From the IMG/VR virus record IMGVR_UViG_3300035698_016988, positions 1-64,000 of that record: a stretch of 64,000 nucleotides of DNA; one strand, 5' to 3'. This document shows, in pieces, positions 1 through 64,000 of this stretch (positions are counted from its first letter, which is position 1; each line of letters starts with the position of its first letter). The position numbers and the translations under genes are program-made. A model generated the notes under the pieces. It searched no databases and was not told where the DNA came from. It saw only the letters and a program-made list of their open reading frames with translations. The stretch comes from a virus.

Positions 1-25
1 CAACTTTTTGTCCAACTTTAAACAT
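1..25 (-). CDS. 5' end of a hypothetical gene running off the window (MFKVGQKV...)
   Basis: ATG at 25-23 with a GGAG SD and a sigma70-like promoter upstream. Confidence 0.45.
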
Positions 26-63
26 TTTGTCGACTCCGTTTGTTTGTGTTTCTCATTATCTAG

Positions 64-91
64 ATAATAACACCAATGTGAAATAAGTCAA
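64..91 (-). promoter_or_regulatory. sigma70-type (early) promoter
   Basis: TTGACT-N16-TATTAT with extended TG; near copy of the promoter at 960-987. Confidence 0.65.
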
Positions 92-291
92 GCACCTTTT
101 TTGTCTCTTAATGCAATTTCTTCTGGCGTCATAAGTTTCGTCCAAGCGGCGTAGGCGGCATTGCGTAGGTTTGCAATTTTTGCTTTTGGCATATTCTGTG
201 GGAATTTTCTTCCCTCAATGGCCCAAGGGAGAATATCATGAACTCGATAACTGTCCAAAATAATACGCGATGCCTGGCGATACGTTACCAT
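88..291 (-). CDS. hypothetical protein; possibly the frameshifted C-terminal part of the upstream HNH-like gene
   Basis: 67-aa ORF with no SD; its frame stays open into the end of the upstream ORF. Confidence 0.5.
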   Translation of the reverse strand: MVTYRQASRIILDSYRVHDILPWAIEGRKFPQNMPKAKIANLRNAAYAAWTKLMTPEEIALRDKKGA

Positions 292-569
292 GCGTTGCTT
301 GTCATACCAGGAAACATAGTCAATTTTGCGAGCTCGGATTTCAAGTGGAATTTAACTTTCAAAGGGGCATCACCAATTTGCGCATTAATCCACTTGTGTG
401 CGGGCACCAAGTTCCACCTACTGTTAGGTACACACTTGGTCGAAACTAGGTGTTCTACGGTCGCCGTAGAGCCCACAACAATAGTCTCACCGGTGTAGAA
501 ACAAACTGCGGTTTTATCGTCACCGAACACACTTTTTCTCCGACGCTGGCTTGGCCAATCAGACATCAT
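285..569 (-). CDS. HNH-like endonuclease domain protein
   Basis: CFYTG...TVEHL...NLVPAHKWIN pattern; start placed at the ATGA overlap with the upstream stop. Confidence 0.55.
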   Translation of the reverse strand: MMSDWPSQRRRKSVFGDDKTAVCFYTGETIVVGSTATVEHLVSTKCVPNSRWNLVPAHKWINAQIGDAPLKVKFHLKSELAKLTMFPGMTSNAW

Positions 570-934
570 GCTGCCTCCCGCCAACGAAGGAGTGTTTCAA
601 CCGAGACGCCTAACTCTTCTGCTTGGCGCTCGCACTCGATATCAAATTTTTCGTCCTTGCCATCGAGTAAATCAAGCTCTCGCTGGATATCTGCGTCTGA
701 CATTGTTTTGAAGTAAAAGTGACGGGGACGAACACCGTGAACGGTTTTGAAGTAGTCATAGAGCTCCATCTCCAGGAGATAACGCTCAAACTCTGCCGGA
801 GTGTGAATACCATAACCAGCCCAATGCTCAACGTCATTTGTGAGCATACCGACAACAGTGCCGCCTTGGATCTCAGCTATTTGCTGAAGTTCCCAATTTT
901 GTGCGTCGATATAAACTTTAAGTTCGTTTGCCAT
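566..934 (-). CDS. hypothetical early phage protein
   Basis: 122-aa ORF with an AGGAG SD, directly behind a promoter. Confidence 0.75.
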   Translation of the reverse strand: MANELKVYIDAQNWELQQIAEIQGGTVVGMLTNDVEHWAGYGIHTPAEFERYLLEMELYDYFKTVHGVRPRHFYFKTMSDADIQRELDLLDGKDEKFDIECERQAEELGVSVETLLRWREAA

Positions 935-959
935 GTTTTATCTCCTGTTTTCTCATTAT

Positions 960-987
960 AAGATAACATCAACATGATATAAGTCAA
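960..987 (-). promoter_or_regulatory. sigma70-type (early) promoter
   Basis: GTGCTTGACTTAT...TGTTATCTT followed by ATAATGAGAAA, as at 64-91. Confidence 0.65.
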
Positions 988-1031
988 GCACTTTTCTGGA
1001 GGATAAATAAACAAAACAACAGGAGACCCTA

Positions 1032-1463
1032 ATGAGAAAAATAAGAGCGTCCGGAGCAATCTTTCTAGCAATTGACACAGGGAAAGTTATGCTGTGCCTA
1101 CGATCAGATCAAGTAAGCCATGGAAATAAATGGGGATTCATTGGTGGAAAAATAGAAAAGGGTGAAAATGTTCTTCAAGGTTTAGAACGTGAACTCAGAG
1201 AAGAAATTGGATTTGTCCCGAGTTATCTAAAAGTGTATCCGTTCGATCATTTTGTCAGTCACGACCAAAGATTCGAATATAGCAGCATTGTAATTTTCAC
1301 AGCTAAAGAGTTCACGCCTACTTTAAACCATGAGAACTCAGGATATTGTTGGGTGAATCCCGGTCTATGGCCGAAGCCACTGCATCCAGGAGCAAGAGCT
1401 TGCCTAGAAAATAAATTCTTGATTAAAAATTTAGAAGATGTTAGAAAGCAACTTTTAGCTTAG
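1032..1463 (+). CDS. Nudix hydrolase
   Basis: Nudix box GGKIEKGENVLQGLERELREEIG. Confidence 0.93.
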   Translation: MRKIRASGAIFLAIDTGKVMLCLRSDQVSHGNKWGFIGGKIEKGENVLQGLERELREEIGFVPSYLKVYPFDHFVSHDQRFEYSSIVIFTAKEFTPTLNHENSGYCWVNPGLWPKPLHPGARACLENKFLIKNLEDVRKQLLA

Positions 1464-1718
1464 TGCGACCGCGACTGCGAAAGCTTCCTCAGCCGTTACG
1501 CTTCCGCTAGCGCCTGACGTTGCGGTGATGTTTAACCAAGTCGTTCCGTTGGAGACTTGTAGATTGGTTCCATTCCATCGAATCATACCGGATGCGGCGG
1601 ATGCAACAATACCGGAACCTTGTCCGACTTGAAGCGCTCCGTTAGCGTCACCGATGGTGACAATACCGTCTTCTGATGTTACTGTTTCAGTTGATAGATT
1701 GAAATCAATTCTAGCCAT
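1455..1718 (-). CDS. small virion/tail-fibre-associated structural protein
   Basis: GMIRWN...LQVSNGTTW repeat typical of phage tail fibre proteins; last gene of the structural operon. Confidence 0.6.
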   Translation of the reverse strand: MARIDFNLSTETVTSEDGIVTIGDANGALQVGQGSGIVASAASGMIRWNGTNLQVSNGTTWLNITATSGASGSVTAEEAFAVAVALS

Positions 1719-1730
1719 CGATCACTCCCT

Positions 1731-2492
1731 TTAGCTAACCTTTACGACGTTGTTCACAATCGTCCAGTTAATTGTATTTGCTGCGTTCTGACCAGTAACC
1801 GTAAACTGAACTGAGTTAGCGTTTGCTGCTACTGCGACTGACCAAGGCTGCGTAGAACCTGCGCCTGCCAAAGCAACAGTCGTTGTTGAAGGGGAACCGA
1901 CAATTGCGACGCCTGCTGCGCCTGCTCGTCTTGATCCACCAACAACATTGAACATTGCCGTGTCAGTTCCGGTTGTTGCATCTCTTGCAACAATTTGTGC
2001 ACTAAAGTTCCAAGCAGTGGATTCTTCCATAGTGAACAATGCGGTGTTAGAAGGCGTACCGGATGAAGTAGAGGTTGTTCCAACCAATTTCTCAGTTGCT
2101 GTTGGATCAGGTGGACCAACTTCAATCCAAACTGAACCATTATAAACTTCAAGTTTTCCTGAAACCGTGTTATAATACAAGTCACCAGTTGCTGGGCTTG
2201 CCGGCAAAGTGGTATTGACAAGCTGAACCAATTGCCAAGCAACCGGTGACTCATTAATACAAACTCTTACCTTATTGTCGGAAGTGTTATAATAAATCTG
2301 ACCTAAAACTGGATCAGTCGGTGCCGTCGTGTTAGCGAAATTCTCCATCAAGTGTAGGAAATTTTCGTTTTGAACTTCACCAAAACCTGTGGTTTTTCTA
2401 CCGATAAATTTGACAGAACGACTGGTATCGATTGAATTATCCGCAACCGTTGCTAACAAACTACCATTTCTTCTGTTTACTTCATAAGCCAT
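1731..2492 (-). CDS. baseplate/tail-fibre structural protein
   Basis: GEVQNENFLHLMENFA motif and GQIYYN/GDLYYN repeats typical of jumbo myophage baseplate proteins. Confidence 0.75.
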   Translation of the reverse strand: MAYEVNRRNGSLLATVADNSIDTSRSVKFIGRKTTGFGEVQNENFLHLMENFANTTAPTDPVLGQIYYNTSDNKVRVCINESPVAWQLVQLVNTTLPASPATGDLYYNTVSGKLEVYNGSVWIEVGPPDPTATEKLVGTTSTSSGTPSNTALFTMEESTAWNFSAQIVARDATTGTDTAMFNVVGGSRRAGAAGVAIVGSPSTTTVALAGAGSTQPWSVAVAANANSVQFTVTGQNAANTINWTIVNNVVKVS

Positions 2493-2528
2493 TTAGAACT
2501 CCTTCTTTCTATTATTTAGTCAGAACCG

Positions 2529-3149
2529 TTAAACCAACTGGTTTCGGAGCGAGTAAACAATTTCAATTTCTCTGTTAAGTGATTTCTGGATTGGGTGGAA
2601 AATAACATGCGTAATCAAGTTTCCTGAGTAGTCTTTCAACCCAATTTCATCGAATACAAAATTTCCTTCTGTAGACGACGCAGTATCAAAGTTATCCTGT
2701 CCTGAAGGCTCACCAAAATCTAATGTCGTTGTGATAACGATATCCGAAAACAAGTTACCCGAAACGTGACTAATTTCCATTTTATTATTCTCGGGATCAG
2801 AGTTTGAAATATTCTCATCATCAACTAATTTTGAATAAGTCGAATTATACAAATCCGCTGACTGGCCGATTGTGTTGGATGGAAGATAAGTAATTTCTCC
2901 AATTCCGTTTACAGTTGAGCCACCGTTTCCGTAGAAAATCTTTTCGATCTGACCATTCGACTTGTTTGCTAATGATCTAGCGACCGCAAGCGAATAGTTC
3001 TCAAAATGAATTGCGTTGTTCTTGTCTAAAATGACTTCTTTTGTGTTCTTGTCTCTAATCAAAAGATGACCAGTCACTTTAAGAGTAGCAATTTCGTTTG
3101 GTGCACGTTCCATATCTTCTGTGTCCTTTTTGTCAGAATCCTTGTTCAT
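2529..3149 (-). CDS. virion structural protein (baseplate wedge/collar-like)
   Basis: NAIH...FDEIGL...THVIFHPIQKSLNR pattern; structural operon context. Confidence 0.7.
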   Translation of the reverse strand: MNKDSDKKDTEDMERAPNEIATLKVTGHLLIRDKNTKEVILDKNNAIHFENYSLAVARSLANKSNGQIEKIFYGNGGSTVNGIGEITYLPSNTIGQSADLYNSTYSKLVDDENISNSDPENNKMEISHVSGNLFSDIVITTTLDFGEPSGQDNFDTASSTEGNFVFDEIGLKDYSGNLITHVIFHPIQKSLNREIEIVYSLRNQLV

Positions 3150-3154
3150 CTTAT

Positions 3155-6100
3155 TTATCTATTTCCCGGCGCTTCTTGAAGGAAGCGACTGATTACACTA
3201 TTGCTAGTTTGGATTTCGTCAGGAATGATTAGCTTGCCTTTATTTGGGCGGTTTTGGATACGAATCAAACTTCCAGTTGCTGGTTGTAAGCCAGAAACGA
3301 ATTTAATTTGTCTACCAAATACACTGTAATCAACGTTTCTGGTCTTTAACTCTTGCTTAGACCCAACAATTACCTTTCCTGAAGGATACGAGATACCGAC
3401 CGGAACGCCGATAAATGATCGAGTTAATTCTCCTAAGATATGAGCGCCAGTTTCGCTAGGATCATAATAACCAAATTCAATCTTTTCTTGATCGATCCAA
3501 AGAGCGCCGGTGTCACCTATTCTAGTTCCTTGTGCTTGTAATAGAGTCCCGTTTACAACCAAGATAGTAGATGCTACTGAAGAAGCAATGCCTAATTCAG
3601 TTAGTGCTGTTCCAACTAAGTTTGCAAGAGTAATTGCACCACCAACCAAGTTCACAATTTGTAGACGATCATCTTTATCTCTTGCAATAATGTTTTCAAT
3701 TCCAGCTGCATTGATATCAGCAACAACATTCGCCAACGCTGTCGAAGTAAATTCAACGCTCGTACCGTTAATCACAATACCTTCGCCGGATCCGAATGTA
3801 ACCACCGGAGTCGTTACCGTTCCTGTGGTTTGACCACCGAACAAGTCTTGAAGAGCATATCCAGAACTGTTCTCAATATTCAAAGCACCTCCGCCTGCGT
3901 GGCTGAATGTGATAATATCTGCTGCTACGCTAGCAGTGAGACCTCGATCAAATAATCCCGGTAACGCTTCAACATCAGTTTCAACCGACGCTGCATCCGT
4001 TCCGGTTAATGATAAGAACTCATATGCTCCACCGTTAAGTTGGATTCTAAGAACGTCCCCCGACTTTATCGATCCTGCTGGATTTGCGATATCCGTCGTC
4101 AATGTCGTAGGAGAAGGTAAAGTGAATACGCTTGAATCTTGCACAATGATGGTATCATCACTGATTTCTAGATCAGCTGCTAACTCTGTTGCTTCCCGGA
4201 CCCATACGCTAACTTCTGTTGGATCAGTAATTTCACCTAAGATGTTGTGAACAAAAATACCGGACTGTTGGGTTCTGTAATTGATACGTGATCTTTTTTC
4301 AACTTCTATCTTTTTAGGCATATCCTGTTTCGACGAAGCGTCAACTACTTTCGTTCCTGTAGAGTGGTTGAGACCCATACCGCCGTTTCCGTTTACACCC
4401 GGACGCAAACCGGTCAACAAGTGAGGAGAAACTGAATAATCAATTCCCCAGAATTCTATTAACTCGCCGTCGATATAAATTCTTCCCGGGATACGTTCAG
4501 CTGCCGGTACGGTTACCGGAGAAGGCTGACCCAATACGGCTGCGTCCTTTACCGAAATTGTCTGGTCAATTCCTGAGTCATATTCGCCAACCAATTCGGT
4601 GGTGTGTTTATCAGCGATGCGTTTAAACTCAAAATCTCCTCGTGGAGTTTTAATCATTCGGAACGCTGCTGGTCTCGAGGCTGATCTCTCGGTGGTGTAA
4701 GTAATTTGAATAACCGAGTTTAGATGACTAAGAGTATCATCTAAGAATTGAATTGTTCGGGTGTCTGCAAGTGAATCAACAATGTAAGAATAATCAATAC
4801 CTTCGAACTGAAGAACCCCGTCCATATAAACCCAAATATCACGAATAGTCGTCGGAACATTACCAATATCGTACGCTCGATTTGAATTTCCGTGGTAACA
4901 TTCATTACGCATTCCCATACTCAAATCTTCAGGTAATGTGATAATTCTCAAATCTGTCGGGTTGCTTGCTGTTAATGTATCGTTAGCGACCACTGTATCG
5001 CTTAGAACAAATTCTTCAGATCCAAATCCTAAGATAAAGATTTCGGCATTTAGACTCGGAATAGAGTTGAATATGATATCATTTCCAGAAACCGTATAAT
5101 CGTCACCAATACCCTCAGTTTGCAAAACTTGATTAAGATAGACTGCATAAGTTCCAGCAAAGGCCACCGGAGCTGAACTGGTATAGGTATCTTCACCTGC
5201 TTCAGCCAAATAAACCTTTGTATATGGCGCACGAAGTCTTTTACCGGTTGCTAAATCCCAAGCCTGAATTCCCATATAACCAGGAACAGTGCTTGTGGGT
5301 GGATTATCTAAGGTCGCTGTAATTGCGCTCGTTTCAATTTGTGATTGAACTTCGGTAAAGGTAATATCAGTAAAGACTGTGATAGCAACCGTTGCTCCTG
5401 CCGGAACGACCGGAGTATTGATAGTGACAATACTACCAGAAACAGACGTTGTTGCTACTTCTCCATTTACCGTAGCGAAAACATATCCGGGGTCAGTTAT
5501 AACGACTTCTAAATCAAACGCAGAAAGATTGGTATCATAAGTAATTAATCTTTTCTGGATAGGAGAGCCACCGAAACCGTAATGCATAAATGTCATTTTC
5601 GTTGTATCAACCGGCGGGGTTACCAAGGTAACTCTAGGATTGGTAATATGATCGTCTCTTTCTGACGTATCGTCATAAGTTGGATCATTCCAAGAAACAG
5701 TGTAATCGGTTGTTTCTCTGGTAATCAAACCATCTTCGAATACAAGAATTGCTTCAGACGATTGCGGAAGATAAGATAACTCATAAGTATCTGGAATTTC
5801 CGATTTGTAGAACTCTTCAGTTGACACGTCAGGACCACCACCAGTCGAAAGACTCAAATCTTCCTCAGCCAAATCGTAGCCTAGAGTATCATACGGAGAG
5901 TCATCATATCCGGGATCAGAACCTAGAACCTGCGCCTGGTTGGTGTAAACTCTAATCTCTAAGTTTTCTAAAACCCTAATAGGAGAAAGTTCTTGTGGGT
6001 GATTTCTATCCCAATGTGGTCTTAAGAATCCTTCACCTTCTAGGATGACATCTTCATCTCCTACGGTAGGATCCCAATCTTCGCCAGGGGCGTAAATTTT

Positions 6101-7060
6101 GTCATACAAATATTCGTAATCGATCACTGCGATATAAATTACCACGCCGACCGGAGGCGGAACATCGAATACAACGTTCAATCCTTCTACGGTGTAGGTT
6201 TCAGTGGTTAGTGTTCGAGTGCCGTCTGGTTGATCAAAATAGACCCATACCTTTTTAGTTTCGAACGGAACGTACGGTAACGGGAAAGTAACCGAGGCAG
6301 GTGGTGCCGGAACGGGAACGTCAACCGTTCCCCAATCTAAGGTAGTGGTTGCTGCTGCATTAATGAATCCGTAATCGTCAGTGTCAGTTGCCGCATCGAT
6401 CAACAAACCATAGTCAATAAAATCTAAAGTCGGGGTTGAACTGACTTCATAAAAAGCTTCTCGAACAGGAACGTCGTAACCGAATTTTTCAAAGAATTGT
6501 GAATCATATCCGATCTCGTCAATATTGATAGCGCCACCGGAAACCAAAAGACCTTGGAAATCACAATCCATAAGCTCTTCAATTGATTTCTTTTCCTCAT
6601 CAGTTCCTGGCTCATAGAAAATCGAAATTCTATTAGCAGCTTCTGACAAATTGGCTTGCTGAACATCGAAATTATCATAACCAAGTTCTTCTTCGTCTAA
6701 ATCAAAAGAGAAATCATATTCCTCAGTGTCATATCCAGGCAAATCAGTAACACACGAAACTCTGTCAAAATGAATTGTCGTTTTGGGATTCACAATCTCA
6801 GTGACTTGCAAATTGACATTTTCGAGCGTAGCTGATTGCTTCTCGGTTAGTCCAGAGAAATTGGTGTGATACGGTTTGGTTTCTTTCAGATACTCTAACA
6901 GATTTTCAACCTGATCAGCCGTGTCGATAGGAGTCTGCGCAAGGTTCGCATTAAAGCCTTTAACAAAAAGCAAGCTAGTTTTGAACGCCCAATCAATATC
7001 TTCTTGCTCATCTAGGACATGCCGTAGCATCGCAAAGAAGATTTCATTCTGATGACTCAT
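3155..7060 (-). CDS. large baseplate/virion structural protein (1301 aa)
   Basis: YLKETKPYHT motif; repeated VYxN/DGxLQxEGxDY beta modules. Confidence 0.75.
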   Translation of the reverse strand: MSHQNEIFFAMLRHVLDEQEDIDWAFKTSLLFVKGFNANLAQTPIDTADQVENLLEYLKETKPYHTNFSGLTEKQSATLENVNLQVTEIVNPKTTIHFDRVSCVTDLPGYDTEEYDFSFDLDEEELGYDNFDVQQANLSEAANRISIFYEPGTDEEKKSIEELMDCDFQGLLVSGGAINIDEIGYDSQFFEKFGYDVPVREAFYEVSSTPTLDFIDYGLLIDAATDTDDYGFINAAATTTLDWGTVDVPVPAPPASVTFPLPYVPFETKKVWVYFDQPDGTRTLTTETYTVEGLNVVFDVPPPVGVVIYIAVIDYEYLYDKIYAPGEDWDPTVGDEDVILEGEGFLRPHWDRNHPQELSPIRVLENLEIRVYTNQAQVLGSDPGYDDSPYDTLGYDLAEEDLSLSTGGGPDVSTEEFYKSEIPDTYELSYLPQSSEAILVFEDGLITRETTDYTVSWNDPTYDDTSERDDHITNPRVTLVTPPVDTTKMTFMHYGFGGSPIQKRLITYDTNLSAFDLEVVITDPGYVFATVNGEVATTSVSGSIVTINTPVVPAGATVAITVFTDITFTEVQSQIETSAITATLDNPPTSTVPGYMGIQAWDLATGKRLRAPYTKVYLAEAGEDTYTSSAPVAFAGTYAVYLNQVLQTEGIGDDYTVSGNDIIFNSIPSLNAEIFILGFGSEEFVLSDTVVANDTLTASNPTDLRIITLPEDLSMGMRNECYHGNSNRAYDIGNVPTTIRDIWVYMDGVLQFEGIDYSYIVDSLADTRTIQFLDDTLSHLNSVIQITYTTERSASRPAAFRMIKTPRGDFEFKRIADKHTTELVGEYDSGIDQTISVKDAAVLGQPSPVTVPAAERIPGRIYIDGELIEFWGIDYSVSPHLLTGLRPGVNGNGGMGLNHSTGTKVVDASSKQDMPKKIEVEKRSRINYRTQQSGIFVHNILGEITDPTEVSVWVREATELAADLEISDDTIIVQDSSVFTLPSPTTLTTDIANPAGSIKSGDVLRIQLNGGAYEFLSLTGTDAASVETDVEALPGLFDRGLTASVAADIITFSHAGGGALNIENSSGYALQDLFGGQTTGTVTTPVVTFGSGEGIVINGTSVEFTSTALANVVADINAAGIENIIARDKDDRLQIVNLVGGAITLANLVGTALTELGIASSVASTILVVNGTLLQAQGTRIGDTGALWIDQEKIEFGYYDPSETGAHILGELTRSFIGVPVGISYPSGKVIVGSKQELKTRNVDYSVFGRQIKFVSGLQPATGSLIRIQNRPNKGKLIIPDEIQTSNSVISRFLQEAPGNR

Positions 7061-7093
7061 TAAGAAACTCCATTGTTTCTGTTATTTACCATA

Positions 7094-10000
7094 TCAATCA
7101 TCGAAATAATCTACGAATTTTCCAACTGCGATTTTTCCTTCTGACTCTAAGTCGACATCCGAAAGATCAAACGAATAAAGTAAATCGTTTAGTTGAACAG
7201 TGCCGTCTTCGATTGCAATCGTGTGCCAGAAAACACGGCCTCCAGCAGCTTGATATTGTGACCATATCCAACGACCTTCGCCGTTGTCCAGAACTTGAAC
7301 AATATGACCGTTTGGATGTGCTGCTGCGTGTGCTTCAATTATAGAATCAGGATGAGATGCATCACGTTCTGCTATTGTTGCGAAAATTGTCGTTGGTGGA
7401 GTATCTTGGCTAACACCATCTCCGGAATCAGCGCCGCCTAATGTTTCTAGATCAGGGGTGTACCAATCAACATACGACCAATAATTCTGCATATCGAAAT
7501 CTTCTTTATCGAGCAAGGTAAAGGCAGAACCATCATAAGACCAGTGAGTCCATTTGTTTTTATCTTGTTCATCTTCTTGAACCAAAACAGTCATACCGGA
7601 TTCGAACAACGGATTAGTGGTTAATGCATCGCGATCAATTCGAGTGTTCACGATGAAATCATAGTCAGTTGGTTCTGGATCTTTATCTAAGAAAATAGCA
7701 GACCAACTAGCATCATTGTCCACCACGTTCTCTTCAATTAAGAGACGATTTGAAGCATTGACGAACGTTCTGCGTGCATTTTCTCTATCCACGAACATAG
7801 ACTGCCGGGGTCTAATATTCACTCCGTAACGTCTTGATTCGTTTAGGTTTAAATCCGGAAGACTGAGTCCTGTGGCATCCTCACCTACAAGGCTATATTT
7901 CAGTTTAGTCCAAATTGAAGTTGGAACCAAATCATCAGATGTCTCACGTAGAAGCTTCCATTCTTTGTGGACATTCTGATCATCACTCGGGTCTTTTCTA
8001 AAGTTGACTTGAACAATGACGTCATCGTTAATGACAATGTTCGTTGTATTTCCAACAATAAACGAACTGGTGTAAACACCTTCAACTGCTTGGGTTTCAA
8101 CCGGACTGAAGTAAAGAACTCCTGATGTCTTTGGAGAGTCGATAATGTTTTTCGCATCGAATGCCGAAATCTTTCTAAACGGTTTATTCGGTCGATAACG
8201 AGGATTCAATACCCAGAAATAATAGAACGTCCTGTTATGTTGAGTGGACTTATCAAATTCTACTCTTTCTACCCAAGCAGGGTTATCGCTATTCTTGACT
8301 GTTCCACTTGGAAGATAATCTGAACTTGCATTTGCTGATTGATCCGAAACGTAGGTATCCCAACCAGATGGCGGAACCGGTGAACGAGTCCACTCGTAAA
8401 GGTCAATAGAAGATCCCGGAAGCTTTCTGCCCCAATACTTTCTACGATAAGCCAAATTGCTTTGTTCGTAGTCTAAGTATCTTACTGCATTAATGTCCCA
8501 CCAAACTCTTCCGACTTGTTCAATACCCCAAGCTGATTCAGTGTTCTGAATAACCGAGGTATCATCGCCGGTATTATAAACGGCCGGGTCGATTTCCAGC
8601 ATGTAATAAACTTCTGATGTTGCTTTGCCCGGGATTGCTCTCTTAATAGGATCCCAAACAGACAATTGACTAATAGTCTGATTCGAAATTTTATCAAATA
8701 AGAACACTGATTCGATGATTGCCGTGTCTATTCTATCCTTTTGATATCTTACTTGATCCCATGTTGCGCCATTGTATTCATAAACAGACCAACGAGGATT
8801 GCCGGAATCAGTTAGACCTAGATTCACTTCACTGTCAGGATTGACAAATTGTCTCTCACCGGCTAACCATCCATCAGTCGGTGCGGAAGTTCCTAGATTA
8901 GCAACACTATCACGTCGCATTGTTTTCCAAATATAAAAGTCCGGTCCTGTTCCTACTGCTGTATATGTTGCATCGAATCCAAAGTCAGAAGCTGCGTTTC
9001 CGGAGAATGACAACGCCGTACCATCTAATTTTCTAAATGTCAAGAAACCGTTTGCATTTTCAAATTCAACATTCGGAATGCTTGCGGCATTTATCTGAGA
9101 TACCACGTCTGCATAAGAAACCGTTGCTCTGTATTCACTCTCTAATCCAAGCTGAGTTGCCGCCGTTCCTGTGATAGCAATAATAGTTGAGTTACCGAAC
9201 GAGAACGAGACGCTAGTGTCTGATTCTTCAGTTGCCGGCATTCCCGCTGCAACCATTTCGGCCACAATTTGTGTGAGTGTTCTACTTGCATAGAAAGTTC
9301 TTAGACCGAAGTCAACTGACGGAGTTCCTGTTCCGTCTGCAATTGTGATTGATCCGCCGTTCTTTTTCTCGAGTTGAATTTGTCCTGCTACATCCGTTGC
9401 TTCGATGTCGGTAATATCAAATGCTGTGTTCATTACACCAACATAGTCTGCAGTGGTTTTGCCAGCATAGACTTGATCGAATCCGATAATCTCTACGGCA
9501 TCTTCTGCAGCATCGACGTTGTAAATGTAGATGTCTCCACCCGTTCCGTGAGTAATATCAACTGCCCCACCAACATCCAATGCAGTAAGATCCGGAATCG
9601 CTGCGGTATTGATGTCATTCACGATTGCTGTTGTATCACCCGCGCCAGTAAAGACAACAACGCTTCCGTTAATATTCAAACCGTTTGAAGCATCAACAGT
9701 GACAACCGGAGTGGTGTTTGTTCCAGTCACGTTAGTGTTGAAAGCAAATCCTAATTCTTCAAGAGCATCTTCGGTTGTTCCGATTGATCGCAACGTGATT
9801 GGATTGTCGGCATAGTTCCAAATTCTTAGACGATTACTTGACGAACCACCTTTATCTGCAAAAATTCTATTAATCGCTGCGGTATTGATGTCATTAATAA
9901 TTGCATCCAAGTCACCGGTACCGGTCCATACCACATCGGTACCGTTAATATTGATACCGTTTGTGCCGTCGACTACGACTGTTGGGTTAATCGTGTCGCC

Positions 10001-13000
10001 AACTTGGTTGGTGTGCTCAAAGGTAATAGGATATCCTTCGATTGTCATGGAAGTTGAAGGACCTGCCGAGCGTAAATTCGGATTTGTTGTCAACCCAGTT
10101 ACGATGTTTCCGATGAAAGTAACTGAGTCTCCGTCAACTGTTAGGTCGAGTCCACCAAGATTAAGATTCTCGGGACTTGTTGTCGTGCTAAATTCGTTTA
10201 GATCAGTCGTAGTGAACAAAATGTTGGTTGCATCAATAATCAAGCTGTATCCGTAACTTGTGACAGGTGACTGATCTGCTGCAACTGCTTCAGTAATCCA
10301 AGACATACCGTCAGTTGCCGGAGTATCAATTTGGAAATGATAAGCATCAATAACCGCAGACACCGTTTGTGTTCCGGTATAATCCGGAGCAGTCGATGTC
10401 GTTGTTGGGAAGATGACTTGATCACCTACGCTTAGGGTATGCGGTACAAAAGTTCTAACAGTAACTGGATCGGTTGTTTCAGTTCCAGCTTCAAACAAAT
10501 TAACTTTGCCTTTTCTGGAGAATCGTCTAATGTCCCAATCACCTTTATTGTCTTTAACAACCCAAACATCTTGTCCTTCAGTAATAGCGGAACTTTGATC
10601 TTCGTAAACTGTGGCGAATTCAGTCTCACCTGCAACAAGATAATCCAATTCACCAAGCTGTGCCCAACCACCTGTTGGTAAGTCTTTACCAATAATGTTT
10701 GTGAAGTTTCGCAAATAGAATTTGTTCGAGAAACTATTTGTAGCAGTTCTAATCCAACGCGAATCATTGATAGGAATAGTGATTACTTGATCTAGTCTTG
10801 AATCAACAACCGTTTGATCAGTTGTGAAGGTAACCGTCTGCGGATCAGCTTTGATGTCAGTTTGCAACAAGGCAAATTCTAGTGAAGTTCTAATATCTCT
10901 GGCACCATACTCACCAACCTTGAATGCCCACTCTTCGAAGACCTGGAAGTCTTCTTGTGAGTTACGAATAAACGTAGAACGAAGTAATCTATCAAACGAT
11001 ACTTTCGTTCCTTTCTCTTCTAGAAATCCACGGAAGAAGTTGAACTGTGATCTATCATCTAATAGCATTTGCTGCATGTGATCACGGCGCTGGTATCCTA
11101 CCAAATGCCTTGCATGATTAAATGCTGCAGAAGATGCGCCAATAGAATAAGGATCATAAAACTTTCTGATATTGTCTGCACGAGTATCATAGTTCGGGAT
11201 AACAGTCGTTTCTTGAATAAGATATCCAGGGGCATCAAAGCGACCGTTCCAAAACTTAACTCGGTTTCCAATAGTTCTAAATCTTCTTTGGCGAAGGTTA
11301 ATTGCTGGATCGTAAATTAGATCTCCGAACTTAGTTGAGTTATCAAAAATGAAACCGTGATCATATTCAATAACAGTCAATCTTAAGAACGCCAGCGGTT
11401 CTGTATTGTCATGTCTAATATTCACTTGATTGTCTAGTCTAGAAACATTAAATGATTCTGTTCTCATAGGAATCGCTTCGTAGTCAAGCGCAGTCCAGGA
11501 TCCGTTCGTGTATTGTGTGATTCTATCAACCAAACCAAATTCAGATTGGAAAGCCGCTTCAGATGAATACGGAGACAAGAACAATACGTCGTCTTCTTCC
11601 AATCCACCGTCAGCCCATTTGACAAATTCTTTTGCCATACGGCGCCAGTCGTTAATCTCGTTGGTATCTGATAGGTGCTCGTCGAAAATCCAACCCTCGC
11701 TTTCTAACCACGCACCGTAACCCATAACAATGTTAGTCACGTCTTGAATAGTAGAAATAAGATCATCGTATTCGTAAGTCTTTTCGACTGCATTAAACTT
11801 CGAATACAAGGTAGAAGTCAATTTACCGAAAGTAAAGTTTGATTTGGTTCCGGATTGGTTAGGAGTGAAATAACCCAGGGTAGGATACAATGGATCATAT
11901 CCCCGGATTCGATAATTTGTTCCGTCCCAACGAACAATCAAACCAGAGTAAACCGGTTCTCTTCTTGATGCAGACTTTACCAAAACAGTTTTCACATTTT
12001 CGCTTGGCAACAATCCAAAATTATCAGAGGTAATTCTAAATCCGTCGATGTTTACAAATGATCCGGCACGGTGACCAAGCTGAACAGTCAAGTCATTAAT
12101 CTTGTCACCCAAATCAGTTGTCCTGTTCAACCCTTTGTAAAGCCAGAAATCAGCAACCCATTGCTGTGATCCAATTTCTCTGTTGGTATCAGTATGAATT
12201 GTGTCTTCTGCAGAACTTTTTCGACTTCTTGTATCGTCATAAACAAACTGCGTTTGAACTTGGTTACGGAAATATCTTGAAGTCCCAGCAGTATCCCATG
12301 TTTTTTCTAACCACTCACCAGGTCGGGCAAGGTACGCAGTTGCTGCCTGTGCAAACGGAAATACGTTCGAAATTCGCCAAATCCATTCTACCGGACTAAC
12401 ATCACCGAATTTGAAATTTTCCTCGGCGAATGCAACTGAAGGTGCTTGCGGAATAATTCCCGCAGCGACTGGATCAAGTATTTCACCAGCTGCATCAACC
12501 GGAATAACACTTGAAAGACCGGGACGAGCAAAACGAATATCAATACCCGCACGAGTACCTTGTGCGATTCTTCCAGCTTCTAGGTCTCGCCACATCGTTG
12601 TATTTTCACGAGTATAAGGCGCAGCGCCGTATTCACTTACCCACCATGACGGTTTCTCACCTAAGCCAAGCATTTCCCAAGGATGAGTATGCGGTCTGTC
12701 GGTGTCGAAATAATAACGATAAATTCCTCTCCAATGACCTGGCATTGTTTCACCAAATCTGTCAGGAGTTCTGCTGTAATTATAAGTGAATAGGTCTGAC
12801 TGAACATAGAAAGTATTCGGTTTGTGGTCGACGCCCGTCTGGAAAGCCCAGTTCTCAAACATCGGACGCATAATTTTATTCCACTCTATTCTTGAATAAG
12901 CTGATTCTCTGTACTTTCCTGGAGCAACCTCGAAGTGACTAAATTCAGGGTGGACATTCTTAAAATCAGGTTGGATAGAATCATAAATTCTCTGTTCGAG

Positions 13001-15436
13001 CTGCAACATCACGTCATCAAGATCGCCGCCAATAATCTGTGTCAAAGAACCGTCATGACCTCTTCTCCAACGAACTGATCTGTTGGTAATGGTATCATCA
13101 ACAAACGTCCCGGGAGCATAAACCTGTGCAAATCCTAGGTAAGAAGGAGTAGGTGGAATGTAAAGATCATCGCCGATCATGCCTGAATTCTTGAAAGGGA
13201 AAGTCTCATCTTTACCTGCGTTGATTTGACTGATGATTGCATCAATAAACAAATCATTAGAAGCATAATCCTCAAACAAACCTTGCTGAATCCATTGCTT
13301 GGCGATCGACTCTACTTTAGAATACCAACGATCATATTCTAGTTCAGTGTACCTAATAGCATTCCGAACATTATACTCTTTGTCTTGGTTCAAGAACATA
13401 AGCTTCAACAACGCACCGGAATGTTGAATAATCTCCGTGCCTGCAGAGAGGTTTCTTGCGGTAGAGTTGAAATTATTAATTCCGTAAAGTCGACCATCGA
13501 TTCCTTGCTGGTTCTCGATGATACTGATAAAGTGTTCGAACAATTCGTTATAAGAAATGATCGTAACTTTTTCGTTGTTCGGGTTGGCTTGTAAGTTTGT
13601 TGGAATACGATAGTATCCGTTTCCGTTTAACGGAATTTCTCGGTCTCGGTCAAAAGATCTTGCATCTAAGAAATCGTTGTCTTCTAACGATAAAGTAAGA
13701 CTAAGTTCGATTTCGTCCCCCGAAACCAAATAATCAGTACCTTCGTCAAGTAATCGGCCGTTTAAGAAAACACGAAGAGTTTCGTATTGTCCGAATACTT
13801 CTGGCTCAGGTGTTTGTGAAAGTTGATAAGTTCTAGGAAATTCTACAGTTCCGGTTGAAGTTTCCCGCTGCTTAATGGAGAATGTGTCAGAAACACTTTG
13901 ACGACTAAGCCATCCCGGATTTCTCCAATCTGTTTCGTAGGTGTCAAACGCCGCAGTAGTTGCGTTAACTCGAAAGAATTTCAAACCTTCAATAGCTGAA
14001 CGAGTAACTGAGTCTTCGTCATAAAAGAAGTCTTCGGTCTGAAGGTTTGCTTCATAAATGATTTCACCAAAAGTATTGAAAGCAAGTCGAAGGCCTAATA
14101 CATCGTCTACCGGATTTTCATCTTCCTGTCTGAAACCAAACAAAAAGCTTCCGTCGAAATCTGAACCAGGATAGATACCTTCGTCGTCCAAAGGAATACC
14201 GTCAATATCATAAAGCTCAAACAACGGATACTGGTTAATTGAGTCTTTTGATTGCCCAGTAATCCACGCAGTCCCGTCCCAATATAGTCTTTTTCTTGCG
14301 TTAGAAACGCCTTGGGTAATTCGAAGGACTTCGTCCTCTGATGGGGTTCCGTCGACATTTAATCCGTCAACTTCTTTCACTAGAACATAAACACCAATTT
14401 CGGCTTGCCCGGTAACTCTATAAACGATATTATTTTGTCCTGCTGTTGGTTCTCCAGTAACAAGAATTCTCATTCCGTCGGTTACTAGAACACCATCAAC
14501 TGATACGGTTGTTTCGCCTTGAATAGAAGACAACGGACCGTTGTGGATCAAATTTACTGGGTCTCTTGCTAAACGTCCCATGTCTCTGAGTTGAAGATCT
14601 GCTTCGAACTGAATGATTGGACGGCGAGCCTGAACAGCAATGATGTTAGTCAAGTCGACGTTAGAAATTTGATTTCTATGGAACCAACGGTTACGAACAG
14701 ACCAAGCGTTGTGGTCATTTGCTCCTCTTTCCATAACGATATAATCTTGGTCAGTGCTTCCTGAAACTACACCATCAAACTCTGAGTCGTCAAGTAAACG
14801 GATAGATCTACCAACGTTCACTACCAAGAAATTGACGTTGTTGAATTCTGTGTTATCGTCGTCAAGGAAAAGGACTCGCTGGCCTGACTGTGCCTCTGTG
14901 CCGTCAGGGAAAGTATAATTCACTTGTCCGATCATGTCAAGCACAACGTTCGTATTCTCGGTAACTTCAATAACCGGAGGGCCTTCTTCTAACCAATAAT
15001 AGTTTGAGAAGTTGATGAGCATGTCTGGGTTGATAGGCGGACACCATGACCAGAATTCTGACTCAAATAATCTAGCGTGGTTCTCGGTAAGTGATCCCTG
15101 AACACGCAAGTTATCAACCAAATCTTCGTAGAAACGGAAATAATTGATATTCTCTTCTGCGTCTCTAGAAACAGCGATAGGTTCTAACTGATAGTTCTGT
15201 CGGGAAGGGGTTGCTTCCGGAATATAAAAGTCGTTGGGATTAAATACCGTCGAGCGTCTACCGACGAAACCGCTGATCTCTTCAAGTTCAGATGGTTCAA
15301 AGAAATGGTTAGCAACGCCCTTAAAGAATCTCTTAACATCTTCGTGTCCTTGCAAAAATCCAGGTAATCTTGTTAAGATATCTCTAGCTTCTGGTTTGGT
15401 CTCTTCTCTTTTGATCTTAGGTGAAAAATCTGCCAT
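7094..15436 (-). CDS. giant baseplate/virion structural protein (2780 aa)
   Basis: Uninterrupted ORF downstream of the gp6-like wedge gene; NYQLEP, INFSNYYW and DRPHTHPWEMLG motifs of jumbo myophage structural proteins. Confidence 0.8.
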   Translation of the reverse strand: MADFSPKIKREETKPEARDILTRLPGFLQGHEDVKRFFKGVANHFFEPSELEEISGFVGRRSTVFNPNDFYIPEATPSRQNYQLEPIAVSRDAEENINYFRFYEDLVDNLRVQGSLTENHARLFESEFWSWCPPINPDMLINFSNYYWLEEGPPVIEVTENTNVVLDMIGQVNYTFPDGTEAQSGQRVLFLDDDNTEFNNVNFLVVNVGRSIRLLDDSEFDGVVSGSTDQDYIVMERGANDHNAWSVRNRWFHRNQISNVDLTNIIAVQARRPIIQFEADLQLRDMGRLARDPVNLIHNGPLSSIQGETTVSVDGVLVTDGMRILVTGEPTAGQNNIVYRVTGQAEIGVYVLVKEVDGLNVDGTPSEDEVLRITQGVSNARKRLYWDGTAWITGQSKDSINQYPLFELYDIDGIPLDDEGIYPGSDFDGSFLFGFRQEDENPVDDVLGLRLAFNTFGEIIYEANLQTEDFFYDEDSVTRSAIEGLKFFRVNATTAAFDTYETDWRNPGWLSRQSVSDTFSIKQRETSTGTVEFPRTYQLSQTPEPEVFGQYETLRVFLNGRLLDEGTDYLVSGDEIELSLTLSLEDNDFLDARSFDRDREIPLNGNGYYRIPTNLQANPNNEKVTIISYNELFEHFISIIENQQGIDGRLYGINNFNSTARNLSAGTEIIQHSGALLKLMFLNQDKEYNVRNAIRYTELEYDRWYSKVESIAKQWIQQGLFEDYASNDLFIDAIISQINAGKDETFPFKNSGMIGDDLYIPPTPSYLGFAQVYAPGTFVDDTITNRSVRWRRGHDGSLTQIIGGDLDDVMLQLEQRIYDSIQPDFKNVHPEFSHFEVAPGKYRESAYSRIEWNKIMRPMFENWAFQTGVDHKPNTFYVQSDLFTYNYSRTPDRFGETMPGHWRGIYRYYFDTDRPHTHPWEMLGLGEKPSWWVSEYGAAPYTRENTTMWRDLEAGRIAQGTRAGIDIRFARPGLSSVIPVDAAGEILDPVAAGIIPQAPSVAFAEENFKFGDVSPVEWIWRISNVFPFAQAATAYLARPGEWLEKTWDTAGTSRYFRNQVQTQFVYDDTRSRKSSAEDTIHTDTNREIGSQQWVADFWLYKGLNRTTDLGDKINDLTVQLGHRAGSFVNIDGFRITSDNFGLLPSENVKTVLVKSASRREPVYSGLIVRWDGTNYRIRGYDPLYPTLGYFTPNQSGTKSNFTFGKLTSTLYSKFNAVEKTYEYDDLISTIQDVTNIVMGYGAWLESEGWIFDEHLSDTNEINDWRRMAKEFVKWADGGLEEDDVLFLSPYSSEAAFQSEFGLVDRITQYTNGSWTALDYEAIPMRTESFNVSRLDNQVNIRHDNTEPLAFLRLTVIEYDHGFIFDNSTKFGDLIYDPAINLRQRRFRTIGNRVKFWNGRFDAPGYLIQETTVIPNYDTRADNIRKFYDPYSIGASSAAFNHARHLVGYQRRDHMQQMLLDDRSQFNFFRGFLEEKGTKVSFDRLLRSTFIRNSQEDFQVFEEWAFKVGEYGARDIRTSLEFALLQTDIKADPQTVTFTTDQTVVDSRLDQVITIPINDSRWIRTATNSFSNKFYLRNFTNIIGKDLPTGGWAQLGELDYLVAGETEFATVYEDQSSAITEGQDVWVVKDNKGDWDIRRFSRKGKVNLFEAGTETTDPVTVRTFVPHTLSVGDQVIFPTTTSTAPDYTGTQTVSAVIDAYHFQIDTPATDGMSWITEAVAADQSPVTSYGYSLIIDATNILFTTTDLNEFSTTTSPENLNLGGLDLTVDGDSVTFIGNIVTGLTTNPNLRSAGPSTSMTIEGYPITFEHTNQVGDTINPTVVVDGTNGININGTDVVWTGTGDLDAIINDINTAAINRIFADKGGSSSNRLRIWNYADNPITLRSIGTTEDALEELGFAFNTNVTGTNTTPVVTVDASNGLNINGSVVVFTGAGDTTAIVNDINTAAIPDLTALDVGGAVDITHGTGGDIYIYNVDAAEDAVEIIGFDQVYAGKTTADYVGVMNTAFDITDIEATDVAGQIQLEKKNGGSITIADGTGTPSVDFGLRTFYASRTLTQIVAEMVAAGMPATEESDTSVSFSFGNSTIIAITGTAATQLGLESEYRATVSYADVVSQINAASIPNVEFENANGFLTFRKLDGTALSFSGNAASDFGFDATYTAVGTGPDFYIWKTMRRDSVANLGTSAPTDGWLAGERQFVNPDSEVNLGLTDSGNPRWSVYEYNGATWDQVRYQKDRIDTAIIESVFLFDKISNQTISQLSVWDPIKRAIPGKATSEVYYMLEIDPAVYNTGDDTSVIQNTESAWGIEQVGRVWWDINAVRYLDYEQSNLAYRRKYWGRKLPGSSIDLYEWTRSPVPPSGWDTYVSDQSANASSDYLPSGTVKNSDNPAWVERVEFDKSTQHNRTFYYFWVLNPRYRPNKPFRKISAFDAKNIIDSPKTSGVLYFSPVETQAVEGVYTSSFIVGNTTNIVINDDVIVQVNFRKDPSDDQNVHKEWKLLRETSDDLVPTSIWTKLKYSLVGEDATGLSLPDLNLNESRRYGVNIRPRQSMFVDRENARRTFVNASNRLLIEENVVDNDASWSAIFLDKDPEPTDYDFIVNTRIDRDALTTNPLFESGMTVLVQEDEQDKNKWTHWSYDGSAFTLLDKEDFDMQNYWSYVDWYTPDLETLGGADSGDGVSQDTPPTTIFATIAERDASHPDSIIEAHAAAHPNGHIVQVLDNGEGRWIWSQYQAAGGRVFWHTIAIEDGTVQLNDLLYSFDLSDVDLESEGKIAVGKFVDYFDD

Positions 15437-15504
15437 TAGTTACCTTCTATTGAATTCTGTAACTATTTACCGTTTTAGAATTATGATTTTCTAGAGTCTT
15501 TACT

Positions 15505-18500
15505 TTACGATCCGATCTTAGAGTTAGTTGCTGTCAAGTTATTCACGATATTGACATCAGTTACCTGCGCAGTTGATAAGAACAATTCATTGTGGTCTGC
15601 TCTAATTTGGAAAAGGTTACCAAACTTTGAACTGTCCTGTACCGGAACAATAACCACCTGCGCAACAACCGTTGGATTCTGTTGGTGAATATAAGCAGCA
15701 AGCTCTGTGAAGTAGAAACTTTCACCAAAGTCCCAGTTATCAACATTAAAGAATTCGTTAATCGCGTCAATTACTGACTGCTTAATTTCGTTGTCAGACA
15801 ATAATGTTCCCGGAACCTTTGTTACGTTGAATGTCGAACGAACACTATCAGTCGAGCCACTACCAAACAAAATTTTGAATTTTGCCGAATGCCAAATAAT
15901 GGTATCCGAAGCTGATTTAAATTGTTCGAGATCACCGAAAGTAATCGAGAGATCGTTGGTTGTAGGTGGCTCAGGGAACGTAGCAATAGTTGATCCGGTT
16001 GTATTTTGCCAAGTAGTAACGTCTTTATAATACTCTTCAGTCAAAACGTAGATGTCCATGATGTTTGACGGAGAAGGATCGATACGTGTTCTTTGATCTG
16101 CGAAATGCTTCCACTGGAAAATCAAACTGTCTCGTCCTTCTCTCCAGTAGTAATCATCAGCTTCTGGATCAATCAAACTTGATCCGGCCCATTCTTTAAA
16201 CGAGTCTTCGTCGATTGAATAGAACACGTCTCCGGTAACTGAATCAGTTGTTACGATGTCAGCTTCTTCTTGAACAATAGTGAAAGTAAAGTCATCCTCA
16301 TCAATCATTGGACGATAATATTCATACCCTTCTGTGCTGATATCTTTTCTCCAAAATACATAGCGGTTATCTGCAACAGTCGGACTCACAACAGGATCAA
16401 CAATTTCTTCATACTGCTTCGGATTATCCGGAACACCATCAGCATCTGTATCTACCAATGCTAACCTTACTCTTCTTGGTTCGACATATCCGTCGGCATA
16501 AGTGATAGGCTCGGATAGGAACCATTTATATTCTTGTCCTAGGATAGCAGTTCCGTCTGCGGTCTCGTTAATTCGAAGTAACTTAATAAAGTCTCGAATA
16601 GCAATACCGGTTTCTAAATCATTTACTCTTCGGTTATTTGTAAAGTAGAATCTAATGTCTTCAAGTGATTCCCAAACGTATTCCAAATATCTAACAGTGA
16701 ATGTCCATTTGTCAGACGAATACTCTGCCAAGATTAACCAAGAAGCATCTGCGTTTGTTTCACCAGTATCACCAGCGGCTGCTTCACTCCAAGGATCATC
16801 AAGGTTGATATTGTTCTCTAGAATTAAGAACCAAGAATCCAATGACTGATTATAACGAAGAGCAAAGGTATTTAGATTATCCATCTCTTCAGTAATTGTT
16901 TCGAGTTCACTGGTTGAGAAAGTTCTTCTAAAACTGGTGTAGAAAATATCAACGTACCAACCATCAGTGACCGATTCGTTCAAAATAACCGGGCCAGAAC
17001 CTGATGCAAGATCAGTAATTCCAGTTCCAGAAACAGATTCAATCTTTGCCCACTTTTCTTCGTATCCAGGATCACCCGGTAAGCCGCTTGCAGTGTTAAC
17101 AAACCTTAGCAACGCTCCTTCTCGGACATAAACCGCATTACCGGTTCCGGTATCTCCAATAATCACAGGAGAATCCGCAGATTCTGAATCAACAAATTTA
17201 CCAGTCGATGAGAACGTCGCACTTGTTGCTTGTTCCCACTTAACTCTAGTCGCCCCAATTACCCAAGAATAAGAATCAAAGTTCTTATAGAAAAAGTTAG
17301 CAAAGTCTGTATCATCAAGTAACGGAACAACCTTTGAGCTTACAATTTCTTCATAAGATTTTGTGGTCGGGAGCAGTTCTTCATCGTTTACCGTGTAGGT
17401 GTTACGATACAAAATTCCATCTTCACTGAATACGTTCGTGTTCTGCGTTGAACCGGTCGGATCATTCAAATCGATATAGCGAGAATGACCTGCGAATGTT
17501 CTGTTAATTGCTTTGGTTTTACGCAACAAGTTTCCAGAAAGCAATGGGAAAATTTGATAATCTTCACCGTTAACCATTCTGTTCTGAGTGTAATACTGCT
17601 GCGGCGCTCTTCTTCTAATCTGTTCAGTAGTTTCTCTTGGTGTGCTGTTGGTTACAGGATACTGCAAAGAGAAACGCACAGTCAAGTTGAATTGTTCGTC
17701 GGTTGTTCCAGTGTTTCGGTTATAAGGAATTGAAATTTGGATATCACGAATGTCTTTAGAATTGATTTGATAAGTCAAACCATTCGAGGTTCTGTGCCAA
17801 ACTCTGAACACACCGAAAGGAACGTCACCGAATCTACCATCTGGCCAGCGGATAGAAACTTGATCTTCGTCTCTGGTCTGTACCTGGAAAATATTTCTTA
17901 CGTTCTTACCTAACGAATTATAATAGATATTTTCAGTGTTGTCAACTTTTGTCCACTTCTGACGAATAGACCCGGTTGTTTCATTAATTTCTTGTGCCCA
18001 AATATCATTTTCGTTGATATTATCAATATTGATTCGAGTTACTCTGTTCTCAATTGGTTGGTCATAATTGTAATCAGAGGTGCTTAATGACCCCTGCTTG
18101 AAATAAACAAAATAACCGGTGTCAGTTGATCCGTTACCGGTACCGTCATTTCGATATAAAAAGTAGAATGGGTTTTCTGGATTAGGTTCTCTTTCAGAAA
18201 ATGTTCCTTCATCAACAAAGTCAGGGTTGACTACTTCAAAGTCTACTCTTGATCCATTCACGTTTGATGTGAACGGATAAACCACGTTTCTAAAATTGAC
18301 CGAGTTAGATTGATAAAGATAAGTAAGAATTGAATTGACTGTTCCTACCTTAACCGGGGTACCGACTGGGTTAGATGTGGACAACGAAGAATTCAGTACT
18401 GCATTCCACTGTTCTAACCAATCCTCATTTGTTTCGTCGTTCCAACGAATTGCAACACCTTGAAGACTGTTTCCGTTTGAATCTCGTACATCTTGGTTGG

Positions 18501-18876
18501 TTTGAATCTCTGTAATTTTTGCTAATCCATTAGCAGGTAAGTTTCTGCTAGGATTATATGCAACCATTTCCGCAAGGCGAAGAATAGAATCACGACGCTC
18601 ACTTGTATCAATAAAGTTATCACGAGTATTCAAATCTGTTTTGTATGCCAGGTTCTGACCGAGGTAAGCGATCAAATCCATGATCATAACAAATTCAGAG
18701 TTTTCAATCCAGTCGTCGAAGTCTTCAGGGAAATTTATTCTTAGGTATTCGACCATCACCTCACGGTAAGTGTCAAAATCCGAAGCCTGGAAGTTAACCG
18801 TATTGAACGCTTCGTAAATCTTTTCCCAGTCACTACCTAAGAGTAGATTTGTCTGACGGATTGGTTGGTTACTCAT
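15505..18876 (-). CDS. baseplate wedge subunit, T4 gp6-like
   Basis: DFDT...YLR...PEDFDD, ERRDSILRLAEMVAYNP and QNRMVNGEDY motifs. Confidence 0.85.
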   Translation of the reverse strand: MSNQPIRQTNLLLGSDWEKIYEAFNTVNFQASDFDTYREVMVEYLRINFPEDFDDWIENSEFVMIMDLIAYLGQNLAYKTDLNTRDNFIDTSERRDSILRLAEMVAYNPSRNLPANGLAKITEIQTNQDVRDSNGNSLQGVAIRWNDETNEDWLEQWNAVLNSSLSTSNPVGTPVKVGTVNSILTYLYQSNSVNFRNVVYPFTSNVNGSRVDFEVVNPDFVDEGTFSEREPNPENPFYFLYRNDGTGNGSTDTGYFVYFKQGSLSTSDYNYDQPIENRVTRINIDNINENDIWAQEINETTGSIRQKWTKVDNTENIYYNSLGKNVRNIFQVQTRDEDQVSIRWPDGRFGDVPFGVFRVWHRTSNGLTYQINSKDIRDIQISIPYNRNTGTTDEQFNLTVRFSLQYPVTNSTPRETTEQIRRRAPQQYYTQNRMVNGEDYQIFPLLSGNLLRKTKAINRTFAGHSRYIDLNDPTGSTQNTNVFSEDGILYRNTYTVNDEELLPTTKSYEEIVSSKVVPLLDDTDFANFFYKNFDSYSWVIGATRVKWEQATSATFSSTGKFVDSESADSPVIIGDTGTGNAVYVREGALLRFVNTASGLPGDPGYEEKWAKIESVSGTGITDLASGSGPVILNESVTDGWYVDIFYTSFRRTFSTSELETITEEMDNLNTFALRYNQSLDSWFLILENNINLDDPWSEAAAGDTGETNADASWLILAEYSSDKWTFTVRYLEYVWESLEDIRFYFTNNRRVNDLETGIAIRDFIKLLRINETADGTAILGQEYKWFLSEPITYADGYVEPRRVRLALVDTDADGVPDNPKQYEEIVDPVVSPTVADNRYVFWRKDISTEGYEYYRPMIDEDDFTFTIVQEEADIVTTDSVTGDVFYSIDEDSFKEWAGSSLIDPEADDYYWREGRDSLIFQWKHFADQRTRIDPSPSNIMDIYVLTEEYYKDVTTWQNTTGSTIATFPEPPTTNDLSITFGDLEQFKSASDTIIWHSAKFKILFGSGSTDSVRSTFNVTKVPGTLLSDNEIKQSVIDAINEFFNVDNWDFGESFYFTELAAYIHQQNPTVVAQVVIVPVQDSSKFGNLFQIRADHNELFLSTAQVTDVNIVNNLTATNSKIGS

Positions 18877-18878
18877 CC

Positions 18879-19262
18879 TTAAACCTCATTAAAATTTCTT
18901 CTGTCGAATTCTATCTGCATAAGGATAGGAGGGTTTCGACCTAAATAATTGATTAGAACTTCCACATTATATCCGTGCTCTAAAACTTCTACGGTTATTT
19001 CTTGTAAAGACACGCGTTGATCTGAATTAATAATTCTACGAACATCATCTTCGATAATATTCTGAGATCTATCGTTTCTCGTTTCAAACAGCATGTCCGG
19101 AATGACTGAGCCATAATTAGGAGCCCAATCTAGTTCACCTTGTCTTGTATAGAAATGATTAAGCAAGTCTTGTTGAACCAATTCGATATCATACAAGCGT
19201 TCAGATTCTCCGTTACGAGTACTGCATCCTGCGAAGTCCCATGGCTGTTCAAGTTCTGGCAT
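18879..19262 (-). CDS. baseplate wedge / sheath initiator, T4 gp25-like
   Basis: DLLNHFYTRQGE...PNYGS...DQRV pattern of the GPW/gp25 family. Confidence 0.88.
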   Translation of the reverse strand: MPELEQPWDFAGCSTRNGESERLYDIELVQQDLLNHFYTRQGELDWAPNYGSVIPDMLFETRNDRSQNIIEDDVRRIINSDQRVSLQEITVEVLEHGYNVEVLINYLGRNPPILMQIEFDRRNFNEV

Positions 19263-19309
19263 AATCTTCTCCCATTTTTATTATTTATTCATAATCAAAC
19301 GAATATTTC

Positions 19310-20779
19310 TTAGCGTTCAATACGAGTGATAGGGAGCTGGGTAGGGAATTCGTATCCACGACCAACAAACGGTTCATGTGTTGGAACTCTTTGAGAAATT
19401 GTTTCGATCACATTATCTTCAACCACAGTATTTGCTTGTCCGAATATAGGAGTAGAGATTCTTCTCTTGATATTAACGCCCGAGTTAACTACCGGAGCAG
19501 TAGCTGAGTCTGCAGAGTTTGCTGGATCAGCAACAGGACCGTTAAAGAAAATATATCGTCCCGAAGCAACCATATCAGCACCAGATCGCAGGTTTAATCC
19601 ACTTGCTGAGGCTGCGTTCAATACTCCTCCGGAATTAAGATGCAAACCTCCGCCAGACTGTTGAACCATTTCGGCGTTTGTTGCTTGATGCAAGTTACCG
19701 GTAACGGTAACAGTCATAGCACCACCAACAACCAGATCGTAATCACCAGCTGATTCCGTTTTGATATTTCCAGCTGCGGCTTTTAGATTCACATTATTTC
19801 CAGCTTCTAGGTTAATGTCGTTGTCTGCTCTAAAGTTGATATCTTGTTCCGTATGCACGTTGAATGAACCGGTACCATAAAGGTCAATATTGCCGTCATT
19901 GTTTAGTTCAATCCACGATTCACCGTCTCGGGTAATCATGTAAATGTGCCCGTAGGTCTCCGATATCAATAACTGTGCACCGGAACGGGTACGGAATCTA
20001 ATCAATTCATCGTTACGTTCACCGGTTGTTGATGAGTTCCTGTTCGCAGGATTTAAAGCAGGAGCACGATGGTCTTTTCTATTAGCAACAGATTTTCTAT
20101 TTTCTTCAAGTAACCAAGATCTTAACGAATCAGGTAGTTCGTCAGTTTTCCAACCATCGTCAATTACGATTTGATGTCCTCTTGGTGTTAAAATTCCTTG
20201 AGATCTACTTGGCGCTTCTCTTCTGGCAGACGACGTAGTTTGTCCTCGAACATAATCAGCGGCGAGGCCTTGATTCAATAAACCGTTAACCATGGGATCA
20301 TGTGAAGGTCGCGTTCTATCCTCTGCAGTTAATACTCTGTTATATTCTGCTGCTGGTAATTTAGAATCAGAACCAAAAGTTGACTCGGAAGGGATGCCCG
20401 GAACCATATTGTTCATGAATGCTTCCGGAACTGAAGCAAACCAGAACGCATCGTGGTGACCGATAAAACAAATTAAAACTTCGTTGCCAAGGTCAGGTGG
20501 CACAAACCACATTCCGTACGATTTCTTGGTACTCTCGAATGATTTTTGGTCGCCCGGGTTATCCGGCGTGGTTCCCCAGAAAGGAGGGGCGTACCTAACA
20601 GTTACCCATTTTTCATAATCTTCTTCATCGAATTGTGATTGCTTAATCCAAACTCTTAGTCTTCCGTTTCTATCCGGATCTCGGTTGTCTTTAATCTTGG
20701 CAGTATAGATTCTACCAATGTCATAATGCATTTTTTCATCTTTGGCCCGATCACCAATTGATCCTCTTCCATATGACAT
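19310..20779 (-). CDS. central spike protein, T4 gp5/VgrG-like, with no lysozyme domain seen
   Basis: N-terminal OB motifs DPDRNGRLRV and PPDLGNEVL; C-terminal beta-helix repeats. Confidence 0.85.
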   Translation of the reverse strand: MSYGRGSIGDRAKDEKMHYDIGRIYTAKIKDNRDPDRNGRLRVWIKQSQFDEEDYEKWVTVRYAPPFWGTTPDNPGDQKSFESTKKSYGMWFVPPDLGNEVLICFIGHHDAFWFASVPEAFMNNMVPGIPSESTFGSDSKLPAAEYNRVLTAEDRTRPSHDPMVNGLLNQGLAADYVRGQTTSSARREAPSRSQGILTPRGHQIVIDDGWKTDELPDSLRSWLLEENRKSVANRKDHRAPALNPANRNSSTTGERNDELIRFRTRSGAQLLISETYGHIYMITRDGESWIELNNDGNIDLYGTGSFNVHTEQDINFRADNDINLEAGNNVNLKAAAGNIKTESAGDYDLVVGGAMTVTVTGNLHQATNAEMVQQSGGGLHLNSGGVLNAASASGLNLRSGADMVASGRYIFFNGPVADPANSADSATAPVVNSGVNIKRRISTPIFGQANTVVEDNVIETISQRVPTHEPFVGRGYEFPTQLPITRIER

Positions 20780-22875
20780 TAATTCACCCTTATGTTCATG
20801 TTTCTATAAGCTTTTAACCGTTGAGTAAATTTCCCGTCTTCAAACTTATGAGTAACTTCGGTTACTGAATATACGCCTCGGATAACCGTAGAATTATTTA
20901 TATCGACCAAACCGGTTTCATCGTCAACCCCAGTCGGAGTACGATATTCAAAGTAGAAAGAGTTTTCACCGTCCTCATACTTGGCATTTCTAGTCAGTCT
21001 GGTATTGTCGCCTAATTTAATTTTCGATGCTTCGAGTGCCGTCGGTCCAAGCCAAAAAGGATCACCTTTGATTTCTAATTCGATCGTCAACAACGATCCC
21101 CGTTTATCGTATGCTTGTTCTAGAACGGTGACTCTTTTGTGAACTCCAATATCAGGCTTAGTGGCATTAATCGTATACCGCTCAAACGGCGGATCAGTTC
21201 TTAGTTCATACCTAGGTTTGATTTCAAGTTGAGAGTAAACATCTTCAGTCAAGGTTTCGTTGGTGGATTCAAGTAATACTCTACCTTGCGCAAAGTTCAA
21301 ATCACTTGCACTCCTAGAAGTTGAAGACAAACTCTTTTCTTTTTCAGCAATAGTTTCACTCAGTATCCGATCGTTTTTTGAAATTACAGTTTCAGATCTA
21401 GAAAAGGCATTAGAAGACGCTTTCTTTTCTTCTATAACGTCTCTTGTTTCTCGACGGAGGGCCCACAGTTGAACGATATTCAAATCTTTTAATTCTTGTT
21501 TATCAAGTTCTTTTGTCGAAAGATCGGTAGGTTTTTCTCTTGATCGCCTATCGTCGGACCTAAATGCCAACATTGCGGGACTTAGACTCATAGAAACAGC
21601 CCATAATGTATCCAAAGAAATAGCCGTGTCCAATACTTCAGTGTTCAATCCAGAGAAAATATAATCGTATCTTTTCTGAAGCAACCCTAAATCCTTAATT
21701 TGTTCTAAAGTTTCTCTCGTCCTTTTCTGTTGGGTTTTGTCATCTGGCTTTTCGCCCGGGATAATCCTACTCACAGTAAAAGGACGAATGATATATTCTA
21801 TGTTCTTACCGTATTCTTGTGTTTCGGGTAAGAACAATCCGTAATTAGTTCTGGAAGTAATCTTAGGAATCGTTTGCAACTCGTAGGCTTGTTTTGTTGC
21901 TTTCTCTCCTGAATGCGCGCCTTCAGAAAAATCTTCAAGGTTCGCATACATTGAGTCAATTACTCTAGAGATAGACCAACCTTTTTCAAGTTTAAATTCT
22001 AAATTTCCGTCTCGTTCGGTCGATGCCTCTGATGCATTACCTTTTCTGAATTTTAAGTCTCTGAAATTCTTAAACCCGATTTTTGATCCACTCTCGATAC
22101 GAATATTATAGAACTTGTCTTCGAATTCTTCTAATAACCTAAGATTTTTGATATAACCTTTGAATTTCTCTTCTGTTTTATTGATTTCTCTTTCGAATTT
22201 ATCAATAAACTCTCCGACATTTTCCGCTTCTCTAATTATGATGGTTTCGCGTAAATTGAAGGTGTCTTTGTTATGAGCTACATCTGACATCGGAACCATT
22301 TGAATTTGATACATTGTTCCGTTTAACTCTGATTCTGGAGCAATATCTAAAAGTTTGACATACCAAAGAAACTGATCGTACGAATCAACAGGTTGTCCTG
22401 CTTCGTCGTATCCAGTAAAACCGAGGCTAATAAAAGTCGGAGTTTCTTGAATATTCGGCGAGCCGGCAAGAGCGGCCGCTTCGAGTAACTTATCAAACAA
22501 AGTCATTCCGAACGATTCTTTCAACCCTAGATTGATATTATAAGCGGATACATTTCTTGATTTATAATTCGCCCCAACAAAACTTTCAATTTCAACTGAG
22601 TGAATACTGAACCGAGAACTAACCCCGGACTCTGCTAAAACGATTTGGTTAGGAAGCTGTTTTATATTATAGGTTCTTTGATAGGATCTGAGATCTTCGA
22701 TCGGAACCATGAACCATTTCCAATGATAAGAAACATTATCATATTTAGCATTTAATTCATTTTCTAAAAATTTAAAGTCTTGCAAATTAAAAGCTTTAGA
22801 AACTGATTTTTCACCCTCAATCTTTTTTGGTTTTGCTGGCAAAAATGCTTTTTCTTTGTCTGAACGTAATGTCAT
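20779..22875 (-). CDS. baseplate hub protein (gp27-like)
   Basis: C-terminal LEIKGDP...GVYSVTEVTHKFEDGKFTQRL; lies just before the spike gene. Confidence 0.7.
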   Translation of the reverse strand: MTLRSDKEKAFLPAKPKKIEGEKSVSKAFNLQDFKFLENELNAKYDNVSYHWKWFMVPIEDLRSYQRTYNIKQLPNQIVLAESGVSSRFSIHSVEIESFVGANYKSRNVSAYNINLGLKESFGMTLFDKLLEAAALAGSPNIQETPTFISLGFTGYDEAGQPVDSYDQFLWYVKLLDIAPESELNGTMYQIQMVPMSDVAHNKDTFNLRETIIIREAENVGEFIDKFEREINKTEEKFKGYIKNLRLLEEFEDKFYNIRIESGSKIGFKNFRDLKFRKGNASEASTERDGNLEFKLEKGWSISRVIDSMYANLEDFSEGAHSGEKATKQAYELQTIPKITSRTNYGLFLPETQEYGKNIEYIIRPFTVSRIIPGEKPDDKTQQKRTRETLEQIKDLGLLQKRYDYIFSGLNTEVLDTAISLDTLWAVSMSLSPAMLAFRSDDRRSREKPTDLSTKELDKQELKDLNIVQLWALRRETRDVIEEKKASSNAFSRSETVISKNDRILSETIAEKEKSLSSTSRSASDLNFAQGRVLLESTNETLTEDVYSQLEIKPRYELRTDPPFERYTINATKPDIGVHKRVTVLEQAYDKRGSLLTIELEIKGDPFWLGPTALEASKIKLGDNTRLTRNAKYEDGENSFYFEYRTPTGVDDETGLVDINNSTVIRGVYSVTEVTHKFEDGKFTQRLKAYRNMNIRVN

Positions 22876-22880
22876 TTTGA

Positions 22881-23183
22881 TTATCCGAATAATTCTAAAA
22901 TTCTTTTTCTATCAGGCACGATGATTTTCATTCCAGAGACCAAGTCGAATGTAGGATCAATTATTAAATCGGGATTCATCTGTGCAAATATCCACCAAAG
23001 CTTTGAAGTACCGAATAAATCTTTCGACAGTAAACCTGGTCTCTGGTTATATTTAACACCAATTTCAAGTTCATAATCTGTGTCAGCTGATGGGATTGAA
23101 CGATAAACAAAATGATCAATAAACCTAGGACCTATTGATGTTTCTGCGTAAGGAGAGTATCTATTAAAAGCCATTAGAACCAC
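22881..23183 (-). CDS. baseplate wedge protein, T4 gp53-like (LysM-type)
   Basis: RPGLLSKDLFGTSKLWWIFAQMN...DP motif. Confidence 0.82.
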   Translation of the reverse strand: MVLMAFNRYSPYAETSIGPRFIDHFVYRSIPSADTDYELEIGVKYNQRPGLLSKDLFGTSKLWWIFAQMNPDLIIDPTFDLVSGMKIIVPDRKRILELFG

Positions 23184-23893
23184 CCCTTTGTGCTGTTGTT
23201 TCTAAGTAATGCACCGGACTTGAAGTCTTTCAAGTTGAAAGTGTTGGTTTGTCTCTTCGGTGAATTTTGAACTGTCAAGGTAACTGCCAACAACATCTCC
23301 GAAGGAACCCATGTTTCGAATGGTGAATTGGTATTTTCAATACTATTCTCACCGACGTTTCCTTGGTTTCTATCAATATCCAACGGGACCTTTACGTAGT
23401 CTTTCTCAGCCGGGAGGTCAAACGAAAAGTTTGTCACTACAACCGGAAGATCATTGAACATATATTGTCCGTATGCACTGAATAACAAAATCGGAGGAGG
23501 TGTTCCGGGACGTTCGGCATTAATACCAAAGTCCATCTTTGTTACTGAACGAAGAAAGTGCATACCTGCAAGTAGATATTGTGCTTCAGTTGGATTCTGG
23601 GCGGTAAAAGTTCCAGCCACAGTAATCTGTTGCGCACGTGATCTAGAAAAAGCTAAAAATTCTTGGTTAGAATGAACAGGATCATAACTCGAATAGTCAA
23701 CGCTTGTTGCGACGTTAACGGTAGGAGTATAGGGCCATACCAAACCTCCAGTCTTTCGAAGAATAGCCAGAATACTATCGGATCCTTCCTCGCCGTAGAT
23801 ATAATCCTTTACTTTTTCTGAGTCTTTCGGACGTAATCTAACTCGTCTATCCGGCGCAGTCCCTGATTGCGGACTAAGGTCTGGTTCGGGCAT
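23174..23893 (-). CDS. tail tube initiator / baseplate cap (gp48/gp54-like)
   Basis: WPYTP, HSN and PPPILLFSAYG...LPVVVTNFS motifs. Confidence 0.7.
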   Translation of the reverse strand: MPEPDLSPQSGTAPDRRVRLRPKDSEKVKDYIYGEEGSDSILAILRKTGGLVWPYTPTVNVATSVDYSSYDPVHSNQEFLAFSRSRAQQITVAGTFTAQNPTEAQYLLAGMHFLRSVTKMDFGINAERPGTPPPILLFSAYGQYMFNDLPVVVTNFSFDLPAEKDYVKVPLDIDRNQGNVGENSIENTNSPFETWVPSEMLLAVTLTVQNSPKRQTNTFNLKDFKSGALLRNNSTKGWF

Positions 23894-24023
23894 TTTCTAC
23901 CTCCATAAATAAATGTACACCAGTATTTACCATTTCCGAGAACGAATTTTTCTACACCGTAATCTATTTGGTGTTTTTACTTAAATGACTGTATCTTATA
24001 AAGAAAGTAAACACGGAGTATAA

Positions 24024-24893
24024 ATGGCACAAAAACGCGCCTATCTAAATAATCGAGACCTCTTAAAAGAAATTCATACATCAAAACGATCTTATTGTGC
24101 TTTCACGGACGAAGATTACTTTGACTATGACTTTATCGTTGATGACATTAATCGCATGAGTGATGCTCGTTGTCGTGAAGCAAGAAAAGCCAGAGCAGAA
24201 CGGTTAACCCAAATCGCTGTTCAGAAAATGATTGCAGAAGAAGGCATCTCAGCGAAAGCCGGTAACAAACGAGCCGACGAAGTTAGGGTTCACACTAGGA
24301 ATATTAATCTTGAAGACGTGGTTGTTCGTGAAATGACACATGAACACGTTCCGCAAGAAGAAAACAAGTCAGGCAAATTGGTTTATCCAAAGCTGAAATT
24401 CCCACCATTCAAACATTTTGCTTATATTGACGGCAAGTGGACTGAAGTTCTACGTTCCCATTGGGAAGGTGGATTCGACAACGGTTATTTCAAACAAGAC
24501 CAAGGCAGAGTAACTGACAAACTAGCAAAAATGATTATGATGCTGGTAGAAAGAATCAGTCACAAAGGAAACTACCGAGGGTATTCATTCATTAATGATA
24601 TGAGATCCGAAGCACTTGTTCATCTGTCTGATGTTGCCTTGAAGTTCGACGAATCAAAAGGCGACAACCCATTTGCTTTCTATACCACAATCATTAATCA
24701 CTCGTTCAAAGGATTTTTGAATTTTGAGAAGAAACAACGTACAATCAGAGATGACTTGATGATTGCTGGAGGATATTCTCCTTCGCATACAGCACAAGTC
24801 GAGCATGAAATGTCAATCCGTCTAGCTGATATTGATGAAGAAAACGAAAAAGCTTATCAAGAAAGACAAGATAAGGAGATGCAAAATAGGTGA
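24024..24893 (+). CDS. late-transcription sigma factor, T4 gp55-like
   Basis: YLNNRDLLKEI, NYRGYSFINDM and KFDESKGDNPFAFYT motifs; synteny with gp47/gp46. Confidence 0.88.
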   Translation: MAQKRAYLNNRDLLKEIHTSKRSYCAFTDEDYFDYDFIVDDINRMSDARCREARKARAERLTQIAVQKMIAEEGISAKAGNKRADEVRVHTRNINLEDVVVREMTHEHVPQEENKSGKLVYPKLKFPPFKHFAYIDGKWTEVLRSHWEGGFDNGYFKQDQGRVTDKLAKMIMMLVERISHKGNYRGYSFINDMRSEALVHLSDVALKFDESKGDNPFAFYTTIINHSFKGFLNFEKKQRTIRDDLMIAGGYSPSHTAQVEHEMSIRLADIDEENEKAYQERQDKEMQNR

Positions 24894-25912
24894 CTGAACA
24901 TTTATTTGAAAAAGCCGTAGCATTCACAGATATGCATCTGGGTCTGCGTAATAACTCGAGAGAACACAATAACGATTGTCAAGAATTTACAGAATGGATG
25001 ATTAAGGAAGCAAAAGCAAGAGGAATCAAGACTTGCTTTTTCTTAGGTGATTATCATCATGTTCGTTCTTCACTCAATATTTCAACTCTTTGTTACTCAA
25101 CCTTTCTTTTACGGATGCTATCCGATAATTTCGACGACGTTTATTTTATCGTTGGCAACCACGATATGTTCTACAAAGAAAAAAGAGAAATCAATTCAAT
25201 TGATTATGCCAAGGATATTCCGAATGTTCACTTGATTAATGAACCAGTTTGTATGGGCCAAGTTGGATTAGTTCCTTGGGTCTTAAAGGACGAATGGCAA
25301 AAGATTTGCAACATGGATGCAAAATATCTGTTCGGTCACTTTGAGTTTCCTTCATTCTTGTTGAACAGTAAAGTATTGATGCCCGACCACGGTCAATATC
25401 CAATCGGAGATTTGAAAAAGTTCGACTGGGTTTTCTCTGGTCACTTCCACAAAAGGCAAAGAAGACAGAACGTCCAGTACATGGGTAACTGCTTTCCGCA
25501 TGACTTTAGTGATGTGAACGAAGAAAAAGATCGAGGAATCATGTTTCTAGATTGGGACGGAAAGCCGGAGTTCAAAGCATGGCCGGGCACTCCTAAATAT
25601 CGATACGCAGGTATTGCAGATCTAATTGAACGACCAGATCAATACTTAGGCGATAAAACTTATGTTCGCGCTACACTTGACATAGACATTGATTTTGATG
25701 ACGCATCGTTTGTTCGAGAGACTTTGTCAAGTCTTTACAATCTTCGAGAGTTTACTTTCTTACCAAAGAAAAGAGAACAGGAAATCTTAGAAGTCGGAAA
25801 TGAAGATGTTGACTTTGAATCTGTTGATTCAGTAGTGATCGGACAATTACAAAACGTCGATTCGAATACATTTGATTCGAACCTTTTAATCTCAATTTAT
25901 CAGGCCCTATAA
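24890..25912 (+). CDS. recombination nuclease, T4 gp47/Mre11/SbcD-like
   Basis: DMHLG, GDYHH, GNHD and SGHFH metallophosphoesterase motifs. Confidence 0.93.
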   Translation: MTEHLFEKAVAFTDMHLGLRNNSREHNNDCQEFTEWMIKEAKARGIKTCFFLGDYHHVRSSLNISTLCYSTFLLRMLSDNFDDVYFIVGNHDMFYKEKREINSIDYAKDIPNVHLINEPVCMGQVGLVPWVLKDEWQKICNMDAKYLFGHFEFPSFLLNSKVLMPDHGQYPIGDLKKFDWVFSGHFHKRQRRQNVQYMGNCFPHDFSDVNEEKDRGIMFLDWDGKPEFKAWPGTPKYRYAGIADLIERPDQYLGDKTYVRATLDIDIDFDDASFVRETLSSLYNLREFTFLPKKREQEILEVGNEDVDFESVDSVVIGQLQNVDSNTFDSNLLISIYQAL

Positions 25913-27739
25913 ATGATTCAATTTGAAAAAATTATTCTAAAGAACTTTATGAGTTTCGGTAACGTACCGGAATCTATTCCGCTTGATCGTGATCCGTTGA
26001 CGTTGATCTTAGGAAGAAACCAAGACAAAGGTGAAGACTCAGGTGAAAGAAACGGTGTCGGTAAATCCAGTATCGTTATGGCGCTGCACTTTGCTTTGTT
26101 CGGTATTTCGGTTGGTAACAAAATTAAGAAGCCGAGGCTAATCAATAACATCAACCAAAAGAATCTTGAAGTAACTCTGAAGTTTACAATCGGAACGAAC
26201 TCTTACACGATTAAAAGATTCCGTAAACCAGAGAAGCTAGAGTTTTACGTCGACGATCACTTGGTAAATGACCAGGGCGGTGACGAAGGCCAAGGCGAGA
26301 TGGGAAAGACCCAAGAAGAAATCAATCGTGTAGTCGGCATCACTCCTGATATGTTTAACCAATCAATTTTCTTGTCAGTCATTACTGAGCCGTTCTTGCT
26401 ATTAGGATCCGGCAAGCAACGTGAATTGATCGAAGAACTTCTAGGAATTACTCAATTATCTGAGAAATCAACTACTCTCAAAGAAATGCTAAGAGAAACA
26501 AAGACTCAACTTGATAAAGAAACGTTCAAAATCAAAACAGTCGAAGAGACTAACGCCAGGGTTAGAACCAATCATGAAAAGTCAATTCAAAACTTGATGT
26601 CCAGAGAGACACGTTGGGAGAATGAGCATAGGTTCGAACTCGACGGGATTGAAAAAGAAATCGCTGAATACAGTGAGATCAGTATCAACCAAGAAATTAA
26701 AAATCACGAACTCCTAGCTGAATGGCTAGAAAAGAAAGTGGCACAAGATCAATTATTGTCTGAACTCGAAAGAACTAATATCGAAAAGGGTCGTCATGAT
26801 CGAGCAAAGCAACAAGCTTTCAAGCGTTTAGAAGATTTGGCAATTGATTTAGAATCAGCTGAAGAACAAAAATGCCCTACTTGTGGTCAGGACGTGCATG
26901 ACGATAAACACGATTCTGTCCTTGGCGGCATCGTTGAAAAAGTTGAGTTTTACGAAAAGCAACTCAGAGAAGAAGACGATAACCTGGCACAAATTGAGGA
27001 ACGCTTACAAGAACTAAGCGAACTAGAATTTGACCTAGGTAAAAAACCTGAGGTATTCTATACCGAAGTTAAGGATGCATACAAACACAAAAGTACGCTG
27101 AAATCTTTAAAAGATGGATTGAAATCTGAGAAATCAAAAACCAATCCTTACTCTGAGCAAATTGCTTCCCAACCAGATGCACCGTTGCAGGATATCAATT
27201 ATGAATTAAAGGATGATCTCATTCAACTTAGAGACCACCAAGAATTCCTTTACAAACTCTTAACCAGCAAAGACTCATCAGTTCGAAAACATATTATTAA
27301 CCAGAACATCAGTTACTTGAATGCTCGCTTAGGTATGTATCTCGAGAAACTAGGGTTGCCACATGAGGTTGAATTCTTGAATGACCTCAGCACTGAAATC
27401 ACAATGCTCGGTAATCAATATGACTTCTTGAGTCTATCTGCGGGTGAGCGGGCACGCTTGACTTTGGGACTTATTTTTGCTTTCCGTGATGTTTGGGAAT
27501 CACTAAATCAAACAATGAACATCTTCTTTGTTGACGAATTTCTCGACACGGGGTTAGATACAGCGGGTGTAGAATCCGCGCTTAAGACCTTGAAACAATT
27601 GGGTCGAGAACGCGCAAAGAACATTTTTATCATATCACACCGTGAAGAGTTAATTTCAAGATGTTCAAATGTATTAACGATTGTAAAAGAAGGCGGCTTC
27701 AGTCAACTCGAATGGCAAAGAGACGAGGAAGAAGTATGA
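25913..27739 (+). CDS. recombination ATPase, T4 gp46/Rad50/SbcC-like
   Basis: Walker A NGVGKS, zinc hook CPTC, signature LSAGE, Walker B FFVDE, ISH. Confidence 0.95.
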   Translation: MIQFEKIILKNFMSFGNVPESIPLDRDPLTLILGRNQDKGEDSGERNGVGKSSIVMALHFALFGISVGNKIKKPRLINNINQKNLEVTLKFTIGTNSYTIKRFRKPEKLEFYVDDHLVNDQGGDEGQGEMGKTQEEINRVVGITPDMFNQSIFLSVITEPFLLLGSGKQRELIEELLGITQLSEKSTTLKEMLRETKTQLDKETFKIKTVEETNARVRTNHEKSIQNLMSRETRWENEHRFELDGIEKEIAEYSEISINQEIKNHELLAEWLEKKVAQDQLLSELERTNIEKGRHDRAKQQAFKRLEDLAIDLESAEEQKCPTCGQDVHDDKHDSVLGGIVEKVEFYEKQLREEDDNLAQIEERLQELSELEFDLGKKPEVFYTEVKDAYKHKSTLKSLKDGLKSEKSKTNPYSEQIASQPDAPLQDINYELKDDLIQLRDHQEFLYKLLTSKDSSVRKHIINQNISYLNARLGMYLEKLGLPHEVEFLNDLSTEITMLGNQYDFLSLSAGERARLTLGLIFAFRDVWESLNQTMNIFFVDEFLDTGLDTAGVESALKTLKQLGRERAKNIFIISHREELISRCSNVLTIVKEGGFSQLEWQRDEEEV

Positions 27740-27747
27740 CAGAAAAA

Positions 27748-27930
27748 TCAGTCTTCCTGATACCACTTGATCAATTCCGAAACTGCCATTCCGGCAGCAA
27801 CTTCTGTACCTAAACGCATGGCGGCCTTCTCTCGAAGTTCACCTTCTGTGAGCCCATCCACCAGATCGAGTCCGTCTCTGACTGGTTGGGTTACGACGTC
27901 GATCGCCGAGCTTAAAAATTTATCAAACAT
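27748..27930 (-). CDS. small hypothetical protein (MFDKFLSS..., 60 aa)
   Basis: ORF; ATG at 27930 preferred over the track's TTG, which lies inside a TTGACA box. Confidence 0.55.
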   Translation of the reverse strand: MFDKFLSSAIDVVTQPVRDGLDLVDGLTEGELREKAAMRLGTEVAAGMAVSELIKWYQED

Positions 27931-28035
27931 ATCTTTATTTAACACCTTGTCAAACTTTGTCAAGAATATTATTGATCAGATGAATGTACGGTGTTAGGAT
28001 TATAATAAGAAAAACACAAAACTAAAGGAGTTTAA

Positions 28036-28143
28036 ATGATTTTATTCGACGAAGAAGTTAGAGCAGAACTTATTGAATGCGGTTACAATCCCGATGATGA
28101 TGAAGATGTATTGGCCTGGGCGGAAGATTTACTAGAAGGTTAA
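28036..28143 (+). CDS. 35-aa highly acidic microprotein (not in ORF track)
   Basis: AAGGAG SD; MILFDEEVRAELIECGYNPDDDEDVLAWAEDLLEG; promoter-like sequence upstream. Confidence 0.7.
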   Translation: MILFDEEVRAELIECGYNPDDDEDVLAWAEDLLEG

Positions 28144-28146
28144 TGC

Positions 28147-28197
28147 TTGACTCCTGTTCAACTCGGTGTTACTTTAAGTGACACTGAGGAACAGGAG
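28147..28197 (+). promoter_or_regulatory. sigma70 promoter embedded in an SD-sequestering hairpin
   Basis: TTGACT-N17-TACTTT; inverted repeat 28151-28197 pairs with the AGGAG SD. Confidence 0.6.
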
Positions 28198-28203
28198 TTT
28201 TCA

Positions 28204-28565
28204 ATGCAAACATATTCCCAAGATCAAATCAACAATTTTCGTGCTTACCTGTCTTATAAGTAAACAGTCCGCACTTCCCTCATCATGTTTTTGCTAAAAT
28301 CAAAATCCCAACCTGCCCGACCATTAAAACTGCAAGTGATGCTATTGCGCTACTTTCCCAAAATGCAGTAGTCGATGCTTTTAATTCTTATCTAACGTAT
28401 ATGAACTTCGGTTCAAAAATTCAAGATCAACTCTTAAATCTGACCGTTAATCAGTTACAAGCAAAACGCTTAATCGCAAAACGGGACGTCGAGCCGATCA
28501 CAATCGAGCAGTTCTTAATTGAACGAGCAAAGCCTTCACCACAAAGCCTTCGCCACAAAGCCTAA
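28204..28565 (+). pseudogene. frameshifted hypothetical gene (about 119 aa if repaired)
   Basis: MQTYSQDQINNFRAYLSYK* continues in the -1 frame as VNSPHF...; internal repeat FRAYLSY(V)N / FNSYLTYMN. Confidence 0.6.
28528..28563 (+). repeat. 14-bp tandem repeat, about 2.5 copies
   Basis: CAAAGCCTTC(A/G)CCA x2 plus CAAAGCCT. Confidence 0.75.
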
Positions 28566-28568
28566 AAC

Positions 28569-28604
28569 AAAAAGCGCGGAATGTTAATTCGTTACGCGCT
28601 TTTT
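28569..28604. terminator. bidirectional intrinsic terminator
   Basis: AAAAAGCGCG...CGCGCTTTTT between convergent genes. Confidence 0.7.
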
Positions 28605-28621
28605 CCTTGTCTAAAAATGGA

Positions 28622-29131
28622 TTAAATCTTTTTCTTGTAAAGTTTGACCAATTCTTTTTTGGTCTCTTTTCCAGAAAGTTCTATATTATTATGTTCAAGG
28701 AGGATCGTTATTTGGTCCTCCTTTTTCATATTCTTAAATTTGGTAACTTTTTTATTCTTATGTGCTGGATGTTCGTAATCAGTTTGATTAGATTTGAGAT
28801 AAGATAAATGATCTTCCAGCCATCCAATATAATCAGTTTCTAGGCTCACGTGCCCAGATCGTCTAAAACGATAAAATAAAATTCCTTCCAATAAATTGCA
28901 TCTTCTGCACAAAACCCCACGGACTAAACCCGAATCGTGATTGTGGTCAACGTGGCGGTTCGTATTATCTTCAGTCAATAAATCTTCAGAGCAAATGCCG
29001 CATTTATAATCTTGTGCGACGAGCAACTCATCACGAATTCTTGCGATATCTTTTGATTTAAGAATTGTAACCAAGGGATCTCCATTTGAATTAATGTCAG
29101 GTAATGCCACAAGTGACCCATCTCCCAGCAA
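28622..29131 (-). CDS. endonuclease VII-like Holliday junction resolvase (T4 gp49-like)
   Basis: QDYKCGIC...VDHNHDSGLVRGVLCRRCNLLEG; true start probably slightly downstream. Confidence 0.88.
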   Translation of the reverse strand: MLGDGSLVALPDINSNGDPLVTILKSKDIARIRDELLVAQDYKCGICSEDLLTEDNTNRHVDHNHDSGLVRGVLCRRCNLLEGILFYRFRRSGHVSLETDYIGWLEDHLSYLKSNQTDYEHPAHKNKKVTKFKNMKKEDQITILLEHNNIELSGKETKKELVKLYKKKI

Positions 29132-29170
29132 ACCTATTAAAAGCTGTCCCCGACATTATATTTATCAACT

Positions 29171-29178
29171 TATAAATA
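29171..29178 (+). promoter_or_regulatory. T4-type late promoter TATAAATA
   Basis: Exact gp55 consensus upstream of the SD and ATG at 29204; a divergent GATAAATA serves the endo VII gene. Confidence 0.7.
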
Positions 29179-29203
29179 ATAGAAACAAAACAGGAGACAC
29201 CCA

Positions 29204-30082
29204 ATGAGCGAGATCAGGCTAAAGAATGCCCTTTCACAAATGAAAAACGAAGCTGTTTCGGAACGTAAAAATCATATCCGAAAGCATCGAAATCAACAAG
29301 GTGAGGCATGGTCAGTTGAATGCCAACTGGCTGACCCGCAAGACGCCAGACGAATGAACGGATTCATGCAACATGAATTGGATCTATATAATCAAATCCT
29401 AGAATATTTCAACCCAACTGCAAGAACTGCTCCAGAGATCTTCTCGGCTTTTACCGAAGAGCATATCAATTTGTTTGCATTCTTAGCACAGCACGGTATC
29501 GATATTCGAAGAATACGAAAAAGCAATCTACCAGATGTTATGAAAGAATTCGAAACGATTCTATTCGACGGTTCTATTAGTGAAAGAATGAAAATCCTAA
29601 TGGAATCAGTAGGCGGATCTTATTCGATGCTTGAATCAACCAAGAAAGCAATGGCTCGTGAGCTAATGAAATTCTATGCTGAGGACGCAAGAGTACGTCA
29701 GCAAAGAATGCCAAAAGGCGGTGACCAAGAATTTAAAACCCCACCTAAGTCTTTGGCACAGCAAACCCCAATCAGCAAGCGTCACTTGCAGATGAAAAGA
29801 GACCAAGTCAAAATCAAATTCAACGAAAAAGAAGACCGTTCGGAAATTTCGATCCCTTATTGTTCTTCACCGATTTACGTGAAAGAAGTTGATCTATCAG
29901 ATCGTAATTCTTGGAATATTATGATCGTTCACCAAACACCAAATGTAATGGTCCTACCAGGATCACCTTGGGTTTTAGACTTCAGGGGCATCAAGAACGA
30001 TTACTTGGTTGATTATTTAGACAACCGTAACGATAAGTCAGGAGTATTCTGGCATGCCAAATCAAACAGGAGTGGAAGATAA
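29204..30082 (+). CDS. hypothetical protein, candidate RuvC-less TnpB/Cas12f-like (WED+REC) nucleic-acid-binding protein
   Basis: The gene itself is solid (CAGGAG SD, late promoter). The homology rests only on visual pattern similarity (...LYNQILE..., ...ISIPY..PIYVK...). Confidence 0.45.
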   Translation: MSEIRLKNALSQMKNEAVSERKNHIRKHRNQQGEAWSVECQLADPQDARRMNGFMQHELDLYNQILEYFNPTARTAPEIFSAFTEEHINLFAFLAQHGIDIRRIRKSNLPDVMKEFETILFDGSISERMKILMESVGGSYSMLESTKKAMARELMKFYAEDARVRQQRMPKGGDQEFKTPPKSLAQQTPISKRHLQMKRDQVKIKFNEKEDRSEISIPYCSSPIYVKEVDLSDRNSWNIMIVHQTPNVMVLPGSPWVLDFRGIKNDYLVDYLDNRNDKSGVFWHAKSNRSGR

Positions 30083-30203
30083 TGTCACAACTTTTAGAAA
30101 CTTGCTTTTGCTTAGTGCAGGCCTAGTAATGAATCCAAATAACGGAAATATGGTTATTATTTTCTTAACTCGATATTCGGAAGAGCCAACGGACGCCGAA
30201 TAA
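30054..30203 (+). CDS. possible 49-aa ORF overlapping the 3' end of the upstream gene
   Basis: AGGAG 9 nt before the ATG; MPNQTGVEDNVTTFRNLLLLSAG... Confidence 0.25.
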   Translation: MPNQTGVEDNVTTFRNLLLLSAGLVMNPNNGNMVIIFLTRYSEEPTDAE

Positions 30204-30208
30204 TCTTA

Positions 30209-30237
30209 TTGACGCTCGCAGTTTAGATATATAGTAT
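30209..30237 (+). promoter_or_regulatory. sigma70-type promoter facing the non-coding region
   Basis: TTGACG-N17-TAGTAT. Confidence 0.65.
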
Positions 30238-30243
30238 CAGATA

Positions 30244-30960
30244 GTTAGAACATAGTGACTCAGATATGGTGGTATACCACCGACGGAAGGGATGCCTAGG
30301 TATCAGGAACGTCGTAAAACCCGCGTCACACGGGACCGCAATGAAAACTTCCAGGAAGAGGCACCATCCGAACTGGGACAGACGGCGGAATATTTACATG
30401 CACTCAATGAATCGGCGAGGTATGTGATAAGGATTAAGATTTTAATCTGAAATAGGTCGCGGATGCTGATGGCATCTTTGAAAATGAAGAACCATATCCA
30501 AAAATTAGAAGGCACAAATTAGGCACAACACTACCATAGGCAAAAAAATCAGGTGAAATGAATACCGCAAGGCACAAATCAGGGCGACGACCCGTAGGCA
30601 CAAGGATTTGGATCATGCTCTGTCTCGAGACACTGACAACATGAACTCCGTTAGAAACTTTGAAGGTATGAAGTAATAACGGACGCCGGTTTTGGCTTAG
30701 CCACAAAACCTAGAGCGATAGGCGGGATTCGGAAACCCCTCGTTTGTATAAACTCTACATACCCTGACCATACGATGTACCATACGGAAATCGTCCTTTT
30801 GCCCTATTTCCAGTTACTTGGAGGCGGGGGCAAAAGGACTGGACTCACCCAACGGAATGTGTCTTGTTCAAGCCTCATCCAATAGACTAATATGACTTGA
30901 AATGGTTTTAATGATGTTTCTAGAAAAAGTTACCAATGAAAACTGTTAGGTTTTCATTAG
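30244..30960 (+). ncRNA. putative large structured non-coding RNA of unknown family
   Basis: No + strand ORF of 60 aa or more; own promoter; many hairpins including a 12-bp stem 30793-30804/30828-30839; AGGCACAA repeats. Ends are approximate. Confidence 0.62.
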
Positions 30961-31013
30961 ATCTTTAGATCTTAGATAATTGTTATATTGTTTCACACTT
31001 GGAATCTTTGCGA

Positions 31014-31223
31014 CTATCGTGAGGCTTTCTTCATTGCTCTATGATATTCTTCGTAGGCATCAACCATTGATTGTCTATCTTCTCTGGTAGAGAGCCACAA
31101 TTCTGTCCAACCAATTCGGCCTTCCATATACATCATTATCTGGCTAATCTCTGACCGGATAGCTTTTGCCTCATCTTCGATTTCAGTGAGGAAACCGGAA
31201 ATTCCCTCATCGTCTAGGAGCAA
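31014..31223 (-). CDS. C-terminal extension of the hub/tail-assembly chaperone, probably made by -1 frameshift
   Basis: TTG start without SD; the frame is open back to the slippery heptamer at 31235-31241. Confidence 0.7.
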   Translation of the reverse strand: MLLDDEGISGFLTEIEDEAKAIRSEISQIMMYMEGRIGWTELWLSTREDRQSMVDAYEEYHRAMKKASR

Positions 31224-31228
31224 AAGCT

Positions 31229-32071
31229 TTAGTCGAAAAAATTTGAGGGATCAAATGTTAAATTTTCTTCGACATATTCATGTTGACAATGAGTACAAAC
31301 ACAATTCTGTGAATTCGGAACGCCGGCTTCATTAAGGCTTTTGATTTTAAATCGGATATTGTCTACTTCTTTTGTATCAAGTTCTTTGACCATAGGTTCA
31401 ATATGTTTTCTTTCTTTAACGAAAATTCCGTCAGGGGTTTGAACTCCCATTACTGAATCACAAACCAACTCGAAGTTCATCTTAACCATTTTGTCAAAAC
31501 TATTTGCAAAAGTTCTAATCTTTTCTTCGTCGGCCATTTCTTCTCGGTCGACTAATTGCATAATTTTTGTTTGTTCGAACTGAGCTAGGTTTGACTTTGT
31601 GCTGGTCTTAAAATCGTGCGGTTTCATTACCAAAGTCAAACCGTTTGATAATTCGATAGAGTTTTCGTCATCTAAGAAAGTCATTGTATCGATAGCCATT
31701 CGAATTGATCGGTCAAATTCGTTTATTTCATTACATTCAGGGCAAGTTGATTTAAAATCAATTGTATCTCCGTAAGACGCAAATCTAATTGCTAGCATCA
31801 AAGCGGTTACATCAGGAACAACCAACATTGAAGGATCTCCTTTAATTCCCGGAACACATGATTTGATAACGTCCAACATTCCTTGACCGTTTAGCAAGGC
31901 GTCTGGGCTTTTTAATGAAAGGTCATCAGATGCGGTCATAGCCTTAATATCGAGTTCATCGTTATTATTCAATTCCAAAAAGTTCGGAGGATAGAATAAT
32001 CCTCTTGAAGGTAAAGGAATTGAAATTTTAGTCTGGCGACCATAACCGGCGAGTGGATTTGCTGTCTGTGA
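31229..32071 (-). CDS. baseplate hub assembly / tail chaperone (T4 gp26/gp51-like)
   Basis: NPL...LPSRG.FY, MTASDD..LKSPDALLNG, CPEC and CTHC zinc motifs, NFF terminus; start placed at MSQTANPL. Confidence 0.8.
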   Translation of the reverse strand, partial: SQTANPLAGYGRQTKISIPLPSRGLFYPPNFLELNNNDELDIKAMTASDDLSLKSPDALLNGQGMLDVIKSCVPGIKGDPSMLVVPDVTALMLAIRFASYGDTIDFKSTCPECNEINEFDRSIRMAIDTMTFLDDENSIELSNGLTLVMKPHDFKTSTKSNLAQFEQTKIMQLVDREEMADEEKIRTFANSFDKMVKMNFELVCDSVMGVQTPDGIFVKERKHIEPMVKELDTKEVDNIRFKIKSLNEAGVPNSQNCVCTHCQHEYVEENLTFDPSNFFD

Positions 32072-32127
32072 CATCGGGTTCTCCAAATTGGTAAATAAAA
32101 CTACTAGACTTATTTATTCGAGGAATC

Positions 32128-34365
32128 ATGGCTTCTGCAGACGATATTTTAGATGGCTTAGAAATGTATGCTAGCCGTGCGGGCGATTGGTCAACGGAAG
32201 AAACTGCGAAAGATATGCTTGCAGTTATCACCGAGATTGCTAAAAAAGCCGGCGTTTCACAGAAAACCTTAGAAAATACTGCCAAGAAGTTCGAAAAACC
32301 TTCGGCGAATATAAATGAATTCTCCAAACAAAATAAGACTTATCAATCAAAGATTTCGGTTACTGTTCAAGAACTTAATAATTCGTTAGGATTGGGAAAA
32401 ACTAAGTTCGGTTCTATGCTAGGAAATGTAGACAACCTCGGTAATTCAATCAGATCCGGAACTGGATTATTCTCGAAATTGAATCCGGTTATGTTAGGTC
32501 TTACTGGAGTTTTTGTTGCAGTTACCGCAGCAGTTAGTACCTTGGTTGAATATATAATGGACTCCGTGAACGTGTATATGCGTTTGCGTGATGTTGGTAT
32601 TACTTTTGCTGGCGGTCTGGTTGAAATGCGATACGCAGCAGCTAACGCGTCAATGGGATTTGAAGAGTTTAGCAAAACACTAGCAGAAAACTCAAAAGTA
32701 ATTACAGCATTCGGTGGTGATGGCGCTAGACAGTTTAGTATTTTGTCTAAAGCAGCAAGAGACACAGCAACAATGCAAAGAGGGTTGGCATTTACAACCG
32801 AACAAGTGAATGAGTATTTGTTAGATTATTTGGAAGTACAACGCCAGACAGGTCTATTGGATCGACTGTCAGCCGGCGAGACAGCTAGACGCACTTCCGA
32901 TTACTTAGAGTCGTTAGATATGTTCTCACAAGCGTTAGGTAAATCTAGAAGCGAACTTGCTGAGTCTAGTAAAAGTATGACTGAGGGTATTCGGATTCAA
33001 GCAGGTCTTAGAGCTATGCCTAAAGAGATCAGAGATACCGTTATGGATAACTTGAAAAGAGCTGGTCCTGCTTTTGATGCTATTGGTCCTGAATTCGGTG
33101 AAATGGTAAAAGAAATGATAGCAACAGGCGGTCGGCCGGTATCAGAAGCTGCGAAGATGTTTATAGCAGCTTCACCTGAACTCGGTTCACAAGTCATGGC
33201 TCTTGCTGACAGAATGGGTAAAACTAGACTTTCTAACGAAGATTTCCGAGAAGAAATGATAAAACTCAAAAAGAATGTAGGCCCCGTGGCTGACGATATG
33301 TCCCAACTCGTTGCTCAACTCGGTGAGTCCCAACCAGCCTTTGCTAGTTTTATGGGTTCACTATTGAATATAGAACGAATGAAAATAGGAGGGAAAGGGG
33401 AAGTTGATCCGTTGGTTAGATTGATGTTGAAACTTGGTGAAACCATGAAATCTATTACCGGTGCATTTGACTCTATGAAGGCAAGTATCTTCGAAAATCT
33501 AGAAGGACCTCTAGAGCAATTTGCAACATGGATGAATACAAAAGTTCTACCTGGCTTGAAAACATTTTTTGATGAAATTATAGGAATTTTTCAAGGCGAA
33601 GGTGATTTTGGCGACAAACTAGTCAATGCCTTTTCTCATGTTTTTGATAGATTAGCAGAAACTCTCGGTCCTATTCTTTCGGATATGATAACTTTTATGG
33701 TTGATTCTGTTTTAAGAAGTTTGCATATTGAAACCGATGCGATGGAACAACGAAAGAAGTTCAGAGAGAAAGAAAAGGAAATTCAGTCCGGAAAAAGTAT
33801 GTCAGCGGAAGAATTTAAAGCAATGGCAAGAGACTTGATGATTGATGTTAGAGACGGTGATGTTTCCAAAGCTGATGCAAATAAAATGATGCAGAAAGTC
33901 CGTGATGCTCAATCAGAATTATTGAAAAGACAAGGCGACGGTTTTAACCCAGTCGGTAATATGAATGCATATAATGAAAATATTTATGCAAACCCTAACA
34001 CACAGCAAAGTTCTATGCGCCCAGTCGGTAATATGAATGCATATAATGAAAATATTTATGCAAACCCTAACACACAGCAAAGTTCTATGCGCATCGGTCG
34101 CCGCGTCACCCGAACCGGCCCAAGCTTTGCCCACGCCGGTATCAATAATGCAATCCCGAAACAACAGAATACTCAAATGCCTAAGGTAACTCCAACAAAA
34201 CCTGACATTAAAGAAGAAGAGAATGGTTTCGGGTCGACTTTGATCAATAAAATTTCAGAACTAATTGATGTGAGTAATGCAAACTTAACTCAGAATGCGG
34301 CCTTGGCTAGGAAACAAAAAAGAGCTACCGATAAAGCCGGTGAAAAAGTAGAAGGATCGTTCTAG
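32128..34365 (+). CDS. tape measure protein (putative)
   Basis: Long helical A/G/M-rich protein with a hydrophobic segment; divergent from the chaperone gene and upstream of the portal. Confidence 0.7.
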   Translation: MASADDILDGLEMYASRAGDWSTEETAKDMLAVITEIAKKAGVSQKTLENTAKKFEKPSANINEFSKQNKTYQSKISVTVQELNNSLGLGKTKFGSMLGNVDNLGNSIRSGTGLFSKLNPVMLGLTGVFVAVTAAVSTLVEYIMDSVNVYMRLRDVGITFAGGLVEMRYAAANASMGFEEFSKTLAENSKVITAFGGDGARQFSILSKAARDTATMQRGLAFTTEQVNEYLLDYLEVQRQTGLLDRLSAGETARRTSDYLESLDMFSQALGKSRSELAESSKSMTEGIRIQAGLRAMPKEIRDTVMDNLKRAGPAFDAIGPEFGEMVKEMIATGGRPVSEAAKMFIAASPELGSQVMALADRMGKTRLSNEDFREEMIKLKKNVGPVADDMSQLVAQLGESQPAFASFMGSLLNIERMKIGGKGEVDPLVRLMLKLGETMKSITGAFDSMKASIFENLEGPLEQFATWMNTKVLPGLKTFFDEIIGIFQGEGDFGDKLVNAFSHVFDRLAETLGPILSDMITFMVDSVLRSLHIETDAMEQRKKFREKEKEIQSGKSMSAEEFKAMARDLMIDVRDGDVSKADANKMMQKVRDAQSELLKRQGDGFNPVGNMNAYNENIYANPNTQQSSMRPVGNMNAYNENIYANPNTQQSSMRIGRRVTRTGPSFAHAGINNAIPKQQNTQMPKVTPTKPDIKEEENGFGSTLINKISELIDVSNANLTQNAALARKQKRATDKAGEKVEGSF
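33949..34092 (+). repeat. perfect 72-bp tandem duplication, in frame
   Basis: PVGNMNAYNENIYANPNTQQSSMR encoded twice by identical DNA. Confidence 0.95.
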
Positions 34366-34418
34366 AAGTAATCGGTACTGACTAAATAAGATTATAATAA
34401 ACCCATAAGGAGAAAACC

Positions 34419-36167
34419 ATGGCATCATGGAAACGTCACTATCGTTTAGCTTCAAAAGAAGCTAGAATGAATTTATACCGAAATAAGGATGATGCAGGGT
34501 ATGAACCAACCGGTTCTTCTAAAAATTACCAGTCTTTCCTTCCAGAGGTATATGCAGGTTTTCCAAACAGAATAGACCGTTTCCGTCAATATGATATGAT
34601 GGAAAATGATCCAGAGATTAACGCGGCTATGGATATCTTAACAGATTTCTGTACTCAGAATAATGACGACGACGGCGGCAACCCTTTCCGTATTGAGTTT
34701 GGTAACGATACTCCGGATACGGTTATTGAAACTATTCAATCAATTCTCAAGGGCTGGGTGAAACTTAATAACTTGGACAGAAGAATTTTTGATATTGTTC
34801 GTTCAACTTTGAAGTTTGGTGACTATTTCTTTGTTAGAGACCCGGAAACATTCGAACTATACCCAGCGAACCCGTATAATATCGAAAAGGTTGTGGTTGA
34901 TGAATCCCGAGGAAAAGAAATTGAGCAATACTTCATTAAAAACTTGGAGTTAAACCTTCAAGGGCAAGTAGCAACTGCTGCAGTTGCTACAACCAATAAC
35001 TATGCAATTTCCGGAACAGCAGCTACTACCAACCTAACCGGTAGTCAAGGAACGACAGGTGGCGGCACTAACTCACAAATGGGTGGGTCGGCGTCAAGTA
35101 GATTTGCTAACAATCCACAATCGTTTGCTGTTGGGGCTGAAAACGTCGTCCATGTTTCTATGAACGCAGGCGACGATCCTAACTGGCCATTCGGTACTTC
35201 TGTTCTTGAGGCGATTTACAAAACCTACAAGCAGAAAGAATTGCTAGAAGATGCGATTATCATTTACCGTATTCAACGTGCACCGGAAAGACGAGTATTT
35301 AAAATCGACGTTGGAAACTTACCGCATCACAAAGCTATGGCTTTTGTTGAACGTATGAAAAACGAAATGCACCAGAGAAGAATCCCAACAAGGGACGGAT
35401 CTGGATCTAATAGTTTTTCACTTATGGACACAGCATATAACCCGATGTCGATCCTAGAAGATTTTTATCTTCCAGTTACTGCAGACGGTCGTGGTTCTGA
35501 TATTACCACGTTGCCTGGTGGTGAGTCACTCGGTCAAATTGATGACTTGAGATTCTGGAACAATAAACTAATCAGAGGTTTGAAAATTCCTAGCTCGTAT
35601 CTTCCGTTTGGTCCAGATGACGGAGCGCAGACATTTAATGATGGTAGACTAGGTCAAGTATTTGTTCAGGAAATTAGGTTCGCAAAGTATTGCCAGAGAC
35701 TGCAGAATAACTTTGCTCCAACTTTTGACGCTGAATTTAAAAAGTTCTTAGAATACAAAGGCTACAATATCGACATCACTGATTTTGAAGTTCGTTTCAA
35801 TAAACCGATGAACTTTGCAATCTGGACTAAGATCGAAATGATGAACTCTTCGATTAGTCTTTACACTCAGATGGCTGACCGCCCAGAGATTTCTACTCGT
35901 TTGGCTATGGAAGAATTCTTGCAGTGGGATGATGAAATTATTGCTAGAAACGCTAGAATGTGGAGAGAAGAAAACCCAACAAAACTCAAGGGTGTAGCTT
36001 CACTTGTAGCAGATGATGACATGGCAGACGGAGCACCGGGACTACAATCGGTTGGTGTTGGTTTGCCGGGCGAAGATGAAGACTTCGGAAATGAGGAAGG
36101 TTTAGACAGTCCGTTAGGTGGCGAAGATGAAGACACTGAGGACGATAACGATGAGGAAACGATCTAA
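34419..36167 (+). CDS. portal protein, T4 gp20-like
   Basis: LLEDAIIIYRIQRAPERRVFKIDVGNLP and EDFYLP...GRGSDITTLPGG motifs. Confidence 0.96.
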   Translation: MASWKRHYRLASKEARMNLYRNKDDAGYEPTGSSKNYQSFLPEVYAGFPNRIDRFRQYDMMENDPEINAAMDILTDFCTQNNDDDGGNPFRIEFGNDTPDTVIETIQSILKGWVKLNNLDRRIFDIVRSTLKFGDYFFVRDPETFELYPANPYNIEKVVVDESRGKEIEQYFIKNLELNLQGQVATAAVATTNNYAISGTAATTNLTGSQGTTGGGTNSQMGGSASSRFANNPQSFAVGAENVVHVSMNAGDDPNWPFGTSVLEAIYKTYKQKELLEDAIIIYRIQRAPERRVFKIDVGNLPHHKAMAFVERMKNEMHQRRIPTRDGSGSNSFSLMDTAYNPMSILEDFYLPVTADGRGSDITTLPGGESLGQIDDLRFWNNKLIRGLKIPSSYLPFGPDDGAQTFNDGRLGQVFVQEIRFAKYCQRLQNNFAPTFDAEFKKFLEYKGYNIDITDFEVRFNKPMNFAIWTKIEMMNSSISLYTQMADRPEISTRLAMEEFLQWDDEIIARNARMWREENPTKLKGVASLVADDDMADGAPGLQSVGVGLPGEDEDFGNEEGLDSPLGGEDEDTEDDNDEETI

Positions 36168-36373
36168 TGAAGCATAATGAAATCATGGAAGCTGACATGT
36201 ATGAGCCAGGACAGGATAAGTCTATGCGAAAAATGTCGGATACTCGAAAGCCTAAGATCACTCTAAGAAACCTGAATAGACTCAGAAAGATGCGAGAAGT
36301 GAAAAAAGCTGAACAACAAAAGTCCGCATCAACCCTTGAAATTCAATACGCTAGCTCGGGATCAGACGAATAA
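36167..36373 (+). CDS. small head-associated protein
   Basis: Overlaps the portal stop; DTRKPKITLRNLNRLRKMRE; MKHNEIMEA N-terminus. Confidence 0.7.
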   Translation: MKHNEIMEADMYEPGQDKSMRKMSDTRKPKITLRNLNRLRKMREVKKAEQQKSASTLEIQYASSGSDE

Positions 36374-36505
36374 TTAAACTAAGATTTGAAGAAAATTTTC
36401 AAAAGTAGCACTTTTGGTATTCTTTGGTACGTCTTTTAAGACTTTTCTCCTAAATATATTTGAAAAACTGTGGTTTTATCAATCTTACGTAAGGAGAAAA
36501 ATTAA

Positions 36506-37333
<828 letters not shown>

Positions 37334-37975
37334 ATGAATCAGAAGACGCTACTCCAAGAAGTACTCTCACAGCAACAAGCTAGACTGGTCGTTGAATCAG
37401 ATAAGAATGATGCAGGTGAGAAAAAATTCCATATGGAGGGTATCTTTATCCAAGGTAATCAACCTAACCATAACGGTAGGAATTATCCAGAGGGTGAAAT
37501 ACGGTCAGCGGTAGATGACATCCAAGCTAAGATTGATAGCGGTTTTTCGGTTACTGGTGAGTTGGATCATCCTGATTCACTCACCATTAATCTCGACCGG
37601 ATCAGTCATGTAATTGATAAAATGTGGATGAACGGATCAGACGGCATGGGTCGTTTGACTATAATTCCAACACCGTGTGGCGACATTGCCGCAGCTCTTT
37701 TAAAGAGTGGTGTAAAGCTTGGTGTCAGTTCAAGGGGTTCCGGCAACGTGAACGAAGCAACAGGAAGTGTTTCAGAATTTGAAATCATTACTGTTGATAT
37801 TGTTATGCAGCCTTCTGCTCCAGAGGCTTTCCCGACTCCAATTTACGAAAGTATTTTTGGAACTCGAAAAGGCCTGCAGACCCTAGATGTGTTTCAAGCA
37901 AACCGCGATGGAGATCGTATTGCTGAAAAATACGTTGAGTCACAATTGACTGAATTTATTAAATCACTCAAGTAA
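37334..37975 (+). CDS. prohead protease, T4 gp21-like
   Basis: GIFIQG...NGRNYP, GELDHP, GVSSRGSG, DIVMQPSAPEA. Confidence 0.96.
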   Translation: MNQKTLLQEVLSQQQARLVVESDKNDAGEKKFHMEGIFIQGNQPNHNGRNYPEGEIRSAVDDIQAKIDSGFSVTGELDHPDSLTINLDRISHVIDKMWMNGSDGMGRLTIIPTPCGDIAAALLKSGVKLGVSSRGSGNVNEATGSVSEFEIITVDIVMQPSAPEAFPTPIYESIFGTRKGLQTLDVFQANRDGDRIAEKYVESQLTEFIKSLK

Positions 37976-37992
37976 GGTAGGAGAACCTAATA

Positions 37993-39108
37993 ATGGCAGA
38001 TCTAAAACAAAAACTTGCAGAGGGTGGACTTCCTAAAGAAGTACAAGATACCATTCTCGAGGCATGGAATGAGCAAAAAGCTGAGATCCGTGCTGAAGCA
38101 ACTGCCGAAATTCGTGAGGAAATCGCTGTCAAGTATGAACATGACCGCGAACAGACCGTAACTGCAATGTCCGAAATGATTAATGACGTCATCGCAGAAG
38201 AAGTTCAAAGTCTAAAGGAAGAGCGTTCAGCTCTTGCTAAGGAGCGTGTCCGGAACAAAGAAAAGCTTTCTAAGTTCATGGAATTCGCAATCCGCAAACT
38301 AGGAACAGAAGTAGTCGAACTTCACGAAGATCGCAAAGCTCTTGAAGAAAATATGAAAAAATTCAAAGAGTTTTATCTACGTCAGGCAGACAGAGAACTT
38401 ACAGAGTTTCGTGGAGAAACCAAATCACTTGCTGAAGCACGTGTTAAGGTACTTTCCGAAGGTCGTAAGAAACTCGAAGAAGCTCAAAAGAAATTTGTCA
38501 CTCGTGCAGCAAGAAGTGCAGCTGAGTGGATCAAAGAATCAACCAAGAAAGAGTTCAACGAATTCCGTAAGGAAATCAATGAAGCTCGTCAGAATAGATT
38601 TGGACAAAGAATGTTTGAATCGATGGCTGAAGAATTCAGAACTTATTTCTACAATGAAGATGCACATTTTCAGGAATTGACTAACGCAATTCAAGAGCGT
38701 GAGCAGAAACTCGAGGAAGCTCAGGCTGCTCTCGAAGACAAGGACTCGTTAATCGCAGAATCTAAGAAAGAAGCTAAGATTGCACGAGACCGTTTAATCC
38801 GAGAGGCAAAGATTAGTTCTTCTCTCGGTCATCTACCGCGCGATAAGCGTAGTGTAATGATGGAATTGCTTGAAGACGTTCAGACCGAAAGGCTTGACGA
38901 ATCTATCAAGAGATATTTGCCAATGGTTCTAAAGGAAGGCAAGAAACCAGTTCGCGAGAAAAAGGTTTTGTCTGAGTCAGAACAGAAGGCAGGCAAGAGA
39001 GTCGTTACAGGAGATCGTGCCGAGAAGGTGATCACTGAGTCAAACGATCGCATTGACGAAGTCGATGGAGAAATTGATCGACTAGTTTATTTGGGAACAC
39101 GTTCCTAA
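37993..39108 (+). CDS. prohead scaffold protein, T4 gp22-like
   Basis: Coiled-coil protein with FGQRMFE motif, between protease and major capsid protein. Confidence 0.85.
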   Translation: MADLKQKLAEGGLPKEVQDTILEAWNEQKAEIRAEATAEIREEIAVKYEHDREQTVTAMSEMINDVIAEEVQSLKEERSALAKERVRNKEKLSKFMEFAIRKLGTEVVELHEDRKALEENMKKFKEFYLRQADRELTEFRGETKSLAEARVKVLSEGRKKLEEAQKKFVTRAARSAAEWIKESTKKEFNEFRKEINEARQNRFGQRMFESMAEEFRTYFYNEDAHFQELTNAIQEREQKLEEAQAALEDKDSLIAESKKEAKIARDRLIREAKISSSLGHLPRDKRSVMMELLEDVQTERLDESIKRYLPMVLKEGKKPVREKKVLSESEQKAGKRVVTGDRAEKVITESNDRIDEVDGEIDRLVYLGTRS

Positions 39109-39128
39109 TCTAAAAGGAGAAAAAGAAA

Positions 39129-40307
39129 ATGAGTATGCTACTTGAAAATAGAAAGTGGGGCGTTGTAAAAGACAAGCTTACCGAAGGCCTAACCGGCAAT
39201 CGTAAAGATGTTCTTGGCGTCGTCCTAGAAAACCAGCGTAAGTGGCTTGTTGAGGCAGCGTCCTCAGGTGCAACCACAGCAGGAAACATCGCAGCGTTGA
39301 ACAAGGTTATTTTGCCTGTTATTCGCCGTGTTATGCCGACTGTTATCGCTAACGAAATTATCGGTGTTCAGCCGATGACTGGCCCAGTTGGTCAGATTCA
39401 CACACTTCGTATCCAGTATGCTGATACGGTTCCAGGAGCAGGAACTGGTGCAGTTGCAGGTGACGAAGCTCTTAGCCCGTTCAACATCGAGAATCATTAC
39501 TCCGGTAATGAGAATCCTGCAAACCCTGGTCCAGCACGTACTGCCCAGCTTGAAGGTCGTATGGGTAACAAGATGAACATTCGTGTCTTGAAAGAAACTG
39601 TTGAAGCAGAAAGCCGTAGACTATCAGCTAACTGGACAATCGAATCCATGCAGGACGCACAGTCCCAGCACGGCATCGACATTGAAGCTGAATTGATGGC
39701 TGTTCTAGCACAGGAAATGACCGCAGAAATTGACCAGGAGATCTTGAACAATCTTCGTACCCTAGCTGGTACCGCAACGGTTACTTTCGATCAGTCAGCT
39801 GTTTCCGGTGTTGCAACATCTGTTGTTGATGAGCACGCAGCACTAGCTGTTCTTATCAACCAGCAGGCAAACCGTATCTCACAGCGTACACGTCGCGGTG
39901 CAGGTAACTGGTGTGTTGTTAACCCACTAGTCATAACAGTTTTTCAGTCCGCTGGCGCATCCGCGTTCGCACGTACAACTGAAGGAACTTTCGAAGCACC
40001 AACAAATACCAAGTTCGTTGGTACTTTGAACGGCGAGATGAGAGTTTATGTTGACACATACGCAGGTGACAACGTCGACGTTCTAGTTGGATACAAAGGA
40101 ACCAGCGAGTCGGATGCAGCAGCATTCTATTGCCCTTATATCCCTCTAATGAGCTCCGGTTCCGTTATGGACCCGAACACAGGCGAGATGATCACAACGT
40201 TCCTAACACGCTACGGCTACTTGGAATTGAAAGATCAGGCATCTTCACTTGGTAACGCAGCTGACTACCTCGGTAAGGTTGCAGTTTCCAACTTGCGCTT
40301 CTACTAA
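39129..40307 (+). CDS. major capsid protein, T4 gp23-like
   Basis: IIGVQPMTGPVGQI, RRLSANWT.E..QD and AFYCPYIPL motifs. Confidence 0.97.
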   Translation: MSMLLENRKWGVVKDKLTEGLTGNRKDVLGVVLENQRKWLVEAASSGATTAGNIAALNKVILPVIRRVMPTVIANEIIGVQPMTGPVGQIHTLRIQYADTVPGAGTGAVAGDEALSPFNIENHYSGNENPANPGPARTAQLEGRMGNKMNIRVLKETVEAESRRLSANWTIESMQDAQSQHGIDIEAELMAVLAQEMTAEIDQEILNNLRTLAGTATVTFDQSAVSGVATSVVDEHAALAVLINQQANRISQRTRRGAGNWCVVNPLVITVFQSAGASAFARTTEGTFEAPTNTKFVGTLNGEMRVYVDTYAGDNVDVLVGYKGTSESDAAAFYCPYIPLMSSGSVMDPNTGEMITTFLTRYGYLELKDQASSLGNAADYLGKVAVSNLRFY

Positions 40308-40350
40308 GCCGAAGGCTTAGAAGACGCTCGTAAAGAGCTAAGAAGAATTT

Positions 40351-40374
40351 ATCCCGGGGCTTCGGCCTCGGGAT
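40351..40374 (+). terminator. cUUCGg hairpin after the capsid gene (terminator or stabiliser)
   Basis: ATCCCGGGGC-TTCG-GCCTCGGGAT; weak U-tract. Confidence 0.6.
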
Positions 40375-40435
40375 TCTTCATGATTATTATTGATTTTTAG
40401 ATAAGAATAATAATAAAATAAAATAAAATTGAACA

Positions 40436-41227
40436 ATGAATTTAACAGACAAACAAAAAGACAGATTTCTAAAGATTATAGAAGGTAGCTCAAAGCATAT
40501 AGGTCAGTCACTTCTTCGGGAAAAAAATAAAGACTTGCTTGCTTGGATAGAATCATATGAATTTGATTTTGAAACCATAAATCTAACCGAAAAGGTTTAT
40601 TTGGTAGTTGCTGAATTTGACCCGATTTGTGAGAACGGAAATAAAAGATCTTTCAAGTCTTGGTCTGATGGATACGTTTTAGGTTGTGGCCGACCGAAGC
40701 AATGTGAATGTGTTTTCAAAGCTGTTAACGAAGCCCACCATAGAAAAATTGATAAACTCAAAAACGATTTAGAATATCGAACAGGTATAGGTAAGAAAAT
40801 TACCAAAAAGCTGAATGCTTTTTATGAAAGAACCTCAGACGAAGATCTTAGAATTCGTTATGATTCAATAAAGGCCTCGCTGCAATCACAAGCAGTAAAA
40901 GACAAAAGAGCCAAGACGAAAATTGAAAGAGGTCAACAAATTGACCCAGCTGAACGAACTGAACGTGACGAATATTATCATCAAGTTGGAATCATAACTG
41001 AGCAGAACTTTCGAGACCATTTCTACGAAATTAATCCAGAAGGTTTATCTAGGGGAGAGTATCATCTAGACCATATCTACTCTAAGATCGCCGGTTATCG
41101 TAATGGAATATCGCCCGAAGTAATTGGTCACTGGAAAAATCTTCGAATGATGACAGAGTTAGACAACAAAATCAAGGCCGGGAGATGCGATCAAACCATC
41201 GAAGAATTAATGGAGGCTATTAAATGA
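40436..41227 (+). CDS. free-standing HNH-type homing endonuclease
   Basis: YHLDHIYS...IGHWKNLRMMTELDNKIK C-terminal motif. Confidence 0.75.
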   Translation: MNLTDKQKDRFLKIIEGSSKHIGQSLLREKNKDLLAWIESYEFDFETINLTEKVYLVVAEFDPICENGNKRSFKSWSDGYVLGCGRPKQCECVFKAVNEAHHRKIDKLKNDLEYRTGIGKKITKKLNAFYERTSDEDLRIRYDSIKASLQSQAVKDKRAKTKIERGQQIDPAERTERDEYYHQVGIITEQNFRDHFYEINPEGLSRGEYHLDHIYSKIAGYRNGISPEVIGHWKNLRMMTELDNKIKAGRCDQTIEELMEAIK

Positions 41228-41257
41228 TCCTCTATTAAATCAAAAATCTACTAGCGG

Positions 41258-41345
41258 TTACATGACAAACTCCTTTTATATGGATCAAATTTATCTTTCT
41301 CATCTAAGTAGTCTTTATTCTAGACGATTTATTTCATTTTGTCAA
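41258..41345 (-). promoter_or_regulatory. strong sigma70 promoter and SD followed by ATG-TAA
   Basis: TTGACA(41345-41340)-N17-TAGAAT(41322-41317); AAGGAG; ATG TAA at 41263-41258. Confidence 0.7.
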
Positions 41346-41485
41346 GAAGTTTTTCGAGAAATTGTTGGTTTCGATTTTGATTTGAAGAGTGTTTAGAAGC
41401 CAGTCACGAGCCTCTTCAGACATCATGCCGAGATCAAACCGACTTAATGTTTGGATCTTAGCGTTCATCAATTTTTCTTGTGTGT

Positions 41486-42460
41486 TCATTTCCACCATTT
41501 CTTCTTCTCCGGACCAGAATTCAGTCGGGTGAACTCGGCATTAATGAGATTTAATTCAAGTTCTCTGGCTTCTTCTTCGTCTTCCGAATAAACATTAGAA
41601 TTAAGAACCTGATCATACCGATCGACCAACGCTTCATAGTTTAGTGATTTCAAGATGTCAATGCTTTCCTGCGCTTCTGGAAATTTGCTTAGGTCTCCTG
41701 GCGCGAACTGTTTTCCGGAACTGATTTTAGCCATGCGGCGTGCAATATCGGCGGGAACAGAGTCGGTTCTTTTTGATATTTTATAACCGTTGCTAACAAA
41801 CTCAGCAGCTTTGAATTTGTGGTTGAAAACTTTCTGACAAATCTTTTCAACTTTGTCCAAATCAAACCAACCGTTTGTTCGTACACCGGATTCCATATCT
41901 AACCAAAAATCAGTTTTATTGGTGTTTGATTTTTCGATCATTATTAGATATTTTTCAATCGTTTCGATCGAGATACCACCAGAGTAACCAACTAGGTTTG
42001 AGCTGTAACTTGGTTCCGGTAGTGATTCTGGAAACTTACCGGTACCGCCGGATGTGTCAAACAATTGAAGAGCATCTTCAGGTTTGGAAAAGGTAAAATT
42101 TCTGACTTGAGTTATCAATTTAATCCGTAGCATCTGAGCAACGCGTACTGCTTTCGAACTCGCTCCTGCACCGTTAATTTGTATTCGGTCGAAACTTAAA
42201 ACATCGTTCAGAAGATTTTCTGATAATTCACCAGTGTCATTAAAATGTCTGGCAGCGCCTCCGCAAAGATGAAGAGATTTCTTTCCTTCAATAGAACCTA
42301 GTTCATTAAAAAATTGATTTGAAGGGTAGCGTGCATCTTTGTTTGAAGTCGAAAGTAAAATGCCCCATTCAATAGGGTATTGGCGAGACAGCTCATTCAT
42401 ACGATTTTTGTCTGTTCTGTCGTCTGCACCTGTGAAGGTGATAAATTTCGGTAAAATCAT
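41486..42460 (-). CDS. TrpF/PRAI-like TIM-barrel protein with C-terminal extension
   Basis: ITFTGAD, LHLCG, LFDTSGGTG, GYSGGI and WLDMESGVRT motifs. Confidence 0.65.
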   Translation of the reverse strand: MILPKFITFTGADDRTDKNRMNELSRQYPIEWGILLSTSNKDARYPSNQFFNELGSIEGKKSLHLCGGAARHFNDTGELSENLLNDVLSFDRIQINGAGASSKAVRVAQMLRIKLITQVRNFTFSKPEDALQLFDTSGGTGKFPESLPEPSYSSNLVGYSGGISIETIEKYLIMIEKSNTNKTDFWLDMESGVRTNGWFDLDKVEKICQKVFNHKFKAAEFVSNGYKISKRTDSVPADIARRMAKISSGKQFAPGDLSKFPEAQESIDILKSLNYEALVDRYDQVLNSNVYSEDEEEARELELNLINAEFTRLNSGPEKKKWWK

Positions 42461-42487
42461 GTCATTCCTTGGGTCAGTTTGGTTGTG

Positions 42488-42637
42488 TTAGCTTGAAAGC
42501 AAAACGCCAATGGATATTAAAAGTCCTAGGGTTGAAGATAAAGTACCCACAACCGCAACCTTGTTGATAAGTGAGGCATTTTGCCAACTTATCCTCATTC
42601 GACTTATTAATCCTTTAGCGTTCTTTTCCTTTGCCAT
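42488..42637 (-). CDS. small membrane protein (MAKEKNAK..., 49 aa)
   Basis: C-terminal hydrophobic helix; start chosen downstream of the minus-strand promoter. Confidence 0.55.
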   Translation of the reverse strand: MAKEKNAKGLISRMRISWQNASLINKVAVVGTLSSTLGLLISIGVLLSS

Positions 42638-42657
42638 AAAATTATTTATCCTTCGAT

Positions 42658-42722
42658 ACAATAATTGGTATTTTCCTTTTGTCAAGGTTTTTCTTGACAT
42701 AATGTAGGATATATCGTAAAAT
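42658..42722. promoter_or_regulatory. back-to-back divergent sigma70 promoters
   Basis: TTGACA-N17-TAAAAT on + and TTGACA-N16-TATTGT on -. Confidence 0.65.
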
Positions 42723-42728
42723 ATAAGT

Positions 42729-43469
42729 ATGGACATTTATTTGGTTAGACATGGTGAGTCAATGGGGAACGTGGACAAAACATTTCACTTCGACACCGCT
42801 GACCATGCGATCCCGCTGTCGCCGAAAGGTAACATGCAGGCTAGAGCCGCTGGAGATTTTCTAGCTGAGGAATTTGTGGTAACTGGTGGGTTCATTCCCA
42901 AGAGACGAATTTGGTGCTCTCCGTATGTTAGGACCCGAGAAACCGCTGCCAACATTATGAAAGGCATTGGGCTTGACTGGTCTAATCAAACTTTGCCGAC
43001 CGCTAGCCATTCACCGGATATTCCGGATTTAAGTTGGAAGCAGTCCGGATTCAGTTATCGTGAACACGTTGCTTTATGTGAACAGCAATTCGGATTGTTT
43101 GATGGTATTGAAGATGAAGACCTTCCCGTAGTCTTACCTAAAGAGGCGGCGCACTATAATCGTTGCGTTGAACAAGAAGGTAAATTCTGGGCTCGAATGC
43201 CTATGGGCGAGAGCCGATTTGATGTAGCCAACCGTGTTAACCAAACATTCGGCACATTCCATCGTGATAAAGACAAACACGAAATTCAAGACATTATTGT
43301 AGTTTGTCACGGAGTCACCCTTCGGGCGTTCATGATGCAATGGCTGCACTTGACACCTGAATGGTTCGACGAAGAGTCTAATCCAGGAAATTGTTGGATT
43401 CGAAAAATTGGCCGTAACTCAGCTGGTCAATACGAAGACCAAGGTTATATTTTCAAACCGGAGGTTTAA
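42729..43469 (+). CDS. histidine phosphatase (phosphoglycerate mutase family)
   Basis: LVRHGES, SPYVRTRETA, GES and VCHG motifs. Confidence 0.92.
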   Translation: MDIYLVRHGESMGNVDKTFHFDTADHAIPLSPKGNMQARAAGDFLAEEFVVTGGFIPKRRIWCSPYVRTRETAANIMKGIGLDWSNQTLPTASHSPDIPDLSWKQSGFSYREHVALCEQQFGLFDGIEDEDLPVVLPKEAAHYNRCVEQEGKFWARMPMGESRFDVANRVNQTFGTFHRDKDKHEIQDIIVVCHGVTLRAFMMQWLHLTPEWFDEESNPGNCWIRKIGRNSAGQYEDQGYIFKPEV

Positions 43470-43732
43470 TGAACAGACACACAAGAAGAAAATTAGGGAA
43501 GAATGCATTTGATAAACTGACCTGGGTTTGCAACGACGTAGCGAAACCGACGGCAAATGCAATAGTAGTCAACCCTGGAGAAGATCCGCGACAAGCATTG
43601 CGAGACCATATGAAGTGGCGTTCGCAGTTTACAATCGGTGATCCAGCTCCGACGAAAGAACTCAGTATTCGTGAACTAAAGAAAGCCGGGGTCGTTGGTC
43701 TTTATACGGATGATGTCAGGAAATTTATCTAA
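43469..43732 (+). CDS. hypothetical protein
   Basis: GGAGG SD, TAATG coupling. Confidence 0.65.
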   Translation: MNRHTRRKLGKNAFDKLTWVCNDVAKPTANAIVVNPGEDPRQALRDHMKWRSQFTIGDPAPTKELSIRELKKAGVVGLYTDDVRKFI

Positions 43733-43952
43733 TGGCAGATGCAGTATATGAAATCGTATGGATCGAATCCGAATCCGGATGGGGACAGAAAGAATGGACA
43801 CGAACTTATCACGAAACAAAATCTGATGCTGACCGAGCAATGAGCATTGGGAAAAAGAAAAGATAAGGAATCCGTCTGGTCAAACGCCGAGTTGGTATGT
43901 TCAACCGGAAATTCCTAGACTAGTCGAACGACCAAAAACTTATTGGAATTAA
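43732..43952 (+). pseudogene. small frameshifted hypothetical gene (not in ORF track)
   Basis: MADAVYEIVWIESESGWGQKEW... continues in the -1 frame as ...NEHWEKEKIRNPSGQTPSWYVQPE...; ends just before a terminator. Confidence 0.55.
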
Positions 43953-43959
43953 AGGATCT

Positions 43960-43983
43960 AAAGGGTGTAACAGCACCCTTTTT
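43960..43983 (+). terminator. intrinsic terminator
   Basis: AAAGGGTG-TAACAG-CACCCTTTTT. Confidence 0.7.
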
Positions 43984-44084
43984 CCATGACTAAGTATTCA
44001 CAAGTATTCGTTTTCTTTTTGACTTGAAGACTAGGTTTTATTAAACTAATTGAATAATAAAAACAAGTAAACATAGGAGTTAAG

Positions 44085-45032
44085 ATGACGAATACTGAAA
44101 CCGTTACTTTATCACAAGCAGAAAAGGAACTTGGACTAATAAAAGATAGAGTTCTAACAAATCTTGAACTTGCCGGCGTAAGCATTGAAGAATGGCAGAA
44201 TGCCAAGACAAAAGATAAACTAAGAGTGAAAGTTTATAAAAATATCGAAGAGAAAAGACTTGAACTTTGTCCTTTCAAGTACGATCAGATTAGAGCTATC
44301 CTACCTGAGTTAAATGATTATCCAAACGATAAAGTTCCGTACTCATGGGCTTGGCAAAAGTACGTGGCTGAAAGACACCCGGGGTATAAGAAAGCTTTAG
44401 AGGAACAACAAGCAAAGCAAAAGATTCTTGCTAAAGAAAGAATAAAGCAAACCTATATTGATAATCACGAAGATATGCCAGAAGATATGAAGGAGATCGC
44501 AATTAAATATGCTACCGATACTTCATTCGACGATGGCTGGATGGGTTATTTGTTGAGAAACAAGAAGATTTCTCCAGACTTTAGGGAAGAAATCGTTTGT
44601 GACTTTCTTGGGATTAATAGAGCATCTGTTGAAGTTGGTGGTTTTGACGGAACAACCAAAAATGGACGTGAAGTTGAAATCAAAACTGAACAAGCCAGAA
44701 TAGGTGAGGCCAGAAAGCTTAATGGAGCACATCAGTTCAGTACCCTTTGCATTCCTTCTATGGAAAAGAAAATTCAAGAGAATCCGATTATGGCACACGC
44801 TGGATTTGTCGACGGAAGACTCGCATATTTAGCAACGTGGATGCTAAAAGAGATGGATCATAAAAGACTTTTATCTGAAGGAACTATACATCGAAACTAT
44901 CGAGTAGACGATTGGATGCATTTACCTTTTAGATTACAGTTTGTTGACTATTCATTACTTGAAGGATATACCGCATTGAAACTAATGGCAACCCTACAGT
45001 CAAAAAAAATTCATAAGAATAAGAATAAATAA
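44085..45032 (+). CDS. putative PD-(D/E)XK endonuclease
   Basis: E...GFDG...EVEIKT motif; AGGAG SD; own promoter TTGACT-N17-TAAACT. Confidence 0.55.
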   Translation: MTNTETVTLSQAEKELGLIKDRVLTNLELAGVSIEEWQNAKTKDKLRVKVYKNIEEKRLELCPFKYDQIRAILPELNDYPNDKVPYSWAWQKYVAERHPGYKKALEEQQAKQKILAKERIKQTYIDNHEDMPEDMKEIAIKYATDTSFDDGWMGYLLRNKKISPDFREEIVCDFLGINRASVEVGGFDGTTKNGREVEIKTEQARIGEARKLNGAHQFSTLCIPSMEKKIQENPIMAHAGFVDGRLAYLATWMLKEMDHKRLLSEGTIHRNYRVDDWMHLPFRLQFVDYSLLEGYTALKLMATLQSKKIHKNKNK

Positions 45033-45048
45033 ACGATAGGAGGGTTTT

Positions 45049-46017
45049 ATGCCAGGAGTAGCAAGATTAGGAGACGTATGTTCAGGTCATGGGTGTTTCC
45101 CACCTAGGACAAATGACCAAGGATCATCAACTGTTTTTGTCAATAATTTGCCAGCACATAGAATGGGAGATCATTGGGTAACTCATTGTTGTCATCCAGA
45201 ATGTCACGATGGTGCATTAGCCAGCGGTGATCCTACGGTTTTTGTGAATAACATTCCTTTGGGTAGAATGGGTGATCCTATTTCTTGTGGCTCAACAGTT
45301 ATGTCGGCATCTAGCACAGTATTCTCTGAAGGCAATAGTCCGCCTCCGATTGACTCTTATTCGGTCGAGGCTGTTCGAGAGATCATTGCAGTAGCAGGAC
45401 AAATTGCTCCCTTTGATGAACCGGTTTATACTTTGCAAAACGCAGGTGTTGACACAACCTCTTATCCGGCAGACACTGAACCTCCAGCAGCCCCGGCTCC
45501 GCCTACAGATTTAGCAGAACCAGAAAAAGAAATCCCAGCAGAAGTACCTTCTTGTGGAGAATACACTGAAGTTGATTACGATATTCAACTTACTCAGTCT
45601 TTCAAACTTCGTGACTTATCTGTTGGTGCATTGTTCTCGCATTCAATTAAATCACAATGCGGATTTTCGGGTTTAGAAATTATATGTAATCTAAAAGCTC
45701 TTTGTGAAAATGTGCTTGAACCACTGAACAGCGCGTACCCTGGATTTAGAATTAACTCTGGATTTCGTACAGCAACCAGATGCAAAAGCCAACACGAAAA
45801 AGGTCAAGCAGCTGATTTACAATGGCCCGGCCTTAGTAGCCAAGAATATTTGAGAAGAGCAGAATGGATTAGGGATAATCTTCTATTCGATCAAGAAATT
45901 ATGGAACATGGAAATAGTATTTGGATTCATGTCAGTTATGCAGAGGCACAGAGACGACAAGTCTTAACCATGTATAGAAAGAATTACGAGTCAGGTTTGA
46001 CTTTATATTACGCATAG
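45049..46017 (+). CDS. PAAR (T4 gp5.4-like) spike tip fused to a peptidase M15 domain
   Basis: N-terminal ARLGD...PAHRMGD...PLGRMGD repeats; C-terminal INSGFR...SQHEKGQAAD...WIHVS zinc-peptidase motifs. Confidence 0.88.
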   Translation: MPGVARLGDVCSGHGCFPPRTNDQGSSTVFVNNLPAHRMGDHWVTHCCHPECHDGALASGDPTVFVNNIPLGRMGDPISCGSTVMSASSTVFSEGNSPPPIDSYSVEAVREIIAVAGQIAPFDEPVYTLQNAGVDTTSYPADTEPPAAPAPPTDLAEPEKEIPAEVPSCGEYTEVDYDIQLTQSFKLRDLSVGALFSHSIKSQCGFSGLEIICNLKALCENVLEPLNSAYPGFRINSGFRTATRCKSQHEKGQAADLQWPGLSSQEYLRRAEWIRDNLLFDQEIMEHGNSIWIHVSYAEAQRRQVLTMYRKNYESGLTLYYA

Positions 46018-46025
46018 GAGATAAA

Positions 46026-46796
46026 ATGGTAGCAATTACATTACCAGCAAATATTGCTGACATCTATAACACTTTCACCACACAAGGTCTGAGTGTTCCG
46101 GATGCGGAATTATGCATGGATACGTGCGCGAAGATTCAGTTCGCAAAAACCCAAATTCAAAGTTGGAACAATCCTGATGCCGTATTAAACGATCTATCTG
46201 AATTAACCGGTGCTGGTGTCGACAATGAATTTTTCAATTTTATCGCTGATCAATTAGATTTTGCAGCAACCGAGGTAAGTAATGCAGAAACGCATCTTCG
46301 TGGTATATTCGGCGCCGCACCCGGTACTCCTGGGTCGCTCGGTGCTGCCAATTTGGTGAAAAATATGAGTATTGCAACCGTAGAAAAGGCTAGACAGGAA
46401 ACACTGAATCTGGTTGGGTCTAATCCATGTGATGCAATATCTAATCTATTCAATACAATTAGTGGTGGGTTGAATACATCTCTTAATGCAATTTCTGCTG
46501 CGGTAGATGAAATTCTGCAAAAGATCGGCGAAGGTATAGCAGCTTTGGTTGCATCAATTGCGGCGGTTATTCAACCTGCCTTAGATGCAATCAACGCAGC
46601 AATTGACGAGATTGTTTCTGCCATTGCAAAAGAAATCGATGATTTTGCCAAAGCGTTTGCTGATATCTTCGATTTTTCAATGTCATTGACTTTGCCTTCG
46701 TTGTTTAAGGATCCTTGCCTCCGTGCAGTTCTTGATGTGGTAGCACCGCCGGAATTAAAAGCTGCTTTGAAAATTGCCGACGATTTAACTTCTTGA
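46026..46796 (+). CDS. hypothetical helical virion protein
   Basis: AGGAG SD; co-transcribed with the PAAR gene. Confidence 0.6.
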   Translation: MVAITLPANIADIYNTFTTQGLSVPDAELCMDTCAKIQFAKTQIQSWNNPDAVLNDLSELTGAGVDNEFFNFIADQLDFAATEVSNAETHLRGIFGAAPGTPGSLGAANLVKNMSIATVEKARQETLNLVGSNPCDAISNLFNTISGGLNTSLNAISAAVDEILQKIGEGIAALVASIAAVIQPALDAINAAIDEIVSAIAKEIDDFAKAFADIFDFSMSLTLPSLFKDPCLRAVLDVVAPPELKAALKIADDLTS

Positions 46797-46820
46797 CAAA
46801 ACGATTAAAGATGTTATCAT
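46793..46820 (+). promoter_or_regulatory. sigma70 promoter
   Basis: TTGACA-N16-TATCAT with extended TG. Confidence 0.6.
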
Positions 46821-46849
46821 AAAAGATCATCAAAAGGTAAAGGAATATA

Positions 46850-48232
46850 ATGGGCGGAAATTCAAGAGCACTTCAACCAAACGGCGAACTAATCATTCGA
46901 AACGGTAAGCCGATATATGCACAAAAGATTGACTTTGGTAAAAAGTTTGATCGATCAAAATTTCAAACCGACTTCTTTAAAATGATGTCGGTATTGAATG
47001 CTGCCTTTTTGAATGAGTACGGCAAGCAACTCTGGAATTTAAAAACACGCAACCGGTATTTCAACGGTTCTTCTAGTGCATTATTCGATCCAACCATTTC
47101 CAACAAAGAATTTATTGAATATAAGCCTGAAGTTGGTGATGTTGATATGATGGTTGACCACAAAGACCTACCTAAACTTTGGGATTTACTCAAAGCCAAT
47201 GAAGGTAGACTTTTAGGCGACTTTGTTTATCTCGGGAATAACAAGATTGCAAAGAGTGCAATCGTCTCCCAAATTAACGCAGTGCTCGAATATGTCCAAG
47301 GTCCTTACATGGTTTGGTGCCAGGTAGACTTCGAAGGTGCTGACTTTGAAAATCTAATTCCTACAGAATGGGCAAGCTTTAGTCATTCCTCAGATTGGAA
47401 TGACACAAAGTCGGGAATCAAAGGCGTCATTCATAAATTTATGATTCAATCCCTTGCCACTGTTTTTGGTAAAGTAGATCAATCGGTTGAGCTAACACCA
47501 AAGAGCCCGGTTGTTGATGATGAAAAACTCAAAACTCTTACATTTGATTTGGAAGAGGCTACGGATCAGTATGAACAAACCGAAGACCCGAAGCTTAGAA
47601 AGAAAATCGCGGATTTGACAAAAGAAATAAAGCGCTCGACGCCAAAGATAAAGAAAGGCGCTGAAGAACTTGATGTTTCTAGTCTCACATTTTCAGTCTT
47701 GTATGGTCTCAGAAATAAAATGCAACCGCAATATCTACCAAACGGTCACCATTTCCAAGTGAACAGCCGAAAAGCGTTTAAGCAGATTCCTCCGGCTGAG
47801 AGTGGATATGTAAACGATCTTCGTGAAATGTTTATGAGTCTATTCAATCACGAACCTTCCCCTCAAGAGCTCAATAAATTCAAATCGTTTGTTGGATTGA
47901 TTGACTTGATCGCAGCTGAAGAACCCGAAAAACTGATAGAAATTAGAGATGAATTTATCCGTCGCTTGTGGGGATTCACCCCGGCACAGTCAAAAGGATT
48001 GGCTAAACCTAATGATGTCAAAACCCCAGCACAGGCTCTTGATCGAGACGACTGGCAAACTGATTTGAATATTAAAATGGCAGCATTGAACCACTTCTTT
48101 AACGTGTTCAATTTTGTAAAATTGCCTAAGAAAGATATTGACCATATCACTTATCTATATTATGGTAAAAACGGAGAGGCCTATTATGATCTCAGATCTA
48201 AAGGACGTGACCACGATGAACCGACCGGATAA
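46850..48232 (+). CDS. Pol-beta superfamily nucleotidyltransferase-like protein
   Basis: NGSS...VGDVDMMV and QVDF (GS...DxD...D) motifs. Confidence 0.65.
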   Translation: MGGNSRALQPNGELIIRNGKPIYAQKIDFGKKFDRSKFQTDFFKMMSVLNAAFLNEYGKQLWNLKTRNRYFNGSSSALFDPTISNKEFIEYKPEVGDVDMMVDHKDLPKLWDLLKANEGRLLGDFVYLGNNKIAKSAIVSQINAVLEYVQGPYMVWCQVDFEGADFENLIPTEWASFSHSSDWNDTKSGIKGVIHKFMIQSLATVFGKVDQSVELTPKSPVVDDEKLKTLTFDLEEATDQYEQTEDPKLRKKIADLTKEIKRSTPKIKKGAEELDVSSLTFSVLYGLRNKMQPQYLPNGHHFQVNSRKAFKQIPPAESGYVNDLREMFMSLFNHEPSPQELNKFKSFVGLIDLIAAEEPEKLIEIRDEFIRRLWGFTPAQSKGLAKPNDVKTPAQALDRDDWQTDLNIKMAALNHFFNVFNFVKLPKKDIDHITYLYYGKNGEAYYDLRSKGRDHDEPTG

Positions 48233-48235
48233 AAT

Positions 48236-49768
48236 ATGAAGATTAATGAAATCAACGGTATGTTGGATATTTCTATTCAACACGCTGACAAAGTAACTCA
48301 AGGCGATCCGGAAAAGATCCAGAAATTCTTGAGCAACCACTATACAGTAACGCAAAAGTTTGACGGTGTGAAGTTAACTCTTTGGCGTAATGCAGAACCG
48401 TTTGATCCCGATTACCGAAAGAACTGGATTGTTGCTTACAAGAATAGAGTCTTGCATCCGGAAGAATTTGAAGGACCGGATCGGAGTGCTATCAAGAATG
48501 ACTCAATCTCAATTAGTCAATACGCTTTGGTTCATGACCATTTAAAAGCGAATCACCAAAACACTCAGTTCATTCCAGAAGAGACTGAATTCTTTGTTGA
48601 GTTCATTATGAACAAACCGACCACAACGCGTGACTATTCAGATTTCCATAGTTTGATCTTGATCGCGTATGCTCCGGCAACGGCTAGTATTGGTGGTGGT
48701 ATGTTCTATACTCAGCCAGAAGGTTTTCATCAAGAAGAGATTCAAGAATACGCAGCAGCATTGGGAATGATGGTCCCGCCGGTGGTCTTCGAAGGCACAT
48801 TAGATAGTGAAGTGAATATACGTAAAGGAATCCAGTCAGAAGAATTACTTCAAGCATTTGAAGACAAAAAGCAATTCTTAAAATTTAATGATCCTGATCA
48901 TGCGTCGGAGACTTACGCTAACATAAAAGCGATGTTCTTGTCGCTTGAATCGCCGTTTGGTGGACCCGAAGAAGGTGTTGTTTTGCTTTCTGATAAGGGG
49001 AAGTTTTTCAAAATTATTCAAGCTGACCAACATGACAAAAATGTTCGCTTTAAAAAGAAACAGCGATGGCGTGGATCAATTGAAGAAGAGAAATTGTATT
49101 GGTCAAGCATCAACAGAATTGCAGACAGTGTCATAAACAAAACAAACCAAGGCGCGCTAGAGCCTACTTTAGGGATGATGTCGAAATTGACTTATTCGTT
49201 CACTGAAGATATGCTACCACAAAACGCCAAGAAGTCTCATCATCAAATTAAAGACGATTTGTTTCTAACCGCCAAGGAAAGAATAATCAGTGAATTACCG
49301 GAAAACAAAACCGCGCTAGTAATAGGCAAGCTTCGTATTTTTACAAATGCTCATAAAATTTTGATAGAAGAAGCAAAACAAAAATGCGACCACGTAACGG
49401 TAGCTTTGGTAACTGGCAAGAATCAACCTTTCTCGTTTAATCTTAGAAAAAGAATGGTCCATGCCGTCTTTCCTGATGTTGATGTAATTGAAGTGTCAAG
49501 CGGTAATCTGTTATCGACCATGAAAAAATCTAAGAAGATCATCAAATATGTAATAGCCGGAAGTGATCGGGTAGAAGGATATCGTGACCAGTTGAAAAAG
49601 CACAACGTAGAAGTAATTGAAGTAGTGCGTGATTTTTCGTCTGCAGACGCTATTTCAGCTTCCACTGTGGTTCGTGCGTTGATGTATCACGAAACAAAAT
49701 TGTTCCGAAATTTAACACCAAAAGAAATTTGGCCCTTTATGAAAGAATTACTAAATGTCCTCTATTGA
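48236..49768 (+). CDS. ATP-dependent (RNA) ligase-like domain fused to a HUP/HIGH nucleotidylyltransferase-like domain
   Basis: Ligase motifs TQKFDG, FFVEF, EEGVVL, FFKI; C-terminal GKLRIFTNAH, AGSDR and ISAS. Confidence 0.72.
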   Translation: MKINEINGMLDISIQHADKVTQGDPEKIQKFLSNHYTVTQKFDGVKLTLWRNAEPFDPDYRKNWIVAYKNRVLHPEEFEGPDRSAIKNDSISISQYALVHDHLKANHQNTQFIPEETEFFVEFIMNKPTTTRDYSDFHSLILIAYAPATASIGGGMFYTQPEGFHQEEIQEYAAALGMMVPPVVFEGTLDSEVNIRKGIQSEELLQAFEDKKQFLKFNDPDHASETYANIKAMFLSLESPFGGPEEGVVLLSDKGKFFKIIQADQHDKNVRFKKKQRWRGSIEEEKLYWSSINRIADSVINKTNQGALEPTLGMMSKLTYSFTEDMLPQNAKKSHHQIKDDLFLTAKERIISELPENKTALVIGKLRIFTNAHKILIEEAKQKCDHVTVALVTGKNQPFSFNLRKRMVHAVFPDVDVIEVSSGNLLSTMKKSKKIIKYVIAGSDRVEGYRDQLKKHNVEVIEVVRDFSSADAISASTVVRALMYHETKLFRNLTPKEIWPFMKELLNVLY

Positions 49769-50306
49769 AATTGACAAAATTATTAAACTCGATGGTCCGG
49801 TATTTGTTCTGGTCGGTGGCGCTATTGGTGCAGGTAAAACCACAGTGGTCAATAAACACTTGAAGAGTTTGGCAGTTCTTGATCCCGATGCTATTCAACT
49901 AAGTCAGATAGCTGGATTCTATATTTTTTATGATCCTAAAAAAGTGGCACAGACTTTAGTTGAGCTTGATGCGAGATGCAAAAGCTTTCTGAAAATTAAG
50001 AAATCGTTTATTAGGATGGGAACCGCGTCACAAGCTTCTGCGGCTTTGAAGAGAGCAGACCAAGCAAAAGAATATGGATTTACCACCGTGTTTCTGCATG
50101 TTGAAGTTCCGGTAGAACAAGCCGTTGCCCAGAACGCTTGGAGAAGAAAACAAGGCGACCGAGCTGTTGAATTTGATAAAGAATATAGGATCACACGAAC
50201 ACATGCAGCATCCCGTAGAACTTTTGAAGCCATTAAAGATAGGTTTGATTATTCATGTCAATTTGAGAATAATCTTGACACGAATATTGCGCCTATTGTA
50301 AATTAA
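49755..50306 (+). CDS. P-loop kinase (polynucleotide kinase / AAA_33 / zeta-like)
   Basis: GGAIGAGKT, LDPD and lid-like QNAWRR motifs. Confidence 0.8.
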   Translation: MSSIEIDKIIKLDGPVFVLVGGAIGAGKTTVVNKHLKSLAVLDPDAIQLSQIAGFYIFYDPKKVAQTLVELDARCKSFLKIKKSFIRMGTASQASAALKRADQAKEYGFTTVFLHVEVPVEQAVAQNAWRRKQGDRAVEFDKEYRITRTHAASRRTFEAIKDRFDYSCQFENNLDTNIAPIVN

Positions 50307-50309
50307 TAG

Positions 50310-50855
50310 ATGACAGATTTTTATACATCAGACAATCACTTTGGTCACTGGACCACCGAAGACCGAAACATAATCAAATACTGCGATAGACCGTTTGATT
50401 CCATAAGTGAAATGGATGTCAAAATGATCGAGAACTGGAATAATGTTGTCGGTCATAAAGATACAGTTTATCATTTGGGTGATTTCACCTTCTACAAAAA
50501 CCGAGACATTATCGATGCCATTATGGATAGCCTCAATGGTAGGAAGATTTTAATCTCCGGCAATCATGATCGTGATTATATCAAAAAACATAAAGAATGG
50601 GCTGAGGTTCATCAATACTTAGAACGGAAAGACCGAGGCAAAGGTACTTGGTTGGTTATGTTCCATTATCCGATTGCAAATTGGAATGGATCATATCACA
50701 AAAGTTGGCACTTGCATGGACATTCGCATGGAAAATACGTTTATCCTTTGAACGAAAACGGAACAAAGAAAACTGCACTAGACGTCGGAGTTGATACTCA
50801 CGACTTCACTCCTTGGTCATTTGATGAAATCAAGGAGTATATGGATAATCTCTAA
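50310..50855 (+). CDS. calcineurin-like metallophosphoesterase
   Basis: SDNHFGH, HLGDF, GNHD and HGHSH motifs. Confidence 0.93.
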   Translation: MTDFYTSDNHFGHWTTEDRNIIKYCDRPFDSISEMDVKMIENWNNVVGHKDTVYHLGDFTFYKNRDIIDAIMDSLNGRKILISGNHDRDYIKKHKEWAEVHQYLERKDRGKGTWLVMFHYPIANWNGSYHKSWHLHGHSHGKYVYPLNENGTKKTALDVGVDTHDFTPWSFDEIKEYMDNL

Positions 50856-50886
50856 TAAATAAAGAAAACAGGTTATTGGAGAAATT

Positions 50887-52353
50887 ATGCGCGTTAACGA
50901 AGTAATCAACCTAAAAGAAGCACGTCTTCCAAAAGAAATTCCTTTCATGGGCTGGATGTTGCGTCCGGTTCCGAAGAAAACCTCATTTGACGGCGTCGCT
51001 TATGCTCCCGGAAAAGAAAGAATTGTTATCCGTGGTGTCGCTACACTTGAAGAAGTGTACGATCAGCTTAAACAAGCAGTGCGTGAAAAAAGGTCAACAG
51101 ATTCACAATCAAGGAATCCGAACATTCAATTCAGTAATGTGGATGAAACGAATGGTGTTTTCAATCAAGCATTTACAAATTCATTTTTCGGTGACGAAGT
51201 ACCGGCGCTAGGAAAGATAGTTGTCGACGGCGCTACCCATATCGATGTTTATATTGGTAATGATCCAGAAGATTTAGAGCTTTACAAGTCTGATGGTTTT
51301 GTGCAAATATCAGATCGCCTTTGGAATAAGTCGCGTGTTTATCGTATGTCTCTGACCCCTAAGCAGGTCGCTGATAAGGGTCTTGAGTTCAGGGGTATCT
51401 ACACCGTAAACGAGACAAAATCTCCTGATCCGGACCTTAAACGCTTCACTTTGAGCCCTCAACCGATTGACTACCTTGAAGGCAAAGAAAGTAAGAAAAT
51501 ATTCAAAGAGCCTACTTTCAGTATACCGACTTGGTTAAAAGGCAGTAAAACGCTTCAAGAACGCGATGCTAGTATGTCCTACGAGACAGTAGAAGTCAAA
51601 GGTATTGTAGATCGAGTAATTGCTAAAATCAAAAATCAAAAAGGTTCAGCCTGGACGAGAATGGGCAAGCAGTTAAAAGACCTTAGAAATCAAATTGCAG
51701 TTTTGTCTGAGAAAGAAGCAAAATTAACTGACAAAATTAAAGACAGATTTCCAGAAACTTTTGATTCCTCTGATGAAGTATTGACGCGAGTCGTTGAGAC
51801 CGCCCATTTAGTCGCAACTATGACAAAAGCAAGTCAAACAGATAAATCCACTGTTGACTATGCTGCTATCCTTGAAGAAATTCTTAAACTTGATTTGGTA
51901 CCTGAACAGCAGAAAGCGGTTACCGCAATCATTAAGAAACACACCACCACAAAGACTGTTTCTACTCCGTCTAAGCTACGGTTGAAAGTAACCGAATCTG
52001 AATTGATGGCAAACATCAAAAGTTCCTGGAGTAGCTTACTCTCGAAGCTGAAAGTTTGGGGCAAGAGACAAGATCAGAAAATTGCTAGAGTTAAACAAAT
52101 GATGAGTCAAGTCGGTAGTAATCAGAACACGATGATTTCTGAAGAAGAAGTTATGAGTTCATGGATTGATGAACTAACTTATGAGCCTCATCCAGAAGCA
52201 GAAGGTGAAGGAAACGTCGAAATGCTTTTGGGAAACGGTAGAGCATATACCGTCTATAATGTTGCATATGGTGAATACGAAGACTGGTTGTCTTCTCCGT
52301 CGAAAGGTAGGTATTGGCACGCTAATATCAAAGACGTTTACACGGTGAAATAA
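50887..52353 (+). CDS. multi-domain protein with a C-terminal KTSC domain
   Basis: SSWIDELTY...NGRAYTVYNV...SPSKGRYWHANIK; TAAATA late promoter upstream. Confidence 0.75.
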   Translation: MRVNEVINLKEARLPKEIPFMGWMLRPVPKKTSFDGVAYAPGKERIVIRGVATLEEVYDQLKQAVREKRSTDSQSRNPNIQFSNVDETNGVFNQAFTNSFFGDEVPALGKIVVDGATHIDVYIGNDPEDLELYKSDGFVQISDRLWNKSRVYRMSLTPKQVADKGLEFRGIYTVNETKSPDPDLKRFTLSPQPIDYLEGKESKKIFKEPTFSIPTWLKGSKTLQERDASMSYETVEVKGIVDRVIAKIKNQKGSAWTRMGKQLKDLRNQIAVLSEKEAKLTDKIKDRFPETFDSSDEVLTRVVETAHLVATMTKASQTDKSTVDYAAILEEILKLDLVPEQQKAVTAIIKKHTTTKTVSTPSKLRLKVTESELMANIKSSWSSLLSKLKVWGKRQDQKIARVKQMMSQVGSNQNTMISEEEVMSSWIDELTYEPHPEAEGEGNVEMLLGNGRAYTVYNVAYGEYEDWLSSPSKGRYWHANIKDVYTVK

Positions 52354-52700
52354 TGACCGAAACTGAAATTTGGTGGAAAGGCGCTTGGCGCCCTGCGGCC
52401 GCAGGAATATACCTATCAATCTGTTTGTTTGATTTTGTAGTCATGCCTATGATTAATTCCAATAATTACGACCCTGCAGAGCTGGTTGACCAAGCGTTAC
52501 GTTTCAATGACCCAACTGTTCAAGTCAAAGCATTAGCAGCAATGGATCAAGGAAGGATGTGGGAACCTTTGACCACTCAAGGGAATGGAATTTTTCACTT
52601 ATCCTTCGGTGCCATCTTAGGCGCAGCAGCCCACGGTAGATCAAAAGAAAAAGTTGCTAGAAGTTCTAAAGACATTGTTATAGGTGAAAATCCTGCTTGA
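52353..52700 (+). CDS. holin-like membrane protein (GTA 3TM-holin type)
   Basis: WRPAAAGIYLSICLFDF...FHLSFGAILG...GRSKEK. Confidence 0.65.
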   Translation: MTETEIWWKGAWRPAAAGIYLSICLFDFVVMPMINSNNYDPAELVDQALRFNDPTVQVKALAAMDQGRMWEPLTTQGNGIFHLSFGAILGAAAHGRSKEKVARSSKDIVIGENPA

Positions 52701-53047
52701 CATTTAAATTATCTGATATTAAACTGATATTGGAGGAAGAAATGCAAAATGTCAAAAATTTAACAGATTATTTACGGAACGCCCCAACAGAAACGAAAAT
52801 CAAAATTGCCAAGGCTTTTTTGTTTTCGCCGGTGATGAAACGTCGAATGCCGTTTACATCAAAACTGTCTGAGGTGGTCGCTTCCTTTTTTCCTCGTTTG
52901 TTAGAAGAGGAATTAACCACAGAAAAGTCGACTTTGCTTGTCAATGCAATAGCATATGACATCGATACCGAATATTATACCGGAAAAGATTTTGAAGATC
53001 TTTTAATTATTTTATTTTCTCACGGTTATCGACCACAATCTTATTAA
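52697..53047 (+). CDS. hypothetical protein
   Basis: ORF coupled to the upstream gene. Confidence 0.55.
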   Translation: MTFKLSDIKLILEEEMQNVKNLTDYLRNAPTETKIKIAKAFLFSPVMKRRMPFTSKLSEVVASFFPRLLEEELTTEKSTLLVNAIAYDIDTEYYTGKDFEDLLIILFSHGYRPQSY

Positions 53048-53166
53048 TTTTTATACTCTCCTGAAACTATAAATAAAGATGATAGCAATTGTGTTATTGA
53101 AAATCATATGGCAGTTTAAGCCTCTGAACGCAGTCAGAGCAGTTAAAGTCCATAACAGGAGATAAA

Positions 53167-53921
53167 ATGACAGATCACATTAAAGTGAACCATACCGGTT
53201 CTTCAAAATCCAAAAATCCAACCTTAAGACTCATGTTCATGTCGTACTTGATCGCTCAGGATCAATGAATAATTGCCGTAAAGCAACTATTGACGGATTC
53301 AACGAGTATATTGGCTCATTAAAAGCTGACAAAGACAATAAGTATTTTGTCACGTTGACTCAGTTTGATTCGACAAACGCTGGTGTCTTAATTGAAGATA
53401 CCTTTACTGACGTGAAATTATCTGAAGTTGAAGATTTAACTGAAGACACTTTCCAACCAAGAGGCACGACTCCGTTGCACGATGCAATCGGTGAAAGCAT
53501 GCGTCAATCAGCGAATCGCCTGAAAGAAAAGAAAGGCAACAACGCAGTGGTTATGATCGTTATGACTGATGGCGGCGAGAATTCAAGTAAAGAGTTCGAT
53601 GCAAGCATCATTAAGAAAATGATCGACACTGAAGAAGCTAACGGTTGGACTGTAACCTACATGGGTGCAAACCAAAACGCACATCGTGTTGGTGGATCAT
53701 TGGGATTCAAAGCCGGTAAGACTATGAACTACAGCACTGACCAAATGCAAGACACTTTCCGTGGCTTAGCAATTAACACAGCTTCACGCTCCTCGTTGTA
53801 TTCGAAGACCTTAGATTCAATGGAATCTGGTGCAACACCTGAAAATATTTCTATGGCATTTGCATCAGTATCGAGAAGTGCTGACTTCTTTGAAGATGAG
53901 GACGAAGATGCGATGTCCTAA
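53167..53921 (+). CDS. von Willebrand factor A domain protein with a frameshift near the 5' end
   Basis: MIDAS VLDRSGSM lies just upstream of the track's ATG (53265); GTTPLHDA and MTDG motifs; the SD-preceded ATG at 53167 is out of frame. Confidence 0.8.
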
Positions 53922-54696
53922 TAACGCTTCTAGTCTTGAAGTTTTGGTTAACGGGAGACCGGTAACTGAATATCGACATGACGGAAACGTCTTTATTGAA
54001 GGTAGAGACCGTTCGGAATTTTCATTACGTATGAAGTATCTAGGTGGTTACCGTGATATGGGCAAAAGAAAATTGTTTGTACCTTCGGTTGACGGCCTGA
54101 GTATCATCGACGGGAAACCGGCTTCGAATGATTCACGTGGATTCATTTTAGAAACAGATGAAGAAATTGAAGTTCCTGGTTGGATGGTGAATAACGAGAC
54201 AGCAGCAAGCTTTTTCTTTAGTTTGTCAAATAAAGAACCAAGTTATGCTGAACAAATGGGTTATGGCGGACAGAACAACGGTGTAATCGGTGTTCGTGTT
54301 TTCCAGGAAAAGGAACCGGCTAAGAAACCGTTACCTAATCCTTTCCCCGATGTTTTACAGCTGAAGGACTTTCCTTGGGCTGACTCCGGAACTGTTAGAG
54401 AACCGGATTTTAACCCTAGGACAATCTCTTTTGGTGCATCAGCATCAGCGTCAGCATTAAGAGGAATTGCTCCTCAAAGCGCAAAAGAACTTGGCGCTGG
54501 TTGGGGTGAAGAAACTGATTTCAGTACGACAATCACACAGTTCGAGAAAGGTGAGCATTTGACTGATATCGTGATTTTTTATGATACCATTCGAGGTCTC
54601 GAAGCCCTAGGCGTTGATGTCGTGAAAAAGAAAGCAAGGCGTTCCTCAATGGGAGCTAGTCCTTTCCCGGGAGACTATTGTAAGTCTCCAAAATAA
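53908..54696 (+). CDS. hypothetical protein following the VWA gene
   Basis: SVDGLSIIDGKPAS and NGVIGVRVFQE motifs; start placed behind a GAGGA SD. Confidence 0.7.
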   Translation: MRCPNNASSLEVLVNGRPVTEYRHDGNVFIEGRDRSEFSLRMKYLGGYRDMGKRKLFVPSVDGLSIIDGKPASNDSRGFILETDEEIEVPGWMVNNETAASFFFSLSNKEPSYAEQMGYGGQNNGVIGVRVFQEKEPAKKPLPNPFPDVLQLKDFPWADSGTVREPDFNPRTISFGASASASALRGIAPQSAKELGAGWGEETDFSTTITQFEKGEHLTDIVIFYDTIRGLEALGVDVVKKKARRSSMGASPFPGDYCKSPK

Positions 54697-54699
54697 ATC

Positions 54700-54742
54700 T
54701 TGACAAAGTGGTGATACCGTGTTTTATAATAAGCACGGTATC
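54700..54742 (+). promoter_or_regulatory. topoisomerase promoter with its -10 box inside an inverted repeat
   Basis: TTGACA-N19-TATAAT; GATACCGTG/CACGGTATC arms. Confidence 0.55.
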
Positions 54743-54783
54743 TCCATGATAAATAACTGGAACAAAACAACATTGGGACCCAA

Positions 54784-56670
54784 ATGAATCAAGACGATAT
54801 TAGAAAGTTATCCGACTACCAACACGCCCGTCTAAGAACAGAGACTTATTTCGGTTCAAGATCAAATCACACTCAAAATGTTCTCATGTTTCATGCTGAC
54901 AAACCAGTCATTAAAGAAATAACTTGGGTGCCTGCTTTGTTAACGGCTGTTCGTGAAATTATTGATAACTCGTTAGATGAATTGATCGGCAAGGGATTCG
55001 GCGACAGACTTGATGTCACGTTCGATACCAAAACGATGGAATTCACTGTTCGTGATAACGGTCGCGGCATTCCGATCGCAAAAGACAAAACCGAGAACAT
55101 GCACTTAGCCACGATGGTTTTGAGTGAGGCCCGAGCCGGTAGAAACTTTGACGATACTCAAAGAACTGGTGCCGGTATGAACGGGGTCGGCGCTAGTATT
55201 TGCAATTTCTGTGCTGAATATTTTGAAGTAGAAGTTATCCGGGACGGTAAGAAGTTCGTTCAGAATTTCTCACAAGGTAATGCTGTTGATGATTCGCTAC
55301 AAATTCACAAGGCAAAAATTACCGCGTCGGGTAGCCCAAGAACAGGCACATTTATTAAGTTCAAACCGTCGAAGGAAGTTTTCAAAAACCAAACCCTTCC
55401 GGTGGACTTTATTGAATCTAGATTGTTAGAGATTGCTGCATGTAATCCAAAGGTCAAGATTTATTTTAATGGTAAGAAAATCGACATTAAGCGTGGTGTT
55501 GAGAAAACATTGTTCGGTGGTTTGAAAGGAATTCATATTCCGGTCAAAGACAAAGAAATGGAATTTATGACTGACTTTTATGTTTATCCGAATGTATCCG
55601 ATGGGCGTGAGCATATTCACTCGCTTGTGAATAACGTTCCTACCTTCGATGGCGGTGAACATATTGAAGAGTTCCGTAGGATTTTTGTGCAAGGTATGCT
55701 CAAAGCCTTAGAGAAGCCGGCGAGGAAAAGAAAACTCTCACCAAACAGAACCGATATTTTAGAAAGTCTTCTTTTCTTCTCGGTAACGAAAATGAAAGCA
55801 CCGTACTTTGGTAACCAAGCAAAAACCAAACTAATCAACGAAGAAGTAAAGAAACCTATTCGTGAGCAAGTTGACAACGAAGAGTTGTTCAAGGGAATTG
55901 TCTTGAAGAACAAAGAATGGGTAGAAGAAATTCTTGAGCGTACCGCTGTTCGTACTCAGAAAAGAGATGACGCGGATGTTTCTAGAGAATCTAAAAAGAA
56001 CCTTCGAAACAAGATTCCAAGCCTTATGGATGCGACGAGTAAAATTAGATCTGACTGTATCCTAATGCTAGCAGAAGGTGATTCGGCTATCTCTGGTTTC
56101 AGTAATGTTCGCGATCCTAAAATTCACGGCGGCTTGCCTTTACGTGGTAAGATCATGAATGTGTTCGGAGAGAATCCAAAGAAAGTTATCGGTTCAAAAG
56201 CTTTGGCAGATATTATGAACAGTTTGGGATTGGTAATCGGTCAGAAGTTTGATCGCAGCCAGCTTCGTTACGGTAAGGTTTATATCGCTTGTGATATGGA
56301 TCAAGACGGAGCAAACATTACAGCGTTGTTGGTAAACTTCTTCTACCGATATTGGCCTGAATTGTTTGATCCAGCAAAACCGTTCTTCTTTATTTTCTTG
56401 ACTCCGTATATTATTGTCGAGAAAGGAAAAGAACGTCATTATTGGTACAGCAACGATTACCATGAATTTGAATCAAGTAAATGGAAAGGCGCAACCGTAC
56501 GTCGAGCAAAAGGTCTCGGAACGTTGCGTAAAGAAAATTGGAAGCATGCTATTCAAGACCCTAGACTAATTGCACTTTCGGACGATGGTAAACTTAAAGA
56601 AACTTTAGACTTAATCTTCGACGGTGCTAGGGCCGACGATAGAAAAGAATGGATGGCAAATGTCGATTAA
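54784..56670 (+). CDS. type IIA DNA topoisomerase ATPase/TOPRIM subunit (gp39+gp60 fused, GyrB-like)
   Basis: EIIDNSLDE, DNGRGIP, GMNGVG, AEGDSA, PLRGK, DMDQDG and KGLG motifs. Confidence 0.96.
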   Translation: MNQDDIRKLSDYQHARLRTETYFGSRSNHTQNVLMFHADKPVIKEITWVPALLTAVREIIDNSLDELIGKGFGDRLDVTFDTKTMEFTVRDNGRGIPIAKDKTENMHLATMVLSEARAGRNFDDTQRTGAGMNGVGASICNFCAEYFEVEVIRDGKKFVQNFSQGNAVDDSLQIHKAKITASGSPRTGTFIKFKPSKEVFKNQTLPVDFIESRLLEIAACNPKVKIYFNGKKIDIKRGVEKTLFGGLKGIHIPVKDKEMEFMTDFYVYPNVSDGREHIHSLVNNVPTFDGGEHIEEFRRIFVQGMLKALEKPARKRKLSPNRTDILESLLFFSVTKMKAPYFGNQAKTKLINEEVKKPIREQVDNEELFKGIVLKNKEWVEEILERTAVRTQKRDDADVSRESKKNLRNKIPSLMDATSKIRSDCILMLAEGDSAISGFSNVRDPKIHGGLPLRGKIMNVFGENPKKVIGSKALADIMNSLGLVIGQKFDRSQLRYGKVYIACDMDQDGANITALLVNFFYRYWPELFDPAKPFFFIFLTPYIIVEKGKERHYWYSNDYHEFESSKWKGATVRRAKGLGTLRKENWKHAIQDPRLIALSDDGKLKETLDLIFDGARADDRKEWMANVD

Positions 56671-56890
56671 ACCAGAATATAATTTAAACCATATTGATGA
56701 CAGATTAGCGGCTTTAGATAAAGTCAAGAACGCAGTCGAAGAATATATCGAGTATATGTGGTCGGATGAACGGCTTGAAGACAACGATGAAAATTATCAG
56801 AATCATATTTTCGAAACAGCGGTTCTCGCAATAATGGGCCCTGATGCGTTTATTAAAATAACTGAAAGAATGGTAGAATCTGATGACTGA
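56660..56890 (+). CDS. small hypothetical protein between the topoisomerase subunits
   Basis: ORF overlapping both neighbours; start placed at MSIKPEY. Confidence 0.6.
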   Translation: MSIKPEYNLNHIDDRLAALDKVKNAVEEYIEYMWSDERLEDNDENYQNHIFETAVLAIMGPDAFIKITERMVESDD

Positions 56891-58256
56891 AGTATTAATT
56901 CCAATTGAGTCAAGCGAACACATCGACGCATCAAGTAAAGAATACAGCCTCTACGTCTGTGAACAACGGGCTATCCCGAAAGCAAGTGATGGACTGAAAT
57001 CTGCTCAACGTAAAGCGTTGTTTTTGATGATGACCAAAGCTGGTGAAATCAAAACGGTTTCGTTGTCTGGTGAAACAATCTCGAGAGGATTATATGTTCA
57101 CGGTGATACTAGCATGTCGGATACCGTATCTCTTCTAGCTGCGCCGTATTCTAACAATCTGCCATGGCTCGAGGGTATTGGTACGTTTGGAACTAAGGTA
57201 AATCCTAGGGCATTTGCGGCCCCTCGCTATACGTACGTCAAACGATCAAAAGCATCAGAGGAGATTTTATATGCTGACAGAGATATTGTTCCAATGCAGG
57301 AAAATTATGACGGTTCTACATCCGAACCGACTCACTTCCTTCCCATTATTCCTACTGTTCTTCTTAACGGTGTTTCAGGTATCGCTGTTGGGTGGTCAAC
57401 AGAAATACTCCCCCGCGCATTGGATGATCTTATCCGAGCGACCGCGGCTGCAATCGACGGAAAACGATTCAAGTATCTGACACCGAAATACGAGTTCTTG
57501 GATATTGACGTCGAAAAGTTAGAAGATAACTCATGGGAGTTTCGCGGAAAGGTTACCATTCAAGATGCACAAACGGTAATCGTAAACGAGTTGCCGCCTG
57601 ATTTGTCTTTGGAAAAGTTTAAGGATAGGTTAATTGCGCTTGAAGATGACAGTCAAATTCAAACCTATACCGACCACAGTTCTGACAAGATTTGCATCGA
57701 AGTAAAGTTCAAGCGCGGGATGCTAAAAGATAAAGATGATAAATGGGTTGTGAAAACTTTAAAATTGACTTCTCGGAAAAAAGAACGTATCGTAGTAGTT
57801 GACTGGGATAATAAGTCAATTAGACAATTCGATTCTGCCGAACAATTGATTAAAGAGTTTGTTGAAGTCCGTTTCGGGTTTTACATCAAGCGCTTTGATA
57901 AATTCTTAAAAGATGACAGTTATGAACTGAAATATTGGAAAGCCTTAAAGTTATGTTTCGATGATGGATTACCAACACGAATTCTTAAAGCAAAAGATAA
58001 AGCAGCCGTATGTGCAGATATTAAATCTATCACAAAAGCTGCTGGACCTGATGAAACCCAAATTGATCGCATTGCGGGAACGTCGTCTTATAATTGGGCG
58101 AAGGATCGGTATGCTGTGGTACAAGCACGAATTAAGGAACTCGAAGCGAACATCGAGAAATACAAAAAACTTTTGGCAAACCCAGACGATATTAGAGATA
58201 TTTTCAAAGCCGAGGTTTTATCTCTTGGGAAGCAAAAATTCGACGTTGATAGATAA
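56883..58256 (+). CDS. type IIA DNA topoisomerase cleavage subunit (gp52/GyrA-like)
   Basis: RAIP...DGLKSAQRK, YVHGD, catalytic AAPRY, NGVSGIAVGWST. Confidence 0.96.
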   Translation: MTEVLIPIESSEHIDASSKEYSLYVCEQRAIPKASDGLKSAQRKALFLMMTKAGEIKTVSLSGETISRGLYVHGDTSMSDTVSLLAAPYSNNLPWLEGIGTFGTKVNPRAFAAPRYTYVKRSKASEEILYADRDIVPMQENYDGSTSEPTHFLPIIPTVLLNGVSGIAVGWSTEILPRALDDLIRATAAAIDGKRFKYLTPKYEFLDIDVEKLEDNSWEFRGKVTIQDAQTVIVNELPPDLSLEKFKDRLIALEDDSQIQTYTDHSSDKICIEVKFKRGMLKDKDDKWVVKTLKLTSRKKERIVVVDWDNKSIRQFDSAEQLIKEFVEVRFGFYIKRFDKFLKDDSYELKYWKALKLCFDDGLPTRILKAKDKAAVCADIKSITKAAGPDETQIDRIAGTSSYNWAKDRYAVVQARIKELEANIEKYKKLLANPDDIRDIFKAEVLSLGKQKFDVDR

Positions 58257-58268
58257 ACGAGGAAATAA

Positions 58269-58730
58269 ATGACCAACGGATTCACAATAGGCTACAAAGA
58301 CGGAAACGTGCTTGACGCCGAAGAGACCATTATTGTTCACGGCTGCAATGCCCAAGGAGTTATGGGCTCCGGTGTAGCGAAAGCTATCCGAGCAAAATAT
58401 CCTGGTGCCTATGAGCTTTATCGTCAAGAATACGAAGCGCAAGGTGGATTAGCCTTAGGTACCGTTACTGTTTATGATGCTCCAGACGGAAAAGTAATAA
58501 TCAACGGAGTTACCCAAGAATTCTACGGTAGGGACGGAAAGAAATATGTCGACTATACTGCCGTTCGGGAAGTAATGGAAGCGGCTGATTTTATCGCGCA
58601 CAATTTAGGTTGCGGTATTGCTATGCCTATGATTGGTTCAGGTTTGGGTGGTGGTAGTTGGACAACCATTGAAAACATTATTGAAGTCAATGTAAAGCGC
58701 CCAGTAACCGTTTACCGTTTTAAAGAATGA
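58269..58730 (+). CDS. macrodomain protein (ADP-ribose processing; T4 Tk.4-like)
   Basis: HGCNAQGVMGSGVAKAI and MPMIGSGLGGGSW motifs. Confidence 0.9.
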   Translation: MTNGFTIGYKDGNVLDAEETIIVHGCNAQGVMGSGVAKAIRAKYPGAYELYRQEYEAQGGLALGTVTVYDAPDGKVIINGVTQEFYGRDGKKYVDYTAVREVMEAADFIAHNLGCGIAMPMIGSGLGGGSWTTIENIIEVNVKRPVTVYRFKE

Positions 58731-58885
58731 GACAGCAATTTGACGAAGGTTATAGGGATCACAATTTAAAAGTAGGTTTATCTAATAATCCCTATGATCG
58801 AGCGAAGCAACCTGGGCAATATAAAGCCTGGAGAGAAGGCTGGAAGGCCGCCAACTTTGATTCAAAAATGAAAGGAAAATCATGA
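58727..58885 (+). CDS. 52-aa ribosome modulation factor (Rmf)-like protein (not in ORF track)
   Basis: ATGA overlaps at both ends; FDEGY...NPY...AWREGW matches the RMF GY...PY...W..GW pattern. Confidence 0.65.
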   Translation: MRQQFDEGYRDHNLKVGLSNNPYDRAKQPGQYKAWREGWKAANFDSKMKGKS

Positions 58886-59178
58886 ATATTTTCGATAACC
58901 GAGTACTAACCGCAGACGAGCAGGATTTGCTCAGAAAAACCGTAGAAGACGGTGTGCATTACGCAGAGGCAATTCGTGCCGAACAGGATTCACTAAAAGA
59001 TATGGTAAAGGATGCAGTTGCAAAACTCAACGACCAGATCGACGATCCTGATCAGAAAATCAAAGGCAGTACCGTCAACAAAATGATTCGTGTCTTACAT
59101 CTTCGTGATATACAAGAAGCAAAAGATAAGATTTCAGAAGTTGAGGACGGTCTGACTGTAATCGGAAAGCAGGTTTAA
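58882..59178 (+). CDS. small dsDNA-binding protein (T4 DsbA/GapR-like)
   Basis: Helical pattern ...IRAEQDSLKDMVKDA...VNKMIRVLH, upstream of the polymerase. Confidence 0.55.
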   Translation: MNIFDNRVLTADEQDLLRKTVEDGVHYAEAIRAEQDSLKDMVKDAVAKLNDQIDDPDQKIKGSTVNKMIRVLHLRDIQEAKDKISEVEDGLTVIGKQV

Positions 59179-59179
59179 A

Positions 59180-59500
59180 ATGAATAACCATCCTTGGACT
59201 TCTGTCGCTTCGCTTGTTATCGCGACGGCAATCGCGGCGATTATTGTCTCGGTCTATCCGTGGGCATTGACTGTGATTTGGGATTGGTTTATTTTTCCCG
59301 AGTTCGGGGTTCAACTTTCTTACTTGGGTGCACTAGGCATCACTGGTGTTTTCATGCTATTAGCAAAGAACAGTCCCTCAGTTTTAGAAATGCGAGTTAA
59401 TAAAACCGGTATAGAATCTGCTAAACTGATGGGTTTTATTATTGCTAAACCGTTTGTAGTTCTTGGTATTTTAGGAATCATTAAGATTGTCGTTTCTTAA
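59180..59500 (+). CDS. membrane protein
   Basis: Three hydrophobic segments. Confidence 0.65.
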   Translation: MNNHPWTSVASLVIATAIAAIIVSVYPWALTVIWDWFIFPEFGVQLSYLGALGITGVFMLLAKNSPSVLEMRVNKTGIESAKLMGFIIAKPFVVLGILGIIKIVVS

Positions 59501-59783
59501 AATCCTAACAGATTGCAAAGACTTTTTTGTGAATGACTGGCGGTATAACCGTCAGTTATTCATGATTGAAAACTTAGGGACGTTCTTCGGTTTGATCTCT
59601 GCATTTACTATTGCGGCGTTTACAACCTCAGCTCCCTTTGTTTGGGTCTATATCTTTTTTACTTTGGCATCTATTTTCCTTATAATAGCAGCATATAAAA
59701 GAAACTCGGCGCCAGTTATAATACTGAACGGAGGTTACTTTTTCATCAATATATTGGGTCTCTATAAAGCCCTGGGAGTATAA
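59487..59783 (+). CDS. membrane protein
   Basis: Three hydrophobic segments; coupled to the polymerase start. Confidence 0.65.
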   Translation: MSFLKILTDCKDFFVNDWRYNRQLFMIENLGTFFGLISAFTIAAFTTSAPFVWVYIFFTLASIFLIIAAYKRNSAPVIILNGGYFFINILGLYKALGV

Positions 59784-62113
59784 TGACATATATCGACGCA
59801 CACCACGACCAAGAAAAAGATATTGTTCGCGTAGTTGAGCGAGTAAACGGAAAAAGACAAATTACTGAACTGCCGCCAGTTTATGAATTTTATTATGAAG
59901 ACGAAAACGGATCACATATAGCCACAACAGGCGAACGTTGCAAACTGGTATCATCCAAACGCAACAAAGATTTCAAACGTGAAATCAAATCTATGCATGG
60001 TCGCAAAACATTCGAAGCTGACCAAAACATTATTTTCAAAACTCTGAAGAGACATTACCCTAATCAGACTCCACCAGTCTTGAATGTAGCCTTCTTCGAC
60101 ATCGAGGTCGACTTTGACCTAGAAAAAGGCTACTCAACACCTGAAGACCCGTTCAACGAAGTCACGGCGGTCTCGGTGTATAACGTATGGGAAGACACTC
60201 TTTATACCTTAACCATCAAACCTGAAACTTTATCAACTGAAGAAGCTCTGGCAATTACATCAGAATTTCCGAACACTGTTCTGTGCGAAACAGAAAACGA
60301 AATGTTGATGACGTTCCAAGACATAATTGAAGAAGCTGATGTAATTTCAGGTTGGAACTCAGAAGGGTACGACGTACCTTATATGGTGAACAGAACAATT
60401 CAACAAATGAACAAAGCTTCGACCGCTGGTTGGTGCCTTTGGGGAATGTTACCAGTCAGAACAAAAGTAGAAAAGTTCGGCAAAGAGAATTTGGCTTTTC
60501 GTTTGAAAGGTCGTCTTCATGTTGACTATTTGGATCTATATCAAAAGCATACGCCCAAGACACAAGAGTCTTACAAACTTGACTTCATTGGTTTACAAGA
60601 AGTTAATGAACGTAAAGTTGAATATGATGGAACCTTGTATCAATTATATCGTGAAGACTTCAAGAAGTTTATCGAATATAACAGACAAGACACGATGCTT
60701 CTTCACAAAATCGACAAGAAGCTTCAATACCTTGACTTAGCCAACCAGATCGCAATTCAGAACTGGGTCTTAATTCCGTCTACTATGGGCACAGTTGCTT
60801 GGGTTGACCAGTCAATTATTAACGAAGCGCACGAACGCGGCATGGTTGTTCCAACTAAACTTCGAGAAGAAGAACAGACCAACTCAGCAGCAGGTGCATG
60901 GGTAGCAGAACCGGAACTTGGCCTGCAAGAATGGATCGGCGCAGTTGATATTAACTCACTATATCCTTCATGTATTCGACTATTGAATATGAGTCCAGAA
61001 ACAATCTTTGGTCAGATTAGACTTGACCATACGGATGAATATTTGGAAGACAGAATTGTTCGAGAAAACTTGATCTATTCTGTTAAAGGAGTGAAGAAGA
61101 AAAATTACACTGAAGCCTGGAACGGTTTGTTCGGAACACTTGAATATCAAAAGGTAATAGCAAAAGAAGACGAAGAGATTACCGTTGATTGGGAAGACGG
61201 AACATCCATGACGCTTTTAGCAAGTGAATTGTATGAATTGATTTTCCAAGACGATTCTAATTTGAATATATCAGCAAACGGTACAATCTTTAGAACAGAT
61301 ATTGATGGACTTATCCCGGGACTACTCGCTCGTTGGTATAACGAAAGAAAAGTCATGCAGAAGACTTCTAAGATTTGGAAGTCATTGCAAGATGGAATCA
61401 CTGAGGTCGATAGCCTTTACGAAGCAATGCTCGAAGAAATTTCAGAAGATGATCGTCAAAATCGAGCCGGTGTTTGGTTTGCGGTTGACTTGGATTATGC
61501 TAAGAAGCAGTTTACTTTTTGGAATATGCGACAGCAAATTCGTAAGATTCAGTTGAACAGCCTTTATGGATCGTTGCTACAAAAGGGATCCAAGTTCTAT
61601 GACAAGAGACTAGGACAGTCTGTTACGTTGACAGGTCGTTGCATTACCAAGCATATGACAGCAAAAATCAACGAAACTGTGACTGGACTTTATGATCACA
61701 CTGGTGATGCCATTGTTTATGGTGACACCGACAGCCTGATCGGTTCGACAAAAATCGAATCTGAATTTTACGGAGCGGTTTCTATAGAAGATTATTATAA
61801 AAGAGGCACGGAGTTATTCGGTGGCGAAGACCTTGAAAATATGAAATCGTTAAATAAGTCGTTTGTTGCAACTGTGGATGGTCTAGATAAAGTTAAATCA
61901 TATGATGAAAAAAATAAGAAACCGATATTTAGAAAAGCTTCAGTACATCGCCATAAAGTTTCTAAACCGAAATGGAGATTGGTGACAGAATCTGGAAAGG
62001 AAGTGATTATTACTGATGATCATTCTTTGGTTGTAATGAGAGACGAAAAACTAACTGAAGTTAAACCTTCTCAGGTTGATCCGGAATCTGATCAAGTTGT
62101 TTCTCTCCTGTAG
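59783..62113 (+). CDS. family B DNA polymerase (gp43-like) N-terminal part fused to the N-half of a split intein
   Basis: Exo motifs FDIE, GWNSEGYD and YNRQD; pol motifs DINSLYPS, KIQLNSLYG and YGDTD; then intein sequence. Confidence 0.95.
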   Translation: MTYIDAHHDQEKDIVRVVERVNGKRQITELPPVYEFYYEDENGSHIATTGERCKLVSSKRNKDFKREIKSMHGRKTFEADQNIIFKTLKRHYPNQTPPVLNVAFFDIEVDFDLEKGYSTPEDPFNEVTAVSVYNVWEDTLYTLTIKPETLSTEEALAITSEFPNTVLCETENEMLMTFQDIIEEADVISGWNSEGYDVPYMVNRTIQQMNKASTAGWCLWGMLPVRTKVEKFGKENLAFRLKGRLHVDYLDLYQKHTPKTQESYKLDFIGLQEVNERKVEYDGTLYQLYREDFKKFIEYNRQDTMLLHKIDKKLQYLDLANQIAIQNWVLIPSTMGTVAWVDQSIINEAHERGMVVPTKLREEEQTNSAAGAWVAEPELGLQEWIGAVDINSLYPSCIRLLNMSPETIFGQIRLDHTDEYLEDRIVRENLIYSVKGVKKKNYTEAWNGLFGTLEYQKVIAKEDEEITVDWEDGTSMTLLASELYELIFQDDSNLNISANGTIFRTDIDGLIPGLLARWYNERKVMQKTSKIWKSLQDGITEVDSLYEAMLEEISEDDRQNRAGVWFAVDLDYAKKQFTFWNMRQQIRKIQLNSLYGSLLQKGSKFYDKRLGQSVTLTGRCITKHMTAKINETVTGLYDHTGDAIVYGDTDSLIGSTKIESEFYGAVSIEDYYKRGTELFGGEDLENMKSLNKSFVATVDGLDKVKSYDEKNKKPIFRKASVHRHKVSKPKWRLVTESGKEVIITDDHSLVVMRDEKLTEVKPSQVDPESDQVVSLL
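61733..62110 (+). mobile_element. split intein N-fragment (126 aa)
   Basis: Starts SLIGSTKI (block A, Ser1) right after YGDTD; block B IITDDHSL (TxxH). Confidence 0.92.
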
Positions 62114-62202
62114 ACATTTTAGGTTTTGATTTCTTCTTCAATTTGACCTCTTTGATATAAAATATTATACGGAGCCGTCTCCGTAAATATTAGGGAGGGA
62201 TA

Positions 62203-62556
62203 ATGGACAAAGATATTTATGTTGAATGTTTGGTTCACTTCACGTGCAATACGAATCAAATGTGTTTATGGAATTTAAAAGATAGCCGTCCAAACTTTTT
62301 TGATATTGCTTGCGCTAAAAAGAGGAAGATAATCGAATTTAATGGAGATTATTGGCATGCTAATCCTGAGTTATATGAGGCAAGTGATTTAGTTGGCATG
62401 GGCGAGAAATCTAAAGCTTCGGATGTCTGGCTTAAAGACAATTCAAAAATCGACAACGCAGAGGCTAGGGGTTATGCTGTCTTTGTTGTTTGGGAAAAAG
62501 ATTGGAAAGAAGACCCGGAAGAAGTGTTGAATAAAGTAGAGGAATTTTGGAAATGA
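62203..62556 (+). CDS. free-standing Vsr/DUF559-like homing endonuclease
   Basis: FFDI...IIEFNGDYWHANP...KD..K...A...GY..FVVWEKDW; strong SD. Confidence 0.82.
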   Translation: MDKDIYVECLVHFTCNTNQMCLWNLKDSRPNFFDIACAKKRKIIEFNGDYWHANPELYEASDLVGMGEKSKASDVWLKDNSKIDNAEARGYAVFVVWEKDWKEDPEEVLNKVEEFWK

Positions 62557-62596
62557 TTTTTCAAAGTTATAGCTGAAGGAATTGAATGGGAGTGGT

Positions 62597-62734
62597 ATGA
62601 TAGAAAAAATTGAAACAATTGAACAAATCGGTGAGTTTGAAGATGAATGGGTATATGATTTAGAGATTGACGAAGAGGATTCACCGGATGAAATCAAACA
62701 GACGTTCTTTGCGAACGATGTTCTTGTGCATAAC
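62597..62734 (+). mobile_element. split intein C-fragment (46 aa)
   Basis: Block F VYDLEI and block G FFANDVLVHN followed by Ser+1. Confidence 0.93.
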
Positions 62735-63589
62735 TCTGCGTATTTCTCGACTTGGAAATTCATGCAAGAAAATAACATCGACTTTTCTTGGTCTAAAGAA
62801 GACGTCACTAATTTGTACGATCAAATTGCTGACCAAACAAACCAGTCATTCCCTGGAAAGATGGATGAAATGTTTCACTCAGGACTTGAACGTGGTGGTA
62901 TTATTCAAGCTGGTCGTGAACTTGTTGGTACTCGTGGTTTGTTTGTAGCAAAGAAAAGATATGCAATTATGGTTTACGACAACGAAGGTTATCGTGAAGA
63001 CACAGACGGAAAACCAGGCAAGCTTAAAGTTATGGGACTCGATATCAAACGAGCCGACAGTTCCAAGGCGGTTCAAGACTTCCTAAAGGATTGTGTTGAG
63101 TATGTACTTGATGGTGGCGACGAGGACGGACTCAAAGAAAAGATCAAGAATTTCAGAACCGTATTCAAGAGTCTACCGCCTTGGGAAAAAGGCTCACCAA
63201 AGTCAGCAAACAAAATGTCTGAATATACGGAATTGTTTGAGAAACTAGGCAAGGGAGCGAAACTCCCAGGGCACGTTCGAGCGTCAGTTAATTGGAATAT
63301 GCTGAGCAAAGCAAACAAAGATTTCTACGCAACGAAAATCTCAGACGGTTCGAGAATTGTAGTCTGCAAGCTAAAGCCGAATAATCCTTTGAACATGACA
63401 AGTATCGCATATCCGGTAGGTGAATTAAATCTTCCTAAATGGTTTAAAGACTTGCCATTTGATGATGATGCAATGGAAGCTTCGGGAGTCGAGAAGAAAC
63501 TCAAGAACATCTTCGAAGTATTGCACTGGGAATTACATATCGGAGAAGCAGCGCACTCTGAAGTTTTGAATTCAATGTTCGAATTCTAA
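62597..63589 (+). CDS. split intein C-half fused to the C-terminal part of the DNA polymerase
   Basis: ATG behind a GGGAG SD; HN|SAYF junction; KKRY and KVMGLDIKRAD palm/thumb motifs. Confidence 0.95.
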   Translation: MIEKIETIEQIGEFEDEWVYDLEIDEEDSPDEIKQTFFANDVLVHNSAYFSTWKFMQENNIDFSWSKEDVTNLYDQIADQTNQSFPGKMDEMFHSGLERGGIIQAGRELVGTRGLFVAKKRYAIMVYDNEGYREDTDGKPGKLKVMGLDIKRADSSKAVQDFLKDCVEYVLDGGDEDGLKEKIKNFRTVFKSLPPWEKGSPKSANKMSEYTELFEKLGKGAKLPGHVRASVNWNMLSKANKDFYATKISDGSRIVVCKLKPNNPLNMTSIAYPVGELNLPKWFKDLPFDDDAMEASGVEKKLKNIFEVLHWELHIGEAAHSEVLNSMFEF

Positions 63590-63652
63590 TTATTGACAGA
63601 CTCGATAGTAATCTGTTATTGTATTAAAAATTAACACAAACAAGGAGACCCA

Positions 63653-64000
63653 ATGAAAAAATATCTACAGGATATTGTAAGATGCACTTCCGGACTTGAG
63701 TTCGGGGTTGTTAAAGTTGAAGGCAACGACAAAGAGACCAAATATCAATCAGTTTCAGACGACAGAACAGTTATTGTTTCGGCAACAGCAAATGAAGTTG
63801 TTGACGATTTTAAAGGTGTGTTCGGACTTTCGAACTTAGCTCTTCTCGGTGGCTTGACTGGTTCAAAGTCATTTAAAGGTGACGATGCAACGGTTACGGT
63901 CAGTAAAATCAATCGCGACGGAAAAGACATTCCAGCAGCTTTCGTATTTGATAATGACTCGGGAATGCACGGCGTTTACCGTTTGATGTCCGAACAAGCT
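63653..64000 (+). CDS. sliding clamp (gp45-like), 5' part only, truncated by the window end
   Basis: AAGGAG SD; MKKYLQDIV...DDRTVI...GVFGLSNL...YRLMS; follows the polymerase. Confidence 0.7.
   Translation, partial: MKKYLQDIVRCTSGLEFGVVKVEGNDKETKYQSVSDDRTVIVSATANEVVDDFKGVFGLSNLALLGGLTGSKSFKGDDATVTVSKINRDGKDIPAAFVFDNDSGMHGVYRLMSEQA

Follow-up and report, generated by a model that had tools for sequence, protein, structure and literature searches.

All Cas12 enzymes descend from TnpB, and the WED+REC lobe of TnpB and Cas12f holds the guide RNA and the RNA-DNA duplex and reads the TAM. In TldR, dCas12f, and Cas12k the RuvC lobe is still present, though inactivated or trimmed, and their short guides have targets that can be identified. 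Among large RNAs, EGFOA (Rfam RF02955) is an orphan RNA of "unusually large intergenic regions," and to our knowledge none of GOLLD, ROOL, and OLE has a TnpB-like protein as a neighbor. The nuclease-dead relatives of TnpB include TldR (bioRxiv 10.1101/2023.11.30.569447), dCas12f with an ECF sigma factor (PMC13472631; PDB 9N9C), and Cas12k. EGFOA RNAs have been found to assemble in vitro into trimers and dimers made of RNA alone (bioRxiv 10.64898/2026.07.01.735769).

The window analyzed here is a 64,000-nucleotide stretch from the 74.6-kb record of an uncultured giant T4-like phage of a salt lake; among cultured phages, Sinorhizobium phage Phosso and Pseudomonas phage PA5oct are the closest to its lineage. 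It contains a gene for a TnpB-like protein without a nuclease half, followed by a large structured RNA, and this locus is a conserved two-gene module of the giant T4-like phage lineage. Like IS200/IS605 TnpB and its omega RNA (reRNA), for example ISDra2 TnpB (PDB 8H1J, 8EXA, 8EX9), the module combines the WED+REC fold (residues 1-174 of TnpB, Z 10.0) with a structured RNA encoded directly 3' on the same strand. Unlike them, the protein has neither the RuvC/zinc-finger half nor the nuclease triad, the locus has neither transposon ends nor TnpA and keeps a fixed position in the core genome, and the RNA is 650 nt long (omega RNA, ~130 to 250 nt), with its own promoter, no ORF overlap, and no guide found. 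TldR, dCas12f, and Cas12k are likewise domesticated TnpB/Cas12 descendants that do not cut, some of them phage encoded, but in the protein described here the whole RuvC lobe is gone, and no target was seen. The RNA resembles GOLLD, ROOL, and OLE in its length of >500 nt, its many helices, and its association with phages, yet it has no Rfam match to any of them.

Results

A TnpB-like protein without its nuclease half. The gene at 29204 to 30082 (+ strand) encodes a 292-aa protein, hereafter the half-TnpB protein, for which Pfam, PHROG, NCBIfam, and PADLOC models gave zero matches, in agreement with an earlier sequence-only reading of this DNA that had called it an orphan. In VIA-align comparisons against 48,161 chains, residues 29 to 264 of an AF2 model (pLDDT 90.6, pTM 0.85) aligned at Z 10.0 to 10.4 with the lobe found at the N terminus of dCas12f, Cas12f, and TnpB, a WED domain split by a helical REC domain (WED+REC), and 165 to 172 residues were superposed at 3.4 to 4.3 Å on the N-terminal 174 to 211 residues of these proteins. 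The natural nuclease-dead dCas12f 9n9c was the best structural match (Z 10.4), followed by Cas12f 8dzj (10.2), 9nzp_B (10.1), and residues 1 to 174 of TnpB 8h1j (10.0). The best 30 chains were all TnpB, Cas12, or Fanzor, and the next unrelated fold reached Z ≤ 4.9. A second, independent, shallower model gave the same list, and the family profile matched Fanzor1 9cf0_P by sequence (E 1.5e-4); the ESM Atlas's own model of the protein is poor, and that look-up was uninformative. The call of a RuvC-less TnpB-like protein, which an unrelated fold would have overturned, is therefore borne out.

The protein stops 28 residues past the WED domain. It has no C-terminal RuvC domain with a D-E-D triad and no zinc-finger/TNB insertion, and no RuvC domain was found in a downstream frame among the ORFs and Pfam matches at the locus. 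The family comprises ~200 clusters at E ≤ 1e-3, of which the best 150 measure 141 to 345 aa, and no longer forms (605 to 2000 aa) were found; judged on these best 150 of ~200 clusters, the loss of RuvC appears to be family-wide. The modeled structure thus shows the 292-aa protein as a nuclease-less domesticated TnpB descendant in which the WED+REC lobe alone is retained. The gene is present as a single copy in the 74.6-kb record, where neither TnpA nor a second copy was seen, and it occupies a fixed syntenic site, so that the marks of IS200/IS605 or IS607 residence (TnpA, LE/RE ends, multiple copies) are missing. The arrangement typical of TldR and dCas12f, in which an inactive RuvC lobe is retained and a short guide is complementary to a promoter-proximal target, was not found either: the lobe is absent, and the phage genomes searched gave no guide-target pair. 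Neither the whole unit (blastn) nor family proteins P0001, P0014, and P0050 (tblastn) had a match among GenBank phages.

Upstream of the gene, 25 nt before the start codon, a TATAAATA box (29171 to 29178, + strand) fits the T4 late-promoter consensus, and L001, a related locus, carries CATAAATA at the equivalent position. The function of the box is doubtful. The motif occurs only twice in the 74.6-kb record, compared with 4.9 copies expected by chance, and on that count it does not qualify as the late promoter of this phage, which leaves the earlier description of a late-promoter gene weak.

A large structured RNA with its own promoter. An ORF-poor tract of 930 nt (30083 to 31013) follows the half-TnpB gene. 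Within it lies a sigma-70-type promoter, TTGACG-17-TAGTAT (30209 to 30237, + strand), whose counterparts in L001 (TTGACA-17-TAGTAT) and L040 (TTGACT-17-TAATAT) keep the −35 element, the 17-nt spacer, and the −10 element. The core of the RNA, ~630 to 650 nt long (30244 to 30876, + strand), begins ~160 nt past the gene, in the same orientation, and a long-range helix joins its 5' and 3' ends. Between the window and L001 the RNA is 81% identical and the adjoining protein 64%. Across three phages, RNAalifold predicted 147 pairs with 94.9% of cells paired; 40 of these pairs showed compensatory change, compared with 15.9 ± 3.0 in shuffles (0 of 500 reached the observed count) and 2 to 12 in slid controls. 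Because the single-sequence folding energy is unexceptional (z −1.26, + strand), the case for structure rests on covariation, and the invariant G-U pairs, together with the promoter, assign the RNA to the + strand. By comparative sequence analysis, then, the tract is confirmed as a structured RNA with ~25 helices maintained by compensatory change, and the separately promoted noncoding tract of the sequence-only reading stands.

Searches of Rfam 15 with positions 28000 to 32500 (E ≤ 1) and 30150 to 31013 (E ≤ 10) returned two chance-level rows only, and the covariance models for GOLLD, ROOL, OLE, HEARO/IscB omega RNA, group I/II introns, RNase P, tmRNA, and 6S did not match the window RNA. Small ORFs of 53 and 52 aa within the tract were rejected as genes; relatives carry indels of 1, 2, 5, and 8 nt there. 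The central, mostly unpaired region of the RNA contains a cluster of AGGCAC/AGGCA repeats (30510 to 30601, + strand); AGGCAC occurs 13 times in the 74.6-kb record, and 5 of these copies fall in 30359 to 30596. Repeats of the AGGCA(A/C)AA kind occur also in L001 and L040, and TAGGCAC occurs four times in L002.

Beyond the last conserved block (ACGGAA), the 3' tail of the RNA (30877 to 30932, + strand) diverges among the window, L001, and L040 and is the sole place where a 3' guide could lie. This segment had no match of at least 13 nt in the rest of the 74.6-kb record, in which a few 12-mers occurred at chance level, and the RNA had no significant match in relatives G001 and G002 (296-kb and complete 465-kb genomes; best E 0.25 to 0.5). 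The guide match in phage genomes for which the sequence-only reading had suggested a search was therefore absent from the phage's own record and from two large relatives. The RNA lies 3' of the gene, as guide RNAs do, yet it is 650 nt long and separately promoted, and the phage genomes searched offered it no target.

The spacer that separates the RNA promoter from the protein gene (30054 to 30203, + strand) holds a 49-aa ORF without a Pfam match. Its DNA aligns loosely with the 3' end of a Tad2-like ORF of L001 (3726 to 4076; PF11195, 8.5e-27), which is intact there and lies between the protein gene and the RNA, and the spacer may be a degraded remnant of such a gene. Because the RNA has its own promoter and the Tad2-like gene intervenes in L001, the RNA is not cut from the protein mRNA as in TnpB. 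At the other end of the module, a hairpin at the convergence point (30933 to 30960, unstranded), terminator-like on the − strand, is probably a terminator for the converging transcripts; L001 and L040 have a hairpin of different sequence at the same place. It is followed by a tandem TAGATCT-N-TAGATCT motif (30958 to 30972, unstranded) that is conserved in the window, L001, and L040, while single TAGATCT copies elsewhere in the record occur at chance frequency. With a GC content of 0.34 to 0.37, this is the AT-rich palindromic tail noted earlier.

Genome context and association across loci. The module lies between genes for endonuclease VII (28622 to 29131, − strand; Pfam 2.3e-16) and the baseplate hub (31229 to 32086, − strand; phrog_150), with the strand-convergence point at 31013, just as had been read from the sequence; a gene annotated as gp46-like is at 25913 to 27739. 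The order Holliday-junction resolvase, half-TnpB gene, RNA, and baseplate hub is conserved even where the resolvase has been swapped for another family (endoVII, RusA-like, or PDDEXK), and the position of the module between resolvase and hub is fixed in all clades, with proteins just 22 to 30% identical. In L032 and Phosso, an RNase H gene adjoins the RNA. There is no GC-skew switch at the locus.

At 16 of the 18 distinct family loci with enough sequence, the gene is followed immediately, and in the same orientation, by an ORF-poor tract of 0.6 to 1.1 kb, although these loci were sampled with a hand-made degenerate DNA pattern that covers ~28% of the family and are not a random sample. A syntenic 3' tract in relatives was what the sequence-only reading had proposed to look for, and on this point co-occurrence held. 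At the two exceptions, L029 and L034, coding genes are directly downstream of the protein gene with no adjacent RNA, and in L029 the protein gene sits beside gp47/gp46-like genes. The geometry of gene and tract is the same in L002, the protein of which is ~29% identical. A model (R2) built without L002 missed that locus with filters on and gave a weak match with filters off (E 0.08, at a G-rich hairpin); a match of the window-type model (R1) to L002 and a pattern match were circular. The L002 tract is accordingly called syntenic with the other RNAs rather than homologous to them.

RNA bodies differ between clades and even within them. A second RNA type, from five phages, has compensatory change at 67 of 187 pairs. 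Model R1 had no match at any clade-B locus, and no kinship was detectable between the window RNA and the clade-B RNAs. At clade-B loci with the protein gene, and at no others, a short invariant motif, AGATCGAnnTCAGATGTAGCTGAATCG, stands between stop codon and RNA; it is the sole constant part in this clade, which includes L016, L031, and L041, and it is missing from the window's clade. L016 and L031 have a protein 100% identical to that of L041, over unrelated RNA bodies, and therefore the protein cannot be tuned to a particular RNA body.

The syntenic 1-kb gap of Phosso (PV764938, 229759 to 230772) contains an EGFOA-like domain homologous to the clade-B2 RNA (blastn 2e-13; 20 of 44 pairs compensatory), while no family protein was found anywhere in Phosso (469 kb) or in PA5oct. 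Against GenBank phages, blastn of the clade-B2 RNA with default scoring gave no match. Four ncRNAs have been published for PA5oct (PMC7318152), and they are located elsewhere in the genome than its 1.5-kb syntenic gap, in which ORFs of 38 to 50 aa alone are annotated and no similarity to the RNAs of the module was found. An obligate, co-evolved pair is disfavored: the swapped bodies, the Phosso RNA without a protein, and the two loci without an adjacent RNA argue against it.

Four sister-clade loci (L018, L014, L008, and L042) matched EGFOA at 34.3 to 37.5 bits, under the gathering threshold of 37.7, at a fixed place 580 to 730 nt into the tract; in the window RNA there was no EGFOA match even at E ≤ 10. 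EGFOA is a domain of ~108 nt, compared with 650 to 850 nt for the whole RNA of the module, and the sister-clade loci may explain where part of this orphan family lives.

Discussion

We put the chances at about even that the module encodes a ribonucleoprotein in which a noncutting half-TnpB protein is joined to a large, exchangeable, structured RNA body. The protein would bind the 650-nt RNA, or a constant part of it, and the two would act together without cutting DNA. The RNA might then serve as a scaffold, a multimerizing platform, or a decoy, rather than as a classical omega RNA with a short guide. The surroundings of the module, with recombination genes to one side, the baseplate hub to the other, and a Tad2-like antidefense gene in the L001 slot, suggest a role in DNA transactions or phage-host conflict. 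A more ambitious proposal, which we advance tentatively, is that the module represents a new class of phage ribonucleoprotein, in which the RNA-holding TnpB lobe would be the constant partner of interchangeable, self-folding bodies of 0.6 to 0.9 kb, one type having the multimerizing EGFOA domain, and in which the bodies would be cassette-swapped between phages for use in phage-host conflict or in DNA replication or recombination.

Both the RuvC lobe and a short guide are kept in the known domesticated TnpB descendants (TldR, dCas12f, and Cas12k), whereas the family members listed here have dropped the whole nuclease half, at a fixed core-genome place of giant phages and beside an RNA that ranks among the largest structured ones seen in phages. 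If protein and RNA bind, the Cas12 scaffold would have been put to a new use, as a compact module of ~260 residues for RNA binding, and the orphan EGFOA class would gain a protein and a genomic context; if the new-class proposal were true, the Cas12 lineage would have been recycled beyond short-guide DNA targeting. If the two do not bind, there would still be a new large RNA class in the PA5oct/Phosso-related lineage, experimentally reachable through cultured Phosso, and a new WED+REC protein that stands alone and is linked to recombination genes. That RNA bodies are exchanged like cassettes under an identical protein is unusual in itself.

It is possible, though we would not favor it, that protein and RNA are neighbors rather than partners: an independent, lineage-wide RNA of the self-assembling EGFOA/GOLLD/ROOL kind would share only a slot with a protein that binds DNA or branched DNA, for example with recombination enzymes. 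Each element is found without the other, the RNA in Phosso and the protein in L029; the RNA has its own promoter; identical proteins accompany different bodies; EGFOA RNAs self-assemble as RNA alone; and the divergent gene upstream encodes a structure-specific nuclease in every case. Mere proximity fits less well with the arrangement at 16 of 18 loci, where the RNA comes right after the gene on its strand, with a retained fold that is exactly the RNA-holding lobe of an RNA-guided family, and with the invariant clade-B motif that precedes the RNA only when the protein gene is present.

The sequence-only reading had offered two functions, RNA-guided DNA binding and origin priming, neither of which is supported so far. 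We consider the first, a true RNA-guided binder like TldR, dCas12f, or Cas12k whose short guide finds a host site and represses, activates, or marks it without cleavage, to be unlikely. In its favor are the WED+REC lobe, which reads the TAM and holds the guide-target duplex; a natural nuclease-dead Cas12f as the best structural match; the placement of the RNA 3' of the gene, like that of an omega RNA; and a segment, 30877 to 30932, that differs among close relatives as a guide would. However, RuvC, which is missing, forms half of the duplex-binding channel, the RNA is 3 to 5 times the length of any omega RNA or Cas12f guide RNA, and neither the 74.6-kb record nor the two relatives' genomes contain a target match. 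An exchangeable body, and RNA and protein that each occur alone, also speak against both functions.

The second function is highly improbable. An origin or R-loop element, in which a promoter-driven RNA stays on its template or becomes a primer and the protein stabilizes or controls the R-loop, would suit a module amid recombination and replication genes (gp46-like and resolvase, with RNase H in L032 and Phosso) and a REC lobe that touches RNA-DNA hybrids in its relatives, but ~25 covarying helices indicate a folded free RNA rather than a hybrid, the body is swapped between otherwise near-identical phages, and the site lacks a GC-skew switch. Decay of an IS200/IS605-type element, leaving a truncated tnpB pseudogene and remnants of its omega RNA, would account for a TnpB-like protein with an RNA on its 3' side but is already contradicted by the conservation data, namely, intact ORFs of uniform length in ~200 diverged clusters (the best 150 of which were listed), a fixed phage-core position held by proteins only 22 to 30% identical, no TnpA or second copy seen, and an RNA under strong structural selection, and we give it almost no credence.

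The sequencing runs in which the locus occurs are salt-lake DNA runs only, with no RNA run listed among them. Four of these runs partly cover the locus and contain the same phage, at low depth and with zero variants.

Locus organization and source phage

The window comes from a T4-like phage in salt-lake metagenomes (a 74.6-kb IMG/VR record), whose gp46-like protein points to two giant phages as the closest cultured relatives: Sinorhizobium phage Phosso, at 43% identity, and Pseudomonas phage PA5oct, at 40%. A gp46/Rad50-like gene (25913-27739, +) and endonuclease VII (28622-29131, -; Pfam, 2.3e-16) precede an orphan gene for a 292-aa protein, half-TnpB (29204-30082, +). A 930-nt ORF-poor tract follows, then a 69-aa ORF (31014-31223, -) matching no family in Pfam or PHROGs, and a baseplate-hub gene (31229-32086, -; phrog_150). 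The endonuclease VII and hub neighbors claimed in the sequence-only reading were confirmed by these assignments. Its claim of a late promoter for the orphan gene was not accepted: a TATAAATA box does lie at 29171, but the 74.6 kb contain just two copies, fewer than the 4.9 expected.

A TnpB-type recognition lobe

Half-TnpB had zero matches in Pfam, PHROGs, NCBIfam, and PADLOC. A first AlphaFold model, built from 7 sequences (pLDDT 70.5), matched almost exclusively structures of TnpB, Cas12f, Cas12k, Cas12g, and Fanzor. A second model, from an 85-sequence alignment, reached a pLDDT of 90.6 and a pTM of 0.85 and was compared with 48,161 chains by VIA-align. The TnpB/Cas12/Fanzor family filled all 30 best rows, including dCas12f 9n9c (Z 10.4, 166 residues aligned), Cas12f 8dzj (Z 10.2), 9nzp_B (Z 10.1), and residues 1-174 of TnpB 8h1j (Z 10.0, 170 residues aligned); the first unrelated fold scored Z 4.9. 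At the sequence level, the family profile matches Fanzor1 (E 1.5e-4).

An exhaustive profile search returned about 200 clusters at 50% identity, with the conserved motifs ELxxYN, KRHxQ, HQxPG, TPW, and C-terminal YLxxYxD. Because the matched target region is always the N-terminal WED+REC lobe, all of the best 150 of these clusters are 141-345 aa long, and a search for homologues of 605-2000 aa found none, half-TnpB as modeled is a TnpB-type recognition lobe without the entire RuvC/zinc-finger half, a description that holds across the listed family members. The proposed RuvC-less TnpB-like protein was thus upheld.

A large structured RNA

A sigma-70-type promoter (TTGACG, 17 nt, TAGTAT; 30209-30237, +), with identical spacing in the related loci L001 and L040, precedes a stretch (~30244-30876) that is 81% identical between the window and L001, the adjoining proteins being just 64% identical. 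For the alignment of these three sequences, RNAalifold predicted 147 pairs in 26 helices, with 94.9% paired cells. Both sides had changed in 40 of the 147 pairs, compared with 15.9 +/- 3.0 in column shuffles (0/500); sliding the partners by 1-3 columns left only 2-12 such pairs, and in several helices the three sequences between them use three pair types. That the RNA is read from the + strand follows from the promoter and from invariant G-U pairs. Its single-sequence folding energy is ordinary (z -1.26), and the evidence for structure is therefore comparative. No Rfam family matches it even at E <= 10.

An AGGCAC repeat cluster mid-RNA holds 5 of the record's 13 copies within 240 nt. About 55-90 nt of divergent sequence separate the last conserved block from a hairpin (30933-30960) and a tandem TAGATCT motif that all three phages share. 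The separately promoted noncoding tract and palindromic tail described from sequence were both recovered here. We hold two points to be very probable: half-TnpB is a TnpB-type lobe lacking RuvC, and the tract encodes a real, large structured RNA.

Synteny among relatives

Further loci were sought in IMG/VR, JGI metagenomes, and GTDB contigs with conserved protein motifs back-translated to a DNA pattern, and every locus so found was verified by HMM search. In this pattern-found sample, 16 of the 18 distinct loci with enough sequence have an ORF-poor tract of 0.6-1.1 kb immediately downstream of the half-TnpB gene and on its strand. The conserved order is Holliday-junction resolvase (-), half-TnpB (+), RNA (+), baseplate hub (-), tape-measure-like gene, and portal. 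The tracts fall into mutually nonalignable types: the window type (window, L001, and L040), B1 and B2 of a sister clade (clade B), and those of L042, L037, and L002. For the B2 RNA, 187 pairs are predicted and 67 are compensatory (five phages). At a fixed position it also matches, close to the threshold, the orphan Rfam family EGFOA; a 2026 preprint (bioRxiv 10.64898/2026.07.01.735769) places EGFOA RNA in unusually large intergenic regions and reports that it assembles into trimers and dimers. We found no published description of such a half-TnpB/RNA pair in the literature.

The divergent neighbor of half-TnpB is always a small structure-specific nuclease, from three unrelated families: endonuclease VII, RusA-like, or phage PDDEXK (PF24608) (window 28622-29131; L032:2355-2891; L034:948-1502; L042:1281-1823). 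The module position is constant although the resolvase differs by clade; the nuclease family is replaced and its position unchanged.

How protein and RNA are related

We give even chances to a particle formed by half-TnpB and the RNA. A tightly coevolved pair is argued against by four observations. First, the clade-B loci L016/L031 and L041 (contigs of 42-464 kb) have 100% identical half-TnpB proteins and share the first 49 nt past the stop as well as the flank beyond the RNA (90-94% identity), but the intervening RNA bodies of about 0.8-1.1 kb are unrelated, B1 against B2. This looks like a cassette-type exchange with an invariant 27-nt motif as its 5' boundary. Second, AGATCGAnnTCAGATGTAGCTGAATCG, just 3' of the stop codon, is identical or one base off in 9/10 clade-B loci and more diverged in L043; it is missing where the protein is missing and also in the window's clade. 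Third, synteny extends to Phosso and PA5oct, where resolvase and hub flank a gap of 1.0 kb (Phosso, PV764938; L044 12411-13424, unannotated) or 1.5 kb (PA5oct, NC_071039; L045 12018-13530, only 38-50-aa ORFs), and neither genome yielded any half-TnpB family protein. Within the Phosso gap lies a structured domain that is homologous to the B2/EGFOA-like one and shows compensatory changes, and both gaps are probably unannotated large RNA genes. Fourth, in L029 and L034 real genes (gp47/gp46-like genes, an arginase) directly follow half-TnpB. That the two are independent neighbors is accordingly a possibility we take seriously, if a less probable one. Should a particle form, the body swap suggests that half-TnpB binds an element that is constant, or a generic feature, and not the variable body.

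Short-guide DNA binding is improbable: the guide match envisaged for the RNA was not found beyond chance in the phage genomes searched, namely the window's record and those of relatives, G001 (296 kb) and G002 (complete, 465 kb). An R-loop or origin role is very unlikely; the site shows no composition switch.

The L029 contig (JANWZV010000001.1, 117 kb), on which half-TnpB precedes gp47/gp46-like recombination nuclease genes, is binned as a CPR bacterium (Candidatus Dojkabacteria MAG) and may be a phage contig in the wrong bin.

Insertion upstream of the RNA promoter

In L001, a Tad2-like (Thoeris anti-defence 2) gene (3726-4076, +; PF11195, E 8.5e-27) separates half-TnpB from the RNA promoter, and the RNA of the window's clade is therefore a separate transcription unit. 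Counter-defence genes may be inserted recurrently at this position. The window has at 30054-30203 just a 49-aa ORF, loosely aligning with the 3' end of the L001 gene and possibly its remnant. In L040 (880-1000, -), the RNA promoter region and about 45 nt upstream are duplicated in tandem, giving two copies of ...ATTATTGACTATCCAATCAAGACTATATAATAT...

Follow-up and report, generated by a model that had tools for sequence, protein, structure and literature searches.

A RuvC-less protein resembling the recognition half of TnpB/Cas12f is encoded next to a large structured RNA in an uncultivated T4-like phage

The stretch of viral DNA that we analysed (64,000 nucleotides, here called the window) carries on its plus strand, at positions 29204–30082, a gene for a 292-aa protein whose predicted structure matches the N-terminal recognition half of TnpB, Cas12f and Fanzor. 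The AlphaFold2 model has the N-terminal architecture that is characteristic of this half, a wedge (WED) β-barrel into which a helical REC domain is inserted. We consider homology to the recognition half of these proteins likely, and the family is likely to be derived from the recognition half of TnpB or to share ancestry with it. Directly downstream of the gene, on the same strand, lies a structured non-coding RNA of about 620–720 nt. A free-standing, widespread WED+REC protein would show that the recognition half can function and evolve alone, which is relevant to the assembly of the TnpB/Cas12 architecture and to the minimum size of an RNA-guided DNA binder. As the protein family and the RNAs are both undescribed, they should be of interest to the CRISPR/TnpB field as well as to the phage-RNA field.

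The protein family and its predicted fold

The original prediction, which was made from the letters of the sequence, placed a 292-aa open reading frame at 29204–30082 (+), and this was confirmed exactly. The frame starts with an ATG codon, 8 nt upstream of which there is a good ribosome-binding site that can be read directly (AGGAG, 29190–29194, +). Its GGAG core is found at an equal distance from the start codon in L001 and L011, two of the loci that encode relatives of the protein. The octamer TATAAATA (29171–29178, +), also read directly, resembles a T4-type late promoter and precedes the start codon by about 25 nt. It is a weak feature, with three copies in the 64 kb and only partial conservation in L001 and L011.

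We searched 1.84 billion cluster representatives exhaustively with a profile and obtained at least 192 relatives with E ≤ 1e-3 (counted as clusters at 50% identity), 64 of which had E ≤ 1e-30. Because the cluster representatives are this numerous, the frame is not a chance one, and it is a real gene belonging to a large, previously unannotated family. Among the 150 relatives listed of the 192, the length ranges from 110 to 345 aa; a word-indexed search returned six relatives with 54–64% identity. Nearly invariant throughout the family are E58 and N63 (part of an ELxxYN motif in the first long helix), K192-R193-H194-x-Q196, W237, H243-Q244, W256 and Y267. The YN pair had been likened to the ‘VYN’ of TnpB, and it is thus one of the best conserved elements of the family; it aligns with the ‘YFN’ of Fanzor1.

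Annotation resources did not recognize the family. Pfam gave no match for any of the 82 members scanned, and this includes its TnpB models. Neither the protein nor its relatives had any above-noise match in PHROGs, NCBIfam or PADLOC. A tblastn search with three family members against 50,697 GenBank phage records found no member. A scan of genome contigs gave one locus, which is situated at the end of a contig in a metagenome-assembled genome labelled ‘Pacearchaeota’ and has no DNA downstream of the gene.

The structure was predicted with AlphaFold2 from an alignment of 82 sequences and no templates, which resulted in a pLDDT of 91.0 and a pTM of 0.85, with all five models at or above 90. The order of elements in the model, namely a β-hairpin, a helical domain, a low-complexity linker, six strands and a short tail, reproduces the strand-helix start, helical middle and β-rich part that had been read from the sequence by eye. 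The N-terminal β-hairpin (residues 25–42 according to DSSP; 29276–29329, +) forms the first part of the WED domain. It is followed by the REC-like helical insertion (residues 45–166; 29336–29701, +), which contains E58 and N63. The second part of the WED β-barrel comprises six strands (residues 194–261; 29783–29986, +), and its delineation, like that of the helical insertion, is based on the model, the structural alignments and the conservation pattern. This part begins inside the conserved KRHxQ motif (residues 192–196), which starts two residues earlier, and includes W237, H243-Q244 and W256. The remaining residues (262–292; 29987–30079, +) carry a conserved YLxxYxD motif and a basic tail, have a pLDDT of 57–81 and are aligned to no solved chain.

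A comparison of the model with 48,161 PDB representatives in VIA-align placed TnpB, Cas12f, Fanzor2 and other Cas12 chains at all ranks from 1 to 28, with Z-scores of 10.4–5.6, 160–212 aligned residues (about 165) and rmsd values of 3.3–5.8 Å. The chain at rank 29 is unrelated and has a Z-score of 4.7. The top chains are AsCas12f, dCas12f, RhCas12f, ISDra2 TnpB, mimivirus Fanzor2, Cas12p, ISFba1 TnpB and Cas12m2, and they are accompanied by 20 more Cas12/TnpB chains. In all 28 cases, model residues 29–264 or thereabouts are superimposed on the N-terminal WED+REC region (chain residues ~1–175/210; residues 2–174 in ISDra2 TnpB), and the alignments start at model residues 29–33, which correspond to residues 1–5 of TnpB/Cas12f. 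The structure search thus bears out the weak WED/REC resemblance that had been noticed in the sequence. Identity to the solved TnpB/Cas12 chains is 4–11%. Foldseek found the same set of matches with a probability of 0.97–0.99 and with weak E-values (the best being 3.4e-3). When AlphaFold2 was given seven sequences, the pLDDT was 70.5, and the top Foldseek and VIA-align matches were already TnpB/Cas12 chains only. The ESM Atlas was uninformative, as its own model of the protein is poor (pLDDT of 0.40) and the matches of this model are meaningless.

A sequence-based comparison pointed in the same direction. The 82-sequence profile was compared with all PDB sequences, and the single match with an E-value below 0.01 was Fanzor1 of Parasitella (E = 4.5e-4). 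The alignment covers profile positions 20–117, i.e. the strand and the first helix of WED-N/REC, and includes the conserved YN.

Absence of the nuclease half and the genomic setting

As had been predicted, the protein ends where RuvC-I of TnpB would begin, about 30 residues past the last wedge strand. It also lacks a zinc finger, having two cysteines only and no CxxC pair. A six-frame search through stop codons of the 74.6 kb contig of which the window is a part gave no match to PF01385, the RuvC model of OrfB_IS605. PF07282, the model of the TNB zinc ribbon, had no six-frame match in the same contig, in G001 (a 296 kb contig with a homologue of 29% identity) or in a further contig, G002, whereas the control genomes were positive. 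A search for longer or fused relatives of 568–2000 aa found none, which is weak evidence. Judged from sequence, these observations mean that the nuclease half is absent, having been neither split off to a nearby position nor mutated in place. Loss of the nuclease is the more economical explanation of this state because full-length TnpB is so widespread, but the protein could in principle represent an ancestral-like free module.

The window is derived from an uncultivated T4-like myophage. Its gp20 portal is 47–48% identical to the portals of ~350 kb jumbo phages (Vibrio 2.275.O, Xanthomonas XaC1/XbC2, Serratia BF, Yersinia fHe-Yen9 and Erwinia pEa_SNUABM), and the source phage itself appears to be a T4-like jumbo phage. 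All public runs that contain the stretch are DNA metagenomes of salt lakes or lakes, and the four that were compared contain identical low-depth contigs only, with zero variants. The late sigma factor gp55 (24024–24893), gp47 and gp46 (24890–27739) and endonuclease VII (28622–29131, −) are encoded upstream of the gene. On its downstream side, about 930 bp of ORF-free DNA separate it from a small ORF and the baseplate hub gene (31014–32086, −), beyond which there are the genes of a tape-measure-like protein and of the gp20 portal. Gene orientation switches at the protein/RNA locus, and the cumulative GC skew of the window has its minimum there.

This arrangement is conserved. The gene is convergent with the baseplate-hub gene (phrog_150) in the six loci that have enough flanking DNA (the window, L001, L002, L008, L014 and L015), and protein identity among these loci is 25–64%. 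In the three loci whose upstream side was read (the window, L002 and L008), the gene is downstream of gp46/SbcC, of a Holliday-junction resolvase, or of both, the resolvase being endonuclease VII or, in L008, RusA accompanied by an HNH protein. Only one copy of the family is found in G001. The fixed synteny and this single copy argue that the gene has been domesticated and is non-mobile; it is inherited vertically in uncultivated T4-like jumbo phages and is no insertion sequence. Of the earlier description of the protein as a nuclease-free remnant, the first part holds, since neither PF01385 nor PF07282 was matched. The second part has to be abandoned: because the family is large, conserved, syntenic and under selection, ‘domesticated derivative’ is the more appropriate term.

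The downstream RNA and its counterparts in other phages

A promoter scan located a sigma-70-type promoter for the downstream RNA (TTGACG-N17-TAGTAT, 30209–30237, +), and L001 and L011 have conserved both its –35 and its –10 hexamer, with a different spacer between them. Since this promoter is early-type and a late-type octamer stands before the protein gene, expression of the RNA and of the protein may differ in timing. The core of the RNA (30245–30870, +), which was delineated by the lack of an ORF and by covariation, is ~620 nt long and comprises 24 helices. Over the ~620 nt that follow the promoter, the window, L001 and L011 can be aligned at ~70% DNA identity, and the adjoining proteins have 59–64% amino acid identity. 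The RNAalifold consensus of these three sequences contains 149 pairs in 25 helices, i.e. the 24 helices of the core and a terminator hairpin. Pairing is maintained in 93.9% of the cells, as opposed to 83.7% in shuffles, and both partners are changed in 41 pairs, as opposed to 15.1 ± 3.0 in the shuffled alignments (none of 500 reaches 41) and 4–10 in slid controls, although these counts come from three sequences and from a structure that was derived from the same sequences. Numerous G-U pairs fit the plus strand. The thermodynamic z-scores are modest, being −1.6 for the window RNA and −1.8 and −2.9 for the stretches that follow the gene in L002 and L008, respectively. No match to the window RNA was found in Rfam even at E ≤ 10. 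A protein situated among the core genes of a jumbo phage beside an RNA of ~0.6–0.7 kb that is absent from Rfam suggests an unrecognized phage ribonucleoprotein.

The central part of the RNA is poorly paired and contains four copies of AGGCACAA together with AGGCAAAA-type variants (30510–30603, +). No further AGGCACAA copies occur in the 64 kb window, and the number and the spacing of the units differ between the window, L001 and L011. A conserved motif, ACTCACCCAACGGAA, is followed by a 3′ tail (30871–30932, +) that cannot be aligned among the three loci and is therefore a candidate guide-like or spacer segment. This tail had no above-chance match elsewhere in the 74.6 kb contig, and a target search with the whole RNA was likewise at chance level. 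A hairpin identified in a terminator scan (30933–30960) can terminate transcription in both directions, that of the RNA on the plus strand and that of the hub operon on the minus strand. It corresponds to helix 25 of the consensus, which displays compensatory changes.

The RNA is on the same strand as the protein gene and 3′ of it in three diverged loci (the window, L001 and L011), with a Tad2-like anti-Thoeris gene inserted between the two genes in L001. In L002 and L008, the gene is followed by ORF-free stretches of 1.0–1.3 kb. The covariance models R1 and R2, built from three sequences, and nhmmer recovered the three close RNAs only and provided no link to the L002 and L008 stretches or to the RNA of the GAP32 type described below. 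A proposed homology between the L002 stretch and the window RNA was dropped, as the 10-mer and the 8-mer that they share are about what chance would produce in two 1 kb stretches. The more distant relatives L013–L017 (25–28% identity) have 140–430 bp after the gene, and the stretches that were read contain a terminator or the promoter of the next gene and no large RNA.

The cultured phages Serratia BF, GAP32, CBB, XbC2 and 7t3 carry a conserved and unannotated structured RNA of ~750 bp in the syntenic position, with covariation in 45 of the 166 pairs. No homologue of the 292-aa protein could be detected in the whole genomes of these five phages. Their RNA matches nothing in Rfam and has no sequence link to the window RNA. 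Serratia phage BF has the RNA in five paralogous copies, which share one strand and are located at ~30, 93, 174, 259 and 335 kb; the proteins gp060, gp061 and gp348, which adjoin other copies of the RNA in this phage, are unrelated to the protein family. We found no large non-coding RNA of jumbo phages in the literature searched. Since such unannotated structured RNAs occur in multiple copies in GAP32, CBB and Serratia BF, the RNA side of the system is open to laboratory testing now.

Possible function, alternatives and comparison with known systems

In TnpB and Cas12f, the WED and REC domains hold the scaffold of the guide RNA, read the TAM and cradle the guide–target heteroduplex, while RuvC and TNB cut. 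By analogy, a protein that consists of WED and REC only should be able to bind DNA, structured RNA or a hybrid of RNA and DNA but not to cut it. The original prediction had the protein keep its RNA/DNA-binding lobes, and the modeled fold suggests that such an activity would indeed be retained. Our working model is that of a domesticated, nuclease-free relative of TnpB, Cas12f and Fanzor that serves as a non-catalytic nucleic-acid binder and pairs with the adjacent RNA, and we put the chances of its being correct at about even. The fold suggests that the protein would still hold a structured RNA together with an RNA–DNA duplex, as WED+REC did ancestrally. The protein would associate with the adjacent RNA of 620–720 nt, and the resulting ribonucleoprotein would bind DNA without cutting it, probably via an R-loop, and would control transcription or replication in its bound state. 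The unusually large RNA may have taken over the scaffolding role of the lost lobe.

The partnership of the protein and the RNA in this phage is a reasonable supposition, which we hold tentatively and at somewhat below an even chance. It is suggested by the location of the RNA, which is on the same strand and immediately 3′ of the gene, as in the case of omega-RNAs, by the conserved promoter, by the covariation, by the combination of a scaffold with a variable 3′ tail and by the ORF-free DNA that also follows the gene in L002 and L008. We do not put it more strongly because L013–L017 have the protein without a large RNA, the cultured phages have an RNA without the protein, a gene is inserted between the two in L001, and the model and nhmmer searches gave no link between the window RNA and the stretches of L002 and L008.

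The same observations can be read in favor of a stand-alone DNA binder, which would use the TAM-reading part of WED+REC without any RNA and function as a regulator or as an accessory factor of recombination or replication, the RNA being an independent element. The family without the adjacent large RNA in L013–L017 and the structured RNA at the same intergenic place in cultured phages without the protein both agree with this explanation, and so does the proximity of the gene to the recombination genes gp46/47 and endonuclease VII or RusA. Candidate binding sites exist as well, namely TAGGC[A/T]C-type motifs right after the gene in L002 (four copies), L013 (two) and L014 (one), and the four AGGCACAA copies in the window. 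However, the motifs are few and were noticed post hoc, those of the window lie within the transcribed RNA, and the same-strand, immediately 3′ position of the RNA mirrors that of omega-RNA genes. Furthermore, no WED+REC protein is known to work without a guide RNA, and the literature searched contained no exception. A stand-alone binder is fairly unlikely in our view.

Two further explanations question the relationship with TnpB or the existence of any function. It is very unlikely, we believe, that the resemblance is purely architectural, the barrel and the helical bundle having arisen independently in, for example, a late assembly or structural factor. Convergence would have to account for the fact that all 28 top chains out of 48,161 belong to one superfamily and agree both in N-terminal register and in a discontinuous topology of strand, helical insert and barrel, for the sharp drop of the score to a Z of 4.7 after rank 28, and for an independent sequence-profile match to Fanzor1 in the matching region. 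What speaks for it is the identity of 4–11% to solved TnpB/Cas12 chains, the Foldseek E-values, which never pass 1e-3, the lack of a match to any Pfam TnpB model and a Z of ~10 that is only moderately above the background typical for VIA-align. The late-promoter-like octamer and the adjoining baseplate genes would suit a structural role, but no family member occurs in the cultured relatives that were searched, and their virion annotations neither support nor exclude such a role. It is hardly credible that the gene is a functionless pseudogene, left by a TnpB insertion that is decaying after the loss of its 3′ half. The protein does end at the position where RuvC-I starts and the DNA downstream is non-coding, but the 192 clusters have a similar length and conserve the motifs down to ~20% identity, the synteny is fixed, the start codon, ribosome-binding site and reading frame are intact in every locus, there is no six-frame trace of RuvC or TNB downstream, and the DNA downstream is conserved too, as a structured RNA.

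A more far-reaching version of the ribonucleoprotein model, which we consider improbable, is that of a novel type of ribonucleoprotein that is derived from TnpB but nuclease-free, has a very large RNA in place of the lost nuclease lobe and makes programmed R-loops. One possible use of such R-loops would be to start replication at an origin, and another would be to silence chosen promoters. The multi-copy RNAs of the GAP32/BF type would then be protein-independent or differently partnered versions of such a device. The structured RNA II primer of ColE1 offers an analogue for an R-loop origin. A WED+REC protein that stabilizes an R-loop at a phage origin would fit the setting, and this speculative idea is suggested by an early-type promoter and a non-coding transcript within a late-gene region, by the orientation (strand) switch, by the GC-skew minimum and by the short direct repeats. 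In phage T4, oriF and oriG fire from R-loops, whereas oriE depends on an early promoter and has iterons and RepEA/RepEB (PMC3016281). All of the listed features of the locus recall the T4 origins, but the phage RNA is extensively structured with covariation, which is undescribed for T4 origin transcripts.

Among known systems, the closest counterparts in structure are TnpB (IS200/IS605 OrfB; ISDra2 TnpB, PDB 8h1j/8exa) and Cas12f, with which the protein shares the WED barrel split by REC in the same order and register (Z-scores of 10.1–10.4 over 162–171 residues) and a structured RNA gene immediately 3′ on the same strand. The succession of a conserved scaffold and a non-conserved 3′ tail in the RNA is reminiscent of TnpB omega-RNAs. 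In contrast to TnpB and Cas12f, the phage protein has no RuvC, no TNB and no Pfam TnpB match, and unlike TnpB genes its gene is non-mobile, with a fixed synteny and a single copy in G001. The RNA, which has a promoter of its own, exceeds the typical length of omega-RNAs or sgRNAs about threefold.

TldRs and other exapted TnpBs (flagellin-, sigma-, DppD- and SpoIIE-associated) keep a mutated RuvC that is at most truncated in RuvC-III (PMC10691335). The phage protein resembles TldRs in being an immobilized TnpB derivative that would not cut, and some TldRs are phage-borne (PMC10691335, bioRxiv 10.1101/2023.11.30.569447). TldRs act as RNA-guided DNA binders and repressors, which, by analogy, is the working model that we propose for the phage protein. 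The difference is that the whole RuvC/TNB half is missing here, RuvC being absent rather than mutated, and that the gene resides among the core genes of lytic T4-like jumbo phages. No RuvC-less TnpB was found in the literature searched. The protein is hence neither a TnpB, as it has no RuvC and no TNB and is non-mobile, nor a TldR, as its RuvC is absent; what it has is the WED+REC fold. Fanzor1 and Fanzor2, the TnpB homologues of eukaryotes and giant viruses (PDB 9cf0, 9b0l), are related to it by the sole significant profile match (Fanzor1) and by a Z-score of 9.8 (Fanzor2), but they possess an active RuvC nuclease and a long N-terminal extension and occur in association with transposons.

A conserved unannotated stretch in cultured jumbo phages

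In cultured jumbo phages of the GAP32/CBB/BF/XbC2/7t3 type, a conserved stretch some 750 bp long, without annotation, lies between the endonuclease VII and baseplate hub genes. It was located in five loci that carry no detectable homologue of the TnpB-like protein: L005:4908-5710, which is Serratia phage BF (NC_041917.1, 174402-175204), L018:1479-2264, L019:1475-2278, L020:1474-2241 and L021:1290-2040. An alignment of the stretch took in five phages, and compensatory changes are found at 45 of its 166 predicted base pairs. The stretch also has an extended -10 promoter, and the BF version finds matches in 62 GenBank phage records. A comparison of the stretch with Rfam gave no match.

The BF genome contains the stretch in five paralogous copies, positioned near 30, 93, 174, 259 and 335 kb and all on the plus strand. 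The three copies that were examined (30, 174 and 259 kb) are situated in gaps of about 700-800 bp that are free of genes. The stretch could be a new large phage RNA present in several copies, or else the copies could be origin-type elements.

The surroundings of the TnpB-like gene in the window

Between window positions 22000 and 32000, a region that contains the TnpB-like gene, the predominant gene orientation changes from minus to plus, and cumulative GC skew is at its minimum (-0.67 to -0.64). An orientation switch and a GC-skew minimum are tied to the origins oriE, oriF and oriG of T4 (review PMC3016281).

An imperfect hairpin, ATTCGG...CCGAAT, is found in 30083-30208, between the stop codon of the gene and the RNA promoter. 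This hairpin could be the terminator of the gene's transcript, in which case the TnpB-like protein and the RNA would be separate transcription units.

In several loci that otherwise cannot be aligned, short TAGGC[A/T]C / AGGCACAA motifs cluster just 3' of the TnpB-like gene. Those of the window are inside the RNA (30510-30603), and at L002:6907-6975, L013:1387-1434 and L014:1305-1311 they start 25-110 nt past the stop codon. As the counts are small, this clustering may be due to chance.

Loci of related proteins

In L001, the closest relative (64% protein identity), the TnpB-like gene is separated from the RNA gene by an inserted Tad2-like anti-Thoeris gene (3771-4079; PF11195, E 6e-27). In L008 (6242-6622 and 2858-3873), whose homologue is 28% identical, an unannotated 164-aa ORF comes after the ORF-free stretch 3' of the gene, with an RNase H gene (PF00075/PF13456) next in line. 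The upstream resolvase there is of the RusA type, accompanied by an HNH protein, instead of endonuclease VII.

A 24%-identical family member is present at the end of a 3.3 kb contig (L024, JAWALV010000044.1) that was assigned to an archaeal MAG, Candidatus Pacearchaeota. The contig probably comes from a phage and was placed in the wrong bin, though it might conceivably belong to an archaeal virus.

Follow-up and report, generated by a model that had tools for sequence, protein, structure and literature searches.

A predicted large structured RNA beside the gene for a putative nuclease-less TnpB derivative in jumbo phages

The DNA analysed here, a stretch of 64,000 nucleotides that we call the window, very probably encodes on its + strand a real structured RNA that is absent from the RNA catalogues. 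The RNA starts 161 nt past the stop codon of a gene on the same strand, and the 292-aa product of that gene is, judging from its predicted structure, a TnpB/Cas12f descendant keeping only the WED and REC domains. With moderate confidence, we favour the reading that the RNA is an omega-RNA-like partner of this nuclease-less TnpB derivative (hereafter half-TnpB) and that RNA and protein work together.

It covers the initial 64 kb of an IMG/VR virus record that is 74.6 kb long and has an estimated completeness of ~20%. Family annotation of the window proteins identified T4-type core genes, and the genes relevant here are as follows.

24024-24893: late sigma factor (core gene)
24890-27739: SbcD- and SbcC-like recombination nucleases (core genes)
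28622-29131, - strand: endonuclease VII (core gene)
29204-30082, + strand: 292-aa protein, resembling the WED+REC half of TnpB/Cas12f by predicted-structure comparison
31229-32086, - strand: T4_baseplate hub protein (core gene)
34419-36167: gp20-type portal (core gene)

Among named phages, the closest are PA5oct-, GAP32- and Phosso-type jumbo phages, whose hub protein is only ~35% identical. DNA nearly identical to the window was found in salt-lake and lake-water metagenome runs. In four DNA runs, the pieces were of low coverage and matched the window at 99% identity or more; their sole informative variant was an extra A behind position 30541. No RNA run was listed among those containing this DNA.

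Gene-free tract and consensus fold

The tract 30209-30960 had been described as free of genes, and the stop-to-stop frames across 30150-31010 were indeed junk-like and reached at most 91 aa. Reading TAG as Q or TGA as W opened no convincing frame in 30209-30960. It is also the longest gene-free tract in the window when tracts without any plausible ORF are counted; a second tract of similar length (27740-28621, ~880 nt without long ORFs), located between the SbcC-like gene and endonuclease VII, contains several ORFs of 35-76 aa.

Homologous DNA was reached by alignment-based and pattern scans. The full-length RNA alignment comprised three sequences: the window, an 18.9-kb IMG/VR contig (L003, equal to L004 and L015), and a 4-kb JGI contig (L013). 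A partial copy lies on a 137-kb contig (L002/L009) from a strain almost identical to L013 in the overlap, where the contig end cuts the RNA. The two flanking proteins have a handful of metagenome relatives at 54-64% identity, and the window, L003, and L013 share the order endonuclease, half-TnpB gene, RNA, baseplate hub. L003 and the window agree at 73% of positions across 653 nt of non-coding tract, and at 68% and 66% in the flanking genes. The RNA alignment consists of invariant runs of 12-20 bases between variable, indel-rich stretches, with no codon periodicity and no ORF conserved across the three homologues. No nucleotide match to the RNA region was found among GenBank phages. A pattern built on the single-stranded tail ACUCACCCAACGGAA retrieved RNA homologues. 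Among 13 metagenome matches to the 3' pattern, ten were chance matches in an unrelated coding gene, and the pattern TCAGGTGAANNGAATACCG gave four IMG/VR matches, all unrelated. The features of the locus are listed below.

30209-30237, + strand: sigma70-type promoter, with TTGACG (-35, 30209-30214), a 17-nt spacer, and TAGTAT (-10, 30232-30237); probable start near 30243
30243-30860, + strand: conserved RNA core, ~620 nt, 23 consensus helices
30255-30334, + strand: 5' pseudoknot formed between 30255-30259 and loop 30325-30329 in hairpin 30320-30334; both stems covary
30282-30313, + strand: invariant hairpin with a symmetric 5x5 all-purine internal loop (GAAGG / AGGAA), in three homologues
30510-30602, + strand: five AGGCAMA motifs in a length-variable stretch, predicted unpaired
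30793-30839, + strand: long 3' hairpin of 12-19 bp (helix 23), with G-U changes and one compensated pair
30843-30857, + strand: single-stranded tail ACUCACCCAACGGAA, the last conserved scaffold block (predicted unpaired)
30858-30934, + strand: variable 3' tail, unalignable, differing in length among relatives
30935-30958, no strand assigned: terminator-like hairpin, possibly bidirectional, with a terminator score on the - strand
30959-30972, no strand assigned: palindrome AGATCTTTAGATCT, occurring once in the window and kept in L003, L013, and L002

The promoter, noted in the preliminary description, is present, and its hexamers are kept in L003 (TTGACA/TAGTAT) and L013 (TTGACT/TAATAT) around a diverging spacer. 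A ~78-nt tandem duplication in L013 (880-1060, - strand) includes the entire RNA promoter and places two promoters in series. At the other end, the hairpin proposed at 30935-30958 keeps its position in L003 and L013 and has a different sequence in each.

The consensus obtained with RNAalifold from the three full-length sequences contained 137 pairs in 23 helices, with a consensus energy of -135.5 kcal/mol. Standard pairs occupied 94.6% of the pair cells, and 41 of the 137 pairs had changed on both sides (compensated pairs). Column shuffles gave a mean of 16 compensated pairs, with 41 reached in none of 500, and sliding the 3' partners gave 4-11. The helices were picked by one structure-prediction program from three sequences, and a coding-DNA control was run because such a program chooses helices fitting the data. 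This control, taken from the same loci at similar divergence, yielded 23-25 apparent compensations at -38 to -40 kcal/mol. The covariation called for in the preliminary description is seen, the 41 compensated pairs exceeding the shuffled, slid, and coding controls. The helices contain 58 G-U cells, and identical helices on the - strand are just 81.8% paired, versus 94.6% on the + strand. This G-U asymmetry, together with the promoter, identifies the + strand as the RNA strand.

Folding energy, the other check that had been proposed, came close to failing. The 752-nt tract had minimum free energy z values of -2.4 (+ strand) and -2.2 (- strand) with 20 shuffles, and the exact cores of the three homologues had values of -0.9, -2.3, and -0.5 with 60 shuffles. 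As these values are modest (-0.5 to -2.4), the case for a structured RNA rests on covariation.

Most of the stems predicted earlier recur in the three-sequence consensus, namely GGTGG/CCACC, CGACG/CGTCG, GATGC/GCATC, TCCGTTA/TAACGGA, and the 12-bp stem at 30793-30839. The stem GGTTTTGGC/GCCACAAAACC is ambiguous, as part of it is used by another helix in the consensus. The suspected pseudoknot between GTGAC (30255-30259) and GTCAC (30325-30329) is borne out by compensation in four of its five pairs. Its hairpin (30320-30334) also covaries: the three sequences have GC, CG, and UA at pair 74-82, and CG, GC, and GC at pair 73-83. The long 3' hairpin was additionally found in the partial copy L002/L009. 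The repeat AACGGACGCCG does occur at 30188 and 30678; it is not conserved in the relatives and is therefore probably due to chance.

The loops of the hairpin at 30282-30313 are invariant in all three homologues. In L026 and L027, two further loci described below, neither nhmmer nor a covariance model built on the 5' domain (R1) detected a homologue, and in L022 and L023 these searches matched nothing but a 30-nt hairpin module. This purine-loop hairpin recurs letter for letter, loop excepted, at 2673-2702 of both L022 (Terasakiella pusilla DSM 6293 scaffold 55) and L023 (MAG Gammaproteobacteria HF-Dia14), contigs that are 91% identical over 2.1 kb. In L022, the module sits in an 800-nt gene-free tract (2620-3420), which may represent another large non-coding RNA sharing the module. 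The L022 contig carries integrase-like and invertase/resolvase-like genes and has no TnpB-like gene.

Comparison with the Rfam 15 covariance models, counting scores at or above the gathering threshold, gave no match in the entire window. GOLLD, ROOL, OLE, HEARO, RNase P, tmRNA, group I/II introns, and omega-RNA-type motifs all stayed below this threshold. With the cut-off relaxed to E 10, three chance-level matches (E 0.5-7) fell within 29900-31300, none of them inside the core 30243-30860. The homologous loci, including the subgroups A and B introduced below, likewise had no Rfam match except an unrelated tRNA. No tRNA or tmRNA was found in 30209-30960, in agreement with the preliminary description. 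Conservation, covariation, the G-U asymmetry, and the lack of an Rfam match together support its proposal of a large structured non-coding RNA outside the catalogued families. The RNA is large as proposed, with a conserved core of ~620 nt rather than the ~700 nt first estimated.

The comparison with GOLLD, ROOL, and OLE that had been drawn holds for the size class and for nothing beyond it. GOLLD and ROOL occur in phage genomes, and GOLLD, ROOL, and OLE were for a long time without a protein handle. Along with raiA, these RNAs resemble the window RNA in size class and in their ornate multi-helix fold. The window RNA differs in having no covariance-model match to any of them, no adjacent tRNA genes, and a constant protein-gene partner.

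Predicted structure of the 292-aa protein

The 292-aa protein had no match in Pfam or PHROG. Its AF2 models, built from 7 sequences (pLDDT 70.5) and 64 sequences (pLDDT 90.2), both showed a beta-barrel broken by a helical bundle. In Foldseek searches, the best 29 rows for the 7-sequence model and the best 21 for the 64-sequence model were all Cas12f, Cas12k, Cas12g, TnpB, and related chains, at probabilities of up to 0.99 with weak E-values of ~3e-3. VIA-align, as an independent comparison with representative structures, gave Z scores of 10.5-10.0 over 163-172 residues to AsCas12f (Z 10.5, rmsd 3.9, 168 residues), dCas12f, RhCas12f, ISDra2 TnpB (Z 10.1), and Fanzor2. The top 29 rows, down to Z 5.0, were all Cas12, TnpB, or Fanzor chains, and the first unrelated structure followed at Z 4.8. 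The first (7-sequence) model gave the same picture in structural alignment.

The aligned part of the Cas12/TnpB chains is N-terminal (residues ~1-210) and corresponds to WED plus REC; the model shows an N-terminal WED domain with an inserted helical REC domain. The structural alignment stops at model residue 264, equivalent to TnpB residue ~174, before RuvC. The 28 residues that remain form a short, conserved, low-confidence C-terminus. Structural alignment and family lengths indicate that the C-terminal RuvC domain with its D-E-D triad is absent, and Pfam detected no zinc-finger/TNB domain in the protein. A profile search of PDB sequences gave nothing; the link to TnpB is visible by fold comparison only.

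A profile search of 1.84 billion representatives placed 192 clusters in the protein family. Since the best 150 of the 192 clusters are all 110-345 aa, the short form is the family norm and not a truncation. The family is present in one copy in each of five jumbo-phage records. OrfB_IS605 (PF01385) and Cas12f1-like_TNB (PF07282) were found nowhere in five related records, including three that are at least 90% complete (417-465 kb) and carry the family; as a positive control, the same searches found the domains in 8 of 14 control genomes. Neither the 292-aa protein nor two distant family members had a protein match among GenBank phages, and single-protein scans of IMG/VR returned nothing.

Pairing of gene and RNA across loci

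Two IMG/VR scans with family alignments added 35 further loci, mostly on contigs of 30-465 kb. Of 21 non-redundant family loci, 19 have a tract of 540-1780 nt behind the gene in which no ORF reaches 130 aa; this tract usually extends to the convergent baseplate-hub gene. The remaining two (L053 and L057) have no long non-coding tract adjoining the gene.

Two subgroups, whose proteins are ~28% identical to that of the window, could be aligned internally: subgroup A (L027, L030, L033, L034) and subgroup B (L029, L031, L032, L035). The downstream region of subgroup A folded into 153 pairs, 38 of them compensated, at -146 kcal/mol (coding control: 12 compensated, -57 kcal/mol), and that of subgroup B into 177 pairs, 49 compensated, at -174 kcal/mol (coding control: 18, -74 kcal/mol). 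These covarying RNAs of ~700-850 nt are not detected by the 5'-domain covariance model of the window RNA. From the alignments, each subgroup appears to have its own large structured RNA in the same place, and a single homologous RNA family is a candidate only.

In subgroups A and B, the conserved region begins directly after the stop codon and a hairpin. This arrangement, and the conserved palindromes that flank the region, could suit something other than an RNA gene: conserved regulatory DNA, the remains of a gene, or an extended 3' UTR belonging to the upstream mRNA. We regard these readings as highly improbable: neither a pseudogene nor DNA bound by proteins would be expected to show pair-keeping compensatory changes, many invariant G-U pairs on a single strand, and a dedicated conserved promoter, and no reading frame is conserved. 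The palindrome AGATCTNTAGATCT is conserved 3' of the RNA hairpin in the window group (window 30959-30972). A related, almost invariant block, AGATCGATCTCAGATGTAGCTGAATCG, follows a hairpin just upstream of the subgroup A and B RNAs, within the first ~60 nt past the protein gene (L027:3801-3828 and L029-L035). Both blocks are candidate phage-specific promoter or regulator sites.

Several neighbouring genes were observed at these loci. A 117-aa Tad2-like (Thoeris anti-defence 2) gene (L003:7795-8148, - strand; Pfam E 8.5e-27) is located between the half-TnpB gene and the RNA promoter in L003. A 51-aa piece with the same C-terminus as this protein occurs at L013:1008-1163, and a decayed Tad2-like remnant, overlapping a 49-aa ORF, at window 30054-30203. 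An RNase H gene (PF00075 / RVT_3; L027:5242-5622) lies shortly downstream of the subgroup A RNA, a neighbour that would be of interest if the RNA-protein particle forms R-loops. No half-TnpB family member was found in the region of Pseudomonas phage PA5oct that is syntenic to the locus. Between its resolvase and baseplate hub (NC_071039.1 ~75700-77180; L028:6529-8041) lies ~1.5 kb with only four annotated ORFs of 38-50 aa, which may hide an unannotated RNA.

The gene and the RNA do not form one tight unit, since the RNA has its own promoter and the Tad2-like gene intervenes in L003. Both facts suit a stand-alone large structured RNA in the size range of GOLLD, ROOL, and OLE, for which adjacency would reflect conserved core gene order only; the two family loci with no adjacent tract also suit it, as does the fact that the entire region, from the recombination genes through the baseplate hub, is a syntenic core. 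Under this reading, it would be surprising that the pairing persists to ~28% protein identity even though the RNAs diverge beyond recognition, and that the known members of the protein fold all act via a bound structured RNA. We consider a stand-alone RNA unlikely and prefer a functional partnership with the half-TnpB protein.

Possible functions and relation to known systems

The WED and REC domains are the parts of TnpB that grip its guide-RNA scaffold, TAM duplex, and RNA-DNA heteroduplex. The WED+REC fold of the 292-aa protein matches, at Z 10.1-10.5, the N-terminal halves of IS200/IS605 TnpB, which acts with an omega-RNA (reRNA), for instance ISDra2 TnpB (PDB 8H1J, 8EXA), and of miniature Cas12f with its sgRNA (8DZJ, 7C7L). 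As in these systems, the gene has a pseudoknotted, structured RNA encoded shortly behind it on its own strand. Unlike them, the half-TnpB locus lacks RuvC, the TNB zinc finger, transposon ends, and TnpA, and its RNA has its own promoter, no overlap with the gene, and no Rfam model match. At ~620 nt versus roughly 100-250 nt for omega-RNA and sgRNA, it is 3-6 times longer than known omega-RNAs. A same-strand, pseudoknotted scaffold 3' of an effector gene is present with a promoter of its own, which is a resemblance and not proof of homology. The guide RNAs of TnpB and TldR likewise have a scaffold pseudoknot (PMC13622181).

Because the fold is conserved, the gene is adjacent, and only the nucleic-acid-gripping half of TnpB is kept, RNA and protein probably form a nuclease-free RNA-protein machine. 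The host RNA polymerase would transcribe the RNA early and rightward from its sigma70-type promoter, and the half-TnpB protein would bind the scaffold through the pseudoknot, the purine-loop hairpin, the long 3' hairpin, and the single-stranded tail. The oversized RNA might replace the structural mass of the missing protein half. The resulting particle could recognise a nucleic-acid target and leave it uncut, for instance by binding DNA under RNA guidance to control genes, or by forming an R-loop. In this model, we infer the protein-RNA binding, the existence of a guide, and the target.

That the RNA guides DNA binding together with the half-TnpB protein is a tentative proposal, to which we give distinctly less weight than to the partnership. 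The variable tail (30858-30934) follows the last conserved block and, by sequence, is a candidate guide region or simply the RNA end. Target searches in phage DNA were negative: the tail had neither another copy nor a complement within the 74.6 kb of this genome, the initial 20 nt of a relative's tail matched nowhere else in its 137-kb record, and a subgroup B RNA matched its complete 465-kb genome no better than chance. Unlike TnpB and Cas12f, the window locus yielded neither a guide nor a TAM.

TnpB is the ancestor of all Cas12 enzymes. TldR and dCas12f are domesticated nuclease-dead TnpB offshoots that were recently shown to be natural RNA-guided transcription factors. Like the half-TnpB family, they derive from TnpB/Cas12f lineages domesticated without cleavage and are single-copy and not mobile. 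The RNA-guided transcription factors of this kind include TldR and dCas12f-sigmaE, and some TldRs are phage-encoded (PMC10705468; PMC13622181; PMC13472631). TldR and dCas12f retain a RuvC that is degenerate or shortened at its C-terminus and through which the guide RNA is still bound (PMC13622181; PMC13472631), whereas in the half-TnpB protein RuvC is absent altogether and not inactivated. Their scaffolds are ~100 nt long, with guides of 9-16 nt and known promoter targets (PMC10705468; PMC13622181; PMC13472631); the window scaffold is about six times larger. Given that TldR and dCas12f keep an RNA-contacting RuvC and ~100-nt scaffolds, half-TnpB would be a distinct, more extreme derivative. 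No published description of a half-TnpB protein with a large RNA was found in the literature.

The AGGCAMA motifs bear on a different possibility. Five lie within 93 nt on one strand, compared with 18 in the remaining window on both strands, and arrays of this type also occur in L003 and L013. The extra A behind 30541, seen in contigs X5 and X8 from two runs, falls in the A-run of the third repeat and is a natural length variant. Four AGGCAMA / TAGGCAC copies at L026:3908-3975 lie directly past the protein stop codon and not inside the RNA. The spacing of AGGCAMA / TAGGCAC is often 9-12 nt, about one helical turn, within a length-variable stretch. Such spacing would suit sites for a protein on either DNA or RNA and keeps alive the reading as an origin or operator.

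As a replication origin, the locus would produce a promoter-driven folded primer RNA that forms an R-loop, as do ColE1 RNA II and the T4 oriF/oriG transcripts; the array would provide iteron-like protein sites, and the half-TnpB protein might aid R-loop formation. ColE1 RNA II and the oriF/oriG transcripts act in cis through an R-loop, and they resemble the window RNA as promoter-driven folded RNAs of ~0.5-0.6 kb from a non-coding tract. The adjoining recombination and resolvase genes, the RNase H gene after the RNA in L027, and the hairpin module shared with a gene-free tract beside integrase-like and invertase/resolvase-like genes are compatible with an origin. Against it, 23 covarying helices and long invariant single strands exceed the needs of known primer transcripts, no AT-rich unwinding element was identified at the locus, and no skew switch occurs there, though gene orientation dominates the skew in this DNA. 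To our knowledge, these primer transcripts have no pseudoknotted, deeply covarying scaffold and no TnpB-like partner. We judge an origin improbable, and the RNA-protein partnership remains our preferred explanation.

A more far-reaching version of the partnership is tentative. In an RNA-dominated particle, an RNA of 600-850 nt would have taken over most of the TnpB-type architecture, and perhaps the chemistry, as part of the core of an uncultivated lineage of 300-465-kb phages. Such a particle would serve neither the homing of a transposon nor a CRISPR-like defence; it could form R-loops programmably, in the service of phage replication or transcription.

If the partnership is real, a lineage that dropped the entire nuclease half and kept a large, strongly conserved RNA in the giant-phage core genome would extend the TldR/dCas12f series to an extreme, with the smallest protein and the largest RNA, and would raise the question of what a WED-REC module does with RNA alone. 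It would add a new class of large structured RNA that has a protein handle for pull-down and cryo-EM. A protein of 290 aa would also be attractive for compact targeting tools, should the particle bind DNA programmably.
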